64,000 nt of DNA, taken from Candidatus Hermodarchaeota archaeon. Lineage in GTDB: Archaea > Asgardarchaeota > Lokiarchaeia > Sigyniarchaeales > SOKP01. Made by a program: the position numbers and the translations under genes. The notes under the pieces are model-generated. The model saw nothing but the letters and a program-made list of their open reading frames with translations, had not been told where the DNA came from and ran no database searches. Shown piece by piece: positions 1 through 64,000 of the stretch. The DNA is taken from contig JBHLLP010000007.1 in assembly GCA_048885525.1 (NCBI GenBank), positions 1 to 64,000 of the forward strand, in the 5' to 3' direction. How positions within the stretch are numbered: position 1 is the stretch's first letter; each line of letters opens with the position of its first letter.

Positions 1-108
1 CCTCAATATACAACACTTAATCGCCTTAAAAGATTTAAAACTATTCAAGAAGCTTTTTCTAATTCGAGAAATGGTTTCAAAATGGTTCAAGTGAAGGATT
101 TTAGATAA
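1..108 (+). CDS. 3' end of a CDS running in from the window edge (possibly a NUDIX-like C-terminus)
   Basis: Open frame from base 1: PQYTTLNRLKRFKTIQEAFSNSRNGFKMVQVKDFR*, TAA at 106-108. The family guess is weak. Confidence 0.5.
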   Translation, partial: PQYTTLNRLKRFKTIQEAFSNSRNGFKMVQVKDFR

Positions 109-288
109 TATTTCAATATTCTAAAAATAAATATCTTATCTTTAGTTGAATAAATCTTGAAGATTGGTTAGGTTTCAGGTCAAATATCAAAACTTTTTTT
201 ATTTATCTTATAAAAGAATAAAAAAAGAAAGAATATTTTTTATTATTTCTTCCTTTTTTACATAAAACATTATTTATACTAATTTTAT

Positions 289-1029
289 CTAAGTATAGAA
301 GGGAAGAGTGCTAATTTTCTTTTGGATTTCGTTAAAGGGGTGTAATACCATTTTTTTTGTGAGTTCCATTACATCTTCTGTGTCAGAATAAATATTGTAC
401 CATTTTACAGACTTTCCAAAAATAGTTTTTAACATTGTCTTCTTATCGAAGAGAACATCCTTTGCCACATTTTTTGGCATATTTCCTAGTGTATCTTTAT
501 AGACTTTTTCTATAGCAGTTTTTACCTTCAATTTGGGATTAGATTGTAGTTTTTTAATTACATTATCCATATAATCTTTATATTCACTTAAATAATCGAA
601 CGTCTTATCAACATAATCAACAACTTTTTGAGCATCAATTATATTCACATCAAAACTTTGAAATGTCTTTTCAATCCTTTCTTTCGCTTTATCTACAAGT
701 CCAACTTTAATTTCTTTAATTAGAACGTCTATTGAACTATTACTGGATATCACATCATTAGCCATCTGTTCTAATCTTGAGAGTATGTCTTTTTCTATTT
801 CTATTGGTGAAGATTGAATATCTTCATGAGTATCCTTTACACCTTCGATGGTTTCAGTATCATCTTTATTCATTACATGATTCTCAGCAACTTCTTGCTG
901 TAATTGATTTCCATTTTTTTCTTCGTCTATACATGAAGGACACATTCCGTTATATGTATGTACTTCACCTATCCAGGGAACAGTATCATATATCTTTTTA
1001 CATTTCTTACAATGATGATAATTTACCAT
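289..1029 (-). CDS. Hypothetical protein with N-terminal CxxC...CxxC zinc finger and helical C-terminal region
   Basis: 246-aa ORF; CKKC...CPSC at the N-terminus, then an acidic linker and an amphipathic helical region. Confidence 0.7.
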   Translation of the reverse strand: MVNYHHCKKCKKIYDTVPWIGEVHTYNGMCPSCIDEEKNGNQLQQEVAENHVMNKDDTETIEGVKDTHEDIQSSPIEIEKDILSRLEQMANDVISSNSSIDVLIKEIKVGLVDKAKERIEKTFQSFDVNIIDAQKVVDYVDKTFDYLSEYKDYMDNVIKKLQSNPKLKVKTAIEKVYKDTLGNMPKNVAKDVLFDKKTMLKTIFGKSVKWYNIYSDTEDVMELTKKMVLHPFNEIQKKISTLPFYT

Positions 1030-1276
1030 AATTATTTCATACCTTGTTTTTTAAACATTTGATATTATTTATTTAATTCTTTTTTATAACTCAATGATCT
1101 ATTCCTAAGTACGTGGAATCATGTAATGTATTACTTCTTCAAAAGCATCTTCAATTTTAACCTCTTACACAATAATAAAGTTGTTTAAAAAAAGTTTTAT
1201 AACTTCTAAAATAAATATTTAAAAATTAAGTATGAATAGGTAATAATTAACCAATAAAATCGAAAGGTTTTGACAT

Positions 1277-2245
1277 ATGTTAAAACATGATCCAATTATA
1301 ATTGATACTCAAGATTTATGTAAGAATTATAATGGAGTCCAAGCACTTAAAAATCTTAATTTGCATGTAAGGAAAAATTCTATTTATGGTTTTTTAGGAC
1401 CAAATGGTGCAGGTAAAACAACTACTATAAAATTATTATTAGGTTTAATAAAACCGACAAGTGGCAGTGGAACTGTATTAAATTATGATGTAACAAGAGA
1501 AAATATGAAAATACGTGCTCGAACAGGATATCTCCCTCAAGAACCACGTTTTCACGAATATATGACGGCTAGAGAAGTTCTTAGATTTATTGCCCGTTTC
1601 TTCTTTTATGGACCGAAAATTGAAATTGAAAACAGAGTTTCTGAAATGTTAAGTCTTGTAGGGATTGAAAAAAAGGCAGATCGTCCAATAAAAGGCTTCT
1701 CTGGAGGTGAAAGACAACGTTTGGGAATCGCTCAGGCAATGATACATTATCCTGATTTACTAATATTAGATGAACCGACAGCTTCTTTAGATCCCTTAGG
1801 GCGTCATATGATCCTTGAATTAATGGAAAAATTAAGAGAGTTTTCGACAATTTTTTATTCAACCCATATTTTAGATGATGTGCAACGAGTAAGTGATACT
1901 GTCGGTATTTTAAACCGTGGAACTTTAGTTGCGAAGGGTAATATTGAAAAATTATTAGCAGGAAGCGAAGGGACAATTTATTTAGTAACCCTAAAAGGTG
2001 ATACTGAAACTGCATATAAAAATGTGTCCAATCAATCTTGGGTATCCAATATTAATGTCGAGAAAAAAAATAATAAAATAAAATGGCAAGTTCAAGTTAC
2101 AGACGATAATATGGCTGAAGAAAAACTCTTACGTTTAATTCTCGAAAATGAAAAGGTAAAAGTAACTGACTTTAGATTAAAACAATATGAATTAGAAGAG
2201 ATATTTCTACAAGTATTGGAGGAGGATGAAAATATCAGCAAATGA
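1277..2245 (+). CDS. ABC-2 type transporter ATP-binding protein
   Basis: Walker A GPNGAGKT, signature FSGGERQR, Walker B LLILDEP, H-loop STH. Confidence 0.95.
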   Translation: MLKHDPIIIDTQDLCKNYNGVQALKNLNLHVRKNSIYGFLGPNGAGKTTTIKLLLGLIKPTSGSGTVLNYDVTRENMKIRARTGYLPQEPRFHEYMTAREVLRFIARFFFYGPKIEIENRVSEMLSLVGIEKKADRPIKGFSGGERQRLGIAQAMIHYPDLLILDEPTASLDPLGRHMILELMEKLREFSTIFYSTHILDDVQRVSDTVGILNRGTLVAKGNIEKLLAGSEGTIYLVTLKGDTETAYKNVSNQSWVSNINVEKKNNKIKWQVQVTDDNMAEEKLLRLILENEKVKVTDFRLKQYELEEIFLQVLEEDENISK

Positions 2246-3014
2246 AAACCTTGAACAAGTAATTGAAAAGAATTGGCAAAGAAGTTTTTGGAACTTGCTC
2301 AATGTAGAATTAGGAGGATGGTGGAAAAGTAAAACTTGGATTTGGATGACTCTGTTATGGGTTGGAGTAATAAATGGAATATCTGCGCTAACTTTTATTG
2401 GAGCAGAAGATACTGATCCTGCTGCATTAATATTTTTTTATGGATTTACTAATGGATTGTTCCCTCCGATTGCTGTTATTATAGTATTACAAGAATCCAT
2501 AGTGGGAGAAAAAAAATCTGGTACTGCTTCATGGATTCTGTCTAAACCTGTATCACGTAAAATATTTATCTTTTCTAAGTGGGTTGGGAGTTCTTTGAAC
2601 ATCTTTATTACAATGGCGTTAATCCCTGGAATTGTCTCATTTTTCGAGATCACATTATTAACCGGTCGAAATTTCTCTTTTCTTTCATTTCTTATAGTGA
2701 TTTTGTTACTTGGAATGAACTTAATATTTTATATTTCCTTTACATTAATGCTTGGAACATTTCAAAATAGTGCTGGAGCAGTAGCAGCAATACCAATGGT
2801 TTTTAATTTTACCCAACAATTTCTAATGAGTATCCCATTCGTAGGATATCTATTACCGACTGCAATATTCCTTAGACCTGAGGGAAATCCATTAATAGCA
2901 TCAATAATTTTAGGGGAAGATATTTTTTCAATTCTACCAATAGTGATTACTGGAGCACTGATAATATTATTCCTGGTTATTGCCTTTTGGCGCTTTGAAA
3001 AAGAAGAATTTTAA
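2226..3014 (+). CDS. ABC-2 type transporter permease
   Basis: About 6 TM segments, GEKKSGT...LSKP motif, overlaps the ATPase gene. Confidence 0.9.
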   Translation: MKISANENLEQVIEKNWQRSFWNLLNVELGGWWKSKTWIWMTLLWVGVINGISALTFIGAEDTDPAALIFFYGFTNGLFPPIAVIIVLQESIVGEKKSGTASWILSKPVSRKIFIFSKWVGSSLNIFITMALIPGIVSFFEITLLTGRNFSFLSFLIVILLLGMNLIFYISFTLMLGTFQNSAGAVAAIPMVFNFTQQFLMSIPFVGYLLPTAIFLRPEGNPLIASIILGEDIFSILPIVITGALIILFLVIAFWRFEKEEF

Positions 3015-3069
3015 TAAATCATTAAAACTTATTAGAAAGAATTATTTTAAAAAATCTTTTAAAATTTTT

Positions 3070-3612
3070 TTACATATCTTTTATCCTTTCCAAAGCGCGT
3101 ACTTTCATGCGAGTTGTTAGTTCCTTAAAAGCCTCTTCAACATTCTCACCTGTTTTAGCAGAAGTTTCAATATAAATGCTGTCCTTATTTTCTGCATATT
3201 CCTTTACTATATCAACATCAATCGAGCGACCAATCTCTTCTATTAGGTCAACTTTATTTCCTATTATAATAAAAGGGATATTCTCTTTTAATATATCAAA
3301 CATTTCAGACAACCAAATCCCAAGCGCTTCATAGGTTTTAATCTGGGTGAGGTCAAAGATTACTAAAGCGCCATGAGTTCCTTCATAATATTGTTTATGT
3401 AAAAATTTGAACTTTTTTTGGCCAGCTATATCCCATATAACAAGTTTTGCAGAATCTTTTTTATCTATACTTATTTCTTTTGTCAAATAATTAATGCCTA
3501 TAGTTGTAATGTAATCATAAGAGAATTGATTTTTAACAAACCTATATAATATGCTAGTTTTTCCTACAGCAGGGGCTCCCAAAAGCAATACTTTAAAACT
3601 ATATCGAGTCAT
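3070..3612 (-). CDS. Rab-like small GTPase (Ras superfamily, eukaryotic signature protein)
   Basis: G1 GAPAVGKT, G2 TTIG, G3 WDIAGQ, G4 NKVD, G5 ETSAK; no C-terminal Cys prenylation motif. Confidence 0.93.
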   Translation of the reverse strand: MTRYSFKVLLLGAPAVGKTSILYRFVKNQFSYDYITTIGINYLTKEISIDKKDSAKLVIWDIAGQKKFKFLHKQYYEGTHGALVIFDLTQIKTYEALGIWLSEMFDILKENIPFIIIGNKVDLIEEIGRSIDVDIVKEYAENKDSIYIETSAKTGENVEEAFKELTTRMKVRALERIKDM

Positions 3613-3729
3613 AGAAAATACATGATTTTACGATTTTTCCACGTAAAAAAATATAATTCATAATTTTTAAAAACATTTTAGGTTAAAATCTTTAGGTTTA
3701 AATATCTGTCCTTATTTGATAAAACTAAC

Positions 3730-6700
3730 ATGACAACGATGAAAAAAAAAAGTAATCATTTGATTCTGATTATCATATTTTTCTCTTATTTCATTATTCC
3801 CTTAATTGGAATACAATTCGGTAGTTCAGATCCTTATGATCTAAATTATAATAATACTATTATGTTTGATTCATTACCATTCTCATTTACAACACAATTT
3901 AATACAGATAATATAGATTTAAAAAGTAATTCGGATTATAAAATTTCTAAGTTTGATGAATATCTTAATGAATTTTTAATAAATATCTCTTTAGCCCAAT
4001 GTGACAATCAAAATGACATAAGCATAATTATTCACTTTAAAAATTCGATACCAAAAGAAGAACGAATCGAAATCATAGATTCAATTTTTAAGGGTTATGA
4101 TTTAATAACAAATTACGATTTTATTCCTGGAATTCATCTAAATGTTAATCCAGATCAGCTTATTGAAAAAGCTAATATTATTGAACTTAATATAGCAATA
4201 ACTAAAATTTATAAATCAAGAGTCTATCCACTGCCCTATATTGATAATAATGATCTACAACCCAGTGCTTTGGATGAAGCTGATTTTTCTAATTGGTGGC
4301 TTTCTGCTATTGGAGCAGAAAATCTATCTTATAATGGAACAGGCGTAAAAGTAGCTGTGATTGATACTGGAATATATCCTCATCCTGATTTGAATATTAT
4401 CAATAATAGTAATTTTGTTTCGGATGAGCTTGAATCAGAATTTAATGACAATTTTGGTCACGGTACCCACATAGCGGGAATTATTGGGGGAAATGGGGGA
4501 GGTTCTTTTGGTCAATACATTGGTGTTGCCCCCGGTGTGTATTTAATCAATGCGAGAGCTGGAAATGCAAGTGGATTATTTGAAACAGATATAATAAAAG
4601 CTATTCAATGGAGCGCGAAACCAATAAAATCAGGCGGTGCGGGTGCTGATATTATATCTTTGAGTATTGGTGGGGGTTATCCGTATATATCAGATTCAAT
4701 AACACAAGCAATTTCGTATGCAAAAAATAATTATGGTGTTATTTTTGTATCCTCTGCAGGGAATTCTGGACCGGGATATTACACAAGTTCTACTCCTGCA
4801 TCTGGTATTGATGTCATTGCCGTGGGAGCAACAAATAAAAATGACGAATTAGCTTCATTCAGTAGCTGGGGCCCCACCTTTGGATATATTGGTCTTCCCG
4901 ATGTTGTAGCTCCTGGTGTTAATATTATCTCCGCGGATGCATTCAATTCTGTCCTTTCAAAAGTTCAAAGGTATATAGGAGATTATTTCGATTTCGCGGG
5001 TATTGCTGATTATATTCCTCTAAGTGGCACAAGTATGTCTTGTCCTGTAGTTGCGGGGGCATTAGCTATTTTATTAGAAGCATTTCCTAATCTAACACCT
5101 GAAACTGCAAGGATTGCCTTATTAGAAGGGGCACGAAAACTTGAAAGTGGGAATGATAGTGATATTCTTAAGTCTGGAGCAGGAATAATAAATGTTACTG
5201 CTTCACTTAATTATTTAACCAATTTATCTCCTGATTATAATAACACAGCAAAATTGTATCCTGATGAACTTCCTATTAAACCTTTTGATTTATTACATTT
5301 TCCAGGAGATCATCAAAAATTTAACTTAACCGTAATTTCAGGAAAAAGTAATATTATCAATATTGAAATTCCAAATAATATTCAAGGAGTTATTCTTTCA
5401 TTAGATAATTCAACTATAGAATTCTTTAAAGCAGGGGTAAAGTTTGTTGAACTTGATATTCAAATAAATCAAGATGCCTTTCCAGGGGAGAGGAAGTCCC
5501 AAATTAACCTTACAATTGGAGGGCAAATTTATGATACTGCAGAGATCACATTAGATATTCGATTGCCAGAGTATCGGATCTTAATGGATTCTTATCATGG
5601 GTTAAATGATTGGTTTCCTGAACCATTATATTCATTTTATCAAATAGGATTTTATGAAGCAATGAAAGATCTCTCAGTTTTAAATATATCAATTGATTAT
5701 TATATGGAATATTGGACTCCTGATTATAATAAAAAATGCAATAATTCAATACTGACAGAGGAAAAATTAGCTCAATATGATGCTATATTTTTACAAAACC
5801 CAATAATCCCTTATAGTCCTCTAGAAATAGATAATCTTGTACAATATTTTGAAAGTGGTGGCAATTTATTATTTTTAGGTACAAGATATCAAGATATGGT
5901 AGTAGAGAACATAAATTATTTATTTTCAAGATTGGGAGTAGATATTCAAATTAATAAAGAAAATGTAATGGATGATAATTGGCTTGGAATAGGAACAAGT
6001 GTGAGTTCCCAAAGTGTTGACCAATTTAATAATCAAGAGATTTTTAAAGATGTCTCCAAATTCTACTGGCGATATGGTAATAGTTTCACTGTTTCTAATA
6101 ATGCGAATTCTATTGCTACGATTAATAGCACAACTGTTGCTGCCATGTTCAATGGAACATCACAAGGCAAAGGCCGATTCATAGCTTTTGGAGATTTACA
6201 TTGGATTTATGATAGGTATGATTCAGCAAGTTATTCTCAGGATCATTCTAACTTATTAAAAAATGTCATCGAATTTCTTTTACCTAAAGAAGATGTATCT
6301 ATATATATCGATATAAATAAGTTCTATAGTTCAGATCCAGAAATTGATTTAACAATCTACTTGAAGAATCAAACTTCAGCAGCTCCAGTAAATGTTTCTG
6401 ATTTTACTTCATTAGAAGTGATTATTTCAAATAATTCTTTTTCTAAACAAATTATATTAAATACAACATTTTCAGAAAATGGAATTTATTTTAATAATTC
6501 ATATAATCTGCCTTATCCTAGTTTCTCACCCTATAAAATTGAAATAAATTTAGTAATTGACTCAGATAATTTTACAAAGACTTCAAAAATATTATTTTTC
6601 ATAGAGAGCGAGATTCCCAAGATTATTAATCTATCTAGCGATCTCCCTATTGATGATCTTTCTATAACAAGAGCACTTGGAGAATCAACAAATTTGATAG

Positions 6701-7749
6701 CTGAATTAGATAGTCCTTCATATGGAGATATAGAAGGGTACTTCTCAATCTATTCTTATTCATTTTATAATACAAGAGAATCTGTGAATAAAACTTTGAC
6801 ATTTAAATATTCCATACCTAATGGCGATTATAGGGCTAGTTTTACCCCATTAAATACAGATCCCTCAGGAATCGCAATCTTTTATATAATTCCAACAAAT
6901 TCTAATTATACTAATCCATATTCGCCCAGATATTCGTTTGAAATTATTAATCATCCACCTGAAATTTTAGAAGAGACTTCTAATTTCAATTATGGTGGTA
7001 GCGATACAATATACTTTGAAGATACTGAGACTGATGAAGGTACATACATTATACCAACAACTCAAGGAGATATTTTTAACTTTGAAGTTGCTGTTAGAGA
7101 TACTGTAAATTATGAAGATGATAATTCTGCCTTTAGGGTATTCACAAACTTATTCATCATCTATGGAACTGAAGATGGATATTCCTATTTCATGTATCCT
7201 CAAACCATTGAAGTAACTGAATTAAATTATCAAGCAACATCAGATACATATGAAGGATCTTATACAATACCAGAAAAAATGTTATATAGTTCAATAACTG
7301 GAATAAAATCGATATCCACAGCATCTAATTTTGATTTCAATACTAATAGAGGATTTTTAGGGGTCCTTGTTATCACTGTTTATGATAGTGAAGGCGGAAC
7401 TGACGAATTTTATATTATATTAAGGATCTCCCCACTCCCTATAGATCTTTCTCTTATTATTATAATTCTACTTTCAATAATTGCTCTTATTGGAGTAATT
7501 AGTATGATAGTTTATTATAGCAGAAAGAAAAAGTATCCAAGAGTTACTCAAGTTCAGCCAAGATATGAAGAATATTATTATAAACCATATGATGAAGAAC
7601 TGGAGGAAGAATCTTATGTCACACCCGAACCCTTAACTCAACTTGGTCCTTCAATGTATTGTCCTTTCTGTGGAGAGTTCTTGAAGGTTCCAAAGAAATT
7701 CTGTCCTCATTGCGGAGAAAGCCTAACCTTTAATCAACAGAATGAGTAG
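3730..7749 (+). CDS. Membrane-anchored S8 subtilisin-like serine protease with GIFT/DUF4350-like domain, C-terminal TM helix and cytoplasmic zinc ribbon
   Basis: N-terminal signal/TM; triad motifs VIDTG, HGTH, GTSMS; oxyanion SAGN; TM at about aa 1240-1265; CPFC...CPHC at the C-terminus. Confidence 0.92.
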   Translation: MTTMKKKSNHLILIIIFFSYFIIPLIGIQFGSSDPYDLNYNNTIMFDSLPFSFTTQFNTDNIDLKSNSDYKISKFDEYLNEFLINISLAQCDNQNDISIIIHFKNSIPKEERIEIIDSIFKGYDLITNYDFIPGIHLNVNPDQLIEKANIIELNIAITKIYKSRVYPLPYIDNNDLQPSALDEADFSNWWLSAIGAENLSYNGTGVKVAVIDTGIYPHPDLNIINNSNFVSDELESEFNDNFGHGTHIAGIIGGNGGGSFGQYIGVAPGVYLINARAGNASGLFETDIIKAIQWSAKPIKSGGAGADIISLSIGGGYPYISDSITQAISYAKNNYGVIFVSSAGNSGPGYYTSSTPASGIDVIAVGATNKNDELASFSSWGPTFGYIGLPDVVAPGVNIISADAFNSVLSKVQRYIGDYFDFAGIADYIPLSGTSMSCPVVAGALAILLEAFPNLTPETARIALLEGARKLESGNDSDILKSGAGIINVTASLNYLTNLSPDYNNTAKLYPDELPIKPFDLLHFPGDHQKFNLTVISGKSNIINIEIPNNIQGVILSLDNSTIEFFKAGVKFVELDIQINQDAFPGERKSQINLTIGGQIYDTAEITLDIRLPEYRILMDSYHGLNDWFPEPLYSFYQIGFYEAMKDLSVLNISIDYYMEYWTPDYNKKCNNSILTEEKLAQYDAIFLQNPIIPYSPLEIDNLVQYFESGGNLLFLGTRYQDMVVENINYLFSRLGVDIQINKENVMDDNWLGIGTSVSSQSVDQFNNQEIFKDVSKFYWRYGNSFTVSNNANSIATINSTTVAAMFNGTSQGKGRFIAFGDLHWIYDRYDSASYSQDHSNLLKNVIEFLLPKEDVSIYIDINKFYSSDPEIDLTIYLKNQTSAAPVNVSDFTSLEVIISNNSFSKQIILNTTFSENGIYFNNSYNLPYPSFSPYKIEINLVIDSDNFTKTSKILFFIESEIPKIINLSSDLPIDDLSITRALGESTNLIAELDSPSYGDIEGYFSIYSYSFYNTRESVNKTLTFKYSIPNGDYRASFTPLNTDPSGIAIFYIIPTNSNYTNPYSPRYSFEIINHPPEILEETSNFNYGGSDTIYFEDTETDEGTYIIPTTQGDIFNFEVAVRDTVNYEDDNSAFRVFTNLFIIYGTEDGYSYFMYPQTIEVTELNYQATSDTYEGSYTIPEKMLYSSITGIKSISTASNFDFNTNRGFLGVLVITVYDSEGGTDEFYIILRISPLPIDLSLIIIILLSIIALIGVISMIVYYSRKKKYPRVTQVQPRYEEYYYKPYDEELEEESYVTPEPLTQLGPSMYCPFCGEFLKVPKKFCPHCGESLTFNQQNE

Positions 7750-7772
7750 ATAATACCCTATTCATGAAATTT

Positions 7773-8492
7773 TTAACTTTTTTTTAAGATCAAGACATCA
7801 CCATCACGTTTTCCTATATAGACTTTAGATGTCATTCCAATAAATAAACCAGTATCAACAACTCCCGGAATAGATAAAAATCTATTATTAAGTTCGCTTG
7901 GATTATTTATTTTGCCAAAATCGACATCAATTATAAAATTTCCATTATCTGTAATTAATGGACCACTCTTTGACTGAGCCATTCTAAGAACGGGAGTTCC
8001 ACCTAATTTTTTTAATTTTGTCATTATAGGAAAATAACCCATTGGAATTACTTCAATAGGCACACCCTTTTTCCAATTTGTTCCTAATTTTTCCGAATTT
8101 TTTCTAAAATCCGCTATAATAATTAGTTCTTTTGAATTTGAAGCAATTATTTTCTCTTGTACCAAGCAACCTCCCCCTCCTTTAATTAAATTGAGATCTT
8201 TATCTATTTCATCTGCACCATCTATATCAACGTCGATTTCTGGATATTGTTCTAAAGAAACTAACTCTAACTCATTCTGGATTATTAGTTGGTATGCTTG
8301 AAATGAGCTTGGAATACATTTTAAATTTAATTTTTTTTCTTTGTTTAGCTCGCCTAATCTCTTTACTGCATAAACAATAGTTGAACCACTTCCAATACCA
8401 ATGATCATATTCTTTTTTACATTTTCTTCTACAGCTTTTATAGCAGCTTTCTTTTTTCCCAACTCTATCAATTCTTCAGTCAATATTATCAC
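7773..8492 (-). CDS. rpiA: Ribose-5-phosphate isomerase A
   Basis: GIGSGST, DGADE, IKGGGG, TDNGN and GVVDTGLF motifs. Confidence 0.96.
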   Translation of the reverse strand: MIILTEELIELGKKKAAIKAVEENVKKNMIIGIGSGSTIVYAVKRLGELNKEKKLNLKCIPSSFQAYQLIIQNELELVSLEQYPEIDVDIDGADEIDKDLNLIKGGGGCLVQEKIIASNSKELIIIADFRKNSEKLGTNWKKGVPIEVIPMGYFPIMTKLKKLGGTPVLRMAQSKSGPLITDNGNFIIDVDFGKINNPSELNNRFLSIPGVVDTGLFIGMTSKVYIGKRDGDVLILKKS

Positions 8493-8502
8493 TTTAAGTC
8501 TT

Positions 8503-8922
8503 CTATTTTAAAAGATCTAAAATTCTGATCGCCAACAAGGCGGCATTGTCGCCTCTGTCGATACCAACACTCGCAACAGGAACTCCCGGAGGCATTTGAA
8601 CTATAGATAATAAAGCATCTAAACCTCCTAACTTTGAACTTACAGGAACTCCTATAACCGGTTTATCTGTTTTAGAAGCGATTACACCAGGTAAGGCAGC
8701 TGAAAGACCTGCTACAGCAATATATATTAATGCTTCACAAGTTTTTAAGTATTCATCTAATTTTTCTGGATTTCGATGAGCAGATATTATTTGAAGGTCG
8801 TACTTTATGTTGTTTTCTTTTAAAACTTTTTCTGCTTTTTTGTAGATTTCCTCGTCTGAAGAACTTCCTGCTACTATGGAGATTAAAGTTTTTTCACTAT
8901 TGTCTATGTTTGGTTTAGACAT
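8503..8922 (-). CDS. purE: AIR carboxylase / N5-CAIR mutase
   Basis: [36 protein letters not shown] motifs. Confidence 0.95.
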
Positions 8923-9133
8923 ATTTTATCTAAATATTCTCTAAATAAAAATAATTCTAATAGTATCTTAATAGCATTAATATAATTTTCGAAAAGAAAA
9001 ATCATACCTACGAAAAAAATACTTGCTTTTATCAAAAAGTTTAATATTTTTTTAAACTTCCAAATAATAATATCAAAAAATTAGTTTTATTAAAAGAATA
9101 AAATAATTTTACAAATTTGGAGGATATTAAAAA

Positions 9134-10417
9134 ATGCAAACAAAAGAAGTATGGTTAATTGATTATGCTCGAACTGCCTTTTCTCGTTCCAGACCTAGGG
9201 AACCTGAACGGGATGTTTTTGGCGAAATTAGAGGTGATGAGCTTCTTGCTACATTAATAATGAAATTCTTTGATGGAAAACTTGCAGATAAAGGAATTAC
9301 AAAAGAGGATATTGATGAAATCACTGTTGGAACAGCTATGGGCGTGGGAGAACAGTGGACTTATGGAGGCAGAACTGCCGCATTTTTAGCAGATTTCCCA
9401 TTTAGAACGTCTTCTGTTTTTATTGATAAGCAATGTGGTTCTGCAGGGGCGGGGATGCATATGGGAATTATGGAGATCATGACCGGTTTCAGTAAATGTG
9501 TATTATCAACAGGTATAGAACATATGACGAGAGTTTCAATGCTAAATGAATTTATTCGCCCAAATCAGAAATTGGTTGATAAGAAAAGTGAATGGTATCG
9601 CCCAAGACAAGATTTTTTAACAACTACCAACATGATTCAAACTGCACAAAAACTCTATGAACAAGAAATACCCAATTTTACCAAAGAAGATTTAGATAAA
9701 TTTGGTGTAAGAAGTCACAATTTGACAGTTAAAAGCCAAGAAGAAGGATGGTTTAAAGGTGAAATTATTCCCATTAAAGGTCATGTTGAGGGGAATGTTG
9801 AAGAACCTCTAATGGTTGACAGAGATATGGCTGCTAGAAAATCTACTTTAGAAGGTGTAGCGGGATTACGTAGGTTATCAACACCATTCTTCCTTGAAAA
9901 AAATGGAGGAAAAGCAGGATATAAAGAAAGGGAAGGAACTGGTCAAGGAGTTATTACTGCTGGAAATTCTTCACCACTAAATGCTGGCGCCACAGCTTGT
10001 ATATTAATGGAGGCAGAGGAAGCAAAAAAGAGAGGGCTTGAACCGTTAGCTAGAGTGGTCTCAATCGGCTTTGCCGGAGTTGATCCTACTGTGATGGGAC
10101 GAGGGCCTGTACCGGCATCTGAAATGGCTCTAAAGCATGCTGGTTTAAATGCAGATGATATTGATTATTGGGAAATTAATGAAGCTTTTACGATAGTCGC
10201 TTTAAACTGTATGAAAGTTTTAAATATTCCTGAAGAGAAAGTTAATGTGAAGGGTGGTGCTACAGCGATCGGACATCCTTTAGGTGCTACTATGGTTAGA
10301 TTACCAGGTACTCTTGCTCGAATCTTAAAAGATAAAAAAGCTAAATATGGGATCGCTAACGCCTGTGTTGGTGGTGGTCAAGGCGTTGCAACCTTATTAG
10401 AAAATTTAGATGCTTAA
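9134..10417 (+). CDS. Acetyl-CoA C-acyltransferase (thiolase)
   Basis: Active Cys in QCGS, EINEAF, GHPLGA, CVGGGQG; GGAGG SD upstream. Confidence 0.95.
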   Translation: MQTKEVWLIDYARTAFSRSRPREPERDVFGEIRGDELLATLIMKFFDGKLADKGITKEDIDEITVGTAMGVGEQWTYGGRTAAFLADFPFRTSSVFIDKQCGSAGAGMHMGIMEIMTGFSKCVLSTGIEHMTRVSMLNEFIRPNQKLVDKKSEWYRPRQDFLTTTNMIQTAQKLYEQEIPNFTKEDLDKFGVRSHNLTVKSQEEGWFKGEIIPIKGHVEGNVEEPLMVDRDMAARKSTLEGVAGLRRLSTPFFLEKNGGKAGYKEREGTGQGVITAGNSSPLNAGATACILMEAEEAKKRGLEPLARVVSIGFAGVDPTVMGRGPVPASEMALKHAGLNADDIDYWEINEAFTIVALNCMKVLNIPEEKVNVKGGATAIGHPLGATMVRLPGTLARILKDKKAKYGIANACVGGGQGVATLLENLDA

Positions 10418-10598
10418 ATTCTTTAAAAAATTAAATTTCTATCTCTTTTTTTAATTTTTATCCTTTTATTTTTAAATAATTTTTATCTTTAGTCTATATA
10501 TATCAGATACTCCAGATTTATGTCTTTTCTGCGAAATATTTAAATATTAACCTATAACAAATTAACTTACCAAAAAAAAAATTGAATGTGAAATCAAA

Positions 10599-10805
10599 AT
10601 GCCTGTCTATAAGAGTATTCAATTAGTTGGGACTAGTGATAAAAATTGGGCAGATGCTGTCAAGAATTGTTACGACGAGGCAAAAAAGTCTTTACGTGGT
10701 ATTCGAAACATCCAGATTATTGAATCTGATGTAAAAGTTAAAGAAGATATCGATAAACTCATTTATCGTGTCAGAGTTCAAGTAAATTTCCAATTAGAAA
10801 GGTAA
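10599..10805 (+). CDS. Dodecin family protein
   Basis: 68 aa; VYKSIQLVGTS..W.DAV, SLRGIR, YRVRVQVNF. Confidence 0.88.
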   Translation: MPVYKSIQLVGTSDKNWADAVKNCYDEAKKSLRGIRNIQIIESDVKVKEDIDKLIYRVRVQVNFQLER

Positions 10806-10952
10806 ATTTATAAAAAAAATTTTATTTTTTTTCTACTTTTAAATTTCAATCTTGAAATTTGACTTTAAAAAAAGGATAGAGCCAAATTTAATGGTCAAAT
10901 TTTAAATATTACGAGTTCTATTTAGATTTTATAAATTCAAGAAAGGGAAATT

Positions 10953-11081
10953 ATGTTTCAGTTAGACATAATCCAAGAGTTATTTTCTGATCCACGTGTT
11001 TTACAATATATAATTGGGGGTATAATATTTATAATAGTAGTTATAGTTTGTTATGCAATACATAGAAAATTAACATCATAG
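10953..11081 (+). CDS. Small single-TM membrane protein (42 aa, missing from the ORF track)
   Basis: MFQLDIIQELFSDPRVLQYIIGGIIFIIVVIVCYAIHRKLTS*; purine-rich GAAAGGGAAA upstream; TM followed by basic residues. Confidence 0.6.
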   Translation: MFQLDIIQELFSDPRVLQYIIGGIIFIIVVIVCYAIHRKLTS

Positions 11082-11096
11082 AATTTGGAAATAGAA

Positions 11097-11630
11097 TTAA
11101 TAATTTTGGTTAACTTTCATTCTTTTTAATTGATGTATGATTCGTCTTATTTCGGATTGTGCTGCTAGCGCATAGGAAAAACTAGGATCTATTTCTAAGG
11201 CTTTCTCATAGTAGATCAAAGCTTCTTCATACTTTTCCATCTCTTCATATATTAAGCCTAAATTATATAAACAATACTTATAATCTGGTTTAATTTTTAA
11301 GGCAGTGTCAAAAGAAATTTTTGCCTTTTCCATTTGGTTTAAATTAAAATATGCAATGCCTAGATTATAATGGGCTCTATAATCACTTGGGCTTAAATCG
11401 GTAATTCTCTTAAACACCTGTTTTGCTTTTTCATATTCTAACGTGTAATAATCATTGAGGTGTCCTCCATAATCGAATAATGTGTTAATTAATGTATTTT
11501 TGATTTCTTCGGAATTAGGATTATCTGCATATAAACGTTCTAAGATCTCTAACGCTTCTTTATATCTTTCTTGACTCTTTAAAGTTATTGCCTCTTCAAA
11601 AATTTGATTGGTGTTATTAGAATTTTTCAT
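11097..11630 (-). CDS. Tetratricopeptide repeat protein
   Basis: TPR motifs AHYNLGIAY...A...F..AL.I.P and YNLGLIY...YEEAL..YEKALEIDP. Confidence 0.9.
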   Translation of the reverse strand: MKNSNNTNQIFEEAITLKSQERYKEALEILERLYADNPNSEEIKNTLINTLFDYGGHLNDYYTLEYEKAKQVFKRITDLSPSDYRAHYNLGIAYFNLNQMEKAKISFDTALKIKPDYKYCLYNLGLIYEEMEKYEEALIYYEKALEIDPSFSYALAAQSEIRRIIHQLKRMKVNQNY

Positions 11631-11672
11631 TGATTTTTAACATACATTTTTTAGAAAGAATTAGAATAGCAA

Positions 11673-12140
11673 TTACATTTCAGTTTCATACCAAATATAT
11701 CGAGATTTCTTTATTCCCAGCTTTAGGAAAAGACTTCTCTGAGCACTATCAGAATCGGGACAAATAAAATAAACTTTATCAATTTTTAAGGATCGCTTAA
11801 TATATAATTGTAATTCTCGGATAATCTTTTCTTCGATTCCTTTTTTAAACGAGTCTTCTTTTTTTGTTAAAACTTGATGAATTAGTACTCTATCATTTCC
11901 TAAATAATCCCTAAAAAGGGTATATGTCCCAAAACCTAAGATTTTTCCATCTTCTTTTGCTACAACCATTGAATTTCTATATTGTAGATCTAGAGCCCTT
12001 CGATTTAGTTCTTCTTCGAATTTTTCCCAATGAGAGAAGAAATAAGACTTACTTGCGATAAAATCTGTAAAAATTACTTTTAACGCTTCTTTATCTATTC
12101 TAGGGTCAAACCTATCAATAATAATCAATTTTTTCACCAA
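11673..12140 (-). CDS. GNAT-fold protein (putative acetyltransferase)
   Basis: VVAKEDGKILGF beta-strand, KKGIEEKII motif-A-like segment, SLFLKLG. Confidence 0.6.
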   Translation of the reverse strand: MVKKLIIIDRFDPRIDKEALKVIFTDFIASKSYFFSHWEKFEEELNRRALDLQYRNSMVVAKEDGKILGFGTYTLFRDYLGNDRVLIHQVLTKKEDSFKKGIEEKIIRELQLYIKRSLKIDKVYFICPDSDSAQRSLFLKLGIKKSRYIWYETEM

Positions 12141-12150
12141 TGGAAAATTC

Positions 12151-12170
12151 AGATATTTAACAAAATATCT
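12151..12170. promoter_or_regulatory. Perfect 8-bp inverted repeat in the divergent GNAT/dut intergenic region (candidate operator)
   Basis: AGATATTT-AACA-AAATATCT. Confidence 0.35.
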
Positions 12171-12224
12171 ATTCTTTAATAAAAATTATTTTTTAAAATT
12201 GAAAATAATTTAAATTGATGAATT

Positions 12225-12740
12225 ATGAACCAAAAGAATAGTGAGGAAACACTTTTAATTCCTTTAAAAAAATTAAGAAAAGACCTTATTATCCCAAAAC
12301 CGTCAAAACTTGGGGATGCGGGTATTGATGCACGGATCATGGGCTTTAAAAAAATAGTTCGTGAAAAAGATAAAAGAGAATTGATTGAAATTGAATCAGA
12401 TACATACACATTAAAATCTCTCGAAAGAATAGGGTGTCCCTTAGGATTTTCAACAGCTATCCCAGAAGGCTATTACTTTAAAGTTGTACCGAGAAGTGGT
12501 TTAGCTTTATGGGACGGATTATCTATCGTAAATTCCCCTGGTACGATAGATGCAGGATATAGAAATGAATGGATGGCTATAGTTGTTAATCTTTCTAATA
12601 AACAGGTTACGCTAAAAAAGGGAGAAAGGATTTGCCAACTTATTTTGTCTAGAATGTACAACTACACTTTTGTTGAAACAGATGACTTAACCGATTCTGA
12701 ACGTGGCTTGGGAGGTTTTGGTTCAACTGGGAAGAGTTGA
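12225..12740 (+). CDS. dut: dUTP diphosphatase
   Basis: AGID, PRSGLA, GTIDAGYR, GERICQ, RGLGGFGSTG. Confidence 0.95.
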   Translation: MNQKNSEETLLIPLKKLRKDLIIPKPSKLGDAGIDARIMGFKKIVREKDKRELIEIESDTYTLKSLERIGCPLGFSTAIPEGYYFKVVPRSGLALWDGLSIVNSPGTIDAGYRNEWMAIVVNLSNKQVTLKKGERICQLILSRMYNYTFVETDDLTDSERGLGGFGSTGKS

Positions 12741-12781
12741 ATTTTAAATAAATATAAATCTTATTCTAAAAAAAGTAAACT

Positions 12782-13003
12782 ATGACAGAATTAACAATTG
12801 AAGAGCAATTTATAATTGAAAAACTTAAAGAAAAAGGCGGTAAGTTGAATTACAAGGAATTACAAACTCTATGTGAAGATGAATTCGAAGGTGTTAGATT
12901 AATTTTAAAAAAATTAAAAGAAAAAAGAATTGTTGATTATGAAGGGATGATACCTGATTTTTCAGCCAACATTGAATTATTACAAGATAATGAGATTTCA
13001 TAA
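12782..13003 (+). CDS. Small winged-helix protein
   Basis: 73 aa; pattern IIEKLKEKGGKLNYKEL...LKKLKEKRIVDY. Confidence 0.65.
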   Translation: MTELTIEEQFIIEKLKEKGGKLNYKELQTLCEDEFEGVRLILKKLKEKRIVDYEGMIPDFSANIELLQDNEIS

Positions 13004-13072
13004 ATTTCTCATTCGTAACCCTTATGTTATTTTTTTAATTTTCTTTCATAATATTTTGGTTTAAGATAAATT

Positions 13073-14581
13073 ATGAGTGAAATTAATCCAGAATCTGTTC
13101 AAGATAATTTTATTGAAAAAATTCTAAATCCCAAGAGTATCTGTGTTTTTGGTGCAAATAATAATCTTATGACAACAATGGGTTCAATGCAACTACGAAA
13201 TATTATCGCTGGAGGTGGATTTAATGGAAATATATTTCCTGTACATCCAAAATTGGAAAAAGTTCAAGGAATTCAAGCCTATCAATCTATATTCGATATT
13301 CCAATAATACCGGATCTAGCCTTTATTATATTACCAACTAGAATTGTACCTCAAGTTATGGAAGAATGTGGTCAAAAAGGTGTAAAACATTTAATCATTA
13401 CATCGGGTGGCTTTAGAGAAAGTGGATCTGAAGGAATAGATTTATCTAAACAAATTGATGAAATAGCTAAGAAATATAATATGCGATTCATTGGTCCTAA
13501 CTGTCTTGGGGTATATAATGGGTGGTATGGTTATCCTGATAAAAAGAACGCATATTTTAACACTTTTTGGATTTATCTCCCTCATAAACGAGGAAATATT
13601 TCTATTATTAGTCAGTCTGGTACTGTTGCTGCTCAAACTGCTTTTTATACTAATGATCTAGGAATCAAAATAGGGAAATCTATATCTGTAGGTAATGAAA
13701 GAAATATCGATTTAGTAGACGTATTAAAATATTTCAAAAATGATCCTCTTACTGAAGTAATCGGACTCTACATTGAAGAAATCAAACAAGGGAGGCATTT
13801 TATTGAATTAGTAAAAGAAATTACTCCTAAGAAACCTATAGTTGCAATTTATGCTGGAGGCACAAAAGCAGCAGCAAGATCTATAATGAGTCATACAGGT
13901 TCAATTAGTGCTGATAATAAAATATATGAAGCGGTATTTAAAGAAACAGGTATAATTTCTACTAATTCCATTATGGATTTCTTATATTATCTTAGAACTT
14001 TATCACAAGCACAATCGTATAACATCTTTCCAAAAGGCAATAGAATAGGAATTATAACTGATTCTGGAGGTCCTGGTGCAATGATGACTAAAACTGCTGA
14101 ATTATATGGATTGGAGGTACCAGAATTGTCACAAGAATTACAATCAGAATTTAAGAAAGATATTCCTAAAACAGCAAGTTCAGTGAATCCTATTGACATT
14201 ACTTTTCATGAAAACTTTCTAAATATGTTCATAAAATTTCCAAAATTATTAATGAAATCTAATGAAGTTGATGCAATTATTGTATTTGGCGTTTATGATT
14301 TTGATGATATAGTGAATGTTATTGAGAAATCAGGTATGAAATTTGATGAAAACATGAACAACATGAGAAATTTATTCGAAAATCTTGTTTTAAAATCCAT
14401 AAAAAGATCAATGAAAAAGTATTCCGTCCCAGTGTTTTTTGCTGGACCATACCCTTATAGATATCCATGGATGCAAAAATTCATAGAACATGATATCCCT
14501 ATTTTTAGCATGTGGGATGATATAACTAAATGTCTTAAAGTTTTATGTCGTTATGCTGAATATCGGAACAAATTTTCGTGA
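13073..14581 (+). CDS. ADP-forming acyl-CoA synthetase alpha-type subunit (CoA-binding), paralog 1
   Basis: PKSICVFGA, GPNCLG, SQSG, phospho-His SHTGS, NPID. Confidence 0.9.
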   Translation: MSEINPESVQDNFIEKILNPKSICVFGANNNLMTTMGSMQLRNIIAGGGFNGNIFPVHPKLEKVQGIQAYQSIFDIPIIPDLAFIILPTRIVPQVMEECGQKGVKHLIITSGGFRESGSEGIDLSKQIDEIAKKYNMRFIGPNCLGVYNGWYGYPDKKNAYFNTFWIYLPHKRGNISIISQSGTVAAQTAFYTNDLGIKIGKSISVGNERNIDLVDVLKYFKNDPLTEVIGLYIEEIKQGRHFIELVKEITPKKPIVAIYAGGTKAAARSIMSHTGSISADNKIYEAVFKETGIISTNSIMDFLYYLRTLSQAQSYNIFPKGNRIGIITDSGGPGAMMTKTAELYGLEVPELSQELQSEFKKDIPKTASSVNPIDITFHENFLNMFIKFPKLLMKSNEVDAIIVFGVYDFDDIVNVIEKSGMKFDENMNNMRNLFENLVLKSIKRSMKKYSVPVFFAGPYPYRYPWMQKFIEHDIPIFSMWDDITKCLKVLCRYAEYRNKFS

Positions 14582-14688
14582 TAATTTATTTTAAACTATT
14601 TTTTTGATGATTCATCATTAAGAAGTAATTATATTCAAATTTTTATTTAAATTAACTTAAATAATCTAAAAAATAGATACTTAGTATT

Positions 14689-16200
14689 TTGACTGAAATC
14701 AATAGAAACATTACCAAGAATCATTTTCTTCATCGCTTTTTGAATCCTGAGAGTATCGCTGTTTTTGGAGCATCTAATTCCTTTTTAGATAATATGGGTG
14801 CTATGATGCTTCGAAATATTATATTTGGTGGGTTTCCAAAAGAAAAAATTTATCCAATACATCCTAAGTTGGAAAATATTCAAGGTTTAAAGTCCTATAA
14901 ATCGATATTAGATCTTTCAGAAATTCCAGATTTGGCTTTTATCATTTTGAGACCAATTCATGTTCCAAAAGTATTGGAGGAATGTGGACGAAAGGGCGTA
15001 AAACGAGTAATAATAGTATCAGGAGGATTTCGAGAATTTGGTTCTGATGGGATTCAACTTTCTAATAAAGTTCTCGATATTGCTAGAAAATATGATATCA
15101 GATTTATAGGTCCAAACTGTTTGGGAGTTTATAACGCTTATTATAATTATCCTGAATTTAAAGATAAATGTTTGAATACGATGTGGATATATGAAACTCC
15201 GGAACGAGGTAATATTTCTATCATTGCTCATTCAGGTACTGTTGCATCCCATGTATTTTGGTATTGTAATAGGATTGGAGTAAAAATAGGAAAATCGCTT
15301 TCTATTGGTAATGAAGAGAATTTAGATTTAGTTGATTTTTTAGATTATCTTAAAGATGATCCTGAGACAGAAGTGATTGGCTTATATATTGAAGAGATAA
15401 AGAAAGGAAAAGAGTTTATAAATATTGCAAAGAAAATTACCCCTAAAAAACCGATTGTTGCAATTTATGCTGGAGGAACAGAAGCAGCTTCACGTTCAAT
15501 AATGGGACATACTGGTGCCATTGCAGGAGATAATAAAATTTTTGAAGCTGTGTTTAAAGAAACAGGTATAATATCTACTGATTCAATTAAAGATTTTTTT
15601 TATTACTTAAGAGTATTTTCGCATAATATTATTCCAAGAGGCAATAGGTTGGGAATAATAACAGATTCAGGAGGATGTGGTGCGATGATGGCAAAGGTTG
15701 CTGAGAAATTAGGTCTAGCCGTCCCTGAATTCTCAAATGAATTAAAAGTTAAATTAAAACAGTATGTTCCACCTGTTGCAAATATTGATAATCCTTTAGA
15801 TTTAACTTTTCAATTCAACCAGTATAATCTCTATATCAAAATTCCTAAAACTATAATTAATTCTGATGAAGTTGATGGAATAATTATATATGCTGCATTT
15901 GGTTTTGAGGAAGTTTTAGATATTATTAAAGCCTCTGGTGGTAAAAGTTATGAAGAATTTGAAATTTCTAATGAAATGATGAAAGGGCTTTACTTGAAAC
16001 CTATTCAAAGGCTGGTAAAGAAAAAAGGAGTTCCTGTTTTTTATATTGGACCACAAGGGTATTCAAATCCATGGGTTCGACAATTTATTAATTCAAATAT
16101 TCCTATTTTTGATTTATGGGATATGCCAGTAAAATGTTTTTCAGTTTTAGCTAAATATTCCAAATATCGTAAAAAAATCAATCCTAAAATTGAACATTGA
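14689..16200 (+). CDS. ADP-forming acyl-CoA synthetase alpha-type subunit, paralog 2 (tandem duplicate)
   Basis: Same motifs (GPNCLG, GHTGA, NPLD); collinear with the upstream paralog; TTG start. Confidence 0.9.
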   Translation: MTEINRNITKNHFLHRFLNPESIAVFGASNSFLDNMGAMMLRNIIFGGFPKEKIYPIHPKLENIQGLKSYKSILDLSEIPDLAFIILRPIHVPKVLEECGRKGVKRVIIVSGGFREFGSDGIQLSNKVLDIARKYDIRFIGPNCLGVYNAYYNYPEFKDKCLNTMWIYETPERGNISIIAHSGTVASHVFWYCNRIGVKIGKSLSIGNEENLDLVDFLDYLKDDPETEVIGLYIEEIKKGKEFINIAKKITPKKPIVAIYAGGTEAASRSIMGHTGAIAGDNKIFEAVFKETGIISTDSIKDFFYYLRVFSHNIIPRGNRLGIITDSGGCGAMMAKVAEKLGLAVPEFSNELKVKLKQYVPPVANIDNPLDLTFQFNQYNLYIKIPKTIINSDEVDGIIIYAAFGFEEVLDIIKASGGKSYEEFEISNEMMKGLYLKPIQRLVKKKGVPVFYIGPQGYSNPWVRQFINSNIPIFDLWDMPVKCFSVLAKYSKYRKKINPKIEH

Positions 16201-16306
16201 AAATTTAATTAGTTAAATTTCAACTTATTTCACTAATTATATATATGTTTTATATCTATAATTATTAGATGTAAGTAAATTAAATAATAATAGAGAGGTT
16301 TTCTAT

Positions 16307-17305
16307 TTGTCAATATTATTTTTTAACCCTCCCTCAGCGATTCTAGCCTCTGGATCTAAATTAGGTGTCGAATTAGGTGGTAGTAAAACCATTTTAAGCT
16401 TTGATTCACACCATAATTTATATTCTGAGAGCACAATTTTTAGTGAATTTAGCTGGGGTGCGTTTTATCAAGAAGAGGGGTTAACTGATCAAATAGATAC
16501 ATTTACCACGAAAGAATATGATTCTATTCGAGAAGATCCTGAGGCTTTAATAACAACGATTGCAGAAACTATTTATAATATTATTAATAATGAAAAGTTA
16601 TTCTATGGAATAGCAGATTTTGAAGTAGATGCGTTTCTTAATCAAAATACCGTGATTCCTGGGTTGAAATTAGATTACGAGATTATAAATAAACTTTTAG
16701 AAGCCCATAAAAGAACTCGAGATAAAGAATTATTTCCCAAAATTCTATCAGATTCAAAAAATATAAAAAAAATTAATATTGAAATTCAAGGAACCAAAAA
16801 ATACAAACTTCATATAATGGGAACTAAGTTGGAGGATTTAGCTGACACTTTGAGAATGGCTAAAGGTTTTGCAACAGGAATCGTCTGTACATCTCGAGGT
16901 GCCGCTAATCTTTACATTTTAAGTGATAACATTGTATATAAGGAAGATGAAATTCCAGAACTTTACATTGACCAAGAAAATTTAGCTATTATTGAAATGG
17001 GCATTCAGCGGGAACTTTTATTTCCAATAAGTTGGTTCAGAATTGATTTAGGGATTAGATCTTTAGAAACTTTAGAACTTTGGAACGAAATTGAAGAAGA
17101 TCCTAGGTTAATGAAAGCTTTTGATCGATATGAGAAATATGTTACAAGTCTAGTATATAATAAGTATCGAGACATGGCCTCTTCAGAAAAAATTGGTTCT
17201 GACTCGGAAGATGACTTCTATCAGATGACTTCTAAAGAAAGAAGAAAAGCACTCAAAGACATGGCTCAAGCAATAAGAAAATTAACTGAAGAATATAAAA
17301 AATAG
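16307..17305 (+). CDS. Hypothetical protein
   Basis: 332-aa ORF, TTG start after GAGAGG; no motif recognised. Confidence 0.75.
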   Translation: MSILFFNPPSAILASGSKLGVELGGSKTILSFDSHHNLYSESTIFSEFSWGAFYQEEGLTDQIDTFTTKEYDSIREDPEALITTIAETIYNIINNEKLFYGIADFEVDAFLNQNTVIPGLKLDYEIINKLLEAHKRTRDKELFPKILSDSKNIKKINIEIQGTKKYKLHIMGTKLEDLADTLRMAKGFATGIVCTSRGAANLYILSDNIVYKEDEIPELYIDQENLAIIEMGIQRELLFPISWFRIDLGIRSLETLELWNEIEEDPRLMKAFDRYEKYVTSLVYNKYRDMASSEKIGSDSEDDFYQMTSKERRKALKDMAQAIRKLTEEYKK

Positions 17306-17319
17306 ACCCTTTTTTTTCT

Positions 17320-17485
17320 TTTAGAATCCTTGGTGCCTTAAAGAATCTTCATTTAATATGAACTAAATTAGAAGACCTAGCTGATATTTTAAAAATGGCT
17401 AAAGCTTTTGCTACGGGTATTGTCTACTGCATATCTATATATTATGAGTGATAACATCATTTTTCATGATCATATACTACCAGAT
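17320..17485 (+). pseudogene. Degenerate fragment of a diverged copy of the 16307-17305 gene
   Basis: KNLHLI*TKLEDLADILKMAKAFATGIV...LYIMSDNII versus KLHIMGTKLEDLADTLRMAKGFATGIV...LYILSDNIV at about 16800-16935; contains a stop and a deletion. Confidence 0.8.
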
Positions 17486-18191
17486 CAACATCAAACGATT
17501 TCGAAGGTTTTGATTCATCTATTGGGGTATTACACACCCAACAAGCATTTTCTAAATTAGCTAATGCTTGACTACAATTCATACAGTAGAAAATTTCACA
17601 TTTCGGACAGATATATGTGAACTTTAAAATATCTTTTTTACACACCAAGCAAATTTTCTTTTCTTTATGAAAAATAATCTCTTCTTCAGTAATTCGGTCA
17701 GGTCTAGTATATAAATAAAATGATGAGTATGCTACCGCATTCCGATATTTCTTATCTTTTGCAAAATCGTACGATACCATTCGTTCAGGTGTTACAGTAA
17801 TTTGTGCCACATCTGTTAACGTTCTAAAGCCTGTCGATGTTTTCTCTGCTTCTTCTTTAGACATATATTTCTCAAGGAATTCTCTCCCTTCTGGCGTTTC
17901 TTTTCTCCCTTTTATTTCTACTTCTGCTGTACCATAGATTATAACTCCTTTGGAAGGCGTTTGTTCTCTATCAAGAAGCAATGTTACTCTATTGTCTCTC
18001 ATAAGATTTCTAGTTTTAAGACTTTTTTCTGGAGTAAAAATAAAGAAATGTCCTTTTTTGTAATTGAACCAAAGCGGAACAGCATGGATAGTACCGTCTT
18101 TATTATGGGTACAAATTCTTATTATCTTCGCGGAACTTAGATAATCCTCTATTTCCTCCTTAGTTAGGGGAGGAGATTGTGTATACGACAT
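17457..18191 (-). CDS. Pyridoxamine 5'-phosphate oxidase-like (split-barrel flavin/F420-binding) protein fused to a C-terminal C4C4 zinc finger
   Basis: THNKDGTIHAVPLWF, KTRNLMRDNRVTL; C-terminal CLVC...CPKC...CMNC...CWVC. Confidence 0.85.
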   Translation of the reverse strand: MSYTQSPPLTKEEIEDYLSSAKIIRICTHNKDGTIHAVPLWFNYKKGHFFIFTPEKSLKTRNLMRDNRVTLLLDREQTPSKGVIIYGTAEVEIKGRKETPEGREFLEKYMSKEEAEKTSTGFRTLTDVAQITVTPERMVSYDFAKDKKYRNAVAYSSFYLYTRPDRITEEEIIFHKEKKICLVCKKDILKFTYICPKCEIFYCMNCSQALANLENACWVCNTPIDESKPSKSFDVDLVVYDHEK

Positions 18192-18332
18192 TTAAATCAC
18201 TTCCTAAATATGTTAAGAAAGCTAGTTATTAAAATTAAATTTCGCTTATTTTGAAATTACATTTACTAAATAAATAGATTATATTTAATCTAATAAATAT
18301 TATAGAACTAATGAATATAAAGAATAGAATTG

Positions 18333-18641
18333 CTATTTTTCTTTTAAAATTCTTGGAGCTTTAAAATATCCATCTTTTTTATGTTTTGCATTTTTTAATG
18401 CATCTTCAGTAGAAAGTGATTCCCAGGGCTCATCTTCCCGAAAAACGTTTTTTAATCCATCTATTGGATGGGTCATTGGATTAACATTACTCGTATCTAA
18501 ATTATCCAATTTTTTGAAGTAATTAAGAATATTGCCTGCTTCCTTTGCAAGCTTTACTTTTTCTTCCTCAGATAAATCTAATAAAGCTAATTTTGAGATG
18601 TGGTTTATCTTTTCTTTAGATAACTCTTCGTTTTGATTCAT
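18333..18641 (-). CDS. gatC: Asp/Glu-tRNA amidotransferase subunit C
   Basis: HISKLALL, NVFRED, ALKNA...DGYFKAPRI. Confidence 0.93.
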   Translation of the reverse strand: MNQNEELSKEKINHISKLALLDLSEEEKVKLAKEAGNILNYFKKLDNLDTSNVNPMTHPIDGLKNVFREDEPWESLSTEDALKNAKHKKDGYFKAPRILKEK

Positions 18642-18785
18642 AACTTAAATCATCTAAATATAATAATATATAGTAATTAAGCTTAATCCATGAATTGTAA
18701 GTTTTAGTATCAAGTGTATTTAGTTTAGAATTATAACGTGTAAAAATACCAAAAAAAAGATTTAAATATTCAATAATCATTATAT

Positions 18786-18812
18786 CAGTTACTGGTAGTC
18801 CAGTTACTGGTA
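18786..18812. promoter_or_regulatory. Tandem palindromic 12-mers upstream of the PadR gene (candidate operator)
   Basis: CAGTTACTGGTA at 18786-18797 and 18801-18812; core (C)CAGT-T-ACTG(G) is self-complementary. Confidence 0.55.
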
Positions 18813-18877
18813 TTTTAATACCTAGATATGTTTCGTATTAATAATAGAATTATTTACTATTTAAAGACCCGCTAATT

Positions 18878-19462
18878 ATGGTTGAAGACTATAATAAGAA
18901 CTTTGAAAAAGTAATGAAAAAGAATTTTACTAATATTTTCATTCTTTCTATTCTTGAAAGGGGACCTTCTCATGGATATAAAATAGGGAATGAAATTGAA
19001 AAACGTACTTTAGGAATGTGGAATCCATCTGCATCAACTCTATATTGGATCTTAAATAACCTAAGGGAAAAAGGGTTCATCAAAATTCTTAAAGAAGATA
19101 AAAATAAGAAAGTATATGAGATTTCAGACACAGGTAAAGAAGCATTAAGATTAATGAAATTAACTCAACGAAATATAAGAAATACATATCGTCGGTTCTT
19201 AGCAGCATCAATAGATCAAGGAACCACAATTGATTCAGAGGATCTCGAACGTTTTGATGATATTCCTTCAATTCAAGTTTTACCGATGGCTTTAAAACCT
19301 GAAAGATTTAAAGGTAATTTAACTCCTAGGGAAAGAATCCAACTTCTTGAAGCCAAAAAAATAGCATTTATAGAAACTAGAGATCGAATGAATGAGTACA
19401 TAAAAGATTTTGACAAAACTATTTTAAAAATTAGAAAGGAAATGGATGAAAAAGAAAAATAA
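18878..19462 (+). CDS. PadR family transcriptional regulator
   Basis: ILSILERGPSHGYKI, PSASTLY..L..L...G.I, KKVYEISDTG. Confidence 0.9.
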   Translation: MVEDYNKNFEKVMKKNFTNIFILSILERGPSHGYKIGNEIEKRTLGMWNPSASTLYWILNNLREKGFIKILKEDKNKKVYEISDTGKEALRLMKLTQRNIRNTYRRFLAASIDQGTTIDSEDLERFDDIPSIQVLPMALKPERFKGNLTPRERIQLLEAKKIAFIETRDRMNEYIKDFDKTILKIRKEMDEKEK

Positions 19463-19523
19463 TCTCTATCAGGGAAATTTTGAGAAATTAGAAAATAATG
19501 ATTCAAAACGAGTTTATATAAAA

Positions 19524-20498
19524 ATGAGTGGTGAACAAAATAAAAAAAGAATAAATTTTCTTACGTTTCTTATATCTTATAAATGCACTAATGAGTGTAA
19601 GCATTGTGCCATTCCAGGTTCTCCAAATCAAGACAACATTTTAATGGAATTAGCTGATGTAAAAAGATATTTGGAAGATGTTACAGCTAATTATATAGTT
19701 AATGAAGTTGGCTTTTTTGGAGGAGAACCTCTACTTCATCTTGATTTACTAATTAGCCTTATTAAAGAAGTAAAAACGTATGATATATCAAAGATAGGGC
19801 TACCTACTAATGGATATTGGGGAAAAGATTTTTCGATTGCCAAAAAATATGCCCAAAAGTTAAAAGAAGCGGGTTTAAATACCCTTGGTTTTAGTGTTGA
19901 CACATTTCATCAAGAATTTGTTCCTATTGAAGTAGTGAAACGAGCAATAAAAGCTGCTCATGAAGCTGGAATTGAAAATATATATTCAATAACTCAAAAT
20001 CTGGGATCTGAAAATATAAATAATCCTTTTGATGAACAGAATAAAAAACTCACTGAAGTAATTTCTAAAGAGTTTGAATTTTGTCAAATAATAAACAGTG
20101 TTTTACAAGTAAAAGGTCGAGCAGTAAAAAATCTTGCTAAATATTACACAATAAATACAATCCCCTCAGATAAGTGTCTCATTTTTAAAGTTCCGATGTT
20201 TATGATCGATCCTTATGGATGGGTTTTTCATCAATTATGTCATGGGATTTGTATAGGGAATGCTAAGCAAAATTTTTTATCTGATATAATAAGGGATTTT
20301 AATTATAGAAAACATCCAATAATAGGTAAGGTAGTTGCTAAAGGAGGACCTCAAAATCTTCTTGAAATTGCGATTGAAAAAGGTTATAAACCTTTAGAAG
20401 GATATGCAGATAAATGTCACCTATGCTTTTCTGCGAGGAATTTTCTCCGACCTTTCTATCCAAATATTCTTGAACCTCCTAATTTATATTCTTCGTAG
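19524..20498 (+). CDS. Radical SAM protein with C-terminal Cys-containing (SPASM/twitch-like) region
   Basis: CTNECKHC, GGEP, TNG; later C...C...CHLC. The ATG at 19524 is preferred over 19446, which overlaps padR. Confidence 0.9.
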   Translation: MSGEQNKKRINFLTFLISYKCTNECKHCAIPGSPNQDNILMELADVKRYLEDVTANYIVNEVGFFGGEPLLHLDLLISLIKEVKTYDISKIGLPTNGYWGKDFSIAKKYAQKLKEAGLNTLGFSVDTFHQEFVPIEVVKRAIKAAHEAGIENIYSITQNLGSENINNPFDEQNKKLTEVISKEFEFCQIINSVLQVKGRAVKNLAKYYTINTIPSDKCLIFKVPMFMIDPYGWVFHQLCHGICIGNAKQNFLSDIIRDFNYRKHPIIGKVVAKGGPQNLLEIAIEKGYKPLEGYADKCHLCFSARNFLRPFYPNILEPPNLYSS

Positions 20499-20594
20499 AT
20501 ACGAGAAAGAGATAGAACTTTCATCAAGGGAATTTCAACTAAATTTTTAAAAAATAATAATAAGAATTAATTGATATCATATCTTTAATTAACT

Positions 20595-20948
20595 ATGGAA
20601 GAGAAAGAAGATTTAAGACTTGAAATCCCAAGTTATGCATTCATTGCCTTAGCAAGACGAGGAATGGAAAAAATTTCTTTAGACCAATGTTTTCTACATG
20701 ATTGTGATAATCAAGATTCAAACCTCTTAGAACCTTTTAAAAAGGAAATACAAGAGAATGAAAGGAAAATAATTAAGAAGATCTATATAAAATGTAAGAA
20801 ATGTAATCGCAACTTCATATTAAAACTTGAAACTTTGAAATATGTGGCAAAATCAACTAAAAATGAAATAGAAAAGCCATTATCAATGGGTATGGTCTAT
20901 GCTTTAGATGAAAATGGAAAAAATTTGGGGCATATAGGATATTTTTAA
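20595..20948 (+). CDS. Hypothetical Cys-containing (zinc-binding) protein
   Basis: 117 aa, CFLHDC...CKKC. Confidence 0.7.
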   Translation: MEEKEDLRLEIPSYAFIALARRGMEKISLDQCFLHDCDNQDSNLLEPFKKEIQENERKIIKKIYIKCKKCNRNFILKLETLKYVAKSTKNEIEKPLSMGMVYALDENGKNLGHIGYF

Positions 20949-20976
20949 AAATTTAAACTAATTTCTAATTTACCTT

Positions 20977-21669
20977 ATGAGATTTGATTTTTATTTATTT
21001 GATTTGGATGGAACATTGCTCCATCTTGGCAATATCGGAGATTACGTAGATCAAATATTAGTAGAAACTTTTTCCAAGTTAGAAGCCAGTAATCCTCCGA
21101 AAAAAAATGAAAAGTATAAGCTATGGTCCCCAGAAGAAGACTTTTTTGATGTTTTAAAAGAATGGGGTGTCAAGAATCCTCAGAATTTTTGGAAGTTTTT
21201 TGATGAGATAGATTTTAAGTGGAGGAAAAAGTTAATAGAAAAAAATCAGATTTTCCTTTATAAAGATGTTTATAGTACTTTAGAAAAGATATATAATCAC
21301 AAAAAAAATAAACTCGCACTAATTTCAAACGCGGCATATTATATTGTTGATTTTATATTGAATAAATTTAATATTATTCAATTTTTTCATGAAATTTTTA
21401 GTTTAGGTTATTATCAAAATGACCAAGAATTAGCTAAACCATCTCCAAAAGGTATTTTAACAATATTAGATAAATTCAAATATAATCCAAAAGAATTTAA
21501 AGCCATTCTAGTTGGAGATTCTAAATTCGATATTATTGCCGCTAAAAAGGCTTGCATTTATGCTTGTTTAATAAGAAGGGAAATAAATGCTCGTAATAAG
21601 CGATATAAAAAATGGACTATTCAACCAGATTTTGTCATAGAAGGATTAAATGAACTATTTTATTTATAA
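20977..21669 (+). CDS. HAD-family hydrolase (phosphoglycolate phosphatase-like)
   Basis: FDLDGTL, ISN, KPSP, VGDSKFDI. Confidence 0.92.
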   Translation: MRFDFYLFDLDGTLLHLGNIGDYVDQILVETFSKLEASNPPKKNEKYKLWSPEEDFFDVLKEWGVKNPQNFWKFFDEIDFKWRKKLIEKNQIFLYKDVYSTLEKIYNHKKNKLALISNAAYYIVDFILNKFNIIQFFHEIFSLGYYQNDQELAKPSPKGILTILDKFKYNPKEFKAILVGDSKFDIIAAKKACIYACLIRREINARNKRYKKWTIQPDFVIEGLNELFYL

Positions 21670-21797
21670 CAATAGGAATTCATGAAATCCTTACTTAAAT
21701 CGTTCAAAATTGATGAAATATGAAAAATTGAATAAATAAAATTAAATAATCAAACTGATTTTTATTTAATATTGAAAATCTTAAGAGACTAGCCCAA

Positions 21798-23525
21798 ATG
21801 TCGACAAAACTAGGAGAAGAAAATCTTTTACGTAAAAAAGTATGGAAAATCATCAATTTAATACAAGCTAACCAACTATTTGTACATTATAAAGACTTGA
21901 CCATTAAATTTCTACCAGAAGATAGTAAAAAAGTAGATACAAAATTGCTTCCGGAAATATTATCATTGTGTATTTTAAATGCCATAGTACCAAACTCCGC
22001 TATGTTGTTAATTGGAGGTCATGGAGGGGGTAAAACTACTCTTGTAAAGCTTCTAGGTCGGATGTTTACTGCAGATTCGCTTAGTAATATAGAAAGTTCA
22101 ATCATTAGAGGGCATCCTCAACTTACTGAAGAGAAATTAATTGGCACTTTAAAATTAGGAAAATTGATGAAAGATGGAGAAGAAGAGGTAGTTTGGCGAC
22201 AATTTGTCACAAATTTCTGGAAAATTATTGATGAAGTGAATCGGCTAACTCCCTATGCTCAAGATATCTTGCTATCATTGCTTGCTGAAGGAACAGTTAA
22301 ATATTACGATTCAATAGCAACAATTAATAAATTTTGTTTATTTGCAACGATTAATCCTCATGATGTTGGTACTTTTGAATTATCTCAACCATTTTTAGAT
22401 CGTTTTGGAATTTCTGTTCCAATTTCGATGCCCAGAAGTCATGATTTACAGCTTATCTTAACAGGAAAAGATGAGAAATATTCCGGCATGGATGAATTAA
22501 TTCAAGTTCCCGAAATTTTATCTATTGATGAATTAATGGAAATTTGGTATTATGTGAATGGAATCTCATTTAGTCCTGAAGTTAATAATTATATTCATGC
22601 GATAATTAGGGAATTTACTTTATGTGCTAGACTAGACAAGGGTAATACTGAAGATATTAAACCTAGCACAGGACTTTGTACTGGTTGTCATTTCAATACA
22701 GCACAAAATATATGTAACAAAATTGATTCGATTCTAAGTGTAAGGGTTGCAAAAGATCTTTTAAGATATTCTAAAGCTTTAGCTTGGTTATTAGGATTAG
22801 AAAAGGTAGATATCAATATTGTAAATACCATAGCACCATATGTAATTTCACATAGAGTAATATATGTAAAAAGGGAAGTAGATAAATCGCCATATTTTGG
22901 AAATAAATATGAATTTTCAGGGAATATTTTAAATGTTATCCAAAAAAGGTTTAAAAACCGCGAAGTGTGCTATAAAATAGCTGATAGATATCGTGAAGGA
23001 AAACCTAAAGATAATGATTTACTAGAGCTAAAAAAATTTGAAAAGAATGATTTAATTATAAAATACGACTTAATTCCGTTTGTAAATTCAGTAAATAACA
23101 AGAAATATTATCCAATTGCCCAACAGATTCAAGAAGCATCAAAACAAGGGGATATTAAAAAGTTAGCTGAAATTCGAAATAATCTTCTAGAAGAAATTGA
23201 TTTTCCTAATAGAGGAGACTTAATTGAATGGTGTAATCGAGAACTTTTTAAGCAAACAGTTACCGATTATTTAATTAAATATTCTTATTGGAAGGAATTA
23301 TGGGCTGATATTGCAGCTGAATTCTCTAAACTAGATCAACCTTTAAAGGAAGCATTTAGTCAGAGACAAACAAAACAAATCCGTACAGAAGACTTATTGA
23401 TTGAAATTAATGTTACTGGAACTAAAGAAGATTCATTAGTAAACATTCAAATTTCTGGGGGATCTGAAGCTTTAAGATTAAGAACGATTTTAAATAATTC
23501 TGAATACATTCAAAAGGAAGAATAA
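21798..23525 (+). CDS. MoxR-like AAA+ ATPase
   Basis: Walker A GGHGGGKT, Walker B IIDEVNR, ATINP, LSQPFLDRF, S.R sensor 2. Confidence 0.88.
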   Translation: MSTKLGEENLLRKKVWKIINLIQANQLFVHYKDLTIKFLPEDSKKVDTKLLPEILSLCILNAIVPNSAMLLIGGHGGGKTTLVKLLGRMFTADSLSNIESSIIRGHPQLTEEKLIGTLKLGKLMKDGEEEVVWRQFVTNFWKIIDEVNRLTPYAQDILLSLLAEGTVKYYDSIATINKFCLFATINPHDVGTFELSQPFLDRFGISVPISMPRSHDLQLILTGKDEKYSGMDELIQVPEILSIDELMEIWYYVNGISFSPEVNNYIHAIIREFTLCARLDKGNTEDIKPSTGLCTGCHFNTAQNICNKIDSILSVRVAKDLLRYSKALAWLLGLEKVDINIVNTIAPYVISHRVIYVKREVDKSPYFGNKYEFSGNILNVIQKRFKNREVCYKIADRYREGKPKDNDLLELKKFEKNDLIIKYDLIPFVNSVNNKKYYPIAQQIQEASKQGDIKKLAEIRNNLLEEIDFPNRGDLIEWCNRELFKQTVTDYLIKYSYWKELWADIAAEFSKLDQPLKEAFSQRQTKQIRTEDLLIEINVTGTKEDSLVNIQISGGSEALRLRTILNNSEYIQKEE

Positions 23526-23542
23526 ATAAATTTAAAGACAAG

Positions 23543-25258
23543 ATGATTCAATTAAGAAGAAAAGGTAAAAGAATAAAGAAGGAGCTTACAGAAAAGGAAA
23601 AGAGAACAATTGAATTAGCTAACATCGCATGGAGTAAGACGTTAAGTGAATTTTATTACCCTCCATTAAACGATCCTATTTATGTGTTTGATTATACACA
23701 TTTAGAAGGATTCTATATCGACCCTGAACATCGATGGCAAATAACAATGAATCTAGCTAATACACCCATACTGAAAGATGATCAAGAATATATTAATTAC
23801 TTTTATATCATCTCACTTCATGAAGTATCTCATTATCAAATTATTCCCTACGATGGTTTGACTCACGCTAAATTATTAAGAGCTGCTATGACTCATGTAA
23901 ATCAAAATTATGCTCCAATTGTTGTAAATGTTTTTGCAGATTTAATTATAGATACAAAATTATATCATAAATATTCCAATCTCATTGAGTGGGAAATGGT
24001 TGAAACCTATAAACATATCATAAATAAAGGCCCTATAAGCAGTTTTAGTAAACTTTTATTTCGAACTTATGAGAAAATGTGGAATAAAGACGTTATAGGT
24101 GATGAAAAGCTTAAGGAGATGGATTCTTTAGCGGAAAGAATCACGAAAATTATACTAAAAAATTTTGAAGATGAATCAACATGGGAAAAGAAAGTAGCTC
24201 AAGTCGCTAGAATTTTAAAAAGTTTAATACAAAACACCTTTGCTTTGATTAGTAACGGAGATGTTTTAGATAAAAATAAGGAAAAAAGAAAAAGTCCAGG
24301 AGGTGCCTTTTTAGAAGTTCCTAAGGATATTTTAGAAGTTATGGATAATCCATTGGAAAATAAAAATGCCGATAAATTAAAAGAAGGTAATGAAGATGGT
24401 TTACGTCAAAAATCGGAGGAATTTGCTAAAGATATCCCCTACTCTGAATTTGGTGGACCTGCACGTCAAGCAGGAATTTTAATTGATGGGAATGCTTTAG
24501 CTACTTGGTATAGAGGTTTAGGAAAAAATCTAATTGAGATAAAAATTTATGAAGAAAAACCAGGGGGACAATTACCAGTTTATCCAGAAGTATGGCGTAT
24601 TGGAGATAGAATAGAAGAATTGGATATCGTTCAGAGTTTATTAAACAGTCCAATAATAATACCTAATATTACTACAAGAAAATGGGCATTTAAAGAAGGT
24701 CCAGGTCATTTAGTTGAAAAAGAAATACCTGATCTATTAATTGTTTTAGATTCTTCAGGCTCTATGGGTTGGGATTATACATCAAGATCAGCTCGGGGTA
24801 GGGGGGCATATCATACAGCTCTAGTAGCTGCATTTGCATCTTTGCATTATGCTGCTGGGAAAGGTGCTAAATTTAGTATAATAAATTTCTCAAATAAAGC
24901 AGATATTTGCCATTGGACTACTGATTATAAAAAAGCTGAAAATGTGCTATTGAGATATCAAGGAGGAGGAACTTTCTTGCCAATCAAAGAAATTTCAAAT
25001 CAATGTAAAAGCGCAGAAAAAAAAACTCTTGTCTTCATCATCACTGATTTTGGTATCTATAATTGGAGTAAAACAAAAAAAGTAATTATGGAGTTAACTC
25101 AAAAAGGGCATAAAATAGTTGGATTTTTCATAGGTTCTACTAAAATTCCTAAAGAGAAATTTAAAAACCTACTTGATAAGGTAACCTTTTATGGAATAGG
25201 AAATCCCAAAGATTTAGTCAGTTTAGTTATAAATGAAGTTCAGAAGTATTATCTATAA
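23543..25258 (+). CDS. VWA-domain partner protein with N-terminal HExxH metallopeptidase-like motif
   Basis: LHEVSH; MIDAS LDSSGSM, GGT, FIITD; adjacent to the MoxR gene. Confidence 0.85.
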   Translation: MIQLRRKGKRIKKELTEKEKRTIELANIAWSKTLSEFYYPPLNDPIYVFDYTHLEGFYIDPEHRWQITMNLANTPILKDDQEYINYFYIISLHEVSHYQIIPYDGLTHAKLLRAAMTHVNQNYAPIVVNVFADLIIDTKLYHKYSNLIEWEMVETYKHIINKGPISSFSKLLFRTYEKMWNKDVIGDEKLKEMDSLAERITKIILKNFEDESTWEKKVAQVARILKSLIQNTFALISNGDVLDKNKEKRKSPGGAFLEVPKDILEVMDNPLENKNADKLKEGNEDGLRQKSEEFAKDIPYSEFGGPARQAGILIDGNALATWYRGLGKNLIEIKIYEEKPGGQLPVYPEVWRIGDRIEELDIVQSLLNSPIIIPNITTRKWAFKEGPGHLVEKEIPDLLIVLDSSGSMGWDYTSRSARGRGAYHTALVAAFASLHYAAGKGAKFSIINFSNKADICHWTTDYKKAENVLLRYQGGGTFLPIKEISNQCKSAEKKTLVFIITDFGIYNWSKTKKVIMELTQKGHKIVGFFIGSTKIPKEKFKNLLDKVTFYGIGNPKDLVSLVINEVQKYYL

Positions 25259-25262
25259 ACCT

Positions 25263-25526
25263 TTATCGCTTGTTTATTTCACGTAAATATTGCTTCATGA
25301 AATAACGTTGGGATTGACAATAAAGAAGTTTATCTTTACTTGTCAAATGTCTACAATTAATTAAAACATTTTGGATATCTGTAAGAAGTTTAAAATTATC
25401 GTGTTTTGCTTTATGTGGTATCTCATCTACTGGTTTATCCTCTGGATTATTAACAACTTTTGGTTCATAGAATAAATCTTTAAGATTTAGAACTGGTTCC
25501 GTATCTTCAACTTTTGAAATCATCAT
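25263..25526 (-). CDS. Small hypothetical protein
   Basis: 87-aa ORF filling the gap; no motif recognised. Confidence 0.5.
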   Translation of the reverse strand: MMISKVEDTEPVLNLKDLFYEPKVVNNPEDKPVDEIPHKAKHDNFKLLTDIQNVLINCRHLTSKDKLLYCQSQRYFMKQYLREINKR

Positions 25527-25696
25527 TTTTTTATGTAATAGCAGAGAGATATCTACATATATATTAAAAACATATGGTTTGGTCTTTTGAAACTAAGTGA
25601 TATCTATGTAATATCTTCTCTAAGTTAAGAAAAATGAATTATAGAAATTCAAAATAATTATAAAAAAAATTGTGGAACCACTTCTTATTTCAATTA

Positions 25697-26224
25697 CTAA
25701 AGTACAGTAAGTAAACTATCAACATCAAGCCAACCTTTTAAAACATGGATAATATTTCCTTGCTCATCTATAACAAATTGTCCTGGTCCCTGCTTTTCCC
25801 AACCCTCATATTCCCCATGTTCAAATCCATATTTTCTAATTTCTTTTATTTTAATAGGAATTTGGTTCACTGCTTCAGCCGTCATTAATCCTAATCCATA
25901 TTCTGCATATAATTCGTCTTTAGAACTTGGAATAACAGGAAAATCAATATTTTCTTTTTCAATATACTCTTTTGCTATATTTTCACCAGATTGAGTAATA
26001 TATAAAATTTTAGCTCCAGTTTCCTCGATTTCACCTTTCCGTTCTAAAAGTGTTTTGAGATCTAATTGGCAAATTGGACAACCAAAATATCTTGAAAAAA
26101 TTAACACAATTTTTCGCTCTCCAATAAGGTTTCCTAAATCAATGTTTCCTGCATTATAAGATTCTATATTAAACAAGGGGGCTTTATCTCCCTCTTTTAT
26201 ATCGTTTTTTCCCATAATTTCCAC
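25697..26224 (-). CDS. AhpC/TSA peroxiredoxin-like redoxin
   Basis: GDKAPLF, FSRYFGCPIC, QGPGQFVID. Confidence 0.85.
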   Translation of the reverse strand: MEIMGKNDIKEGDKAPLFNIESYNAGNIDLGNLIGERKIVLIFSRYFGCPICQLDLKTLLERKGEIEETGAKILYITQSGENIAKEYIEKENIDFPVIPSSKDELYAEYGLGLMTAEAVNQIPIKIKEIRKYGFEHGEYEGWEKQGPGQFVIDEQGNIIHVLKGWLDVDSLLTVL

Positions 26225-26537
26225 TTATAATAAGTTATGTGTTTTTTATAATATTCATTTCAATAAAGAATTTTTGAAATTTATTAAAATTAGTCTAGAA
26301 ATTGCAGGAATACTATTTTTAAATTCTAAACATTCAAAAAAAATTATTAAATATTTCAATTTTATTAAAAAATTTTAAATATTAATGATAAATTTATACA
26401 TTTTTGTGAAATCCATCTGATATAGATAAACTCTATCAGAAATTATTTAAAGAAGTTGATAATAATGTCAAAAAGATATAATAAAAGTAGAGAACGTTTT
26501 CTAACTATTAATGTAAAATATAGTGGTGAGTAATTAA

Positions 26538-28373
26538 GTGAAAGGCTTTGTTGGTAAACTCTTAGTAATAAACCTAAATAATCATGAAATTAGAAATGAA
26601 TCTTTGGACGAAGAAATAGCAAAGTATTTCCTTGGTGGGTCAGGTTACTGCTGTAGATATTTATATGATAAATTAGAAAAAGAAACCGACCCTTTATCCC
26701 CAGAAAACATTCTAATGTTTATGAACGGACCCTTTTCTGGTTCTAATATTCCTACTAGCGGAAAATTTGTAGTATGTGCGAAATCTCCGTTAACAGGGAT
26801 CTGGGGGGAGTCAAATTGTGGAGGTTTTTTTGGACCTGAATTGAAAAAAACTGGATATGATGGCATAGTAATAAAAGGAGCTTCAAAGAATCCAGTGTAT
26901 ATAGAAATAACGGAAAAAGATGTCAAAATTAAGGATGCTACTATGTTATGGGGAAAAGGTATTATTGAGACATCGAAAACATTAAAAGAACAATCACGTA
27001 CGCCTTTAACAAGAGTCGCCTGCATTGGTCCTGCTGGAGAAAATCTTGTGAAGTATGCAATAATAGCATCAGAAGAAAAAGCTGCAGGTAGAACTGGGAT
27101 GGGAGCCGTCATGGGTTCTAAAAAAATAAAAGCGATTACAGTTAGAGGTCCTAAAATGACATATCCCGCTGCCAATCCCGAAAACTTAAAATTAGCTGTA
27201 AAAAACGCAAGAGAACATATAATGAATGATTTTATAACGGAAATGTATAGTAAATTCGGCACATCGGGGTCTGTTGATACTTGTAATGCTTATGGAGATT
27301 TACCTATAAAGTATTGGACTTTAGGTACATGGAATAAAGCATATAATATCTCAGGAGTAACTGCACACGGGAAAATTTATACAAAACAACATCATTGCTA
27401 TGCATGTCCCATCGGATGTGCTCATAAAGCTCTAGTAGAGGAAGGAAATTACAAAATGGATCATGAAATTGAAGCTGCTGAATATGAAACCGTGGTAGGT
27501 TTTGGTTCTTTAATTTTAAATGATAACTTAGAATCAATACAAAAAGCAAATTTTCTATGCAATGATTATGGTATTGATACTATTAGTGGGAGTAGTACTA
27601 TTGCATTTATTTATCACCTATTCAACAATCAGATAATAGATTCAGATGATATTGATGGCTTAGAACCAAAATGGGGTGATATTGATACTGCCCTTATGAT
27701 GATTAAAAAAATTGCATATAGAGAGGGAATTGGAAATTTACTTGCTAATGGTTCTGATGCAGTTGGTAAATATTTTAATATTTCTCAGGATGATATCGCT
27801 ACGGTTTATGGTATGGAAGTGCCCTATCATGATTTACGTCATATTTATGGCATGGCTGTAGCGTACGCATTAGGAACTCCAAGAGGACCTTGTCATGAAT
27901 CATGTGATATGTTCGTGCTGATGTTTGGTTCTCAACTTGAAAGTTATGGAATTAAATTGCTTGAATGGCATCAAGATGATGAAGAAATGGCAATAGTGAG
28001 CGCATTAGTGCAGGATTACAGAGCTATTTATAATTCTATGATATTTTGTACTATTGCAAATCCTTTACCAGAAATTTTAATAGATGTACTTTATGCGGCA
28101 ACAGGATTGAAATTTGATATGGCAGAATTTAAAAAATTAGGAGAAAGAATTTATATGATAAAACGTCTCTTTAACCTCAAAATGGGTATTACTCCTGAAG
28201 ATGATAGATTACCCCAGATATTGCTAAATCCAGTGAAGGAAGGTGGTTCAGCAGGCAACACCCCAAACTTCGAAAAACTAAAAAAGGCATATTATAATTA
28301 CAGAACCTTTGATCTTAAAACTGGTTATCCAAATAAAGAAAAATTAAAATTTTTAGGATTAAACAACCTATAA
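26538..28373 (+). CDS. aor: Aldehyde:ferredoxin oxidoreductase (W-dependent AOR family)
   Basis: KSPLTG, CIGPAGE, AGRTGMGAVMGSK, CYACPIGC, EYET, GIDTIS, DDRLP. Confidence 0.93.
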   Translation: MKGFVGKLLVINLNNHEIRNESLDEEIAKYFLGGSGYCCRYLYDKLEKETDPLSPENILMFMNGPFSGSNIPTSGKFVVCAKSPLTGIWGESNCGGFFGPELKKTGYDGIVIKGASKNPVYIEITEKDVKIKDATMLWGKGIIETSKTLKEQSRTPLTRVACIGPAGENLVKYAIIASEEKAAGRTGMGAVMGSKKIKAITVRGPKMTYPAANPENLKLAVKNAREHIMNDFITEMYSKFGTSGSVDTCNAYGDLPIKYWTLGTWNKAYNISGVTAHGKIYTKQHHCYACPIGCAHKALVEEGNYKMDHEIEAAEYETVVGFGSLILNDNLESIQKANFLCNDYGIDTISGSSTIAFIYHLFNNQIIDSDDIDGLEPKWGDIDTALMMIKKIAYREGIGNLLANGSDAVGKYFNISQDDIATVYGMEVPYHDLRHIYGMAVAYALGTPRGPCHESCDMFVLMFGSQLESYGIKLLEWHQDDEEMAIVSALVQDYRAIYNSMIFCTIANPLPEILIDVLYAATGLKFDMAEFKKLGERIYMIKRLFNLKMGITPEDDRLPQILLNPVKEGGSAGNTPNFEKLKKAYYNYRTFDLKTGYPNKEKLKFLGLNNL

Positions 28374-28439
28374 ATTTCCTATATTTTATATTCTTTAAGG
28401 TAAGTATTACATTTCTAGGGCATAAATATTCCCCTTTTT

Positions 28440-29228
28440 TTATTTTTGTCTCTCTTCAACAGACATCAAGACAAATCCAAGTAAAATTGGCGTAAGCGAG
28501 AGTAAAAATAAGAAATACCAGATAAAATAAAGATAAACAACATCTTGAAAATGCCATGGAGCCCATCCATGATAAGATACCATAAGAACAAAAAACCCTA
28601 GTCCTACTAGTTTAGGTCCGGTTTCACTTGCTTTATATCCATAATATGCAAAAATGTAGGCCATAGTAAAACAAATTGGAATCCAAATTGTATGAAGAAA
28701 GAGATACATTGTAATTTCAATTGGATTTTCTGAAGGAATTATAAATAATCCTATGATCAGCCATAGGAATCCAAGAATAAGTACAGAAACGCTAGGAATT
28801 TGCTGTCTTTTTTTGTTTTCTGTTAAAATTATCAAGATCCCATATAATATACCAGCAGAAAAGCAAGGCATTCCCCATCTCCATGCGAAAAAATGTAAAG
28901 TAGATAAATTTTCGTTAGCATTGGGGAATCCTAAAGCTCTAAAAACATGTGCAACAAACGTAATACTATATATAAAAAAAGATATACTCCAAATTAATTG
29001 AGAAGTATTTTTTCTTTTTGTCCTAATCCACCTTAGTAACAAATACCCCCCAATCGTCCATAATAATATTGTACTATTTAAACCAAGACCGAATAAAAAG
29101 AAACTTGATTCTAATACAAAAATTGGTGCTCCATGAGGAAGATTGATTAAAACATATGCAGAAATAATCGAAATTATTATGAGTCCAGCAATATAAATTA
29201 TATGTGTTTTTTCCAAATCAATTACCAT
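28440..29228 (-). CDS. Polytopic membrane protein (about 8 TM), unknown function
   Basis: Hydrophobic segments throughout; overlaps the upstream gene by 7 nt. Confidence 0.8.
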   Translation of the reverse strand: MVIDLEKTHIIYIAGLIIISIISAYVLINLPHGAPIFVLESSFFLFGLGLNSTILLWTIGGYLLLRWIRTKRKNTSQLIWSISFFIYSITFVAHVFRALGFPNANENLSTLHFFAWRWGMPCFSAGILYGILIILTENKKRQQIPSVSVLILGFLWLIIGLFIIPSENPIEITMYLFLHTIWIPICFTMAYIFAYYGYKASETGPKLVGLGFFVLMVSYHGWAPWHFQDVVYLYFIWYFLFLLSLTPILLGFVLMSVEERQK

Positions 29229-29716
29229 TTAAATTTTTTAAATTTTTTTATTATTTTCTCATCAGGGATTTCATCTCTTAATTTTTCTGTTAAGATATTG
29301 TAACATTCCAAAAGTATTTCGTTTAATTCTATTGATTTTAAATCAATGTCAGGATCATTCTCTTTTAAATATCCTCTTTTATAAAAAGCCTTATATAAAT
29401 TTACTATCGACATTATCTTAATAGAATAGTCTTTCAACGTATCATAAAATAATTCACTCTTGTAATTTTTATCAGTTATTACTGAAAGCATTAACATTTC
29501 TTTATTTCCACGGGCCCAACAAGAAGTAATTTCAAAATATAAGTTAGTAAATTTAATATCTTCCTCAATTAAAGAAACCTCGAAAAATCTATCAGACATG
29601 TCTAAATCAAAAAAACCTAACATTTTTTTACCAAGTTTTTCTAAAATTGAACCTGGATGAGAAAAATAGATTTCTGGACCGATTATCGTATTAAAATATA
29701 ATAAGGCTAATTGCAT
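29222..29716 (-). CDS. Longin/uDENN-like fold protein (Asgard type)
   Basis: N-terminal hydrophobic strand YFNTIIGPEIY (F..xGP), NLYFEI...ARGNKEMLMLSVI strands, C-terminal helix. Confidence 0.6.
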   Translation of the reverse strand: MQLALLYFNTIIGPEIYFSHPGSILEKLGKKMLGFFDLDMSDRFFEVSLIEEDIKFTNLYFEITSCWARGNKEMLMLSVITDKNYKSELFYDTLKDYSIKIMSIVNLYKAFYKRGYLKENDPDIDLKSIELNEILLECYNILTEKLRDEIPDEKIIKKFKKFKW

Positions 29717-29916
29717 TTTCGTGATTCTTGGAAGAATTGTTATTTATTATATTATTTAACTTTTTAATATTATTTTATTCTTATGTCTTCAATTTCTTTA
29801 ATTTTTTTTAATTAATTATAATCAATTAATTTTAATAATGCAAGCTCAATAAATAACATAAAAAGAAATAACAATATAATCAAATTATTAACTTTTAATA
29901 AAATTAAATTTTATAG

Positions 29917-30717
29917 GTGAAAATTGTGGTAAAAAAAGAGTACATTTGTGAAAAAGGTAAGAAAAGCACAGTAGTAATTGAAGATCTCTCTATAGAAATC
30001 AAGCAGGGAGCAACTTTTGTTTTAGGTTTTGCTGGAATTGGATTAATAGGTCCTATTGTTGCTAATACTCTAATTGAACAAATTCCAGATATTAAAGAAA
30101 TCGGATTTATTACTTCAGAGTATCTTCCGCCTATCTCAGTATTCTATGCAGGTGTTTTGAAACATCCTTTTAGATTGCTTTACTCTACACAAAATAACTT
30201 GATTATTGGCATATGCGAAGTTCCTTTTCAGATACCAACTGCTTACAATGACTTGAGTAAAACTATATGTAATTGGGCTCTATCAGAGGATGTTAGAGCG
30301 AAAGAAATTATAATTTTTCAAGGAATTCCACAGAGAGGTATTATTGATGAATATCCAGTTTATTATGCTGCTGAAGAGGTAATGATGGATCGACTTGAGA
30401 AATTTGGAATTACAAAAGTCGAGAAAGGAATCATTGTGGGGCCAGAAGCAACCGTTTTGAATGAAGCCTTGACAAATAGGTTAAATGCCTTTGCATTATT
30501 TACTCCTGTATTAGAAATTCCTACTCCTGAGGGTGCTGCCAGCATTCTAGAGGTGTTAAATAAAATGTATAATTTAACTATTGACACAACATCTCTTATC
30601 GAGCAAGGAAAAGAAATCAAGGCAAAGATGCTGGAACTCGCTCAGAAAGCGTCTCAATATCAACAACAGCAACAATTACCTGGGACTGGGAAAGAATATA
30701 CAGGATATTTCCAATAA
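29917..30717 (+). CDS. PAC2 family proteasome assembly chaperone
   Basis: GFAGIGLIGPIVAN, HPFRL, GIIVGP, PTPEGAA; C-terminal ...GYFQ. Confidence 0.88.
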   Translation: MKIVVKKEYICEKGKKSTVVIEDLSIEIKQGATFVLGFAGIGLIGPIVANTLIEQIPDIKEIGFITSEYLPPISVFYAGVLKHPFRLLYSTQNNLIIGICEVPFQIPTAYNDLSKTICNWALSEDVRAKEIIIFQGIPQRGIIDEYPVYYAAEEVMMDRLEKFGITKVEKGIIVGPEATVLNEALTNRLNAFALFTPVLEIPTPEGAASILEVLNKMYNLTIDTTSLIEQGKEIKAKMLELAQKASQYQQQQQLPGTGKEYTGYFQ

Positions 30718-30848
30718 AGTAATAGTTTATTCTAAATTTTCTCTTTTTTATTACATTTTTTAAGATTAGTGTGAGTCTTATTTAATATTCTATAAAAAAT
30801 ACATTTATTACAAATTCAGATTTTGATGAAGTAGACTAATAGTCCCAA

Positions 30849-31316
30849 TTGAAACCTTCTCTGAGGTAATTTGCTATTAAAGAGAAATTTATACCTGTTC
30901 AAATTGATCAAGAGCTATGTGTAAGATGTGAACGCTGCATGCGAGCATGTAAAGCTAAAGCTATTTATTTTGAGCATGGAATTAGAAAAGTAGATTACGT
31001 TGAATGTAAAGCTTGCCTAAATTGTGTTCAAGTTTGTCCTAGAAATGCGATAGAGGTAACTTCAATAACAAATCCAGATCAAATTGTAAGTATAAAGATC
31101 GACCATGAAAAATGTAATATGTGTGAATATTGCCTTGATGAGAATGGAAAATTTTGTCCTAAAAATCTTTTTTATAAAGATGTCGTGAAAAAAGTGGGAA
31201 AAGAAGAAGAAGGAATCAGGTATAAGTTCAAAGAAATTGGAAAATGTCAAGGTTGTCTGAAATGTGAATTATCTTGCCCAGAAGGAGCTATTAATCCAAT
31301 TAAATTTGAAATATAA
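30849..31316 (+). CDS. Polyferredoxin (4 x CxxCxxC); proposed join(30849..30852,30874..31316), 148 aa
   Basis: The first motif CVRCERC lies upstream of the called ATG (30939). The frame is open back to 30870 with no canonical start. An in-frame TTG at 30849 is separated from it by a 21-nt hairpin containing TAA. Confidence 0.8.
30853..30873 (+). other. Putative 21-nt BHB/BHL-type mRNA intron in the ferredoxin gene
   Basis: AAUU(30847-50)/AAUU(30868-71) 4-bp helix; GA^A bulge; ACCUU/GAGGU intron stem; UG^C 3' site; outer stem UAAUAG/CUAUUA. Splicing gives TTG ACT ATT AAA (MTIKEKF). Confidence 0.55.
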
Positions 31317-31331
31317 AACCATAATGGTTAT

Positions 31332-31910
31332 TTAGCTTTTTTCTTGAATTTTTTGAAGGATAAGAGGTTTAATCTCAAAAAAATCCGATAAAACAACAAT
31401 TCCTTCCATTTGTTTTAACTTCTTAATATTTTCGAGTTCAATGTCTCTTATCTTTAAAACTAAAGGGGAACCATCAGGTCGAGAAGTAACAATGGGTTCA
31501 GTATCTTGGTCCGAGGGAAAAATATAGACTTTCTGTCCACCTTTAATAGCTTGAGCTATACAATTTGTGATCAAAGTATCTGCGATACCATATACTATTT
31601 TAGCTACACTATTAGCAGAAACAGGACAGACTAAAAATAAATCATATTTTCCGAGTTGTAAGGGTCCAGCATAAAAAGGAATATTTGGCGTTTTTTCAAT
31701 TTTTACCGTTTTAGCAGCTTCGGTGAGAGCTAGCCATTTTTTATACCATTTAACAACAGCAGCTCCTTCTTTTGATAAAATAACAGTTAAATCTACATTG
31801 TATTCCTCCTGTAATTCTTTCATCAAATCAATAGATTCTTGAAGAACATAACCTGTTCCTGTCATACCCCACATAAGCTTCATAAACTTATAATCACCGT
31901 TCTTCTTCAT
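31332..31910 (-). CDS. Archaeal flavoprotein (HFCD/AfpA-like family)
   Basis: WGMTGTG, LVCPVSANSVAKIVYGIADTL, PSD; true start probably Met10. Confidence 0.85.
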   Translation of the reverse strand: MKKNGDYKFMKLMWGMTGTGYVLQESIDLMKELQEEYNVDLTVILSKEGAAVVKWYKKWLALTEAAKTVKIEKTPNIPFYAGPLQLGKYDLFLVCPVSANSVAKIVYGIADTLITNCIAQAIKGGQKVYIFPSDQDTEPIVTSRPDGSPLVLKIRDIELENIKKLKQMEGIVVLSDFFEIKPLILQKIQEKS

Positions 31911-32406
31911 ATAATTTTGGTAAAAATTCGCTAAAATGTCCTATTTCTTCAATATTATGTTTTCTTAAATGTTCAATGAATGATTTTGGGATTTGAGCAG
32001 GTAAACGAAACGTTGATTTTAAAAAACTTCCATTAGGGATTGATTTATATTCGTGTAATATCCAGCTCATAGGTTTATCTTTACTATTTAGAACACTTCC
32101 TGCATTTTTGTGGTTAAACTCAGCCTTTATAGGTATTGAATTAGGATCTTCCCATCGAATTCTTAACGTTGTTGGTCTTCCTTGGATTGTTTCAACCACG
32201 CGATGTATTGCGCCTACATGACCATTCACGTCCCTAGGAGCGATTTCCCATTCGAATGATTTGTGGTCCTTAGGATGCCATAATTTATAGCGTTCTGAAT
32301 TATCAATATGATCCCACCACCAATCAATCATCTCAGGTGAAACTTTATAGATTTCATGTTCTACGATTAAATAAATAGTTTCATTATTTAATTTTTTATA
32401 AATCAT
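31894..32406 (-). CDS. DAPG hydrolase PhlG-like (Bet v1/START-like) protein
   Basis: PEMIDWWW...RYKLWHPKDH, H..VE, HNIEE...FLPKLY. Confidence 0.8.
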   Translation of the reverse strand: MIYKKLNNETIYLIVEHEIYKVSPEMIDWWWDHIDNSERYKLWHPKDHKSFEWEIAPRDVNGHVGAIHRVVETIQGRPTTLRIRWEDPNSIPIKAEFNHKNAGSVLNSKDKPMSWILHEYKSIPNGSFLKSTFRLPAQIPKSFIEHLRKHNIEEIGHFSEFLPKLYEEER

Positions 32407-32557
32407 CTTTATGTTTCGATTAACGATTTTAGAAGTTGAAATAATTCTTAATTTATGAAAAATTAGCTTTATTTATAAAATCTAATGAAAAGAATTAATA
32501 TTTTAAGTATGATAAATATTTAATTAGAAAAATCTAAAATTTCTTAGATGATGAATT

Positions 32558-33790
32558 ATGAATGACTCAAAATACGTATATCTTGATAATGCCGCAACAA
32601 CACCAATGGATCCCCTTGTAATCGAGGAAGTTAATAAACAATTTAAAGAAAACTACGGAAATTCTATGAGTTTACATTCTATAGGACAAAAAGCAGCTCA
32701 AGTCTTAGTGAAATCACGTGAGATGATTGCATCTCTCATCAATGCTGAAAGAGATGAAATTTTTTTTACTTCTTCTGGAACTGAGGCTGATAATATTGCT
32801 ATATTTGGTGTTACTTCTAAAAATAAAAATCGAGGCAATCATATTATAATTTCTGCTATTGAACACCATGCTATAGGTCATCCAAGTGAACAAATGGAAA
32901 AAAGAGATTTTAAAATCACAGTTTTGCCTGTTGATAAATATGGTTTAATTAATATCAATGAGTTAGAAGAATCAATAACAAATAAAACAATTCTTATTAG
33001 CATCATGTTTGCTAATAATGAAATTGGAACAATACAACCAATCAAAGAGATCGGAGAAATTGCAAAAAAATATGACATTATATTTCATACAGACGCAGTA
33101 CAAGCTTTTGGAAAAATTCCGATAGATGTTAAAGAAATGAATATTGATCTTCTAACTGCCTCAGCACACAAATTATATGGACCAAAAGGAGTAGGAATGT
33201 TATATATAAGAAATAAAGGTGTGAAAGAAGGGTGGGGCAAATTTATTGAACCAATAATGTATGGTGGAGGTCATGAAAGAGATATGAGACCGAGTACAGT
33301 GAATGTTCCTGGCATTGCGGGATTTGCGAAAGCAGTTGAGATTGCAAAGAAAGAAATGCTAAAAGAGATAGAAAAACATACTGAATTACGTGATAAAATT
33401 ATAAGATGGGTTACAGAAAATATTGAAGATAGTTATTTGAATGGACATCCTACTCAAAGGCTTCCCAATAATGTCAATTTAGGATTTAGATATATAGAAG
33501 GAGAATCTATTGTATTAGATTTAGATATGGAAGGGATAGCAACATCAACCGGCTCCGCTTGTTCATCAAAATCACTAGAGCCCTCACATGTATTGCTAGC
33601 AATTGGATTAAAGCCAGAAGAAGCTCATGGTTCTTTAAGAGTTTCTTTGGGTCGATTCACAACAGAAGAAGATATAGATTATTTCTTACAAAAATTACCA
33701 ATTGTGATTGAAAGGTTGAGAAAAATGTCTCCACTCAAAAAGGGCGTAAAATATATGTTTGATGAAAGTGCTACTAATCATCACCATTAA
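32558..33790 (+). CDS. iscS: Cysteine desulfurase
   Basis: YLDNAATT, FTSSGTEADN, HTDAVQ, SAHKLYGPKG, STGSACSS. Confidence 0.96.
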   Translation: MNDSKYVYLDNAATTPMDPLVIEEVNKQFKENYGNSMSLHSIGQKAAQVLVKSREMIASLINAERDEIFFTSSGTEADNIAIFGVTSKNKNRGNHIIISAIEHHAIGHPSEQMEKRDFKITVLPVDKYGLININELEESITNKTILISIMFANNEIGTIQPIKEIGEIAKKYDIIFHTDAVQAFGKIPIDVKEMNIDLLTASAHKLYGPKGVGMLYIRNKGVKEGWGKFIEPIMYGGGHERDMRPSTVNVPGIAGFAKAVEIAKKEMLKEIEKHTELRDKIIRWVTENIEDSYLNGHPTQRLPNNVNLGFRYIEGESIVLDLDMEGIATSTGSACSSKSLEPSHVLLAIGLKPEEAHGSLRVSLGRFTTEEDIDYFLQKLPIVIERLRKMSPLKKGVKYMFDESATNHHH

Positions 33791-33825
33791 CAAAAATATT
33801 AAGAAAGACTTTAAAGATTAATCTT

Positions 33826-34572
33826 TTAGCGAAATATTTTATCTGGAGGTTCAATTTCTATTATTATGTGGTTTCCACTACTCCAGGAATTTATGGTCCC
33901 AGACCAATTTGGAAATAAACTAAATCTTGGTCTTAAGCAGATCGTAACCCCGTCATATGGAGCAATCATGACATGTCTCGCTAACTCCATCTCCCAAAAT
34001 GCTGATTTGAATAGAAAATGTTCAACAATTAAGATTTGAGGTGAATTTCCAAATCCATCCCAACTTGTATTTTCATTTATTTCAAAATGTGGATGATTGA
34101 TAGATAAATAACTAACAAAAGCATCTCTCATAGACTCGATTAAAGGTGAAATAGTAGATGTCCAATTTATTACTTGTACTATTGCATAATCTTTCTGGGC
34201 TATATTTTTACTTGAAGCAATTGCTTCAACGTGAATTAAGTTATCAAGATGCGAAACATTTGGATATAAAAAAACCTCAGCAATTTTTCTTAAGGGTTTG
34301 TTATTCCATATTTTATATTCTAAATTTATTGTAATATTCGTTTTAATCGATAAAGATAGATTACTTATTATATCCTTCTTATTAGTATTTATATCTATAA
34401 GAAGTCAACCAGTATGATTTGGATAAGATTTCATTTGACTTGGAATAAATTCAACATTAATAATTGCTTGTTCTTGATTAAAGGAAATTATAATATACAT
34501 AATTGGAATTGAAGCTAAAATTATACCAAATCCTAATATAATTACAATAAGAAATTTTTTATTAAAATACAT
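33826..34572 (-). pseudogene. 248-codon gene for a secreted or N-anchored protein, interrupted by one in-frame TGA at codon 56
   Basis: ATG at 34572 (MYFNKKFLIVIILGFGIILASIP...); only internal stop is TGA at 34405-34407 (PNHTG*LLID); continues in frame into the 33826..34131 ORF. Confidence 0.75.
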
Positions 34573-34578
34573 ATGAGT

Positions 34579-35892
34579 TTAACCATAAAATAACGTTAAT
34601 AAAGATAAATAACCAATCGACAAAATTATATGTATTATGGCGAAAGTTGCACCAACTCTTAATAATCTCTTAAAACTAAAATTTTCCACGTCGTTATTTT
34701 GAGCAATTTTTAAAGTCATTACGTCACATGCTGCACCCTGAGGTATTAAATTTCCTCCAATATTTACTGCTATAATTAATGAATAATATAATGGGATTGA
34801 AGGGAATCCAAACCCAAAAGGTTCTGGTGCTACCAACAGATTTACAATAGGAATAAAAACTAAAGCTGTAGGTGTATTAGCTACGAAACCAGACACAAAA
34901 CTAACTAATATCAAGATAAAAAAACTTACTACAAACGGATTTAAAGTTTCAAAAGGAATGCCTCTAAAAAGGTTTTCAAATCCAGCAACTCCCAAACAAC
35001 CAACAACAACATATAATGAAATGAAGAAAAATATGATTTCCCACTCAACATCTTTTAAAAATTCACCCATTTTTTTATTAGTAAATTTTTTATTAATTAA
35101 TACCAATAAAAATGCAGAAAATGCTGCTGTCAAATAAAGAAATGGTAAAATAGCAAAAAGAGCGATGGTAATAACAATTGCTATACTATTAAAATAAAAC
35201 ATTCTTTTGTCTGATATCATTACTTTAGCATCTACTAGGTCCAAAACATATTTTTTTTGAAGATCTTCTATTTGTGGTTCCTTACTCAATTGAAACTTAT
35301 CTATTAAAAAAGCTGTTATGAATAAAAGGAAGAAGGAAAAAACCCAATAATAGGTTATGAAATAAACAGTATCTAGGTTAAAAGCTGCGGAGATAATAAT
35401 ATTTTCTCCACTAGAAAATGGAGTAATGATTGACCCAATATTTATACAAATTGTCATTCCTAATAAATAAGTTCCTGCTCTTATTCTTAAAAAACGACAT
35501 AAACGTATCACAACTGGGGCTAATATCAATACAACAACTACATCACTAATAATTGCTGCTAAAATTGTAGTTATAAAGCATAATAAATAAAAAAATATTT
35601 TCCTGTTTCCTTTTGAAACTTTAAAAAGTTTTACAGCCAAAAATTCTAAAATATTCGAATCTTGTGCGATTTTAGTAATAATACTCATACATAAAATAAC
35701 AATAATGGCTTCAAATTCAATAAATGATATAAAAGTAGATATAGTTAGACCTTTCGTTATACCAGTAATAGTACCAGCTGTAAAACAACACAATAAAGAA
35801 ATAGACACAAAATCTAATTTCTTTGATGAATAACTAATTAATATAATTATAAAAATAACAAAAATTACTATTAGAAGCCAAAGATCCTCCAA
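34579..35892 (-). CDS. ArsB/NhaD/CitMHS (ion transporter superfamily) permease
   Basis: About 12 TM; NIGSIITPFSSGENII, VEWEIIFFF, SGFVANTP, NIGGNLIPQGA. Confidence 0.88.
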   Translation of the reverse strand: MEDLWLLIVIFVIFIIILISYSSKKLDFVSISLLCCFTAGTITGITKGLTISTFISFIEFEAIIVILCMSIITKIAQDSNILEFLAVKLFKVSKGNRKIFFYLLCFITTILAAIISDVVVVLILAPVVIRLCRFLRIRAGTYLLGMTICINIGSIITPFSSGENIIISAAFNLDTVYFITYYWVFSFFLLFITAFLIDKFQLSKEPQIEDLQKKYVLDLVDAKVMISDKRMFYFNSIAIVITIALFAILPFLYLTAAFSAFLLVLINKKFTNKKMGEFLKDVEWEIIFFFISLYVVVGCLGVAGFENLFRGIPFETLNPFVVSFFILILVSFVSGFVANTPTALVFIPIVNLLVAPEPFGFGFPSIPLYYSLIIAVNIGGNLIPQGAACDVMTLKIAQNNDVENFSFKRLLRVGATFAIIHIILSIGYLSLLTLFYG

Positions 35893-36064
35893 TAAAATAA
35901 TCCTCGAATAAAATAATTTTAATTAAAGCTAATTAATAATTTAAATTTGACCAAATGTATATTGTTTATTTTTAACTGCAAATTGTAAAATAAAAATTAT
36001 TTAAATTAAATGAATTGCATATGATAGATTAATCTCGAATTTTATTATAGAGTTAATATCTATC

Positions 36065-37174
36065 ATGAATGGTGAAGTGATTTTTTTACGTTTAACAGAT
36101 GTAGGGCGTAGCATTGATTTGAAAAAAGCAACTACTATGATTCCTGCTATCCAAGATAAAAAAATTATAAAGACAAAAGATACTCCCTCGTACGTTGATT
36201 TTCCTGAACCTTTAAATTTGGAGGTTACTCAGAACATAACCTCTGAATTAAAAAACATTCTAAGTATAACTTTACAAGTGAAGCTATATGCTGAAGGCGT
36301 AATTTCTTTAATCTCTAGACTTGTTTTTCGTGATTTACCTTTAAATGAATTACACAAATTGAAAAAAATTACATTTAGGACTTCTGATGGTGAATTTCAA
36401 ATAAATCATTTTCTAAAACATCATCATAATAAAATTTTTAAACAAATAAGAAATTGTATCAGTGAAGAGAGCTTTTTATTTGGTAAATCTAGTCATGAAA
36501 AATATACATTATATTGCTTAATTGATAATTTAGAAAACCCCAAAGAATTTATTGAGAAAGAAAAAGATTATATTTCTGCTTTACTTATTGGAGAGAATCC
36601 TGAACTAAATCTTAGTAAAAAAAGAATTAATAAAATTATTGAAAAGACATTTTCATATTTAAATAATGATTTAATAATATTTGATTTTGATAGTTGTTTA
36701 ATTATTGATCCAAATTTAGATTATGAGGATGTATTACTTGTTGTTGAAATTGCAAACTATCAATTACTTGAATTACGTATATTAGATAAACTTTTAGATA
36801 AAAGATTGGCAATAGCAGAAGAAGACATTCGTAAAATTTATTTTAAGAGTCGAAGTTTATTCAGAAGATTAAAAAAGAAAGTTGGACGTTTGATTCGATT
36901 AAGATATGATTTATTGTTTTTGTTAGAAAATATTGAAAATGTGTCAAAATTAATTGGAGATTATTATTTAGCTGAAATTTATACATATCTATCTAACATA
37001 TTTCAATTAGAACAATGGAGTAGGAGCATACGAGTCCGTGTAGAATCTCTAGAAAATATTTATAATGTATCACAAACCAGTATTAATGAAAAATTCTTAG
37101 TTATTGTTGAAATTTTACTTTCCTTTATTTTTACAATGGAATTTGTACTCCTTCTATTTGATTTCTTTTTGTGA
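36065..37174 (+). CDS. RMD1/DUF155-like protein with C-terminal TM
   Basis: DVGRSIDL N-terminus, helical C-half with GDYYLAEIY...W, terminal VEILLSFIFTMEF hydrophobic segment. Confidence 0.6.
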   Translation: MNGEVIFLRLTDVGRSIDLKKATTMIPAIQDKKIIKTKDTPSYVDFPEPLNLEVTQNITSELKNILSITLQVKLYAEGVISLISRLVFRDLPLNELHKLKKITFRTSDGEFQINHFLKHHHNKIFKQIRNCISEESFLFGKSSHEKYTLYCLIDNLENPKEFIEKEKDYISALLIGENPELNLSKKRINKIIEKTFSYLNNDLIIFDFDSCLIIDPNLDYEDVLLVVEIANYQLLELRILDKLLDKRLAIAEEDIRKIYFKSRSLFRRLKKKVGRLIRLRYDLLFLLENIENVSKLIGDYYLAEIYTYLSNIFQLEQWSRSIRVRVESLENIYNVSQTSINEKFLVIVEILLSFIFTMEFVLLLFDFFL

Positions 37175-37204
37175 AACCAAAATATCATTTATTTAACACT
37201 CATA

Positions 37205-38416
37205 TTAAATGAAAAGATCGGATATTTGAATATCCTCTTCTTTTTTTGACAAAACTTTATCTATAGCTATAATAAAATCTTCATTCGAAATAATTTCAGA
37301 ATTTCTTCTAATAGCATACATTCCAGCTTCAGTACAAATACCTTTTATATCAGAACCTGTTGCACCCTGAGTAAGATTACTTAACTCTTTTATCTCAATG
37401 TTCTCTTCAAAATGTAAATTTCTCATATGAACTCTAAAGATTGCTTCTCTTGCTTTTTCATTGGGAACTGGGAATTCCACTAAGCGATCAAATCGACCTG
37501 GTCTTAATAAAGCAGGATCCAATATATCAGATCGATTTGTTGCTCCAATAAATTTTATATCACCTCTTTGATCAAATCCGTCTAATTCGCTTAATAATTG
37601 CATTAATGTTCTATTTACTTCTCTATCACCTGAAGTATCATCTTGCATTCTAATAGCTCCAATTGCATCTAATTCATCTATAAACAAAATAGTTGGCGCT
37701 TTTTGTCTTGCTAAACTAAAAATTTCTCTTACGTATTGAGAACCTTCACCAATGAATTTCTGAACCAATTCTGTAGCAACTACTTTAATAAATGTTGCAT
37801 TTGATTCATGAGCAACAGCTTTAGCTAATAGAGTTTTTCCTGTTCCTGGTAAACCATAAAAAAGAACACCTTTCGGGGGTTCTATCCCAATCCTATCGAA
37901 TAGATCTGGTCTTTTTAATGGTAATTCTATTATCTCTTTAACTTCTTGAATTTGATTTTCTAAACCTCCTACATCCTCATATGAAACATCAATAGGGCTA
38001 TCTATTATTTCCATACCTCTCACAAATGGGCTAAAATTGGAAGGTAATATCTCCATTACAGCATAATTTCTTTGATTTAATCCTACATGTAGTCCTGTTA
38101 CAATCTTCTCATTTTGCAATCTATTACTAATTCTAACAATAAAGCTAGAGCTCGGTGGACTATCAACAATAGCACGGTCATTATTATCATCTAAAATATC
38201 AGTTATATATCCTGATAATAACGGAAGTTCACTTAATCGATCAATTTCTCCTCGCAAACTTTTTATTTCAAATTCCTCTTTTGTAATACTATTTCTTAAT
38301 AAGTTTACTTCCATTTCATAATTCTTTATTTTTTTCTCAAGATGTCGTATATATGAAACTATTTTCTCAACGTTCTCTGGATCTTTTTTACCATTTTCGA
38401 AATCTATCGCACTCAT
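37205..38416 (-). CDS. pan: Proteasome-activating nucleotidase (PAN-like AAA ATPase)
   Basis: N-terminal coiled coil plus OB domain, YEDVGGL, GLPGTGKT, KFIGEG pore loop, FIDELD, DPALLRPGRFDR. Confidence 0.9.
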   Translation of the reverse strand: MSAIDFENGKKDPENVEKIVSYIRHLEKKIKNYEMEVNLLRNSITKEEFEIKSLRGEIDRLSELPLLSGYITDILDDNNDRAIVDSPPSSSFIVRISNRLQNEKIVTGLHVGLNQRNYAVMEILPSNFSPFVRGMEIIDSPIDVSYEDVGGLENQIQEVKEIIELPLKRPDLFDRIGIEPPKGVLFYGLPGTGKTLLAKAVAHESNATFIKVVATELVQKFIGEGSQYVREIFSLARQKAPTILFIDELDAIGAIRMQDDTSGDREVNRTLMQLLSELDGFDQRGDIKFIGATNRSDILDPALLRPGRFDRLVEFPVPNEKAREAIFRVHMRNLHFEENIEIKELSNLTQGATGSDIKGICTEAGMYAIRRNSEIISNEDFIIAIDKVLSKKEEDIQISDLFI

Positions 38417-38448
38417 TTTTTTGGCGGAATTTATTATTAGAATTATAT

Positions 38449-40383
38449 TTAAATTAATCCGATTCTTTTCATAACAACTTCTAAAATTTTGTCTAACATG
38501 TCTTTATAAGATATATTGGCAAAATTACACATTTTTGCTAGATGACCATCCCAACACCAACCAGGATTAGGATTTACTTCTAAAAGCTTAGGATTTCCTT
38601 GGGCATCTAAACGCCAATCAAATCTTGCATAATCTTGACATTCTAAACGTTCAAATAATTTAACAGAACAATGTTCAATGATTTCACTGGTTTCTTGTGG
38701 AAGATCTGCTGGAATTGATTTTAAATTCCAATAAGGAGACTCGGGTAGCCATTTTGCCTCATACCCACAGATTTTTGGTAATTCTGGAGGTAAATTTGAA
38801 TAATCTTCTTCAATTATTGGAAGTATTATAAAATCATTTGGTGGATTTCCAATAATACCGACTGTGAGATCTTTACCAGTTAGAAATTGTTCAACTAATA
38901 CTGGTTTATCATAACCAAATCTTTCGCGAATCTCAGAAATTGCATTCAATAATTCTTCTCCATTTTTAACTACACTTCTCTGAGTAATTCCAAAACTAGA
39001 GTCTCCAAAATTTGGTTTTACAATTGCAGGAAAATATAAAGGTAAATCTATTATTTTTTCTCCAGGTTTAATCAGAATAGCTTCGGGAACGGGAATTTCT
39101 AATTCTTTTGCGATACCTCTCACTAAAGACTTATCATAACAAAAAGCCAAACATTGAGGTCCAGATCCTGAATATGGAATTTTTAAGATATCTAGTAAAG
39201 CGGGAATATGTAATTCCTTTCTAGCGTCGTTGTAATAACCCTCATCACACAAATTAAAAACAAAATCAATCTTTCCTCTTAAATCTTCTAAATCTTTAAG
39301 AAGAGTATTGTGATTATCTAAATACGAGAAGCTATATTCATTAAGCTCGTTTAGTGTTGCCTTTAATTGATTTATAGTAAAGAAATCATCATCATCAAAT
39401 TTATTTAATGGTTTGAGCACATCGGGTTTATTAGGGTCTCCAAAAATAACAACACTATTTCTTCTAGTTATTTTTTCTTTCTTTTTAATTACGGTCCATT
39501 CTTTTTTAACTCGAGCACTAACAATAATCCTTTTTTCCATCATACCTAAATCTTGGTCCCTTTCAGACTCAGTTGTGATTGAGCCATGGAAAATTATATC
39601 ACTAAATCCTATCTTTTTTAATAAGTCTGAAATACTGGTTTTGGAGTATAATCTTTCTGAATAAAACTGATCAACTAAAACACCTTTATTCACATGATTT
39701 ATTACTTCACGTGAAATCAATTTTTGTTTATCAAAGGATAAGGATCTTTCTCGACATACAAAAAAATTCTTATCAATCCATTCCCACGAACGTGGTTGAA
39801 AATTATCTTTAATATACTCTCCATCAGTAATGTCTATTAGTATTTTCCCCCAAGGCTTTAAAACACGTAGAGTTTCTTTTAATACAAGAAGATCATCATT
39901 TATTGATTCAAAATATCCAAAACTATTTCCTAAAATCAAGACAAAATCAAACGTATCTGGATTATATGGTAATTTTCTCGCATCACCTTCTCGAAATTTA
40001 CATATAAAACCAAATTTTTTTGCGTTGCTTTTGGCTTTTTGAATCAAAAATCTAGAACGATCTAATCCATGTACATTATTAAAGCCTCTATTGGCTAATT
40101 CAATAGAATGTCTTCCTTGACCACAACAAAGATCAAGAATATGATGATCGGGATGAAATTGCATAACTTTTGAAAAAAAATCTATTTCAAAGTTGGTTAT
40201 TTTTTGATCTTCTACCACATCACCATCTGTCTTTAAATAATAAGCATTAAATATCTTTTTCCACCAGTCTTTTTTGACATATTCCTCTAAGTCCATAACA
40301 GGACCTAAGCATACGGTTGGACTTTTTTCTTTATTATCAGAAATTCTTTTTTTATTAATTATACTTTCAGTTTGGCTTGTCAT
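38449..40383 (-). CDS. Class I SAM methyltransferase fused to a D-Ala-D-Ala-ligase-like ATP-grasp domain
   Basis: ILDLCCGQGRH, GDARKLP, GNSFGYF; C-half PYSGS, IVKPNFGDSSFGI, ARFDWR, LEVNPNPG. Confidence 0.9.
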   Translation of the reverse strand: MTSQTESIINKKRISDNKEKSPTVCLGPVMDLEEYVKKDWWKKIFNAYYLKTDGDVVEDQKITNFEIDFFSKVMQFHPDHHILDLCCGQGRHSIELANRGFNNVHGLDRSRFLIQKAKSNAKKFGFICKFREGDARKLPYNPDTFDFVLILGNSFGYFESINDDLLVLKETLRVLKPWGKILIDITDGEYIKDNFQPRSWEWIDKNFFVCRERSLSFDKQKLISREVINHVNKGVLVDQFYSERLYSKTSISDLLKKIGFSDIIFHGSITTESERDQDLGMMEKRIIVSARVKKEWTVIKKKEKITRRNSVVIFGDPNKPDVLKPLNKFDDDDFFTINQLKATLNELNEYSFSYLDNHNTLLKDLEDLRGKIDFVFNLCDEGYYNDARKELHIPALLDILKIPYSGSGPQCLAFCYDKSLVRGIAKELEIPVPEAILIKPGEKIIDLPLYFPAIVKPNFGDSSFGITQRSVVKNGEELLNAISEIRERFGYDKPVLVEQFLTGKDLTVGIIGNPPNDFIILPIIEEDYSNLPPELPKICGYEAKWLPESPYWNLKSIPADLPQETSEIIEHCSVKLFERLECQDYARFDWRLDAQGNPKLLEVNPNPGWCWDGHLAKMCNFANISYKDMLDKILEVVMKRIGLI

Positions 40384-41214
40384 TTTAATTTTATATTAAT
40401 AATTTTAATTTTGATAAATTCTCAAGAAAATTAAGGATTTTTAACTTGAATGAAGTATTTAAGAATTTTACTATATCACTAAAAATTTTTACATATAGTT
40501 TAATCCCTCTTAACTTTTCAAATATAATATTATATTTCATCTATTTCCTAATCGGATACCCTTAATATGTTGTTAAGATTTAATTTTACTTCATTCTATT
40601 AAAAATTTATATTTGAAATTATATATAAATAAACTAATTAAAAAACTTTTCTTTTATATTTTTACCCTCTATAATGAATTTTAATAAGATTAAATATCTT
40701 GGAATAAGTCATATAATTCTTCAATCTTAGTAATAGAATATAAACTTATCCTAATGAAATAAATGAGGGCTTAATTTAATATTCTCTCCTCTTTTTATAG
40801 GCATTTTAGAATATTGGGTGATTTCTAATCATACTTTCATATTTGTTTACTAAATTGATTTTTCTGTACAAGAGATCCTATTAAATTATGGATTTATATA
40901 ATGAAACGATAAAATACTCAATTTTATTATAGATTCTAAAAAAATACTAAATTTTTAGAACTTAATCAAATATAAAACTAACTTCTTAATTAAAGTAAAA
41001 AGCATTAATTAACGTATGATCAAGGTTAACTCTTCTAATTTATAAAAGTACCCATAATGTTCTTTCACTCTTAAATAATTTTAATTAATTTTATTTATTA
41101 GAAGTGTTATTATTAAAATGGGAAACATTTAAATATTATATAAGTCTTTTATCATAATTGAAAATATTTCATAATTCTAATCTATTATAAATAACAAAAA
41201 AAGAGGTCAAAAAT

Positions 41215-41352
41215 GTGAACATAAAGCGAAATAAAGAGAAGAAAGAATTCGTGGAAGAAGAGGATTGGGATGAAATCGTAAAATACGATGATGATGAAGA
41301 CTGGGATGAAGATTGGGAAGATTTTGAAGACTTAAAAGAAGATTTTTACTAA
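41215..41352 (+). CDS. Small acidic Trp-rich protein (45 aa, missing from the ORF track)
   Basis: GAGGT SD at 41203-41207, GTG start: MNIKRNKEKKEFVEEEDWDEIVKYDDDEDWDEDWEDFEDLKEDFY*; purine-rich island in AT-rich intergenic DNA. Confidence 0.7.
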   Translation: MNIKRNKEKKEFVEEEDWDEIVKYDDDEDWDEDWEDFEDLKEDFY

Positions 41353-41447
41353 TTGATTTCAGTATGACTTCAATTCTAAATCTATTCATTTATAACTCAA
41401 AGAAGGCTTAATTTAATTAACTTTTTTAATAAATAATTTAATAAATT

Positions 41448-42131
41448 GTGATATTAAATTTAAACAAGAAAATGGAAAATCAAACTTATTTAGCAATCCT
41501 AATATTAATCGGTGGAAAAAGCACTCGTTTTGGTCTTGAAAAAGCTATCATTGAATTTTATGGAAAGCCATTAATTTTACATCAAATAGAAATCTTAACA
41601 AAATTTGACCAAGATATATATCTAGTTGCTCATTCTGAAGAACAAATATTTAATTATCGAAAGCAAATAGAATTTCCAAAAGATATTAATTTTATTGTAG
41701 ATGATAGAGATATTTTTGAACATCCTAAAATCTATAAACCAATGTTAGGTATCTATTCTGGTTTTAAAGAACTAAGTAAATTAGGTTTTGAAAAAGTATT
41801 TCTATTATCATGTGATATGCCCCTTATTAATCCAGAAGTAATTAATTTAATGATTAATGAATCCCAAGGATATGATTGTTGTATTCCAAGATGGAAAAAT
41901 GGTTTTTTAGAACCTTTTTTTGCAATTTATCCTGTTGAAAAAGGATTTCAAAAAGCTAAAGAAATTTTAATTAATGAAAATTATGGACTAATAAATTTTA
42001 TAGATACGAATTGGAAAATAAACTATATTTCAGTAGAAAATTCTATTCAACCTTTAGATAAGAATTTATCAAGTTTAATAAATATTAATGGACCAATAGA
42101 TCTGGTTAAATTAATAAAATTATATAAATAA
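41448..42131 (+). CDS. mobA: Molybdenum cofactor guanylyltransferase
   Basis: ILIGGKSTRFG.EK, LSCDMP, EPFFAIY, NINGP.D. Confidence 0.88.
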   Translation: MILNLNKKMENQTYLAILILIGGKSTRFGLEKAIIEFYGKPLILHQIEILTKFDQDIYLVAHSEEQIFNYRKQIEFPKDINFIVDDRDIFEHPKIYKPMLGIYSGFKELSKLGFEKVFLLSCDMPLINPEVINLMINESQGYDCCIPRWKNGFLEPFFAIYPVEKGFQKAKEILINENYGLINFIDTNWKINYISVENSIQPLDKNLSSLININGPIDLVKLIKLYK

Positions 42132-42171
42132 AATTTGTTATAAAAAGAAATTTAAAAATTCGGTTAATAGA

Positions 42172-42582
42172 ATGAATGGAAATGATAATAAATACAATAA
42201 GTTGGAAAATAACATTATATATATAAAAGAGAATTTTAAGAAAAAAGGAAAAGAATATGGTATTATGAAATTAAATAAAAGACAAATTAACGCACTAGTA
42301 GAATGCATAGATTTACAATCTGTATCTCCTTTAATTTCTCCAAAATTTAGTCAAAGAATTGAACAATTTCTATTACCTCGAATTGATGAGATAAGTAGTA
42401 TAATATATTCATTAAAACCATTTCCAGAGGAGTTAGGAATTGAAATATCAAAAGAAAATTATACCGATATTCTTAAAGGTCTTACTTTTAGTAATGTTCT
42501 GATTGGATTAAAGGATAGGGGTTATAATGCTGAAGAATTAAATGCAGCACTTAAAAAAATAATATTTTATAAATATAAATAA
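42172..42582 (+). CDS. Hypothetical protein
   Basis: 136-aa ORF following mobA; start may be downstream. Confidence 0.6.
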   Translation: MNGNDNKYNKLENNIIYIKENFKKKGKEYGIMKLNKRQINALVECIDLQSVSPLISPKFSQRIEQFLLPRIDEISSIIYSLKPFPEELGIEISKENYTDILKGLTFSNVLIGLKDRGYNAEELNAALKKIIFYKYK

Positions 42583-42852
42583 ATTTTTTAAATCTTCAAA
42601 AATTTTTTTCAAATCAAATCTCTACTTCTCTAATAATATATGTTTTTGTTATCTAAGTATTGTAAAATATTAAAAAATAAAAGATATTCAATATTTTTGG
42701 TACATTAATAAACTAAATTATTTGAAGCTATTTTTTAATATTTCCATATACAAATTATATAAGTTAAATTTATATAGCTGATACTACAATTAGAATATTC
42801 AAGATAGTTACTTATTTTTAGTAATTATATTCCGTGAAAAGTGATATTGTAA

Positions 42853-43770
42853 ATGAAAGATTATAGAGAAAAATTGAATCCGAAAGAAAAAACAGAAGAT
42901 AAATGTTGTGAGGACCCTTGTATCGCTCTTAAAGGAGGTAATAAAGTCTGTTTGAATTGTGGATTGGTATTAGATATTCATTTAGTTGAAAATGAAAGAA
43001 GGGCTTATAACAAAGAAGAAATTGAACATAGAAAACAGAATGAGCCTAGATGGAGAGAATTTGGATCCAGAACTGTGCTTCCTAATCACAAATTAGATTA
43101 TAAAGGACATTATCTTAATGCTGAAAAGAAGACTATGTTTTTGCGTTTATCCAAAATTCAAAACTCTTTAATTTCAAGCATAGAAAGAAATTTTTGGGAA
43201 GCAAAACCAAAAATGAACCAACTTACTTCAAAATTAAATATTCCTGAATATATTAATGAAACTGCATGGAAAATTTATTCTCTCGCAGCTAAAAAAAAAT
43301 TAACAATGGGACGCTCAATTGAGGCATTTATTTCTGCTTCTTTATATGTTGCTATTAGGTTCCATGAATTTCCAAAGGTATTAGAAGAAATTAGTGATGC
43401 TGCTTTGGTTCCCCGAAAATCTATAATACATTCATTAAGTTTACTTCTTAAAGAGATTTTACCTGAATTAAACCTTAGTTATAAACCGATTAGTATTAAA
43501 CAATTAATATTCAAATTTGGAAATGAACTAGGGCTTCCAATAGAAATCCAGAAGAATGCTTTACATTTAGTTTCTATTACATCCAAGAAGGGACTCCCGC
43601 TAATAGGTAAAGATCCAAAGGGACTTGCTGCTTCAGCTATTTATTTAGCAGCAAAATCGACTAATAAAAAGATGACCCAAATTGAAGTTGCCAAAGCTGC
43701 TAAAATAACAGAAGTTACCTTAAGATCACGAATAAAAGATTTTAAAAACAAACTTGCTTTAGTTGAGTAA
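42853..43770 (+). CDS. tfb: Transcription initiation factor IIB paralog
   Basis: Zn ribbon CC...CLNCG, two cyclin repeats (GRSIEA, GKDPKGLAA), TQIEVA...TEVTLRSR. Confidence 0.92.
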   Translation: MKDYREKLNPKEKTEDKCCEDPCIALKGGNKVCLNCGLVLDIHLVENERRAYNKEEIEHRKQNEPRWREFGSRTVLPNHKLDYKGHYLNAEKKTMFLRLSKIQNSLISSIERNFWEAKPKMNQLTSKLNIPEYINETAWKIYSLAAKKKLTMGRSIEAFISASLYVAIRFHEFPKVLEEISDAALVPRKSIIHSLSLLLKEILPELNLSYKPISIKQLIFKFGNELGLPIEIQKNALHLVSITSKKGLPLIGKDPKGLAASAIYLAAKSTNKKMTQIEVAKAAKITEVTLRSRIKDFKNKLALVE

Positions 43771-43877
43771 GCAGATAACTCTTGATTTAAAAATTTTTAT
43801 AGACTTATTTTCCTTAAAAAAATCAACTTACTAGTAGTTTAAAAATTGAAAACAAAATAATAAAATAGGTTGAAAAG

Positions 43878-44465
43878 ATGACTATTTTTATTGCTTTGAT
43901 GGAAAATCCATTTTTTTCTCTTATTATTTTACCTTTTTTGATATTTATTGCTCGCGTTTTTGATGTTACACTTGGAACTTTAAGAATAGTTTTTATATCC
44001 CAAGGTAGAAGCAAATTAGCCCCAATTGTTGGTTTTTTTGAAATATTCATTTGGTTATTAGCAATGGGTCAAATTTTCAGTAACTTAACAAATTTTATTT
44101 ATTATTTTGCCTATGCTGCAGGCTTTGCCATGGGTAACTATGTGGGATTAAAAGTCGAAAGTAAAATATCTTTAGGTCTATTAAGTCTACAATTGATCAT
44201 TAGAGATAATCCCGAAAAATTAATAGGCTTATTAAAAGATAATGGTTATAGCTTAACCACAATGTCTGCCGAAGGACCAAAAGGTATAGTTAAATTAGTA
44301 TTACTAATTATTAAACGTAAAAATCTACCAAAAATCCTAGAACTTATACGACAAAATAATCCTAAAGCATTTATTTCAATTGAACAAGTAAAATCTGTAA
44401 GGGGGGGTAACTTTCCTTCACGTTCAAAAACTAGATGGGAACTTTTTAGTAGAAGAAAAAGATAA
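43878..44465 (+). CDS. UPF0316 / DUF2179-DUF5698 membrane protein
   Basis: ARVFDVTLGTLR, GFFEIFIW, YAAGFAMGNYVG, P.AFI. Confidence 0.88.
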   Translation: MTIFIALMENPFFSLIILPFLIFIARVFDVTLGTLRIVFISQGRSKLAPIVGFFEIFIWLLAMGQIFSNLTNFIYYFAYAAGFAMGNYVGLKVESKISLGLLSLQLIIRDNPEKLIGLLKDNGYSLTTMSAEGPKGIVKLVLLIIKRKNLPKILELIRQNNPKAFISIEQVKSVRGGNFPSRSKTRWELFSRRKR

Positions 44466-44722
44466 TGGATTTAATAATTAAAATATACCAATCTAATCTT
44501 CTTAAATATTGATGAAATTAGATTGATGTCATTAAAAACCATTTAATATCGGTTACTGTACAAAAATAATAAATAGTGTTAATAGGTTTTTTCTATTATT
44601 ACCTCTAATTTAAATCCATGAAGAATTGGCTAGTCTTCATTTTTTTGATGTAAAAATATTATTTACAGAATCGATGATAAAAATAGTAATTGTTAATTTA
44701 CTTGACAAATATCATTAAATAA

Positions 44723-47023
44723 ATGATAATTGAGGAATTTAGATTTTCAGATAAAAAAATTTCTCTTGAAAAAAGAGATCAAATTAGCTCTTCCTATAAA
44801 ATTACTTCATATAAAAAAAAATTAACATACATGGAAGAAAAGAAAATTCCTCAAAGAAATTTAAATGATGTTCTTACTCATTTTTTCAATATTAATAAAA
44901 ATATCTCGAATAAAACAAAAAATTCAATATCTAAAATTATTTATTCTCAAAATGATAGAATCTTAATTTTAATTACTCATTTTGGAAAAGAAATTATCTT
45001 AAATCGAGATAGATTGATTAAAGACTATGGATGGTTTTTCTTCATAGAAAAATCTGATAAAAAAGAAAAAAAATTAAAAAAAAAGAAACCAAAAGAAAAA
45101 AAAGAAGCGCGAAAAGAAGAAATTACTATTAGTAAAGAAGAATTTCATTTTGAAGATTTAAAAGTTTCTGTAAAACAAAAAGAGAATATGAGGGCATTAT
45201 ATCGTACAAAAGAATATAATCATTACTTAAAATTAATTAAATCCAAAGAATTGTCACAAATTCCTATAAAAGATTTTCTTAATGACTTTTTCTTTAAAGA
45301 TGAGCTAGTACCCGCTGAAGAAAAAAGGGGAATTAGGAAAATTATCTATTATCAAAAAGAAAAGATTATTGTCATTAAATCTTTAGTAGGAGATGAGATG
45401 TATGAAAATTTAAAAAATTTAGTCAAGAAATATGGGTGGTATTTTTATATCACTGGAGTTACTGTAGGAGATAGTGAACTTTGTATGGCAATTGATAAGA
45501 TAGAAAAAAGATTTGATGTTGAATACTTTTCTAATATCTCTCTTAAAATTGCTACTGATAGAGATATTAGAGTAACAATCTATCCCATTGTTCTTAAACC
45601 GAATCATAATTGTCATATTTTAGGATTAGGAAATCTTAACATCATATTAGATTGCGGTCTTTCAGAGAAAGATGAAGAAAATGAAATTGAAGGAGATCTT
45701 CGTCATATAGAAGATTATCTTAAAAATTTACCACTTTATCTCTTAGAAGAAGAAAAAGTCAGAAAAAATATTACAGCAGATGATCAAGATGATATAATTT
45801 TAGAAACAATTCCAAAAAATCCTAAAATAGATGCTATATATCTTTCACATAGTCATTATGATCATGTTTCTGGGTTAAAGGAATTAATTAAATTATATCC
45901 AGATACTCCTATTTTATGTTCTCGAATAACCCTTGATTTATATCTCCTTAGAGATTCAGGCTTTTTAAAACAAGAAAATCATGAGGAAATTGAAGATGAA
46001 GAATATCGAAATATTATTCGAAATATAATTTATGTTGAAAATGGTACTAAAATAGACTTTAAAGAAAAAAATTGTTTTCTTTCATTTTTCCATGGGGGTC
46101 ATATGCCAGGGGCGTTGATGTTATTAGCAAAAACAGACAATTTTAGATTTCTATATACTGGAGATTATACTTACATCGATATTACACCATTTGCAGGTAC
46201 AAGACGTTTTTTAGAACAAATATCCCGTCCTATAGACTATTTACTTATTGATGGTACTGCTGCTCAGGAAGATTTTGGAAACATATCTGATCAATTTCAT
46301 AGTTTAATTTTATTTTTAGAGCAAAAGGCAGAATATGGAGATAATTCTCTAATTGGGGCAGATCCATCAAGTTTGGCTATAAGTTTCATGTTAATCTTTT
46401 GGCGATATTTTAGAAAACTTCAATTACGGCGTGGTTTCAAGAAACGCCCTAATATTTATGTAGATATGATGGTCAGGAGAAATATCCAAGTTATAAATCA
46501 TCGATATGAGTACATTTATGGTCCAATTTCAAGATTAATAAGAGAAAAGGCTAATCCCTTCAATAGTATAAAATTCAGATGGTTTGATCATACTAATTTG
46601 AATTTTCTACGGAAAAAAAATAATATAATTATTTCGCATCCTCCTGATCTTTCATATGGACTAATAAGAAGTATAATTAATGTAGTAGGACGCAATCCTC
46701 ATAATTTTGTGTTTTTAGCAGGTTCGATTCATGAACAACCAGGATTAGATCTAGTAGAAGGGGCTGAAGAAATAGAATTTTCTGAAACATGGAAAATGCC
46801 ATTTAGAGCTTTATTATTAAATAAATTTGCCCCTCACATAAAAATCAAACTCCATGCTGATAAAAATCAATTACGGGAGATGATAAAAGCACTAGAACCA
46901 AAAGAAGTTTGTTTTTTTCATCAATCTGCCAAAAAATTAATTGAAGTTGCAGAATATGTAAAAGAATTGGGTGTAGAAAAAGTATCATTACCAAGAAAAC
47001 GAAAACTTTTGATATTGAATTAA
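44723..47023 (+). CDS. Metallo-beta-lactamase / beta-CASP-type nuclease with long duplicated N-terminal extension
   Basis: LDCG, SHSHYDH, GHMPGA, YTGD, C-terminal HAD and FFH. Confidence 0.82.
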   Translation: MIIEEFRFSDKKISLEKRDQISSSYKITSYKKKLTYMEEKKIPQRNLNDVLTHFFNINKNISNKTKNSISKIIYSQNDRILILITHFGKEIILNRDRLIKDYGWFFFIEKSDKKEKKLKKKKPKEKKEARKEEITISKEEFHFEDLKVSVKQKENMRALYRTKEYNHYLKLIKSKELSQIPIKDFLNDFFFKDELVPAEEKRGIRKIIYYQKEKIIVIKSLVGDEMYENLKNLVKKYGWYFYITGVTVGDSELCMAIDKIEKRFDVEYFSNISLKIATDRDIRVTIYPIVLKPNHNCHILGLGNLNIILDCGLSEKDEENEIEGDLRHIEDYLKNLPLYLLEEEKVRKNITADDQDDIILETIPKNPKIDAIYLSHSHYDHVSGLKELIKLYPDTPILCSRITLDLYLLRDSGFLKQENHEEIEDEEYRNIIRNIIYVENGTKIDFKEKNCFLSFFHGGHMPGALMLLAKTDNFRFLYTGDYTYIDITPFAGTRRFLEQISRPIDYLLIDGTAAQEDFGNISDQFHSLILFLEQKAEYGDNSLIGADPSSLAISFMLIFWRYFRKLQLRRGFKKRPNIYVDMMVRRNIQVINHRYEYIYGPISRLIREKANPFNSIKFRWFDHTNLNFLRKKNNIIISHPPDLSYGLIRSIINVVGRNPHNFVFLAGSIHEQPGLDLVEGAEEIEFSETWKMPFRALLLNKFAPHIKIKLHADKNQLREMIKALEPKEVCFFHQSAKKLIEVAEYVKELGVEKVSLPRKRKLLILN

Positions 47024-47079
47024 ACAAAAAAACTTTTAGTTAATATTATACTTTTATGCTATAGAGATACAGTATCAAT

Positions 47080-47472
47080 GTGGTGAATAGTATTTATTCT
47101 GAAAAAGTAATGGAACACTTTAGAAATCCCCGAAATATGGGAGAAATGAAAGATGCAGATGCAATTGGGGAGGTAGGTAATCCTGTATGCGGAGATTTAA
47201 TGTATATCTATATAAAAGTTAAAGAAGAAAATGGAAAAGAAATTATTGATGACATCTCCTTTCAAACATTTGGTTGCGCAGCAGCAATTGCGACTTCATC
47301 GATGATAACCGAACTAGCGAAAGGAAAAACTTTGGATGAAGCAATTGAGATTACTCGAGGTGATGTAGCGGATTCTCTGGATGGTTTACCACCTATCAAG
47401 ATGCACTGCAGCAATCTAGCCGCTGATGGATTGCATGACGCGATAAAAAAGTATCGAGAGAAAAAAAAATGA
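47080..47472 (+). CDS. iscU: Fe-S cluster scaffold IscU/NifU-N
   Basis: YSEKVMEHF.NPRN, GNPVCGD, FGCAAAIA, LPPIKMHCS. Confidence 0.96.
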   Translation: MVNSIYSEKVMEHFRNPRNMGEMKDADAIGEVGNPVCGDLMYIYIKVKEENGKEIIDDISFQTFGCAAAIATSSMITELAKGKTLDEAIEITRGDVADSLDGLPPIKMHCSNLAADGLHDAIKKYREKKK

Positions 47473-47575
47473 AAATTTCAAAAAGCCTATTTTGTTTATT
47501 TTAAGTGGATTTTTTCCAGCATTTTAATCTTCAACATTATACCAGATCATTATATCGATATCAACAAAATTAGTA

Positions 47576-48436
47576 GTGAATAGCTATATGAATTTTAATA
47601 AACCAATTATGGATATAATTCGAGAGCGAACTTCTCGTAGAACCTATTCCGGACAACCACTCGAGAAAGAATTGAAGGAAAAAGTATTCACAATATTGGA
47701 AAATCTTGATTATAGTAGTCCATTCAGTAATTATGCTGGAAATTCGAGATTTGAACTAGTTAGTGTTCCAGAATTTGATCCAGGTGAAAAGAAAAAATTG
47801 GGGACCTATGGACTGATTAAGGGAGCGCAAGACTTTATTGTAGGTGCTGTTGAAAAATCCAAGTTTGAACGTGAGCATTTTGGATACCAAATGGAAACAA
47901 TCATATTAAAAGCTACAGATCTAGGTTTAGGGACTTGTTGGTTGGGAGGTTTCTTTAATAAAAGTCTTTTTTCAGCAAAAATAAATATTAGTTCGAATGA
48001 AATTGTTCCTGCTATTACACCTATTGGTTATCCTATTCAAAGAACAATAAAAGAAAAAGTAGTCCGTTCATTCGTTAAAGCCAATAAGCGATTCTCTTGG
48101 GATCGTTTATTTTTTGATGGGAATTTAAATACTCCACTTTCTAGTGGAGAATTAGGAAAATATTCAGAAATGCTTGAAATGGTTAGGCTTGGTCCTTCTG
48201 CCGCTAATAAACAACCTTGGAGAATTATAAAAGGATTAAACAAGAATATATTTCACTTTTATATAGTGAAAACTAAGTCAAGTTATAGTAAATTCCCACC
48301 TTTGGATATCGGAATAGCGGTATGCCACTTTGATCTTACAGCAAAAGAATTAGGAATCAATGGAACCTGGTTGTTTAAGAATCCTCAAATCTTAGGAACA
48401 GAAGATCTTTCTTACGTTATATCCTGGTCAGGATAG
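47576..48436 (+). CDS. Nitroreductase family protein
   Basis: RTSRRTY, LGLGTCWLGG, PSAANKQPW, DIGIAVCHF. Confidence 0.9.
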   Translation: MNSYMNFNKPIMDIIRERTSRRTYSGQPLEKELKEKVFTILENLDYSSPFSNYAGNSRFELVSVPEFDPGEKKKLGTYGLIKGAQDFIVGAVEKSKFEREHFGYQMETIILKATDLGLGTCWLGGFFNKSLFSAKINISSNEIVPAITPIGYPIQRTIKEKVVRSFVKANKRFSWDRLFFDGNLNTPLSSGELGKYSEMLEMVRLGPSAANKQPWRIIKGLNKNIFHFYIVKTKSSYSKFPPLDIGIAVCHFDLTAKELGINGTWLFKNPQILGTEDLSYVISWSG

Positions 48437-48457
48437 ATTCATGTAGGATCATTAAAT

Positions 48458-48901
48458 CTATTCTTTCAATTGAGAAGATTTATATGCTTTTGCGCAATGT
48501 TTACAACAAAAATGCAACTTCTTTCCATTGATCGTTTCTGTATAATAATCTTCATAAAGTTTCACTCCACAACTAGCACAAATTTCTAATTTTGATTGTA
48601 TTGCTACTTCAATTAGATTATCAAATCTTGTGAAAATTCTATCTATAAATTCTATTCCTTCCAAAGTTAATTTATATCCTTTTGACCTTTTCGATTGTTT
48701 TGTTCTGATTTCTTCAATATATCCCTCTTCTTTAAGCTTTTTTAAAAAATCATAGACATATGTTGGACTAGCAGTTTTTTCTAAATCTTTTTTTAATCTA
48801 TCAAGAATGTAATAACCAGTAACTTGTTCTTTTGATTTTAACAAAACTAATGCATATAATTTTGTTAGGTTTTGAACTTTTAAGTCTCCATCTTTGGGCA
48901 T
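48458..48901 (-). CDS. PadR-like wHTH regulator with C-terminal TRASH/YHS metal-sensing domain (probable copper regulator)
   Basis: TGYYIL...SPTYVY..L..L...GYI; CASCG...FCCKHC; divergent from the copA operon. Confidence 0.85.
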   Translation of the reverse strand: MPKDGDLKVQNLTKLYALVLLKSKEQVTGYYILDRLKKDLEKTASPTYVYDFLKKLKEEGYIEEIRTKQSKRSKGYKLTLEGIEFIDRIFTRFDNLIEVAIQSKLEICASCGVKLYEDYYTETINGKKLHFCCKHCAKAYKSSQLKE

Positions 48902-48967
48902 TTCAGATCATTTATACCAATTTTTATATTTAATTTATAAAAAAAAATACTAATATTTAAATATATA

Positions 48968-48993
48968 TCTTTTAGTATATATACTCAAGAGTA
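48968..48993. promoter_or_regulatory. Overlapping palindromes in the divergent regulator/copA promoter (candidate operator)
   Basis: AGTATATATACT (48974-48985) and TACTC-AA-GAGTA (48982-48993). Confidence 0.45.
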
Positions 48994-49022
48994 ATATATT
49001 TATAGAATTTCGAGTTGATGAA

Positions 49023-49352
49023 ATGTTATTTGATGAAAACCATTTTGGACACTACATGATGGATTGGGAATTTGGTAATTGGTTTTATTTGATTTTAAGC
49101 GTGGGTGTAATATTTTTACTTATACTAATTGTGTTATATCTAATTATTAAAAAGAATTTCGATGTTAATCCAGTTAAGAATTCAGCATTTAAGAGTATTG
49201 AATCAAGCGATAGTAAAACTTATTTAGAATATAATGATCAAACAAAAAATCAAAAATTTTCATATTGTTACAATTGTGGAAAAAAACTTGGGACTGATTC
49301 ATCAAAATTTTGTCCATATTGCGGGATGGGACTGCAAAGTGAAATTTTATAA
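49023..49352 (+). CDS. Single-TM protein with His/Met-rich N-terminus and C-terminal zinc ribbon
   Basis: HFGHYMM, TM, CYNCG...CPYCG. Confidence 0.75.
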   Translation: MLFDENHFGHYMMDWEFGNWFYLILSVGVIFLLILIVLYLIIKKNFDVNPVKNSAFKSIESSDSKTYLEYNDQTKNQKFSYCYNCGKKLGTDSSKFCPYCGMGLQSEIL

Positions 49353-49471
49353 AATAATTGAATAAAAATGAATTAATACGAAACCAAAAGAAGGAAATAA
49401 TTTACAATCTATAAACAAAAGGTATATTTATCAAATTTATAATAAAAAATATAGTAGATTGGTGATAATAA

Positions 49472-52375
49472 ATGACAGAAACTAAAGAAAATGTGAATAT
49501 AAAACTTGGTGGAATGACATGTGCAAACTGTGCATTAAAAATCGAAACAAAGTTGAATACTCTTGAGGGTGTTAACACTGCAGTGGTCAACTTTGCTAAT
49601 GAGGAAGCAACAGTAGAATATGATCCAAAAACAACTGATTTCACAGCTTTTAAAGAAGCAATTCGAGATCTTGGATATAAAGCTACCTTAGCTAAAATTG
49701 ACTTGAAAATAATGGATGCAGTCACAGAAAGTGATTTTGAGGAATTTATCGATAAAATAAAGAATATCAAGGGAATTTATGATGTAAGAGGCAATTATAA
49801 AGCTTCTAAGATGTTTATTGAATTCAATGAATTGATAATTGATGAAAATGGAGTTTATTCAAAAATAAAGCAATTGGGTTATCATATCGAAAAATCTGCT
49901 GGGGTAATGGATATGGAGATCATAAAACATAAAAAAGAAATGCGCTATCGCTTACGTATAATGTTAATCTCCCTTATGTTTTCATTGATAATCACACCAA
50001 TTAGTTGGTTTTTAGTAGAATCTTCTGAAAAAAATTTGATTCTTTTCTTTTTTGCCATGGGTAACTACCTTATTTGTAGCTCATTTTTTATCAAAGGGGC
50101 CTATAAATCAATAAAAAATAAATCTACAAATATGGATGTATTAGTTACATTAGGAACAACTACAGCTTTGGTTTATTCAATTTTAGCAACCTTTTTCATT
50201 CAAGGAAAGACATTTTATGAGGCAATGAGTATGATTACTACTTTTTTACTAATAGGGAAGTATCTTGAGCACAAAACTAAAGGTCAAACCTCTGAAGCTA
50301 TAAAAAAATTAATAGGTTTACAACCAAAAACTGCTACTTTGTTGAAAGATGGTACCGAAATTGAAATTCCTATTGAAGAAATAGAAGTTGGCGATGTTAT
50401 TGTAGTGAGACCAGGTGAAAAAATACCGGTTGATGGCAAAGTCATCGATGGTAAAACTAAAGTTGATGAATCAATGATTACTGGTGAGAGTAAATATGTT
50501 AAGAAAGGAGTAAATAGTGAAGTAATTGGCGCTACAGTGAATCAAACAGGACTTATTCATATAGAAACCGAAAAAATCGGAAAAGATACATTACTTTTTC
50601 AAATCATTGATTTTGTAAAACAAGCTCAAGGTCGAAAAGCTGCCAAACAAAAATTAGCTGATACAGTAAGTAATTATTTTGTACCTGCTGTGATTCTTAT
50701 AGCAATTTCTGCATTTATATATTGGTTCTTTATTGGTACTACTATATATCCTCCACCAATGGGGATGACAACACTTGAGTTTTCACTTCAAGTGTTTACC
50801 GCAATAGTTGTTATTGCTTGTCCATGTGCTCTCGGATTAGCTATCCCTACAGCTGTAATGGTTGGAACTGGTAAGGGTGCTGAAAATGGACTGCTTATCA
50901 AAGGAGGAGACTCATTAGAATCAATTAACAATGTGAATACCATTGTATTTGATAAGACTGGAACATTAACAGTAGGAAAACCAAAAGTATCAATAATTTT
51001 TTCTGAATCTGAATTGAAAGGATTAGGATATAATGAAGAACAAATGTTATTTTTTGCTGGAAGTGCTGAACTAGGTTCTGAACACCCTCTTGGTAGAGCT
51101 ATTATTGAGGAAGCAAACCAAAGAGGAATTTCACTCAAAACTCCTATAGAATTTGATGCAGTTCCAGGTAAAGGTCTAAAATCTTTAATAGAAGGGACAC
51201 AGATTCTAATCGGAAACGAAAAATTAATGGATGAATATAAATTAATCATTGAGGAAGATTATCAGAATAAATTTCACGAACTTCAGAAACAAGGAATTAC
51301 AACAATACTCGTGGGTATTGAAAATCAAGTTAAGGGTATTATAGGTATCTCAGATAAAGTTAAAGAACAAGCACCTTACGCGCTAAATAAGTTAAGAGAA
51401 AATGGAATTGATATATATATGATTACTGGAGATAATATGCAAACTGCCCTTAGCATTGGAAACCAATTAAAAATCGATAAAGAACACATATTAGCCGAAG
51501 TATTACCAAATGATAAGGCATTAAACGTAGAAAAACTTCAACATTCTGGAAAAAATAGAATAGTTGCAATGGTTGGTGATGGAATTAATGATGCTCCTGC
51601 TTTAGCCCAAGCTGATGTTGGAATAGCAATTGGTTCGGGCACTGATGTTGCAATAGAAACTGCAGATATAGTCTTAATGCGAGGAGATTTAAGAAATGTT
51701 GTATCAGCAATCAATCTTTCGAAAAAAACATATAAAAAAATGATAACAAATCTATTTTGGGCATTTATTTATAATTTGTTAGGGATTCCTCTTGCAGCTG
51801 GTGTTATATATGGATTTACTGGATTTCTATTACCCCCATATATGGCGGCAGTATTTATGGCAACTAGTTCTGTATCCGTAGTAACTAACGCTTTATTCCT
51901 TAAAAGATATGAACCAAAAACTCCTCAACAAATTGAGGAAGAAAGATTATTAATCTCTCAAGAAAAAGTAAGAGATCCAGTATGTGGAATGGAAATTGAT
52001 CCTAGAAAGGCAATTGAATATGAATATAAAGGTAAAATTTATCACTTTTGCAGTCCAAATTGTGAAATTCATTTTAAACGAGATCCTGAAAGATTTAAAA
52101 ATTATGATGCAATGAATCCCAAACTTATGCAATTAAAAAGTCCTGAAGAAGGTAAAAAAGAAGAAATTGAAAATAACAAAATACAGAAAAAAGAGGAGGT
52201 AAAAAAAATGGGAAAATTAAAATGTGTGGAATGTGGATTAGAGCAAGATCTTCCAATGCATTGTGGTCAAGCAATGCATAAAGAAGGTAATCAATTAGTT
52301 TGTTGGATGGGAGCTAGTTGTGGAGCTCAACCAATTCCAGAACATCATGGTAAACAAATGGAAGTTATAGAATAA
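49472..52375 (+). CDS. copA: Cu(I)-translocating P1B ATPase with N-terminal HMA, C-terminal YHS and Cys/His-rich tail
   Basis: [39 protein letters not shown]; DPVCGM...FCS. Confidence 0.95.
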
Positions 52376-52394
52376 AACCGTAATAAAAAACGGA

Positions 52395-52586
52395 GTGAAT
52401 ATTGATAAATTGAAATTGAATTGTTGTATTTGCGGGAATTTAATGCAAACACTTCCCAATAGTAGCCAAGATATTATTATTGATGATGAGACGGGTGAAA
52501 TATTATATTGGAACGGAGAAAAATGTGGTTACAGACCAATTGATTGTTTTGTCTGTGAGAAGTGTCAAGCAAAAGAGTGTTTATAA
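52395..52586 (+). CDS. Small Cys-rich protein
   Basis: 63 aa; CCICG...CG...CFVCEKC...C; follows copA. Confidence 0.7.
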   Translation: MNIDKLKLNCCICGNLMQTLPNSSQDIIIDDETGEILYWNGEKCGYRPIDCFVCEKCQAKECL

Positions 52587-52679
52587 ATTTTTTTTTAATT
52601 TTTTTTTTCATAAATAACAATTATTAAAGCAAACTCTACTTATTTAAGCTCAAGTATATAATGAATAACTTGATGCATA

Positions 52680-53678
52680 ATGAAATATTATTCAAATATT
52701 TTAAAATTAATTGGTAGGACCCCTTTAGTTAGGATTAATAAAAGTAATCCGAATCCAAATGTGTTAATGTTAGCAAAATTAGAGAAATATAATCCCTCTG
52801 GGTCTGTTAAAGACAGAATAGCAATTTCAATGATAGAAGAAGCCGAGAAAGAGGGAATATTAACACCAGAAAAAGTTATAATTGAACCAACTAGTGGAAA
52901 TACGGGAATAGGGTTATCTTTAGTTTGTGCAGCAAAAGGTTACCCATTAGAAATAGTTATGCCTGAAACAATGTCAGTAGAAAGGCGTAAAATTATGACT
53001 GCTTATGGTGCGAAAATAACATTAACTCCAGGAGATAAAGGAATGGATGGAACTCAAGATTATGTGGAAGAAGTGGTAAAAAAAAATTCAGATAGATATT
53101 TCTTTCCTAATCAATATGCCAATAAGAATAATCCTTTAGCCCATTATAGATATACAGCTGAAGAAATTATAGACGATACAGATGGAGAAATAGATGTGTT
53201 TATAGCAGGATTAGGTACTTCAGGTACATTAATGGGTGTATCTAAAAGATTAAAGGAATATAACCCTAAGGTTAAAATTATTGCAGTCGAACCTGAGAGT
53301 GAGACACCTATTCAAGGATTAAAGAATTTAGAGGTTTCATATGTACCCAAAATTTATGATGAATCTCTAATAGATGAGAAAGTTTATGTGAAAGAGGAAG
53401 ATGCTGAACATGCTTCTCGGATGCTTTCTCTGCAAGAAGGTATTTTTACAGGAATAAGTTCTGGTGCAGCAATGCATGTAGCAATAAACACTGCTATTAA
53501 GATGAAATCTGGAACCCTCGTTGTTCTTTTACCAGATGGAGGAGAAAAATATATTAGCCACCCAATTTTCTATCCAGAGAAATGTCTTGAATGTACAAAA
53601 AAATGTAAGATTATGACCTTATGGGATGATAAATATATTGCTTCGATTTCGGAATGGTGGCAAAGTAGAGATAAATAA
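52680..53678 (+). CDS. cysK: Cysteine synthase (PLP-dependent CysK/CysM family)
   Basis: IGRTPLV, NPSGSVKDR, PTSGNTG, GLGTSGT, GISSGA, PDGGEKY. Confidence 0.9.
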   Translation: MKYYSNILKLIGRTPLVRINKSNPNPNVLMLAKLEKYNPSGSVKDRIAISMIEEAEKEGILTPEKVIIEPTSGNTGIGLSLVCAAKGYPLEIVMPETMSVERRKIMTAYGAKITLTPGDKGMDGTQDYVEEVVKKNSDRYFFPNQYANKNNPLAHYRYTAEEIIDDTDGEIDVFIAGLGTSGTLMGVSKRLKEYNPKVKIIAVEPESETPIQGLKNLEVSYVPKIYDESLIDEKVYVKEEDAEHASRMLSLQEGIFTGISSGAAMHVAINTAIKMKSGTLVVLLPDGGEKYISHPIFYPEKCLECTKKCKIMTLWDDKYIASISEWWQSRDK

Positions 53679-53697
53679 ATCTATTATATTAGGTTTT

Positions 53698-54996
53698 TTA
53701 TTCTCCTTTTTTTTTCAATTTCAGCCATAATTCTAAAAATACAAAAATTAATAGACCAATTAGACATAATAAAGCACCAATTAAGAAAGATATTTGATAT
53801 GCAAATACTTTACTCTTACCTTGACTTATTAAGAAATCAATCAATGGTCCAGATATAAGTGTTGAAGCTGTTCCCCATGATAGAAAGAAAGTTGTATTAT
53901 ATACAGCAAATAGTTTTGCTCGTATTTTTACTGGGATAAGTATCGATGCAATAGCATAAGAAGCAGCATATATTATAACTTCAGCTGCACCTAATAAAAA
54001 ACCTCCAAGAAACATAAAGCCTAAGACGTCTGCTAATGCTGTTATTATTAAGGCAATAATCCCTATAGAAGTTCCTAATATTAGCGCCCTAGCATATCCT
54101 ATTTTTTTACTCAAAAATCCTGCTGTAAATCCTATCATCATTAATGCAACTGAGCGTGTATTAGTTATAAAACTCAACATAATACTATCTACATTAAATC
54201 CTGAATCTAAAGAAAGGTATTGAGAATAGGGTACAGCTATGCTATTTCTCCCAAAATTAATAAAAATTAATGCTATAATAAATACAATAAATTTTATTAT
54301 GTTATCTCCATTTTTTGTTTCTACTTTTGATAAGTTCTCCTTATTCTGTAAATCTGTATCAATTCCACCTTCTGGTGTAAAAAACATTGGTATCGTTGAA
54401 ATAAACATTACAAAAGAAGCTACAATAAAAAGGGGTCCGTTTCTAAATCCATAACCTGAATCATATAAAAATCCACCAATGAAAATCCCAATAATACGCC
54501 CTAAACCACCAAGACTAGTTAATTGTCCCATAATTTTACTTCTTTTTTCAGAGGGATATAAATCACTAATCAAGGCACTCCAACCTATATTAGACATCGA
54601 CCAAAACATTTCAATGAGACTAAGGCCTATTATAATCACCCATCCAGCTATTAGAAAATTATTAAAAATAGAATGAACACCCCAAACAGTAATAGTACCT
54701 ATTCCCGCTAAAATTTCTCCACAAATTATTAGAGTTCTTCGACGCTGGAATTTATCACTTATCGGTCCCCAAACAAAATTCTGAAATATGACACTTATAA
54801 ACATGGGAATACTGGCATAGAGTGATGTCATTGTAACAGATAAATTTAAGAATTCTCTCATATAGATCGATAAAAAGGTATAGAAAAGTCCTCTTCTAAA
54901 CATGGCTAACATTTGAAATGATGACAATCCAGAAAAGATTCTTAATGATGTTTTAGACGATTCGTTTTCAAGCAATTTTACCATAATAACGGTCAA
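53698..54996 (-). CDS. MFS transporter
   Basis: 12 TM, WGPISDKFQRRR motif A. Confidence 0.9.
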   Translation of the reverse strand: MTVIMVKLLENESSKTSLRIFSGLSSFQMLAMFRRGLFYTFLSIYMREFLNLSVTMTSLYASIPMFISVIFQNFVWGPISDKFQRRRTLIICGEILAGIGTITVWGVHSIFNNFLIAGWVIIIGLSLIEMFWSMSNIGWSALISDLYPSEKRSKIMGQLTSLGGLGRIIGIFIGGFLYDSGYGFRNGPLFIVASFVMFISTIPMFFTPEGGIDTDLQNKENLSKVETKNGDNIIKFIVFIIALIFINFGRNSIAVPYSQYLSLDSGFNVDSIMLSFITNTRSVALMMIGFTAGFLSKKIGYARALILGTSIGIIALIITALADVLGFMFLGGFLLGAAEVIIYAASYAIASILIPVKIRAKLFAVYNTTFFLSWGTASTLISGPLIDFLISQGKSKVFAYQISFLIGALLCLIGLLIFVFLELWLKLKKKGE

Positions 54997-55131
54997 TATA
55001 TATTTATATGTAATTAAAAGAAATGCTTTTTCTAAACTTTTCTAAAGATTTAAACTTAGAGTAAATTTTTTTGGCAATTCAGATGAAATATTTTAAAAAG
55101 TAAAGGAATAAAGCAATGCATTTAGGATTTT

Positions 55132-57609
55132 TTAGGGTTTTAAAGAATTAGGTTTTTCGATTGCCTTAATCCAAGTATCTAACTGCTTTAATAATTTCTG
55201 TGTATTAGGTATCTGACTTACCTGTTCGGAATATAAGGGATAATATTTGTATAAGTTATTTAACATTTCTAGTAAAGATTTTTGACTTTTTGTGTGATTT
55301 GGCATGTCTTTTTTTAATTGAAAGAGATTTCTTTTTTCTCTCTTCGATTTTAGGGCTTTTATTAAGTTTTTAACAACAATTATTCTAAAAGTGGAATATT
55401 CCTCAGGTCTAAAATGTGCTAAGGAAAAATTCATACTGTCATCAGAAAAAGGAAAAAATATAATTTTCTTATCCTCCGGTTCCTCTGGATTGTCAATTAA
55501 TGAAAATTCTAGGTCTGAATTACTTATTTTTTCTAAAATTAGATAGAATTCACCAGGAGTAACTTTAGTAACACGTTCAATTTGATTTGAAATTTCAGAA
55601 ATAGGAAAATTAAATTCTGGTGTTTTTTCAGGATTCTCTAATCTATAAAGATATTCTTTTTTAATTATTTGCATAATTTGGTTTTCTATATCTTTAGCAC
55701 GTCCTTCTGAAGTAAAAGAAATTTGAGTTTCCTTTAATTTTTTTTTAAGTTTTTCTTTATCTCTTTGTTTTTTATTATAATCAGAAGCTAAAGATGAAAT
55801 AAAACTATCAGTAGGTCGATCAGTTGTTTCACCTTTAATTAATCTACTAGTTTTACTCTTCTTCTCTACAGCTGTTTCATATAATCTTTCACTTAAGTAC
55901 CTCCTAGCTTTCTGTTGAGCCACATATTTTTTCTCAAAACGTTCAGTTACCGAAACAAAATCAATTATTTTCACACGCTTGCCTAGATCTTGTTTTTCTT
56001 CCCTTATTACAATATCCATGTCTTTCTTTACTAATTTATCCAACCTATCATAAACATTTCTTTTTGATAATTGAGTTGCTTTTATAAGCTCCCGTTCAAT
56101 TATGTTAATTGGGTAAGCTTCACCCCTTCTGATATATTCATTCCTTATTATTTTATAAATCTTATCCATGTTTCTCTCTTCTTCACTAACGGTCTCTTTC
56201 TGTAATCTCATAAACATCGAGGTTTCGTGAGGCTTTATATAATATACTAATAATGTGCTGCCTAGGAAAAAGATCATAAGCACTGATATAATATATTTAT
56301 CCCACATTAAAATTACACCAATATCAGATATTATCTGATTTGGTATTTCACTTGCTAGAGAGAAACGTGTCAATGTTTGAGCAAATACACAAGCTAGACA
56401 TAATAAAATTAAGCCATCTTTTTTGAAGATAAAAATACGCCAACCAAGGGTTTTACCTAATTTCTTAACTATTCGATACAAAAAATACATTGATATGATG
56501 AATTCGAATACAAAAATGTATGAAACACCGGAGACTGTTGCGCCAGTTTTTGATTTGAAAGCAGAAATAGTCTCATCTTGAAGCAGCATATAAATACTAA
56601 TTTGCAAAATTTGAAAGAAAAAAATAAAGAAAATAATCAACGCAAAAGTTAAATTATCAAAAGTACCTGCTCTTTTAGTTTCAGCTCTTCTTCTTGTAGA
56701 CACATATTCAAAGATAATGAATACTAATGTCATTACTAAACTAAAATATATTAAAGGCATGATCCTTCTCATTTCTAAATTATATACTGCAACAGCACTG
56801 CTCGGATCACTATCTCCAAAAAAATCTAAAGATAACCATACCAAGAAACTCCTATAAAATAAAGAAATTACTACAAGCACACCAAGTATTATAAAAGGAA
56901 TTATAATTGCCAAAAGATATCTAGGAATTGAATACTTTTTAATAAATCTTGCTTCTATTTTAGTTGAGAATTTTCTTGAATAAATATAAAATCTACTACT
57001 CAATAAGACCAACCAAATCATCGCTAGAGTCAATAAATAGCTTATTAAGTTGAAAGTTGTGCCAATATATAGAAAGAGAATAAAAATTAATACGATAAGC
57101 CCACAATATATTACCAATTGTTTAATAGCATGATTTTTTTCAAAAATGAAGATTCTAACTTTATCAATACTGAGTAATATGGATAAAATTAGAAAAAAAG
57201 CCACTAACGTATTTGAAAATGCAAAAGGATTTCCAAACGTTATGAAATTAACCCATTGCCCTGGAAAGTTAATTGCTACAATTAAAACTAAAGAATATAT
57301 AATAAATAGTGCATATAATCCAAAAAACCTTTTTTCGAAACTATATGATTTTGGTTCGTTTCCATCAATATAAACTTCTTGATGGACTATCTTATCATAA
57401 AAACTAGTTTTAAGTTTGGATTTTAAAGCATTGAGTTTCATTCCTTGTCTTGAGGAAAACTTATTAACCTTATGCTTAACACCTCTTTTTCCCAGTTTTG
57501 AGGTTTTCGGAAGTTTTAATGATTTAAATTTATCTTTCTTTTTCTTAGTTACTGTTTTATCTTCAGACATGTTTGACTTTTTTGAAGAATTAGAATGCTC
57601 GTCAGACAT
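55132..57609 (-). CDS. Large polytopic membrane protein (about 10 TM) with cytoplasmic C-terminal, possibly winged-helix, domains
   Basis: Basic N-tail, TM block at about aa 95-460, soluble region of about 360 aa. Confidence 0.8.
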   Translation of the reverse strand: MSDEHSNSSKKSNMSEDKTVTKKKKDKFKSLKLPKTSKLGKRGVKHKVNKFSSRQGMKLNALKSKLKTSFYDKIVHQEVYIDGNEPKSYSFEKRFFGLYALFIIYSLVLIVAINFPGQWVNFITFGNPFAFSNTLVAFFLILSILLSIDKVRIFIFEKNHAIKQLVIYCGLIVLIFILFLYIGTTFNLISYLLTLAMIWLVLLSSRFYIYSRKFSTKIEARFIKKYSIPRYLLAIIIPFIILGVLVVISLFYRSFLVWLSLDFFGDSDPSSAVAVYNLEMRRIMPLIYFSLVMTLVFIIFEYVSTRRRAETKRAGTFDNLTFALIIFFIFFFQILQISIYMLLQDETISAFKSKTGATVSGVSYIFVFEFIISMYFLYRIVKKLGKTLGWRIFIFKKDGLILLCLACVFAQTLTRFSLASEIPNQIISDIGVILMWDKYIISVLMIFFLGSTLLVYYIKPHETSMFMRLQKETVSEEERNMDKIYKIIRNEYIRRGEAYPINIIERELIKATQLSKRNVYDRLDKLVKKDMDIVIREEKQDLGKRVKIIDFVSVTERFEKKYVAQQKARRYLSERLYETAVEKKSKTSRLIKGETTDRPTDSFISSLASDYNKKQRDKEKLKKKLKETQISFTSEGRAKDIENQIMQIIKKEYLYRLENPEKTPEFNFPISEISNQIERVTKVTPGEFYLILEKISNSDLEFSLIDNPEEPEDKKIIFFPFSDDSMNFSLAHFRPEEYSTFRIIVVKNLIKALKSKREKRNLFQLKKDMPNHTKSQKSLLEMLNNLYKYYPLYSEQVSQIPNTQKLLKQLDTWIKAIEKPNSLKP

Positions 57610-57686
57610 TTTTTTAATAAAAAATTATTATAATTATATGTGTATATGAGAACTTTTAAAATTTCATAAAAGAAGAGGTTGTATTT

Positions 57687-57899
57687 ATAACAACAATTAA
57701 ACTTAACATAATATCTCCAGTTTGTAGAACCGATAAAATATTGATATTTCCAACATCTCCTATTTTAGAAGGAAAAGAAAAATTAACATCCATTTTTATT
57801 CATAAAGGCTTGGTATTTAATCATCAATTTCAATTTTTAATAGATAAGGAATTTAAAATTCAAAGATATCAGATTATAGACCAAAATGAAATTGATTAA
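57687..57899 (+). pseudogene. Degenerate or ATA-initiated 70-codon ORF resembling a CPxC...CxH zinc-binding small protein
   Basis: GAGGT SD at 57675-57679, then ATA; ITTIKLNIISPVC...LTSIFIHKGLVFNHQFQFLIDKEFKIQRYQIID; no ATG in frame. Confidence 0.45.
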
Positions 57900-57987
57900 A
57901 TTAATATTTATTATAATTCAATTTCTAAATGTAAATTTTAAAAATATTCGGATATAAAATTAAATATAGTCATTACACTTTGTTACT

Positions 57988-58272
57988 TTGAATATGGAAA
58001 ATAAACAATTAGAAAGCAGAGAAAGTCTGATTAGGTTAGTAAAGAAAGCTATTGAATTACTTTGTGAAAAAAATATCTCAAATGTTGTTATTCTCTCATC
58101 TTATAAAATTAATTCTGTTTTGAAAGAAAGTTACGGAGTCGATATCAAGGTTGACAAAATCGGTCGAATTTTAAGCAAAGTTGCTAAATTAAATGAATTG
58201 AAAAGGCTCAGTACGAATATTCCTAAATATAAGTTACAAATTTCAAAAGTTTCGAGTTTGCAGTTCTTTTAA
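57988..58272 (+). CDS. Small basic hypothetical (HTH-like) protein
   Basis: 94-aa ORF, TTG/ATG start. Confidence 0.65.
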   Translation: MNMENKQLESRESLIRLVKKAIELLCEKNISNVVILSSYKINSVLKESYGVDIKVDKIGRILSKVAKLNELKRLSTNIPKYKLQISKVSSLQFF

Positions 58273-58274
58273 AC

Positions 58275-59654
58275 TTATTTTTGAGTTAAATTTCGAAATT
58301 CAGTAATAGTCTTTTGGAGCTTTTCTAATAAATCCTTTACTTGACTGTTGAATTCTTTTAATGGAATCATTTCAGTGTTCAATTTTTCAATCTTCTCATC
58401 AATTTTTGACTGGAATGGTGCTATTGAATTCTTTATCTTCTTTTCTATACCTTGAGATAAATAATTTAGTCGATCATCCATATTTGTTATATAAGATTTG
58501 AGATTTTCCATTTTTTCTTCGAATTCTGAATTTACTTGAAAACTGTTTTCAACTTTTCCCTTCAATAAATATATTAAATTTTCAAGTTTAGTTTTAATTT
58601 CTAGGAAATTATCACCAATGAGATTTTTTAAATTACTTAAAAGTTCATTTTTGGTATCGGAAACACTTTTTGTGAGTTCTTTATTGCGAAGAACACGTGA
58701 GTTGACATAATTAAAAACACTCTTTTTAAACTCATTTGCTGTATCATTCAAAGTCTTATTAAACCAATTATCTACTTTAATTAGCCCCAATGATATCGCT
58801 TCATTCATTTTATTCACTGCTTTATTTATATATTCAGATCCTTTAGAAGTTCCTTGATCTATGTCTTTAATCCATTCTCCCATTTGATTTTTGGTTATCG
58901 CTATAAGCATTTCGGAGAGTTTCTCTGTTCCATCTTGAAAACCTGAATCTAGGGATGTCAAATCTAGAATTTTATCAAGTTCTCCTTCAATAGTCTGGGT
59001 ATCTTCAGAGATTGGGATTTCTTGTAAATCACTTGGAATTGGTTCAACAAATTCATTTATTTCTTTAATAAGAATTGGATTCCTTTTCTGAAAGTCTTCT
59101 GAGAATTTTTGAATCCATTTAAAATACTCTAATGAATTAGGTATTTCAACTTCAAAAGGTACAATATGATATTCGTCAGGTTTCATATAGGCATCTAATC
59201 TAAAAGCTTCAAATCCCAGACCTCCATCTTTGCCCATTAGTGTATGATCAAATACTATACAAAAACCATTTGGAAAATTTTCATTTTGAAAGTATTGAAT
59301 ATTCTTTAAATCACTTTCTGAGAGATATAACCCCCAGGAAGGATGAGAATGGTAATATCCTATTAACTCTGTTGAGTATTTTTTCCCAATCTGAGTAAGT
59401 AATTCATATATATCTTTATCGAATCCAATTTCTACTTTATCTCCATGAATTAGGGGTATCGCATTTTCCATAATGAGTTTATCAGTAGATGAATCATATT
59501 TTCCAATGCAGACTCCCAATACTTCGATACTTTTTTCTAATGCGTTATTACCAAAACGTAAAACATGAGTAAGCATATTTCTGAAAGCTTCTTTTTTAAT
59601 GAAAATATCTTTTTCTTTCTGATTTGATTTTTCCTTTGGTTGATTTTCATTCAA
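58275..59654 (-). CDS. JAMM/MPN+ metalloprotease with long C-terminal coiled coil
   Basis: EVLGVCIG, GYYHSHPSWGLYLSESD (HxHx7Sx2D). Confidence 0.9.
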   Translation of the reverse strand: MNENQPKEKSNQKEKDIFIKKEAFRNMLTHVLRFGNNALEKSIEVLGVCIGKYDSSTDKLIMENAIPLIHGDKVEIGFDKDIYELLTQIGKKYSTELIGYYHSHPSWGLYLSESDLKNIQYFQNENFPNGFCIVFDHTLMGKDGGLGFEAFRLDAYMKPDEYHIVPFEVEIPNSLEYFKWIQKFSEDFQKRNPILIKEINEFVEPIPSDLQEIPISEDTQTIEGELDKILDLTSLDSGFQDGTEKLSEMLIAITKNQMGEWIKDIDQGTSKGSEYINKAVNKMNEAISLGLIKVDNWFNKTLNDTANEFKKSVFNYVNSRVLRNKELTKSVSDTKNELLSNLKNLIGDNFLEIKTKLENLIYLLKGKVENSFQVNSEFEEKMENLKSYITNMDDRLNYLSQGIEKKIKNSIAPFQSKIDEKIEKLNTEMIPLKEFNSQVKDLLEKLQKTITEFRNLTQK

Positions 59655-59660
59655 TTATTC

Positions 59661-61127
59661 TTATCCCTCTTTTTTATCTAATTTTTCTATCTTATCTAAT
59701 AGCTCTTGATTTTTGCTTTTTAATTCTGCAATGGTTTTTTGAAGATTTTTAATTTCAATTTCTTGTGTGTCTAATTTATGCTTCAGCGGTGTTTTTGAGT
59801 TCTCTAATAAAATTATAGCAGCCTTTAAATCTGATAGAAAATTTTTAGCTTCTTTATTTTGATTGATAAAATTTCCAATAACCTTATTGGTATTTTTTAT
59901 AAAATTACTGGACATTCCTTCCATACCGTTATTTAAAATCTCTATAATTTCGTTTTCCATTAAATTAAAATTCTCTACTAAACTTTTTAAAATAAGTTTT
60001 TGCTCATCCAAACTTTCAGAGAATTTTAGGGCTGTAGAATTTACTTCTGATAATTTAGTTATTTGTTCATTAAATTGAAGCACAAAATTATTAATACTTT
60101 TCAGTAGTTCTTCTTTTAGAATTAATTTGAATTGTTGATTGAGTTCAGACTCGATATCTTTAAAGATGCTTTTAAAAGATTCTTGATCTGAATCAAATTC
60201 CTCGAATTTATCATCAATGTACATATCTAATTCATTTAATTTTTCTTTTAATGAAAATTTATAATCTTTTTGTAGCTTAGAAATCCCTTCACTTAGTTTG
60301 TTTTTTATAGCAATCAAATCTTTTCTCAATAGTAAATTTTTCTCAACAATATTCCGGATCATATTTTCACTCCACGAATTAAGTAATAAGATTAGCGGTG
60401 CGACGGATAACTCCAAGAATTTTGTTAAGGCAGTATTGATTGTAGAGAGAATTCTAGTAGAGTCTAAATCAGGCTTCTTTGCTAAAATCTGACTTTCACT
60501 TGGAAATGTGATATCTCCAAACAAATCGGGCATTTCATTTATTTCTAATATGGGGGGTTCTTTAGAGTGAACACAATTTATTAATTCAATTAATTTTAAA
60601 TAATATTCAATACTATCTGGGGGCTCAATAATTGTTTTTACTTCATGATAACCAGACATTTGTCCTTTTGCTGGATTATCTAATCTAAAGGTACGAAATC
60701 CTAAATCCCCGGGAGTTTCTAGATGTGCGTGGTCGAAAACAATTCCAACCGCACTTGGATTAGGAGTTTGCCACCCTAATTGGTTTCTTATATCCGTAGA
60801 TGAGAAGAATATATCTAATCCGGGGTGAGAATGATACCATCCACAACTAAACCAACCTTTTTCTGAATACTCAGCATCCACCATAGAAAATGTTACATAA
60901 TCCTCTGGGGCAAAAGCAACTTCAATTGCACCCCCATGTGAAATAGGAATAGCATCTTCGATTATAACATCTCTAATTCCTTTCTTATCTGGTTCACCCT
61001 CTAGATGACCAATGATTATTCCCATTACTTCTTTATACTGCTTTCGATCTCTTGCTTTATTTCCAAACCGGAGGACATGTATAAGCATTTTATAATAAGC
61101 TTCTGATTTAATAATAACAAAGCTCAA
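59661..61127 (-). CDS. JAMM/MPN+ metalloprotease with long C-terminal coiled coil
   Basis: EVMGIIIG, GWYHSHPGLDIFFSSTD. Confidence 0.9.
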   Translation of the reverse strand: MSFVIIKSEAYYKMLIHVLRFGNKARDRKQYKEVMGIIIGHLEGEPDKKGIRDVIIEDAIPISHGGAIEVAFAPEDYVTFSMVDAEYSEKGWFSCGWYHSHPGLDIFFSSTDIRNQLGWQTPNPSAVGIVFDHAHLETPGDLGFRTFRLDNPAKGQMSGYHEVKTIIEPPDSIEYYLKLIELINCVHSKEPPILEINEMPDLFGDITFPSESQILAKKPDLDSTRILSTINTALTKFLELSVAPLILLLNSWSENMIRNIVEKNLLLRKDLIAIKNKLSEGISKLQKDYKFSLKEKLNELDMYIDDKFEEFDSDQESFKSIFKDIESELNQQFKLILKEELLKSINNFVLQFNEQITKLSEVNSTALKFSESLDEQKLILKSLVENFNLMENEIIEILNNGMEGMSSNFIKNTNKVIGNFINQNKEAKNFLSDLKAAIILLENSKTPLKHKLDTQEIEIKNLQKTIAELKSKNQELLDKIEKLDKKEG

Positions 61128-61352
61128 TTAGAATCACCATTTATATATTAGATTTAGTTTGTTAATGATCTATATATAGTTTAATTGGTTTTAAATATTT
61201 GAATAAAAATTGAAAATTAAATCTATTCTTTTAATTTATTCTCTGTTCTATTTTCTTTTTCAGAATAGACTTTAATTATACTTTCTTATTCTCTTAGTAT
61301 TTTTAAATCAAATAATAAATAAAGCCAGAAACAGAAATTTTTCTTTAAATTA

Positions 61353-62012
61353 TCATTCATGTGGTAATGGTTTTCCACAATAAGGACAGAATTTAAATCC
61401 TAAATCTTTACCACAATGTGGGCAAAAAGAACCTTCTGAGCTCACTGGGGCTTTTTCTTCAACACCTTCTTTTGGTATTGAAGGTAATTGTCGTGATGTC
61501 TTTAAGGTTGATACTGATGAGTCTGTATTGGTAGTTGGTACTTGTTTAGCTCTTACTCTCTCTTTAAAAGCTTGTCTTCTCTCTTCTTCACGTTCTTCTT
61601 GAGATTTCGTTCCTTCTGTCTTTACCCACCCTTGCGCTTGAGGTCTTTTTAATTCACTTTGAGGAACTTTTGCTAACTCTACTTCTTTTGTTTCTGAAAT
61701 AGGTGCTACTACTTTTCTTTCTTCCTTCTTCTTTAATGCTTGTTTAACAAGAGCCTGAGTTGTTTTCATTACTTGATGGGGATTAATATTAGGGATTGCC
61801 ACGGTTCTAAGAACCCAGCCTACAATAATATTCTGGTTTGGGAAATCGCCATCGACATCTTCATCCTTGAAAATATAGGAATCTATTACATCTCTTCCTT
61901 TTATTAAGCGCACTGCCCATTTTTCGTTTATTTCTCCTAATTGGATTCTATATGAGGTACCAGGTACTCCTAACTCGCTTGTAAGCGGAATAAAGCCTTT
62001 TTCAGTCAACAT
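61353..62012 (-). CDS. Hypothetical protein with charged linker and C-terminal double zinc ribbon
   Basis: FCPHCG...FCPYCG. Confidence 0.8.
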   Translation of the reverse strand: MLTEKGFIPLTSELGVPGTSYRIQLGEINEKWAVRLIKGRDVIDSYIFKDEDVDGDFPNQNIIVGWVLRTVAIPNINPHQVMKTTQALVKQALKKKEERKVVAPISETKEVELAKVPQSELKRPQAQGWVKTEGTKSQEEREEERRQAFKERVRAKQVPTTNTDSSVSTLKTSRQLPSIPKEGVEEKAPVSSEGSFCPHCGKDLGFKFCPYCGKPLPHE

Positions 62013-62237
62013 TATTCACTTTTTGTATATAAGTAATATGATTTAAGTAATATATTAATGATAAATTTCGAATTTAAAATATTATTTATTTATAGTAAAA
62101 ATTTATGCGAATGTTATAAATTTTTTCTGAAGGATTAACTTGATAGGCTAAAAATTGGTTGAATTCTAAAATTTTGATCATAAGATTAAAAACACATAAA
62201 TACAAATTTTTCTATTACTTTGTAAAAAACCATTAAA

Positions 62238-63237
62238 GTGAAAAAAATGGGAAAAGTAATAATCCCAAAAAAAGTATATTTATGTTTAGTAGGAGCGTCA
62301 GTTAGGTTTGCTAACGTACGTATACCTAAAGATGATTGGTTAGAAGTGAGTGGTATATTTACAGGAAGAAATCAAGGAGAAGATGTCATCATCACAGAAT
62401 GTTACCCCATAATGCATCAAGAATTAGATAAAGATGCAGTTATCGATCAATATAAATGGAGTGATGAAGACTATGAAGCTTTATACATTATCGACGAATT
62501 AGCCTTCTCAAGAGATCCCCCAGAGTTTGTAGTTGGATGGTGGCACAGTCATCCAGGCTTTCAGAGCATTGGAGTTCCCACGCTCTAGCTAAAAGGTAAT
62601 GATGAGCCATATTGATATCCAAACTACTCTATCATACCAGCAAAATAATCCTTTAGCAATATCACTGGTTTTCAACCCTACAAGACTCATACGTCAGATC
62701 GAAGTAGCATATAAAAAAGGAGATCCCGATATACAATTAAAAAATGATCCTGGGTTTGAGATATTTAGGTTAGATGATATTAATCGAGGACTTGAAGCAT
62801 CTTATCATCCGGTAGATTATAAAATTGAAGGATATGATAGTATGGAACAATTAGTCAATTTAACTCAGAAGTTTACAATAGATATTACTAATTTCTTTCC
62901 TAAAACTAATGTTCCTAAAATGTATGATAAATTTGTTAATGATAGAATTACTGAATTAAATTCAAGATTTCAGGGAACTGAAGAATATCTGACCACTTTA
63001 ACCATCCGTGGGGAAAAAGAGCGAATTCCAGATGTCTTAAAGAATCAAAGTGAAGAAATCAGTAAATTTGTAGCAGAAACTTCGATTAAGATAGATCGTA
63101 TTAAGGAATTTATGGATTATTTAGAATATAAAGAAAGAGACACCATAGTACCTCAGATTGAGACAATTATACACAAATGGGATGATATGGTTGCGGGAGT
63201 AGATAAGAGAATAAAACAGCTAAAGAAGAAATTTTAA
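62238..63237 (+). CDS. JAMM/MPN+ metalloprotease with coiled-coil tail; proposed join(62238..62561,62593..63237), 322 aa (319 aa from ATG 62247)
   Basis: ORFs 62238..62588 and 62599..63237 hold the two halves of one JAMM motif. Removing 31 nt gives WWHSHPGFKVMMSHID. Confidence 0.88.
62562..62592 (+). other. Putative 31-nt bulge-helix-bulge mRNA intron
   Basis: GGCU(62556-59)/AGCU(62587-90) 4-bp helix; bulges UU^C and AA^A; intron stem AGAGC/GCUCU. The cut sites match the junction required to restore the protein. Confidence 0.8.
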
Positions 63238-63357
63238 ATTTAATAATTTTCATCTTATTTTTCATTTTGATAAATTTTTATTTGATTACACTTTTTTTTG
63301 ATTAAATATCAATTATTTAAAATAAAATCAGAGAATTTTTAGAATATAATCATTATC

Positions 63358-64000
63358 ATGAAAAAAATTAATTTTCCTTTTACAGCGATTCTTGGCCAAG
63401 AAAAAATGAAGATGGGGCTAATTTTAAACGTTATTGACCCTCAAATAGGTGGTATCTTATTAACTGGTCAACAAGGTACAGGAAAAAGCACAGCTGTAAG
63501 ATCTCTCGTGGAATTGATGCCCCAAATTGAAGTAGTTAAAGATTGTGAGTTTTCTTGTGATCCTCATTCTGATATAGATGATTTATGTCAAAATTGTATA
63601 GAAAGAAAGGAAAAAAAGCAAATAAAAACAAAGTTCCGGGATATGTGGCTTGTAAATTTGCCTTTAGGAGTCACAGAAGATATGGTTTGTGGAAGTTTAT
63701 CTATAGATAAGGTATTAACCGAAGGAATAAGAGCTTTACATCCTGGGCTACTTGCTAAAGCAAACAGAGGTATTCTATATGTAGATGAGATTAATCTACT
63801 CCAAGATCATATTGTTGATGTACTTTTAGATTCTGCAGCTTCAGGTGTAAATATAATAGAAAGAGAAGGAATATCTATATCACATCCTTCAAGATTCGTG
63901 TTAGTTGGTTCAATGAACCCAGAAGAAGGTGATTTAAGACCACAAATTGCTGATCGTCTTGGTTTAGAGGTAAGAATAAAAGCACCAAGAGATTCAGAAT
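63358..64000 (+). CDS. Mg/Co-chelatase ChlI/BchI-like AAA+ ATPase (partial, runs off the window)
   Basis: MKKINFPFTAILGQEKMK, GQQGTGKST, PGLLAKANRGILYVDEINLL, GSMNPEEG.LRPQ..DR. Confidence 0.9.
   Translation, partial: MKKINFPFTAILGQEKMKMGLILNVIDPQIGGILLTGQQGTGKSTAVRSLVELMPQIEVVKDCEFSCDPHSDIDDLCQNCIERKEKKQIKTKFRDMWLVNLPLGVTEDMVCGSLSIDKVLTEGIRALHPGLLAKANRGILYVDEINLLQDHIVDVLLDSAASGVNIIEREGISISHPSRFVLVGSMNPEEGDLRPQIADRLGLEVRIKAPRDSE

What the first reader, a model, noticed from the sequence alone, without database searches (positions are those of the whole stretch)
62548..62603. BHB-type mRNA intron splitting the active-site motif of a JAMM/MPN protease gene
Seen in sequence: the ORF track breaks this gene into two pieces (62238..62588 and 62599..63237) in different frames. 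The first ends ...WWHSHPGF and the second starts (KV)MMSHID. Deleting exactly 62562-62592 (CAGAGCATTGGAGTTCCCACGCTCTAGCTAA, 31 nt) restores the frame and gives HSH-PGFKVMM-S-HI-D. That is the HxHx7Sx2D spacing also seen in the two neighbouring paralogs (HSHPGLDIFFSSTD, HSHPSWGLYLSESD). Independently, the RNA folds as a bulge-helix-bulge. The central helix is G56-U90, G57-C89, C58-G88, U59-A87. The 5' bulge is U60-U61-C62 and the 3' bulge is A91-A92-A93. The intron stem is AGAGC(63-67)/GCUCU(82-86), and an imperfect exon stem forms from CC/GG and GUCAU/AUGAU. Established: archaeal splicing endonuclease (EndA) cuts after the second nucleotide of each 3-nt bulge, which here means after 62561 and after 62592, exactly the protein-predicted junction. 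The best-known archaeal mRNA intron of this type is in crenarchaeal cbf5. Inference: this Asgard-like archaeon splices protein-coding mRNAs with EndA/RtcB. The unspliced transcript stops at TAG 62586-88 and would lack the catalytic Ser/Asp, so splicing could act as an on/off switch for a deubiquitinase-like enzyme, loosely analogous to Ire1/RtcB splicing of HAC1/XBP1.
Basis: partly seen in the sequence, partly recalled or inferred. Interest (0 to 1): 0.96.

Follow-up and report, generated by a model that had tools for sequence, protein, structure and literature searches.

The report
tRNA-type intron splits Asgard protease gene
A ubiquitin-protease-like (JAMM) gene of an uncultured Asgard (Lokiarchaeia-type) archaeon is cut in the middle of its active-site motif by a 31-base insert shaped like a tRNA intron, so its messenger RNA very probably has to be cut and rejoined by the tRNA-splicing enzymes, which the papers I could search document inside a coding sequence for only one archaeal gene (cbf5).

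Summary
Observation confirmed. A 31-nt insert (62562-62592) breaks the JAMM gene between HSH and SxxD. Removing it gives GWWHSHPGFKVMMSHID, the commonest form in intronless orthologues. Two other NCBI assemblies carry the identical insert. 12 of 50 same-genus orthologues carry a homologous 29-32-nt insert at the same site. All 15 distinct inserts keep the 4-bp central helix (60/60 pairs), with compensatory exon-intron changes; the two codons after the insert vary only synonymously, and both exons show dN far below dS. The genome encodes a two-subunit EndA with the relaxed-substrate loop, and RtcB. A motif-free genome comparison found three more 30-31-nt BHB-shaped inserts in unrelated genes. 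Corrections: the motif is a relaxed HBh' (A55/A94 mismatch), and the protein motif alone allows nine registers; orthologues fix the junction. The Ire1-like switch is unsupported: presence is patchy (at least 7 gains or losses), six other intact JAMM motifs exist, and housekeeping genes carry such inserts too. This scan noted the same phenomenon before on other DNA, in this and other Lokiarchaeia genomes.

The parts
62238..62561 (+). Exon 1 of the JAMM/MPN+ gene (GTG 62238 or ATG 62247); carries the presumed catalytic Glu (codon 62343-45) and the two Zn-ligand His (62544-46, 62550-52)
   Evidence: Pfam JAB E=6.5e-10; an intronless orthologue aligns to CSN5/Rpn11 structures; Glu and HSH kept in all 12 carriers
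62562..62592 (+). 31-nt intron; contains TAG 62586-88 (exon-1 frame) and TAA 62590-92 (exon-2 frame); intron stem 62563-67/62582-86 and a small apical hairpin
   Evidence: Absent at exactly this site in 38 of 50 congeneric orthologues; homologous 29-32-nt insert in 12
62556..62559 (+). 5' (exon) strand of the BHB central helix, also the Gly-Phe codons
   Evidence: Pairs with 62587-62590 in 15/15 distinct inserts, with compensatory changes
62560..62562 (+). 5' 3-nt bulge; predicted EndA cut after 62561
   Evidence: Sequence; cut rule from established BHB biochemistry
62587..62590 (+). 3' (intron) strand of the BHB central helix
62591..62593 (+). 3' bulge/loop (not closed: A55/A94 mismatch, then C54-G95, C53-G96); predicted cut after 62592
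62593..63237 (+). Exon 2: Lys-Val-Met-Met, motif Ser (62605-07), third Zn ligand Asp (62614-16), rest of the MPN domain and a tail with no Pfam match; gene callers miscall it as a separate 212-aa gene from ATG 62599
   Evidence: dN far below dS in carriers
58275..61127 (-). Context: two intact JAMM paralogues (not part of the intron)
   Evidence: Pfam JAB hits; intact motifs
63358..64000 (+). Context: downstream ChlI/ChlD-like AAA+-vWA gene, conserved neighbour

Best explanation
The insert is a genuine tRNA-type intron in a protein-coding pre-mRNA. The transcript folds the last six nt of exon 1 against the 3' end of the intron into a relaxed bulge-helix-bulge (HBh'). The two-subunit EndA cuts after 62561 and after 62592, and RtcB joins the exons to give an mRNA for a full-length JAMM metalloprotease (inferred steps: transcription, cleavage, ligation; shown: geometry, frame, conservation, enzyme genes). 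The intron is one of several ~30-nt BHB introns in unrelated genes of this genome. It is most likely constitutively removed and nearly neutral; it arose once in this genus and has since been lost precisely, or moved by recombination, many times.
For: Most intronless orthologues read exactly the spliced motif, and none needs an extra residue there. 15 distinct inserts of 29, 30, 31 and 32 nt all break the frame or stop it, and all keep the central helix 60/60, with C-G to U-A (3) and G-C to A-U (1, with Gly to Asp) changes; 0/500 shuffles reach the covariation score and slid controls drop to 19-54% paired. Each carrier has at least one canonically closed bulge: 10 via the intron stem, 5 via the exon stem. 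The Lys-Val codons between the intron and the first ATG vary only synonymously in 15/15, so they are translated. Both exons have dN/dS of about 0.1-0.2 in carrier pairs and all 12 spliced frames are full length. EndA alpha is closest to the Aeropyrum enzyme and has its L1/CSL loop; a second EndA subunit and RtcB are present (PMC5829648). The motif-free census gives 4 well-supported internal frame-breaking inserts, all 30-31 nt and BHB-shaped at the homology-fixed junction. AMP phosphorylase carries its insert in 21 of 45 genomes, with the helix full in 10/10 examined.
Against: The motif is relaxed, and the BHB is a minor fold in short fragments. Kin are not independent: the exon-side codon bias (12/12 vs 20/38) is not significant on independent pairs (7 pairs, never the opposite direction, median p 0.25). 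The structure was taken from one of the aligned sequences, which favours it in the slide control.
Confidence: 0.88

Rival explanations
1. Regulated splicing switch: the intron is spliced, but conditionally, turning the protease on under some stress, as Ire1/RtcB do for HAC1/XBP1.
For: The unspliced product lacks Ser and Asp of the motif. The intron sequence is far better conserved than synonymous sites between distant carriers (L006 vs L045 differ at about 3 of 31 positions at dS 0.9-2.2). A negative-regulator role was proposed for the cbf5 intron (PMC2738675).
Against: 38 of 50 congeners lack it and at least 7 changes are forced by well-supported branches; not found in other genera searched. 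Six other intact JAMM motifs are in the genome. Unrelated housekeeping genes have the same kind of insert. EndA is a housekeeping enzyme with no known sensor (own knowledge).
Confidence: 0.1
2. Split gene without splicing: exon 1 and exon 2 (from ATG 62599) are translated as two polypeptides that reassemble, and the hairpin couples translation.
For: An ATG-ATG sits 6 nt after the insert with a purine-rich stretch before it; gene callers call it this way in many assemblies.
Against: The Lys-Val codons upstream of the ATG stay synonymous. The unspliced exon-1 tails vary from 1 to 12 unrelated residues. The conserved pairing has the 3-4-3 geometry at the very junction. The break is inside the Zn-binding motif.
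Confidence: 0.04
3. Ribosomal frameshift or bypass over the hairpin.
For: A hairpin follows a U-run, and stops flank it.
Against: Inserts of 29, 30, 31 and 32 nt need all three frame changes and have stops in both frames; take-off and landing codons do not match.
Confidence: 0.02
4. Inactivated gene or assembly artefact.
For: Intact paralogues make the gene possibly dispensable; two congeneric copies are broken in other ways (L053, L054).
Against: Identical insert in two other assemblies; homologous but diverged inserts from many projects; purifying selection on both exons; no further lesion in 12 carriers.
Confidence: 0.02

Closest known systems
cbf5 pre-mRNA intron of Desulfurococcales and Sulfolobales (Watanabe 2002; Yoshinari 2006; Yokobori 2009, PMC2738675)
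   Same: Short (16-44 nt there, 29-32 nt here) ORF-less intron in a coding sequence; relaxed BHB; sits in the catalytic motif; two-subunit EndA; lineage-specific absence; intron sequences share a common origin.
   Different: Different gene and phylum. cbf5 itself is intact here. Presence flips at least 7 times within one genus, not twice in two orders. It is one of several such introns per genome, not a lone case. Splicing was shown by cDNA for cbf5 and is not shown here.
Non-canonical BHB (HBh'/hBH) tRNA introns of Asgard archaea (PMC11291895; bioRxiv 10.64898/2026.10.13.758758)
   Same: Same motif class and enzyme architecture; repeated gains; similar size; many tRNA genes of this genome are called with introns.
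   Different: Those studies treat tRNA genes only; the 2026 preprint has no occurrence of 'mRNA' or 'cbf5'.
5' UTR intron of Haloferax HVO_1309 (PMC7714728)
   Same: EndA-cut BHB intron in an mRNA.
   Different: In an untranslated leader, 46 nt, does not break a reading frame; different EndA type.
HAC1/XBP1 unconventional splicing (Ire1 + Trl1/RtcB) (own knowledge)
   Same: Short frame-shifting intron joined by a tRNA ligase.
   Different: Cut by a signal-activated RNase at two stem-loops, not by EndA at a BHB; conserved and regulatory, whereas this intron is patchy and shows no sign of regulation.
JAMM/MPN+ metalloproteases CSN5, Rpn11, BRCC36, AMSH
   Same: E...HxHx7SxxD; best PDB matches are CSN5 and Rpn11 (E about 1e-10 to 1e-8).
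   Different: About 170-aa lineage-specific tail with no Pfam match; substrate untested.

Membership tests
EndA-spliced BHB intron | 4-bp central helix between exon end and intron end | tested here: met
   60/60 cells paired in 15 distinct inserts, two of four pairs with compensatory changes
EndA-spliced BHB intron (canonical hBHBh') | Both 3-nt bulges closed by flanking helices | tested here: not met
   A55/A94 mismatch in this window; only L195 is fully canonical
EndA-spliced BHB intron (relaxed HBh'/hBH) | At least one bulge closed by a helix of 3 bp or more | tested here: met
   10 inserts via the intron stem, 5 via the exon stem
EndA-spliced BHB intron | Cuts after the second bulge nucleotide coincide with the exon boundaries | tested here: met
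   The single best orthologue-defined junction is 62561/62593; only this register has the full helix in all carriers
EndA-spliced BHB intron | Host encodes an EndA able to cut relaxed motifs, and RtcB | tested here: met
   Two EndA subunits, the alpha with the L1/CSL loop aligned to Aeropyrum; RtcB E=1.9e-171. Activity is inferred from homology.
EndA-spliced BHB intron | Spliced RNA or excised (circular) intron observed; cleavage by EndA | not testable with these tools
cbf5 intron family | Located in cbf5 | tested here: not met
   The host gene is a JAMM protease; cbf5 of this genome is uninterrupted over the motif region read
Group I/II or homing-endonuclease intron | Ribozyme core or ORF; Rfam match | tested here: not met
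   31 nt; no Rfam match to E=1
Ire1-type regulated splicing | Signal-dependent splicing, conserved across the lineage | tested here: inconclusive
   Conservation not met (12/50); condition dependence not testable
JAMM/MPN+ protease | E...HxHx7SxxD in the joined product | tested here: met
JAMM/MPN+ protease | Isopeptidase activity on a ubiquitin-like conjugate | not testable with these tools
   No assay possible

The most novel reading that the evidence does not exclude
Lokiarchaeia routinely splice protein-coding mRNAs with the tRNA machinery: several to perhaps ten or more ~30-nt BHB introns per genome sit in conserved motifs of unrelated genes and are gained, lost or exchanged within a genus. 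The archaeal relatives of eukaryotes would then have a genome-wide, non-spliceosomal mRNA-intron system that hides genes from annotation and could be a source for eukaryotic tRNA-ligase-dependent mRNA splicing.
Probability: 0.75. Interest if true: 0.9.

Novelty: new variant of a known kind. Interest (0 to 1): 0.8.

Why it matters
The papers I could search report only cbf5 as an archaeal coding sequence with an EndA-removed intron (PMC7714728, 2020: one mRNA), plus one 5' UTR case; none reports this for Asgard genes, but most subscription papers were not searchable. If splicing is confirmed, mRNA introns are a recurring feature of Lokiarchaeia. Asgard gene catalogues then contain systematically split eukaryote-like proteins (about 20 of the top 120 database homologues are miscalled exon-2 fragments), and intron gain and loss in the lineage closest to eukaryotes becomes directly testable with a named junction.

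Tried and rejected
No full-length database protein is near-identical to a carrier's exon 2 (best 84% for this gene), so there is no cDNA-like record. P0044 looked like a split gene but is an intronless contig end. Ab initio BHB scans of the genome, with and without a coding-potential filter, were too noisy and showed no clear length peak; the coding filter even dropped this intron. The self-paralogue census recovered only this gene. One 31-nt census hit (C12+40940) is a gene-boundary artefact and was rejected. No second copy of the intron sequence in the genome (next best 21/31). The type-B intron core occurs among archaeal genomes only in this gene; the six other hits were in bacterial records and were taken as chance. 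No excess synonymous identity near the junction among carriers, so no general co-conversion tract; separate exon trees still need 9 changes. JAMM and AMP-phosphorylase introns do not co-occur significantly (6/9 vs 14/33, p=0.27). Rfam gave nothing. The sigma-70 promoter scan is at chance level and not suited to archaea. No fold or complex prediction was run: the joined protein has no reference, and halves of split genes tend to pass regardless.

Full report
Observation. The sequence at 62548-62603 is as described. The JAB domain hit stops at the end of the first ORF, and both reading frames have a stop inside 62562-62592. Removing those 31 nt gives one open frame of 322 aa from GTG 62238. The RNA pairs listed are all real, but A55 faces A94, so the motif is the relaxed HBh' form. 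It is a minor fold in a 61-73-nt fragment (helix pairs about 0.06; z -2.1 for the 73-mer) and the major one with 50-200 nt of flank (0.56-0.82).

Host and artefact check. Homologues and record titles place the organism in Promethearchaeota/Lokiarchaeia. Two NCBI assemblies carry the gene and insert without a single difference.

Orthologues. The gene was found in 122 of 135 family genomes. Of 50 congeneric copies read, 38 are continuous, most of them with exactly the spliced motif, and 12 carry an insert at the same phase-0 site. No insert was found in the copies read from other genera and families, and the remaining ones have full-length open frames or are contig-end fragments. Metagenome and assembly look-ups added more, giving 15 distinct inserts: ten of 31 nt, three of 30, one of 29 and one of 32. 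They align as one homologous family with two subtypes. All stop or shift the frame, leaving tails of 1-12 residues.

Structure under selection. The central helix is paired in 60 of 60 cells. One pair changes C-G to U-A in three inserts, another changes G-C to A-U together with a Gly-to-Asp codon change, and six of nine intron-stem pairs also show two-sided changes. No shuffle of 500 reaches the covariation score, and sliding the partners drops pairing from 84.5% to 19-54%; relatedness and the origin of the structure inflate these controls somewhat. Ten inserts close the 5' bulge with an intron stem of 3-9 bp. The five subtype-B inserts lack that stem but all have the U-A pair that closes the 3' bulge with a 3-bp exon stem. 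The Gly codon ends in a pyrimidine in 12/12 carriers against 20/38 non-carriers, but this is not significant on independent pairs.

The gene is alive and read across the junction. All 12 spliced frames are full length with the catalytic Glu, His, His, Ser and Asp. dN is about 5-10 times below dS in both exons for carrier pairs. The Lys and Val codons between the intron and the first ATG take six codon combinations, all synonymous, which argues against exon 2 being a separate gene. Four insert lengths with stops in both frames argue against frameshifting. An intronless orthologue matches CSN5 and Rpn11 best; that His-His-Asp bind zinc is established JAMM biochemistry.

Machinery. The genome has two EndA subunits and RtcB. 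One subunit is closest to the Aeropyrum catalytic subunit and aligns through its L1/CSL loop including the lysine; the other lacks the catalytic His region and is read as the structural subunit. PMC5829648 reports that Asgard EndA is of this two-subunit type with L1, the feature that lets the crenarchaeal enzyme cut relaxed motifs.

Not a lone case. I compared this genome with about half of a congener's genome without using the motif. Among about 1,300 queries with an orthologue (a count that includes shadow frames), the well-supported internal frame-breaking insertions were four, all 30-31 nt: this gene, AMP phosphorylase, a CdhA-like subunit and a response regulator. Each has a BHB shape at the homology-fixed junction, which random coding positions give at 0.3-0.5%. 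The congener has two of its own (uL11, 28 nt; another gene, 30 nt). AMP phosphorylase is interrupted in 21 of 45 congeners, with a full helix in all ten examined. The response regulator is interrupted in about four. Leads from earlier scan notes (mevalonate kinase, selD, a Rab-like GTPase) also restore their family motifs at the BHB register, checked by motif only. That makes seven candidates I examined in this genome, and the census covers only half of a proteome. Earlier notes of this scan report the same kind of insert in this and other Lokiarchaeia genomes; they are AI notes and are not counted as evidence.

History. Presence needs 9 changes on the gene tree, at least 7 forced by well-supported branches. 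Both subtypes occur in both main clades, and subtype-B introns are nearly identical between genes whose synonymous sites are saturated. One origin followed by many precise losses, or spread by recombination, both fit. Two carriers (L030, L041) are more diverged from their intronless sisters just upstream of the junction than downstream (0.79 vs 0.95; 0.82 vs 0.94), a hint of segment exchange that is not general. Direction cannot be told from these counts.

Mechanism and rivals. Most likely the pre-mRNA is cut by EndA after 62561 and 62592 and ligated by RtcB, constitutively (0.88 for splicing; the share in which it is also regulated is about 0.1). Sites in conserved motifs may reflect selection against imprecise loss and detection bias (inference). 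The switch idea lacks support: patchy presence, six other intact JAMM motifs, and the same inserts in housekeeping genes. Split gene, recoding and pseudogene or artefact together get under 0.1.

Literature. cbf5 is the known coding-sequence case, 16-44 nt, relaxed motif, breaking the catalytic codon (PMC2738675). A 2020 study names it as the one mRNA case besides its own 5' UTR intron (PMC7714728). Asgard intron papers deal with tRNA only (PMC11291895; bioRxiv 10.64898/2026.10.13.758758). Eight searches found no report of Asgard mRNA introns; subscription journals are mostly not covered.

Verdict. A real, conserved, relaxed-BHB intron in a JAMM gene: a new variant of the cbf5 kind, notable for lineage, scale and turnover. 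Splicing is strongly inferred but not observed. Interest 0.8.

Noticed in passing
L219 (G000 C6, about 109044-109073, + strand): AMP phosphorylase: 30-nt stop-containing BHB insert in the DKHSTGG motif; present in 21 of 45 congeners, helix full in 10/10 examined.
   Followed up: yes
G000 C2, minus strand, about 17126-17156: CdhA-like (acetyl-CoA decarbonylase/synthase alpha, my reading of the motif) gene: 31-nt insert in the Cys cluster, helix 3/4, 8-bp intron and exon stems; the congener is continuous.
   Followed up: partly
L256 (G000 C52, minus strand, about 11536-11566): Single-domain response regulator: 31-nt BHB insert just after the acidic pair; about four congeners interrupted, one (L257) with a dissimilar 30-nt insert at the same site.
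   Followed up: partly
G000 C10 (-, near 11500), C16 (+, near 19010), C39 (+, near 27861): Mevalonate kinase, selD (right after the UGA codon) and a Rab-like GTPase have 31-32-nt inserts whose BHB register restores the family motif; leads from earlier notes, checked by motif only.
   Followed up: partly
L143 (G006 C1 about 1129379) and L176 (about 2599625): The congener G006 has a 28-nt BHB insert in ribosomal protein uL11 and a 30-nt one in another conserved gene.
   Followed up: partly
window 58275-64000: Conserved block: two long-tailed JAMM paralogues and a zinc-ribbon protein on the minus strand, the divergent third JAMM, then an AAA+-vWA gene; seven JAMM-type motifs in the genome in all.
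   Followed up: partly
L054 (G148) and L053 (G109): Other broken copies of this gene without the intron: a frameshift near residue 41, and a copy lacking exon 1.
   Followed up: no
L068, L069, L070, L085, L088, L090: A subgroup of orthologues in other genera has an altered motif end (MLSGFGD), with the Asp one residue further from the Ser.
   Followed up: no
protein database: About 20 of the top 120 homologues are 210-212-aa fragments starting at the Met after the junction, mostly miscalled exon 2; one checked was a contig-end fragment.
   Followed up: partly
G000 whole genome: ARAGORN finds 34 tRNA genes, about 20 called with introns, many with doubtful boundaries; non-canonical tRNA introns are probably missed.
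   Followed up: no
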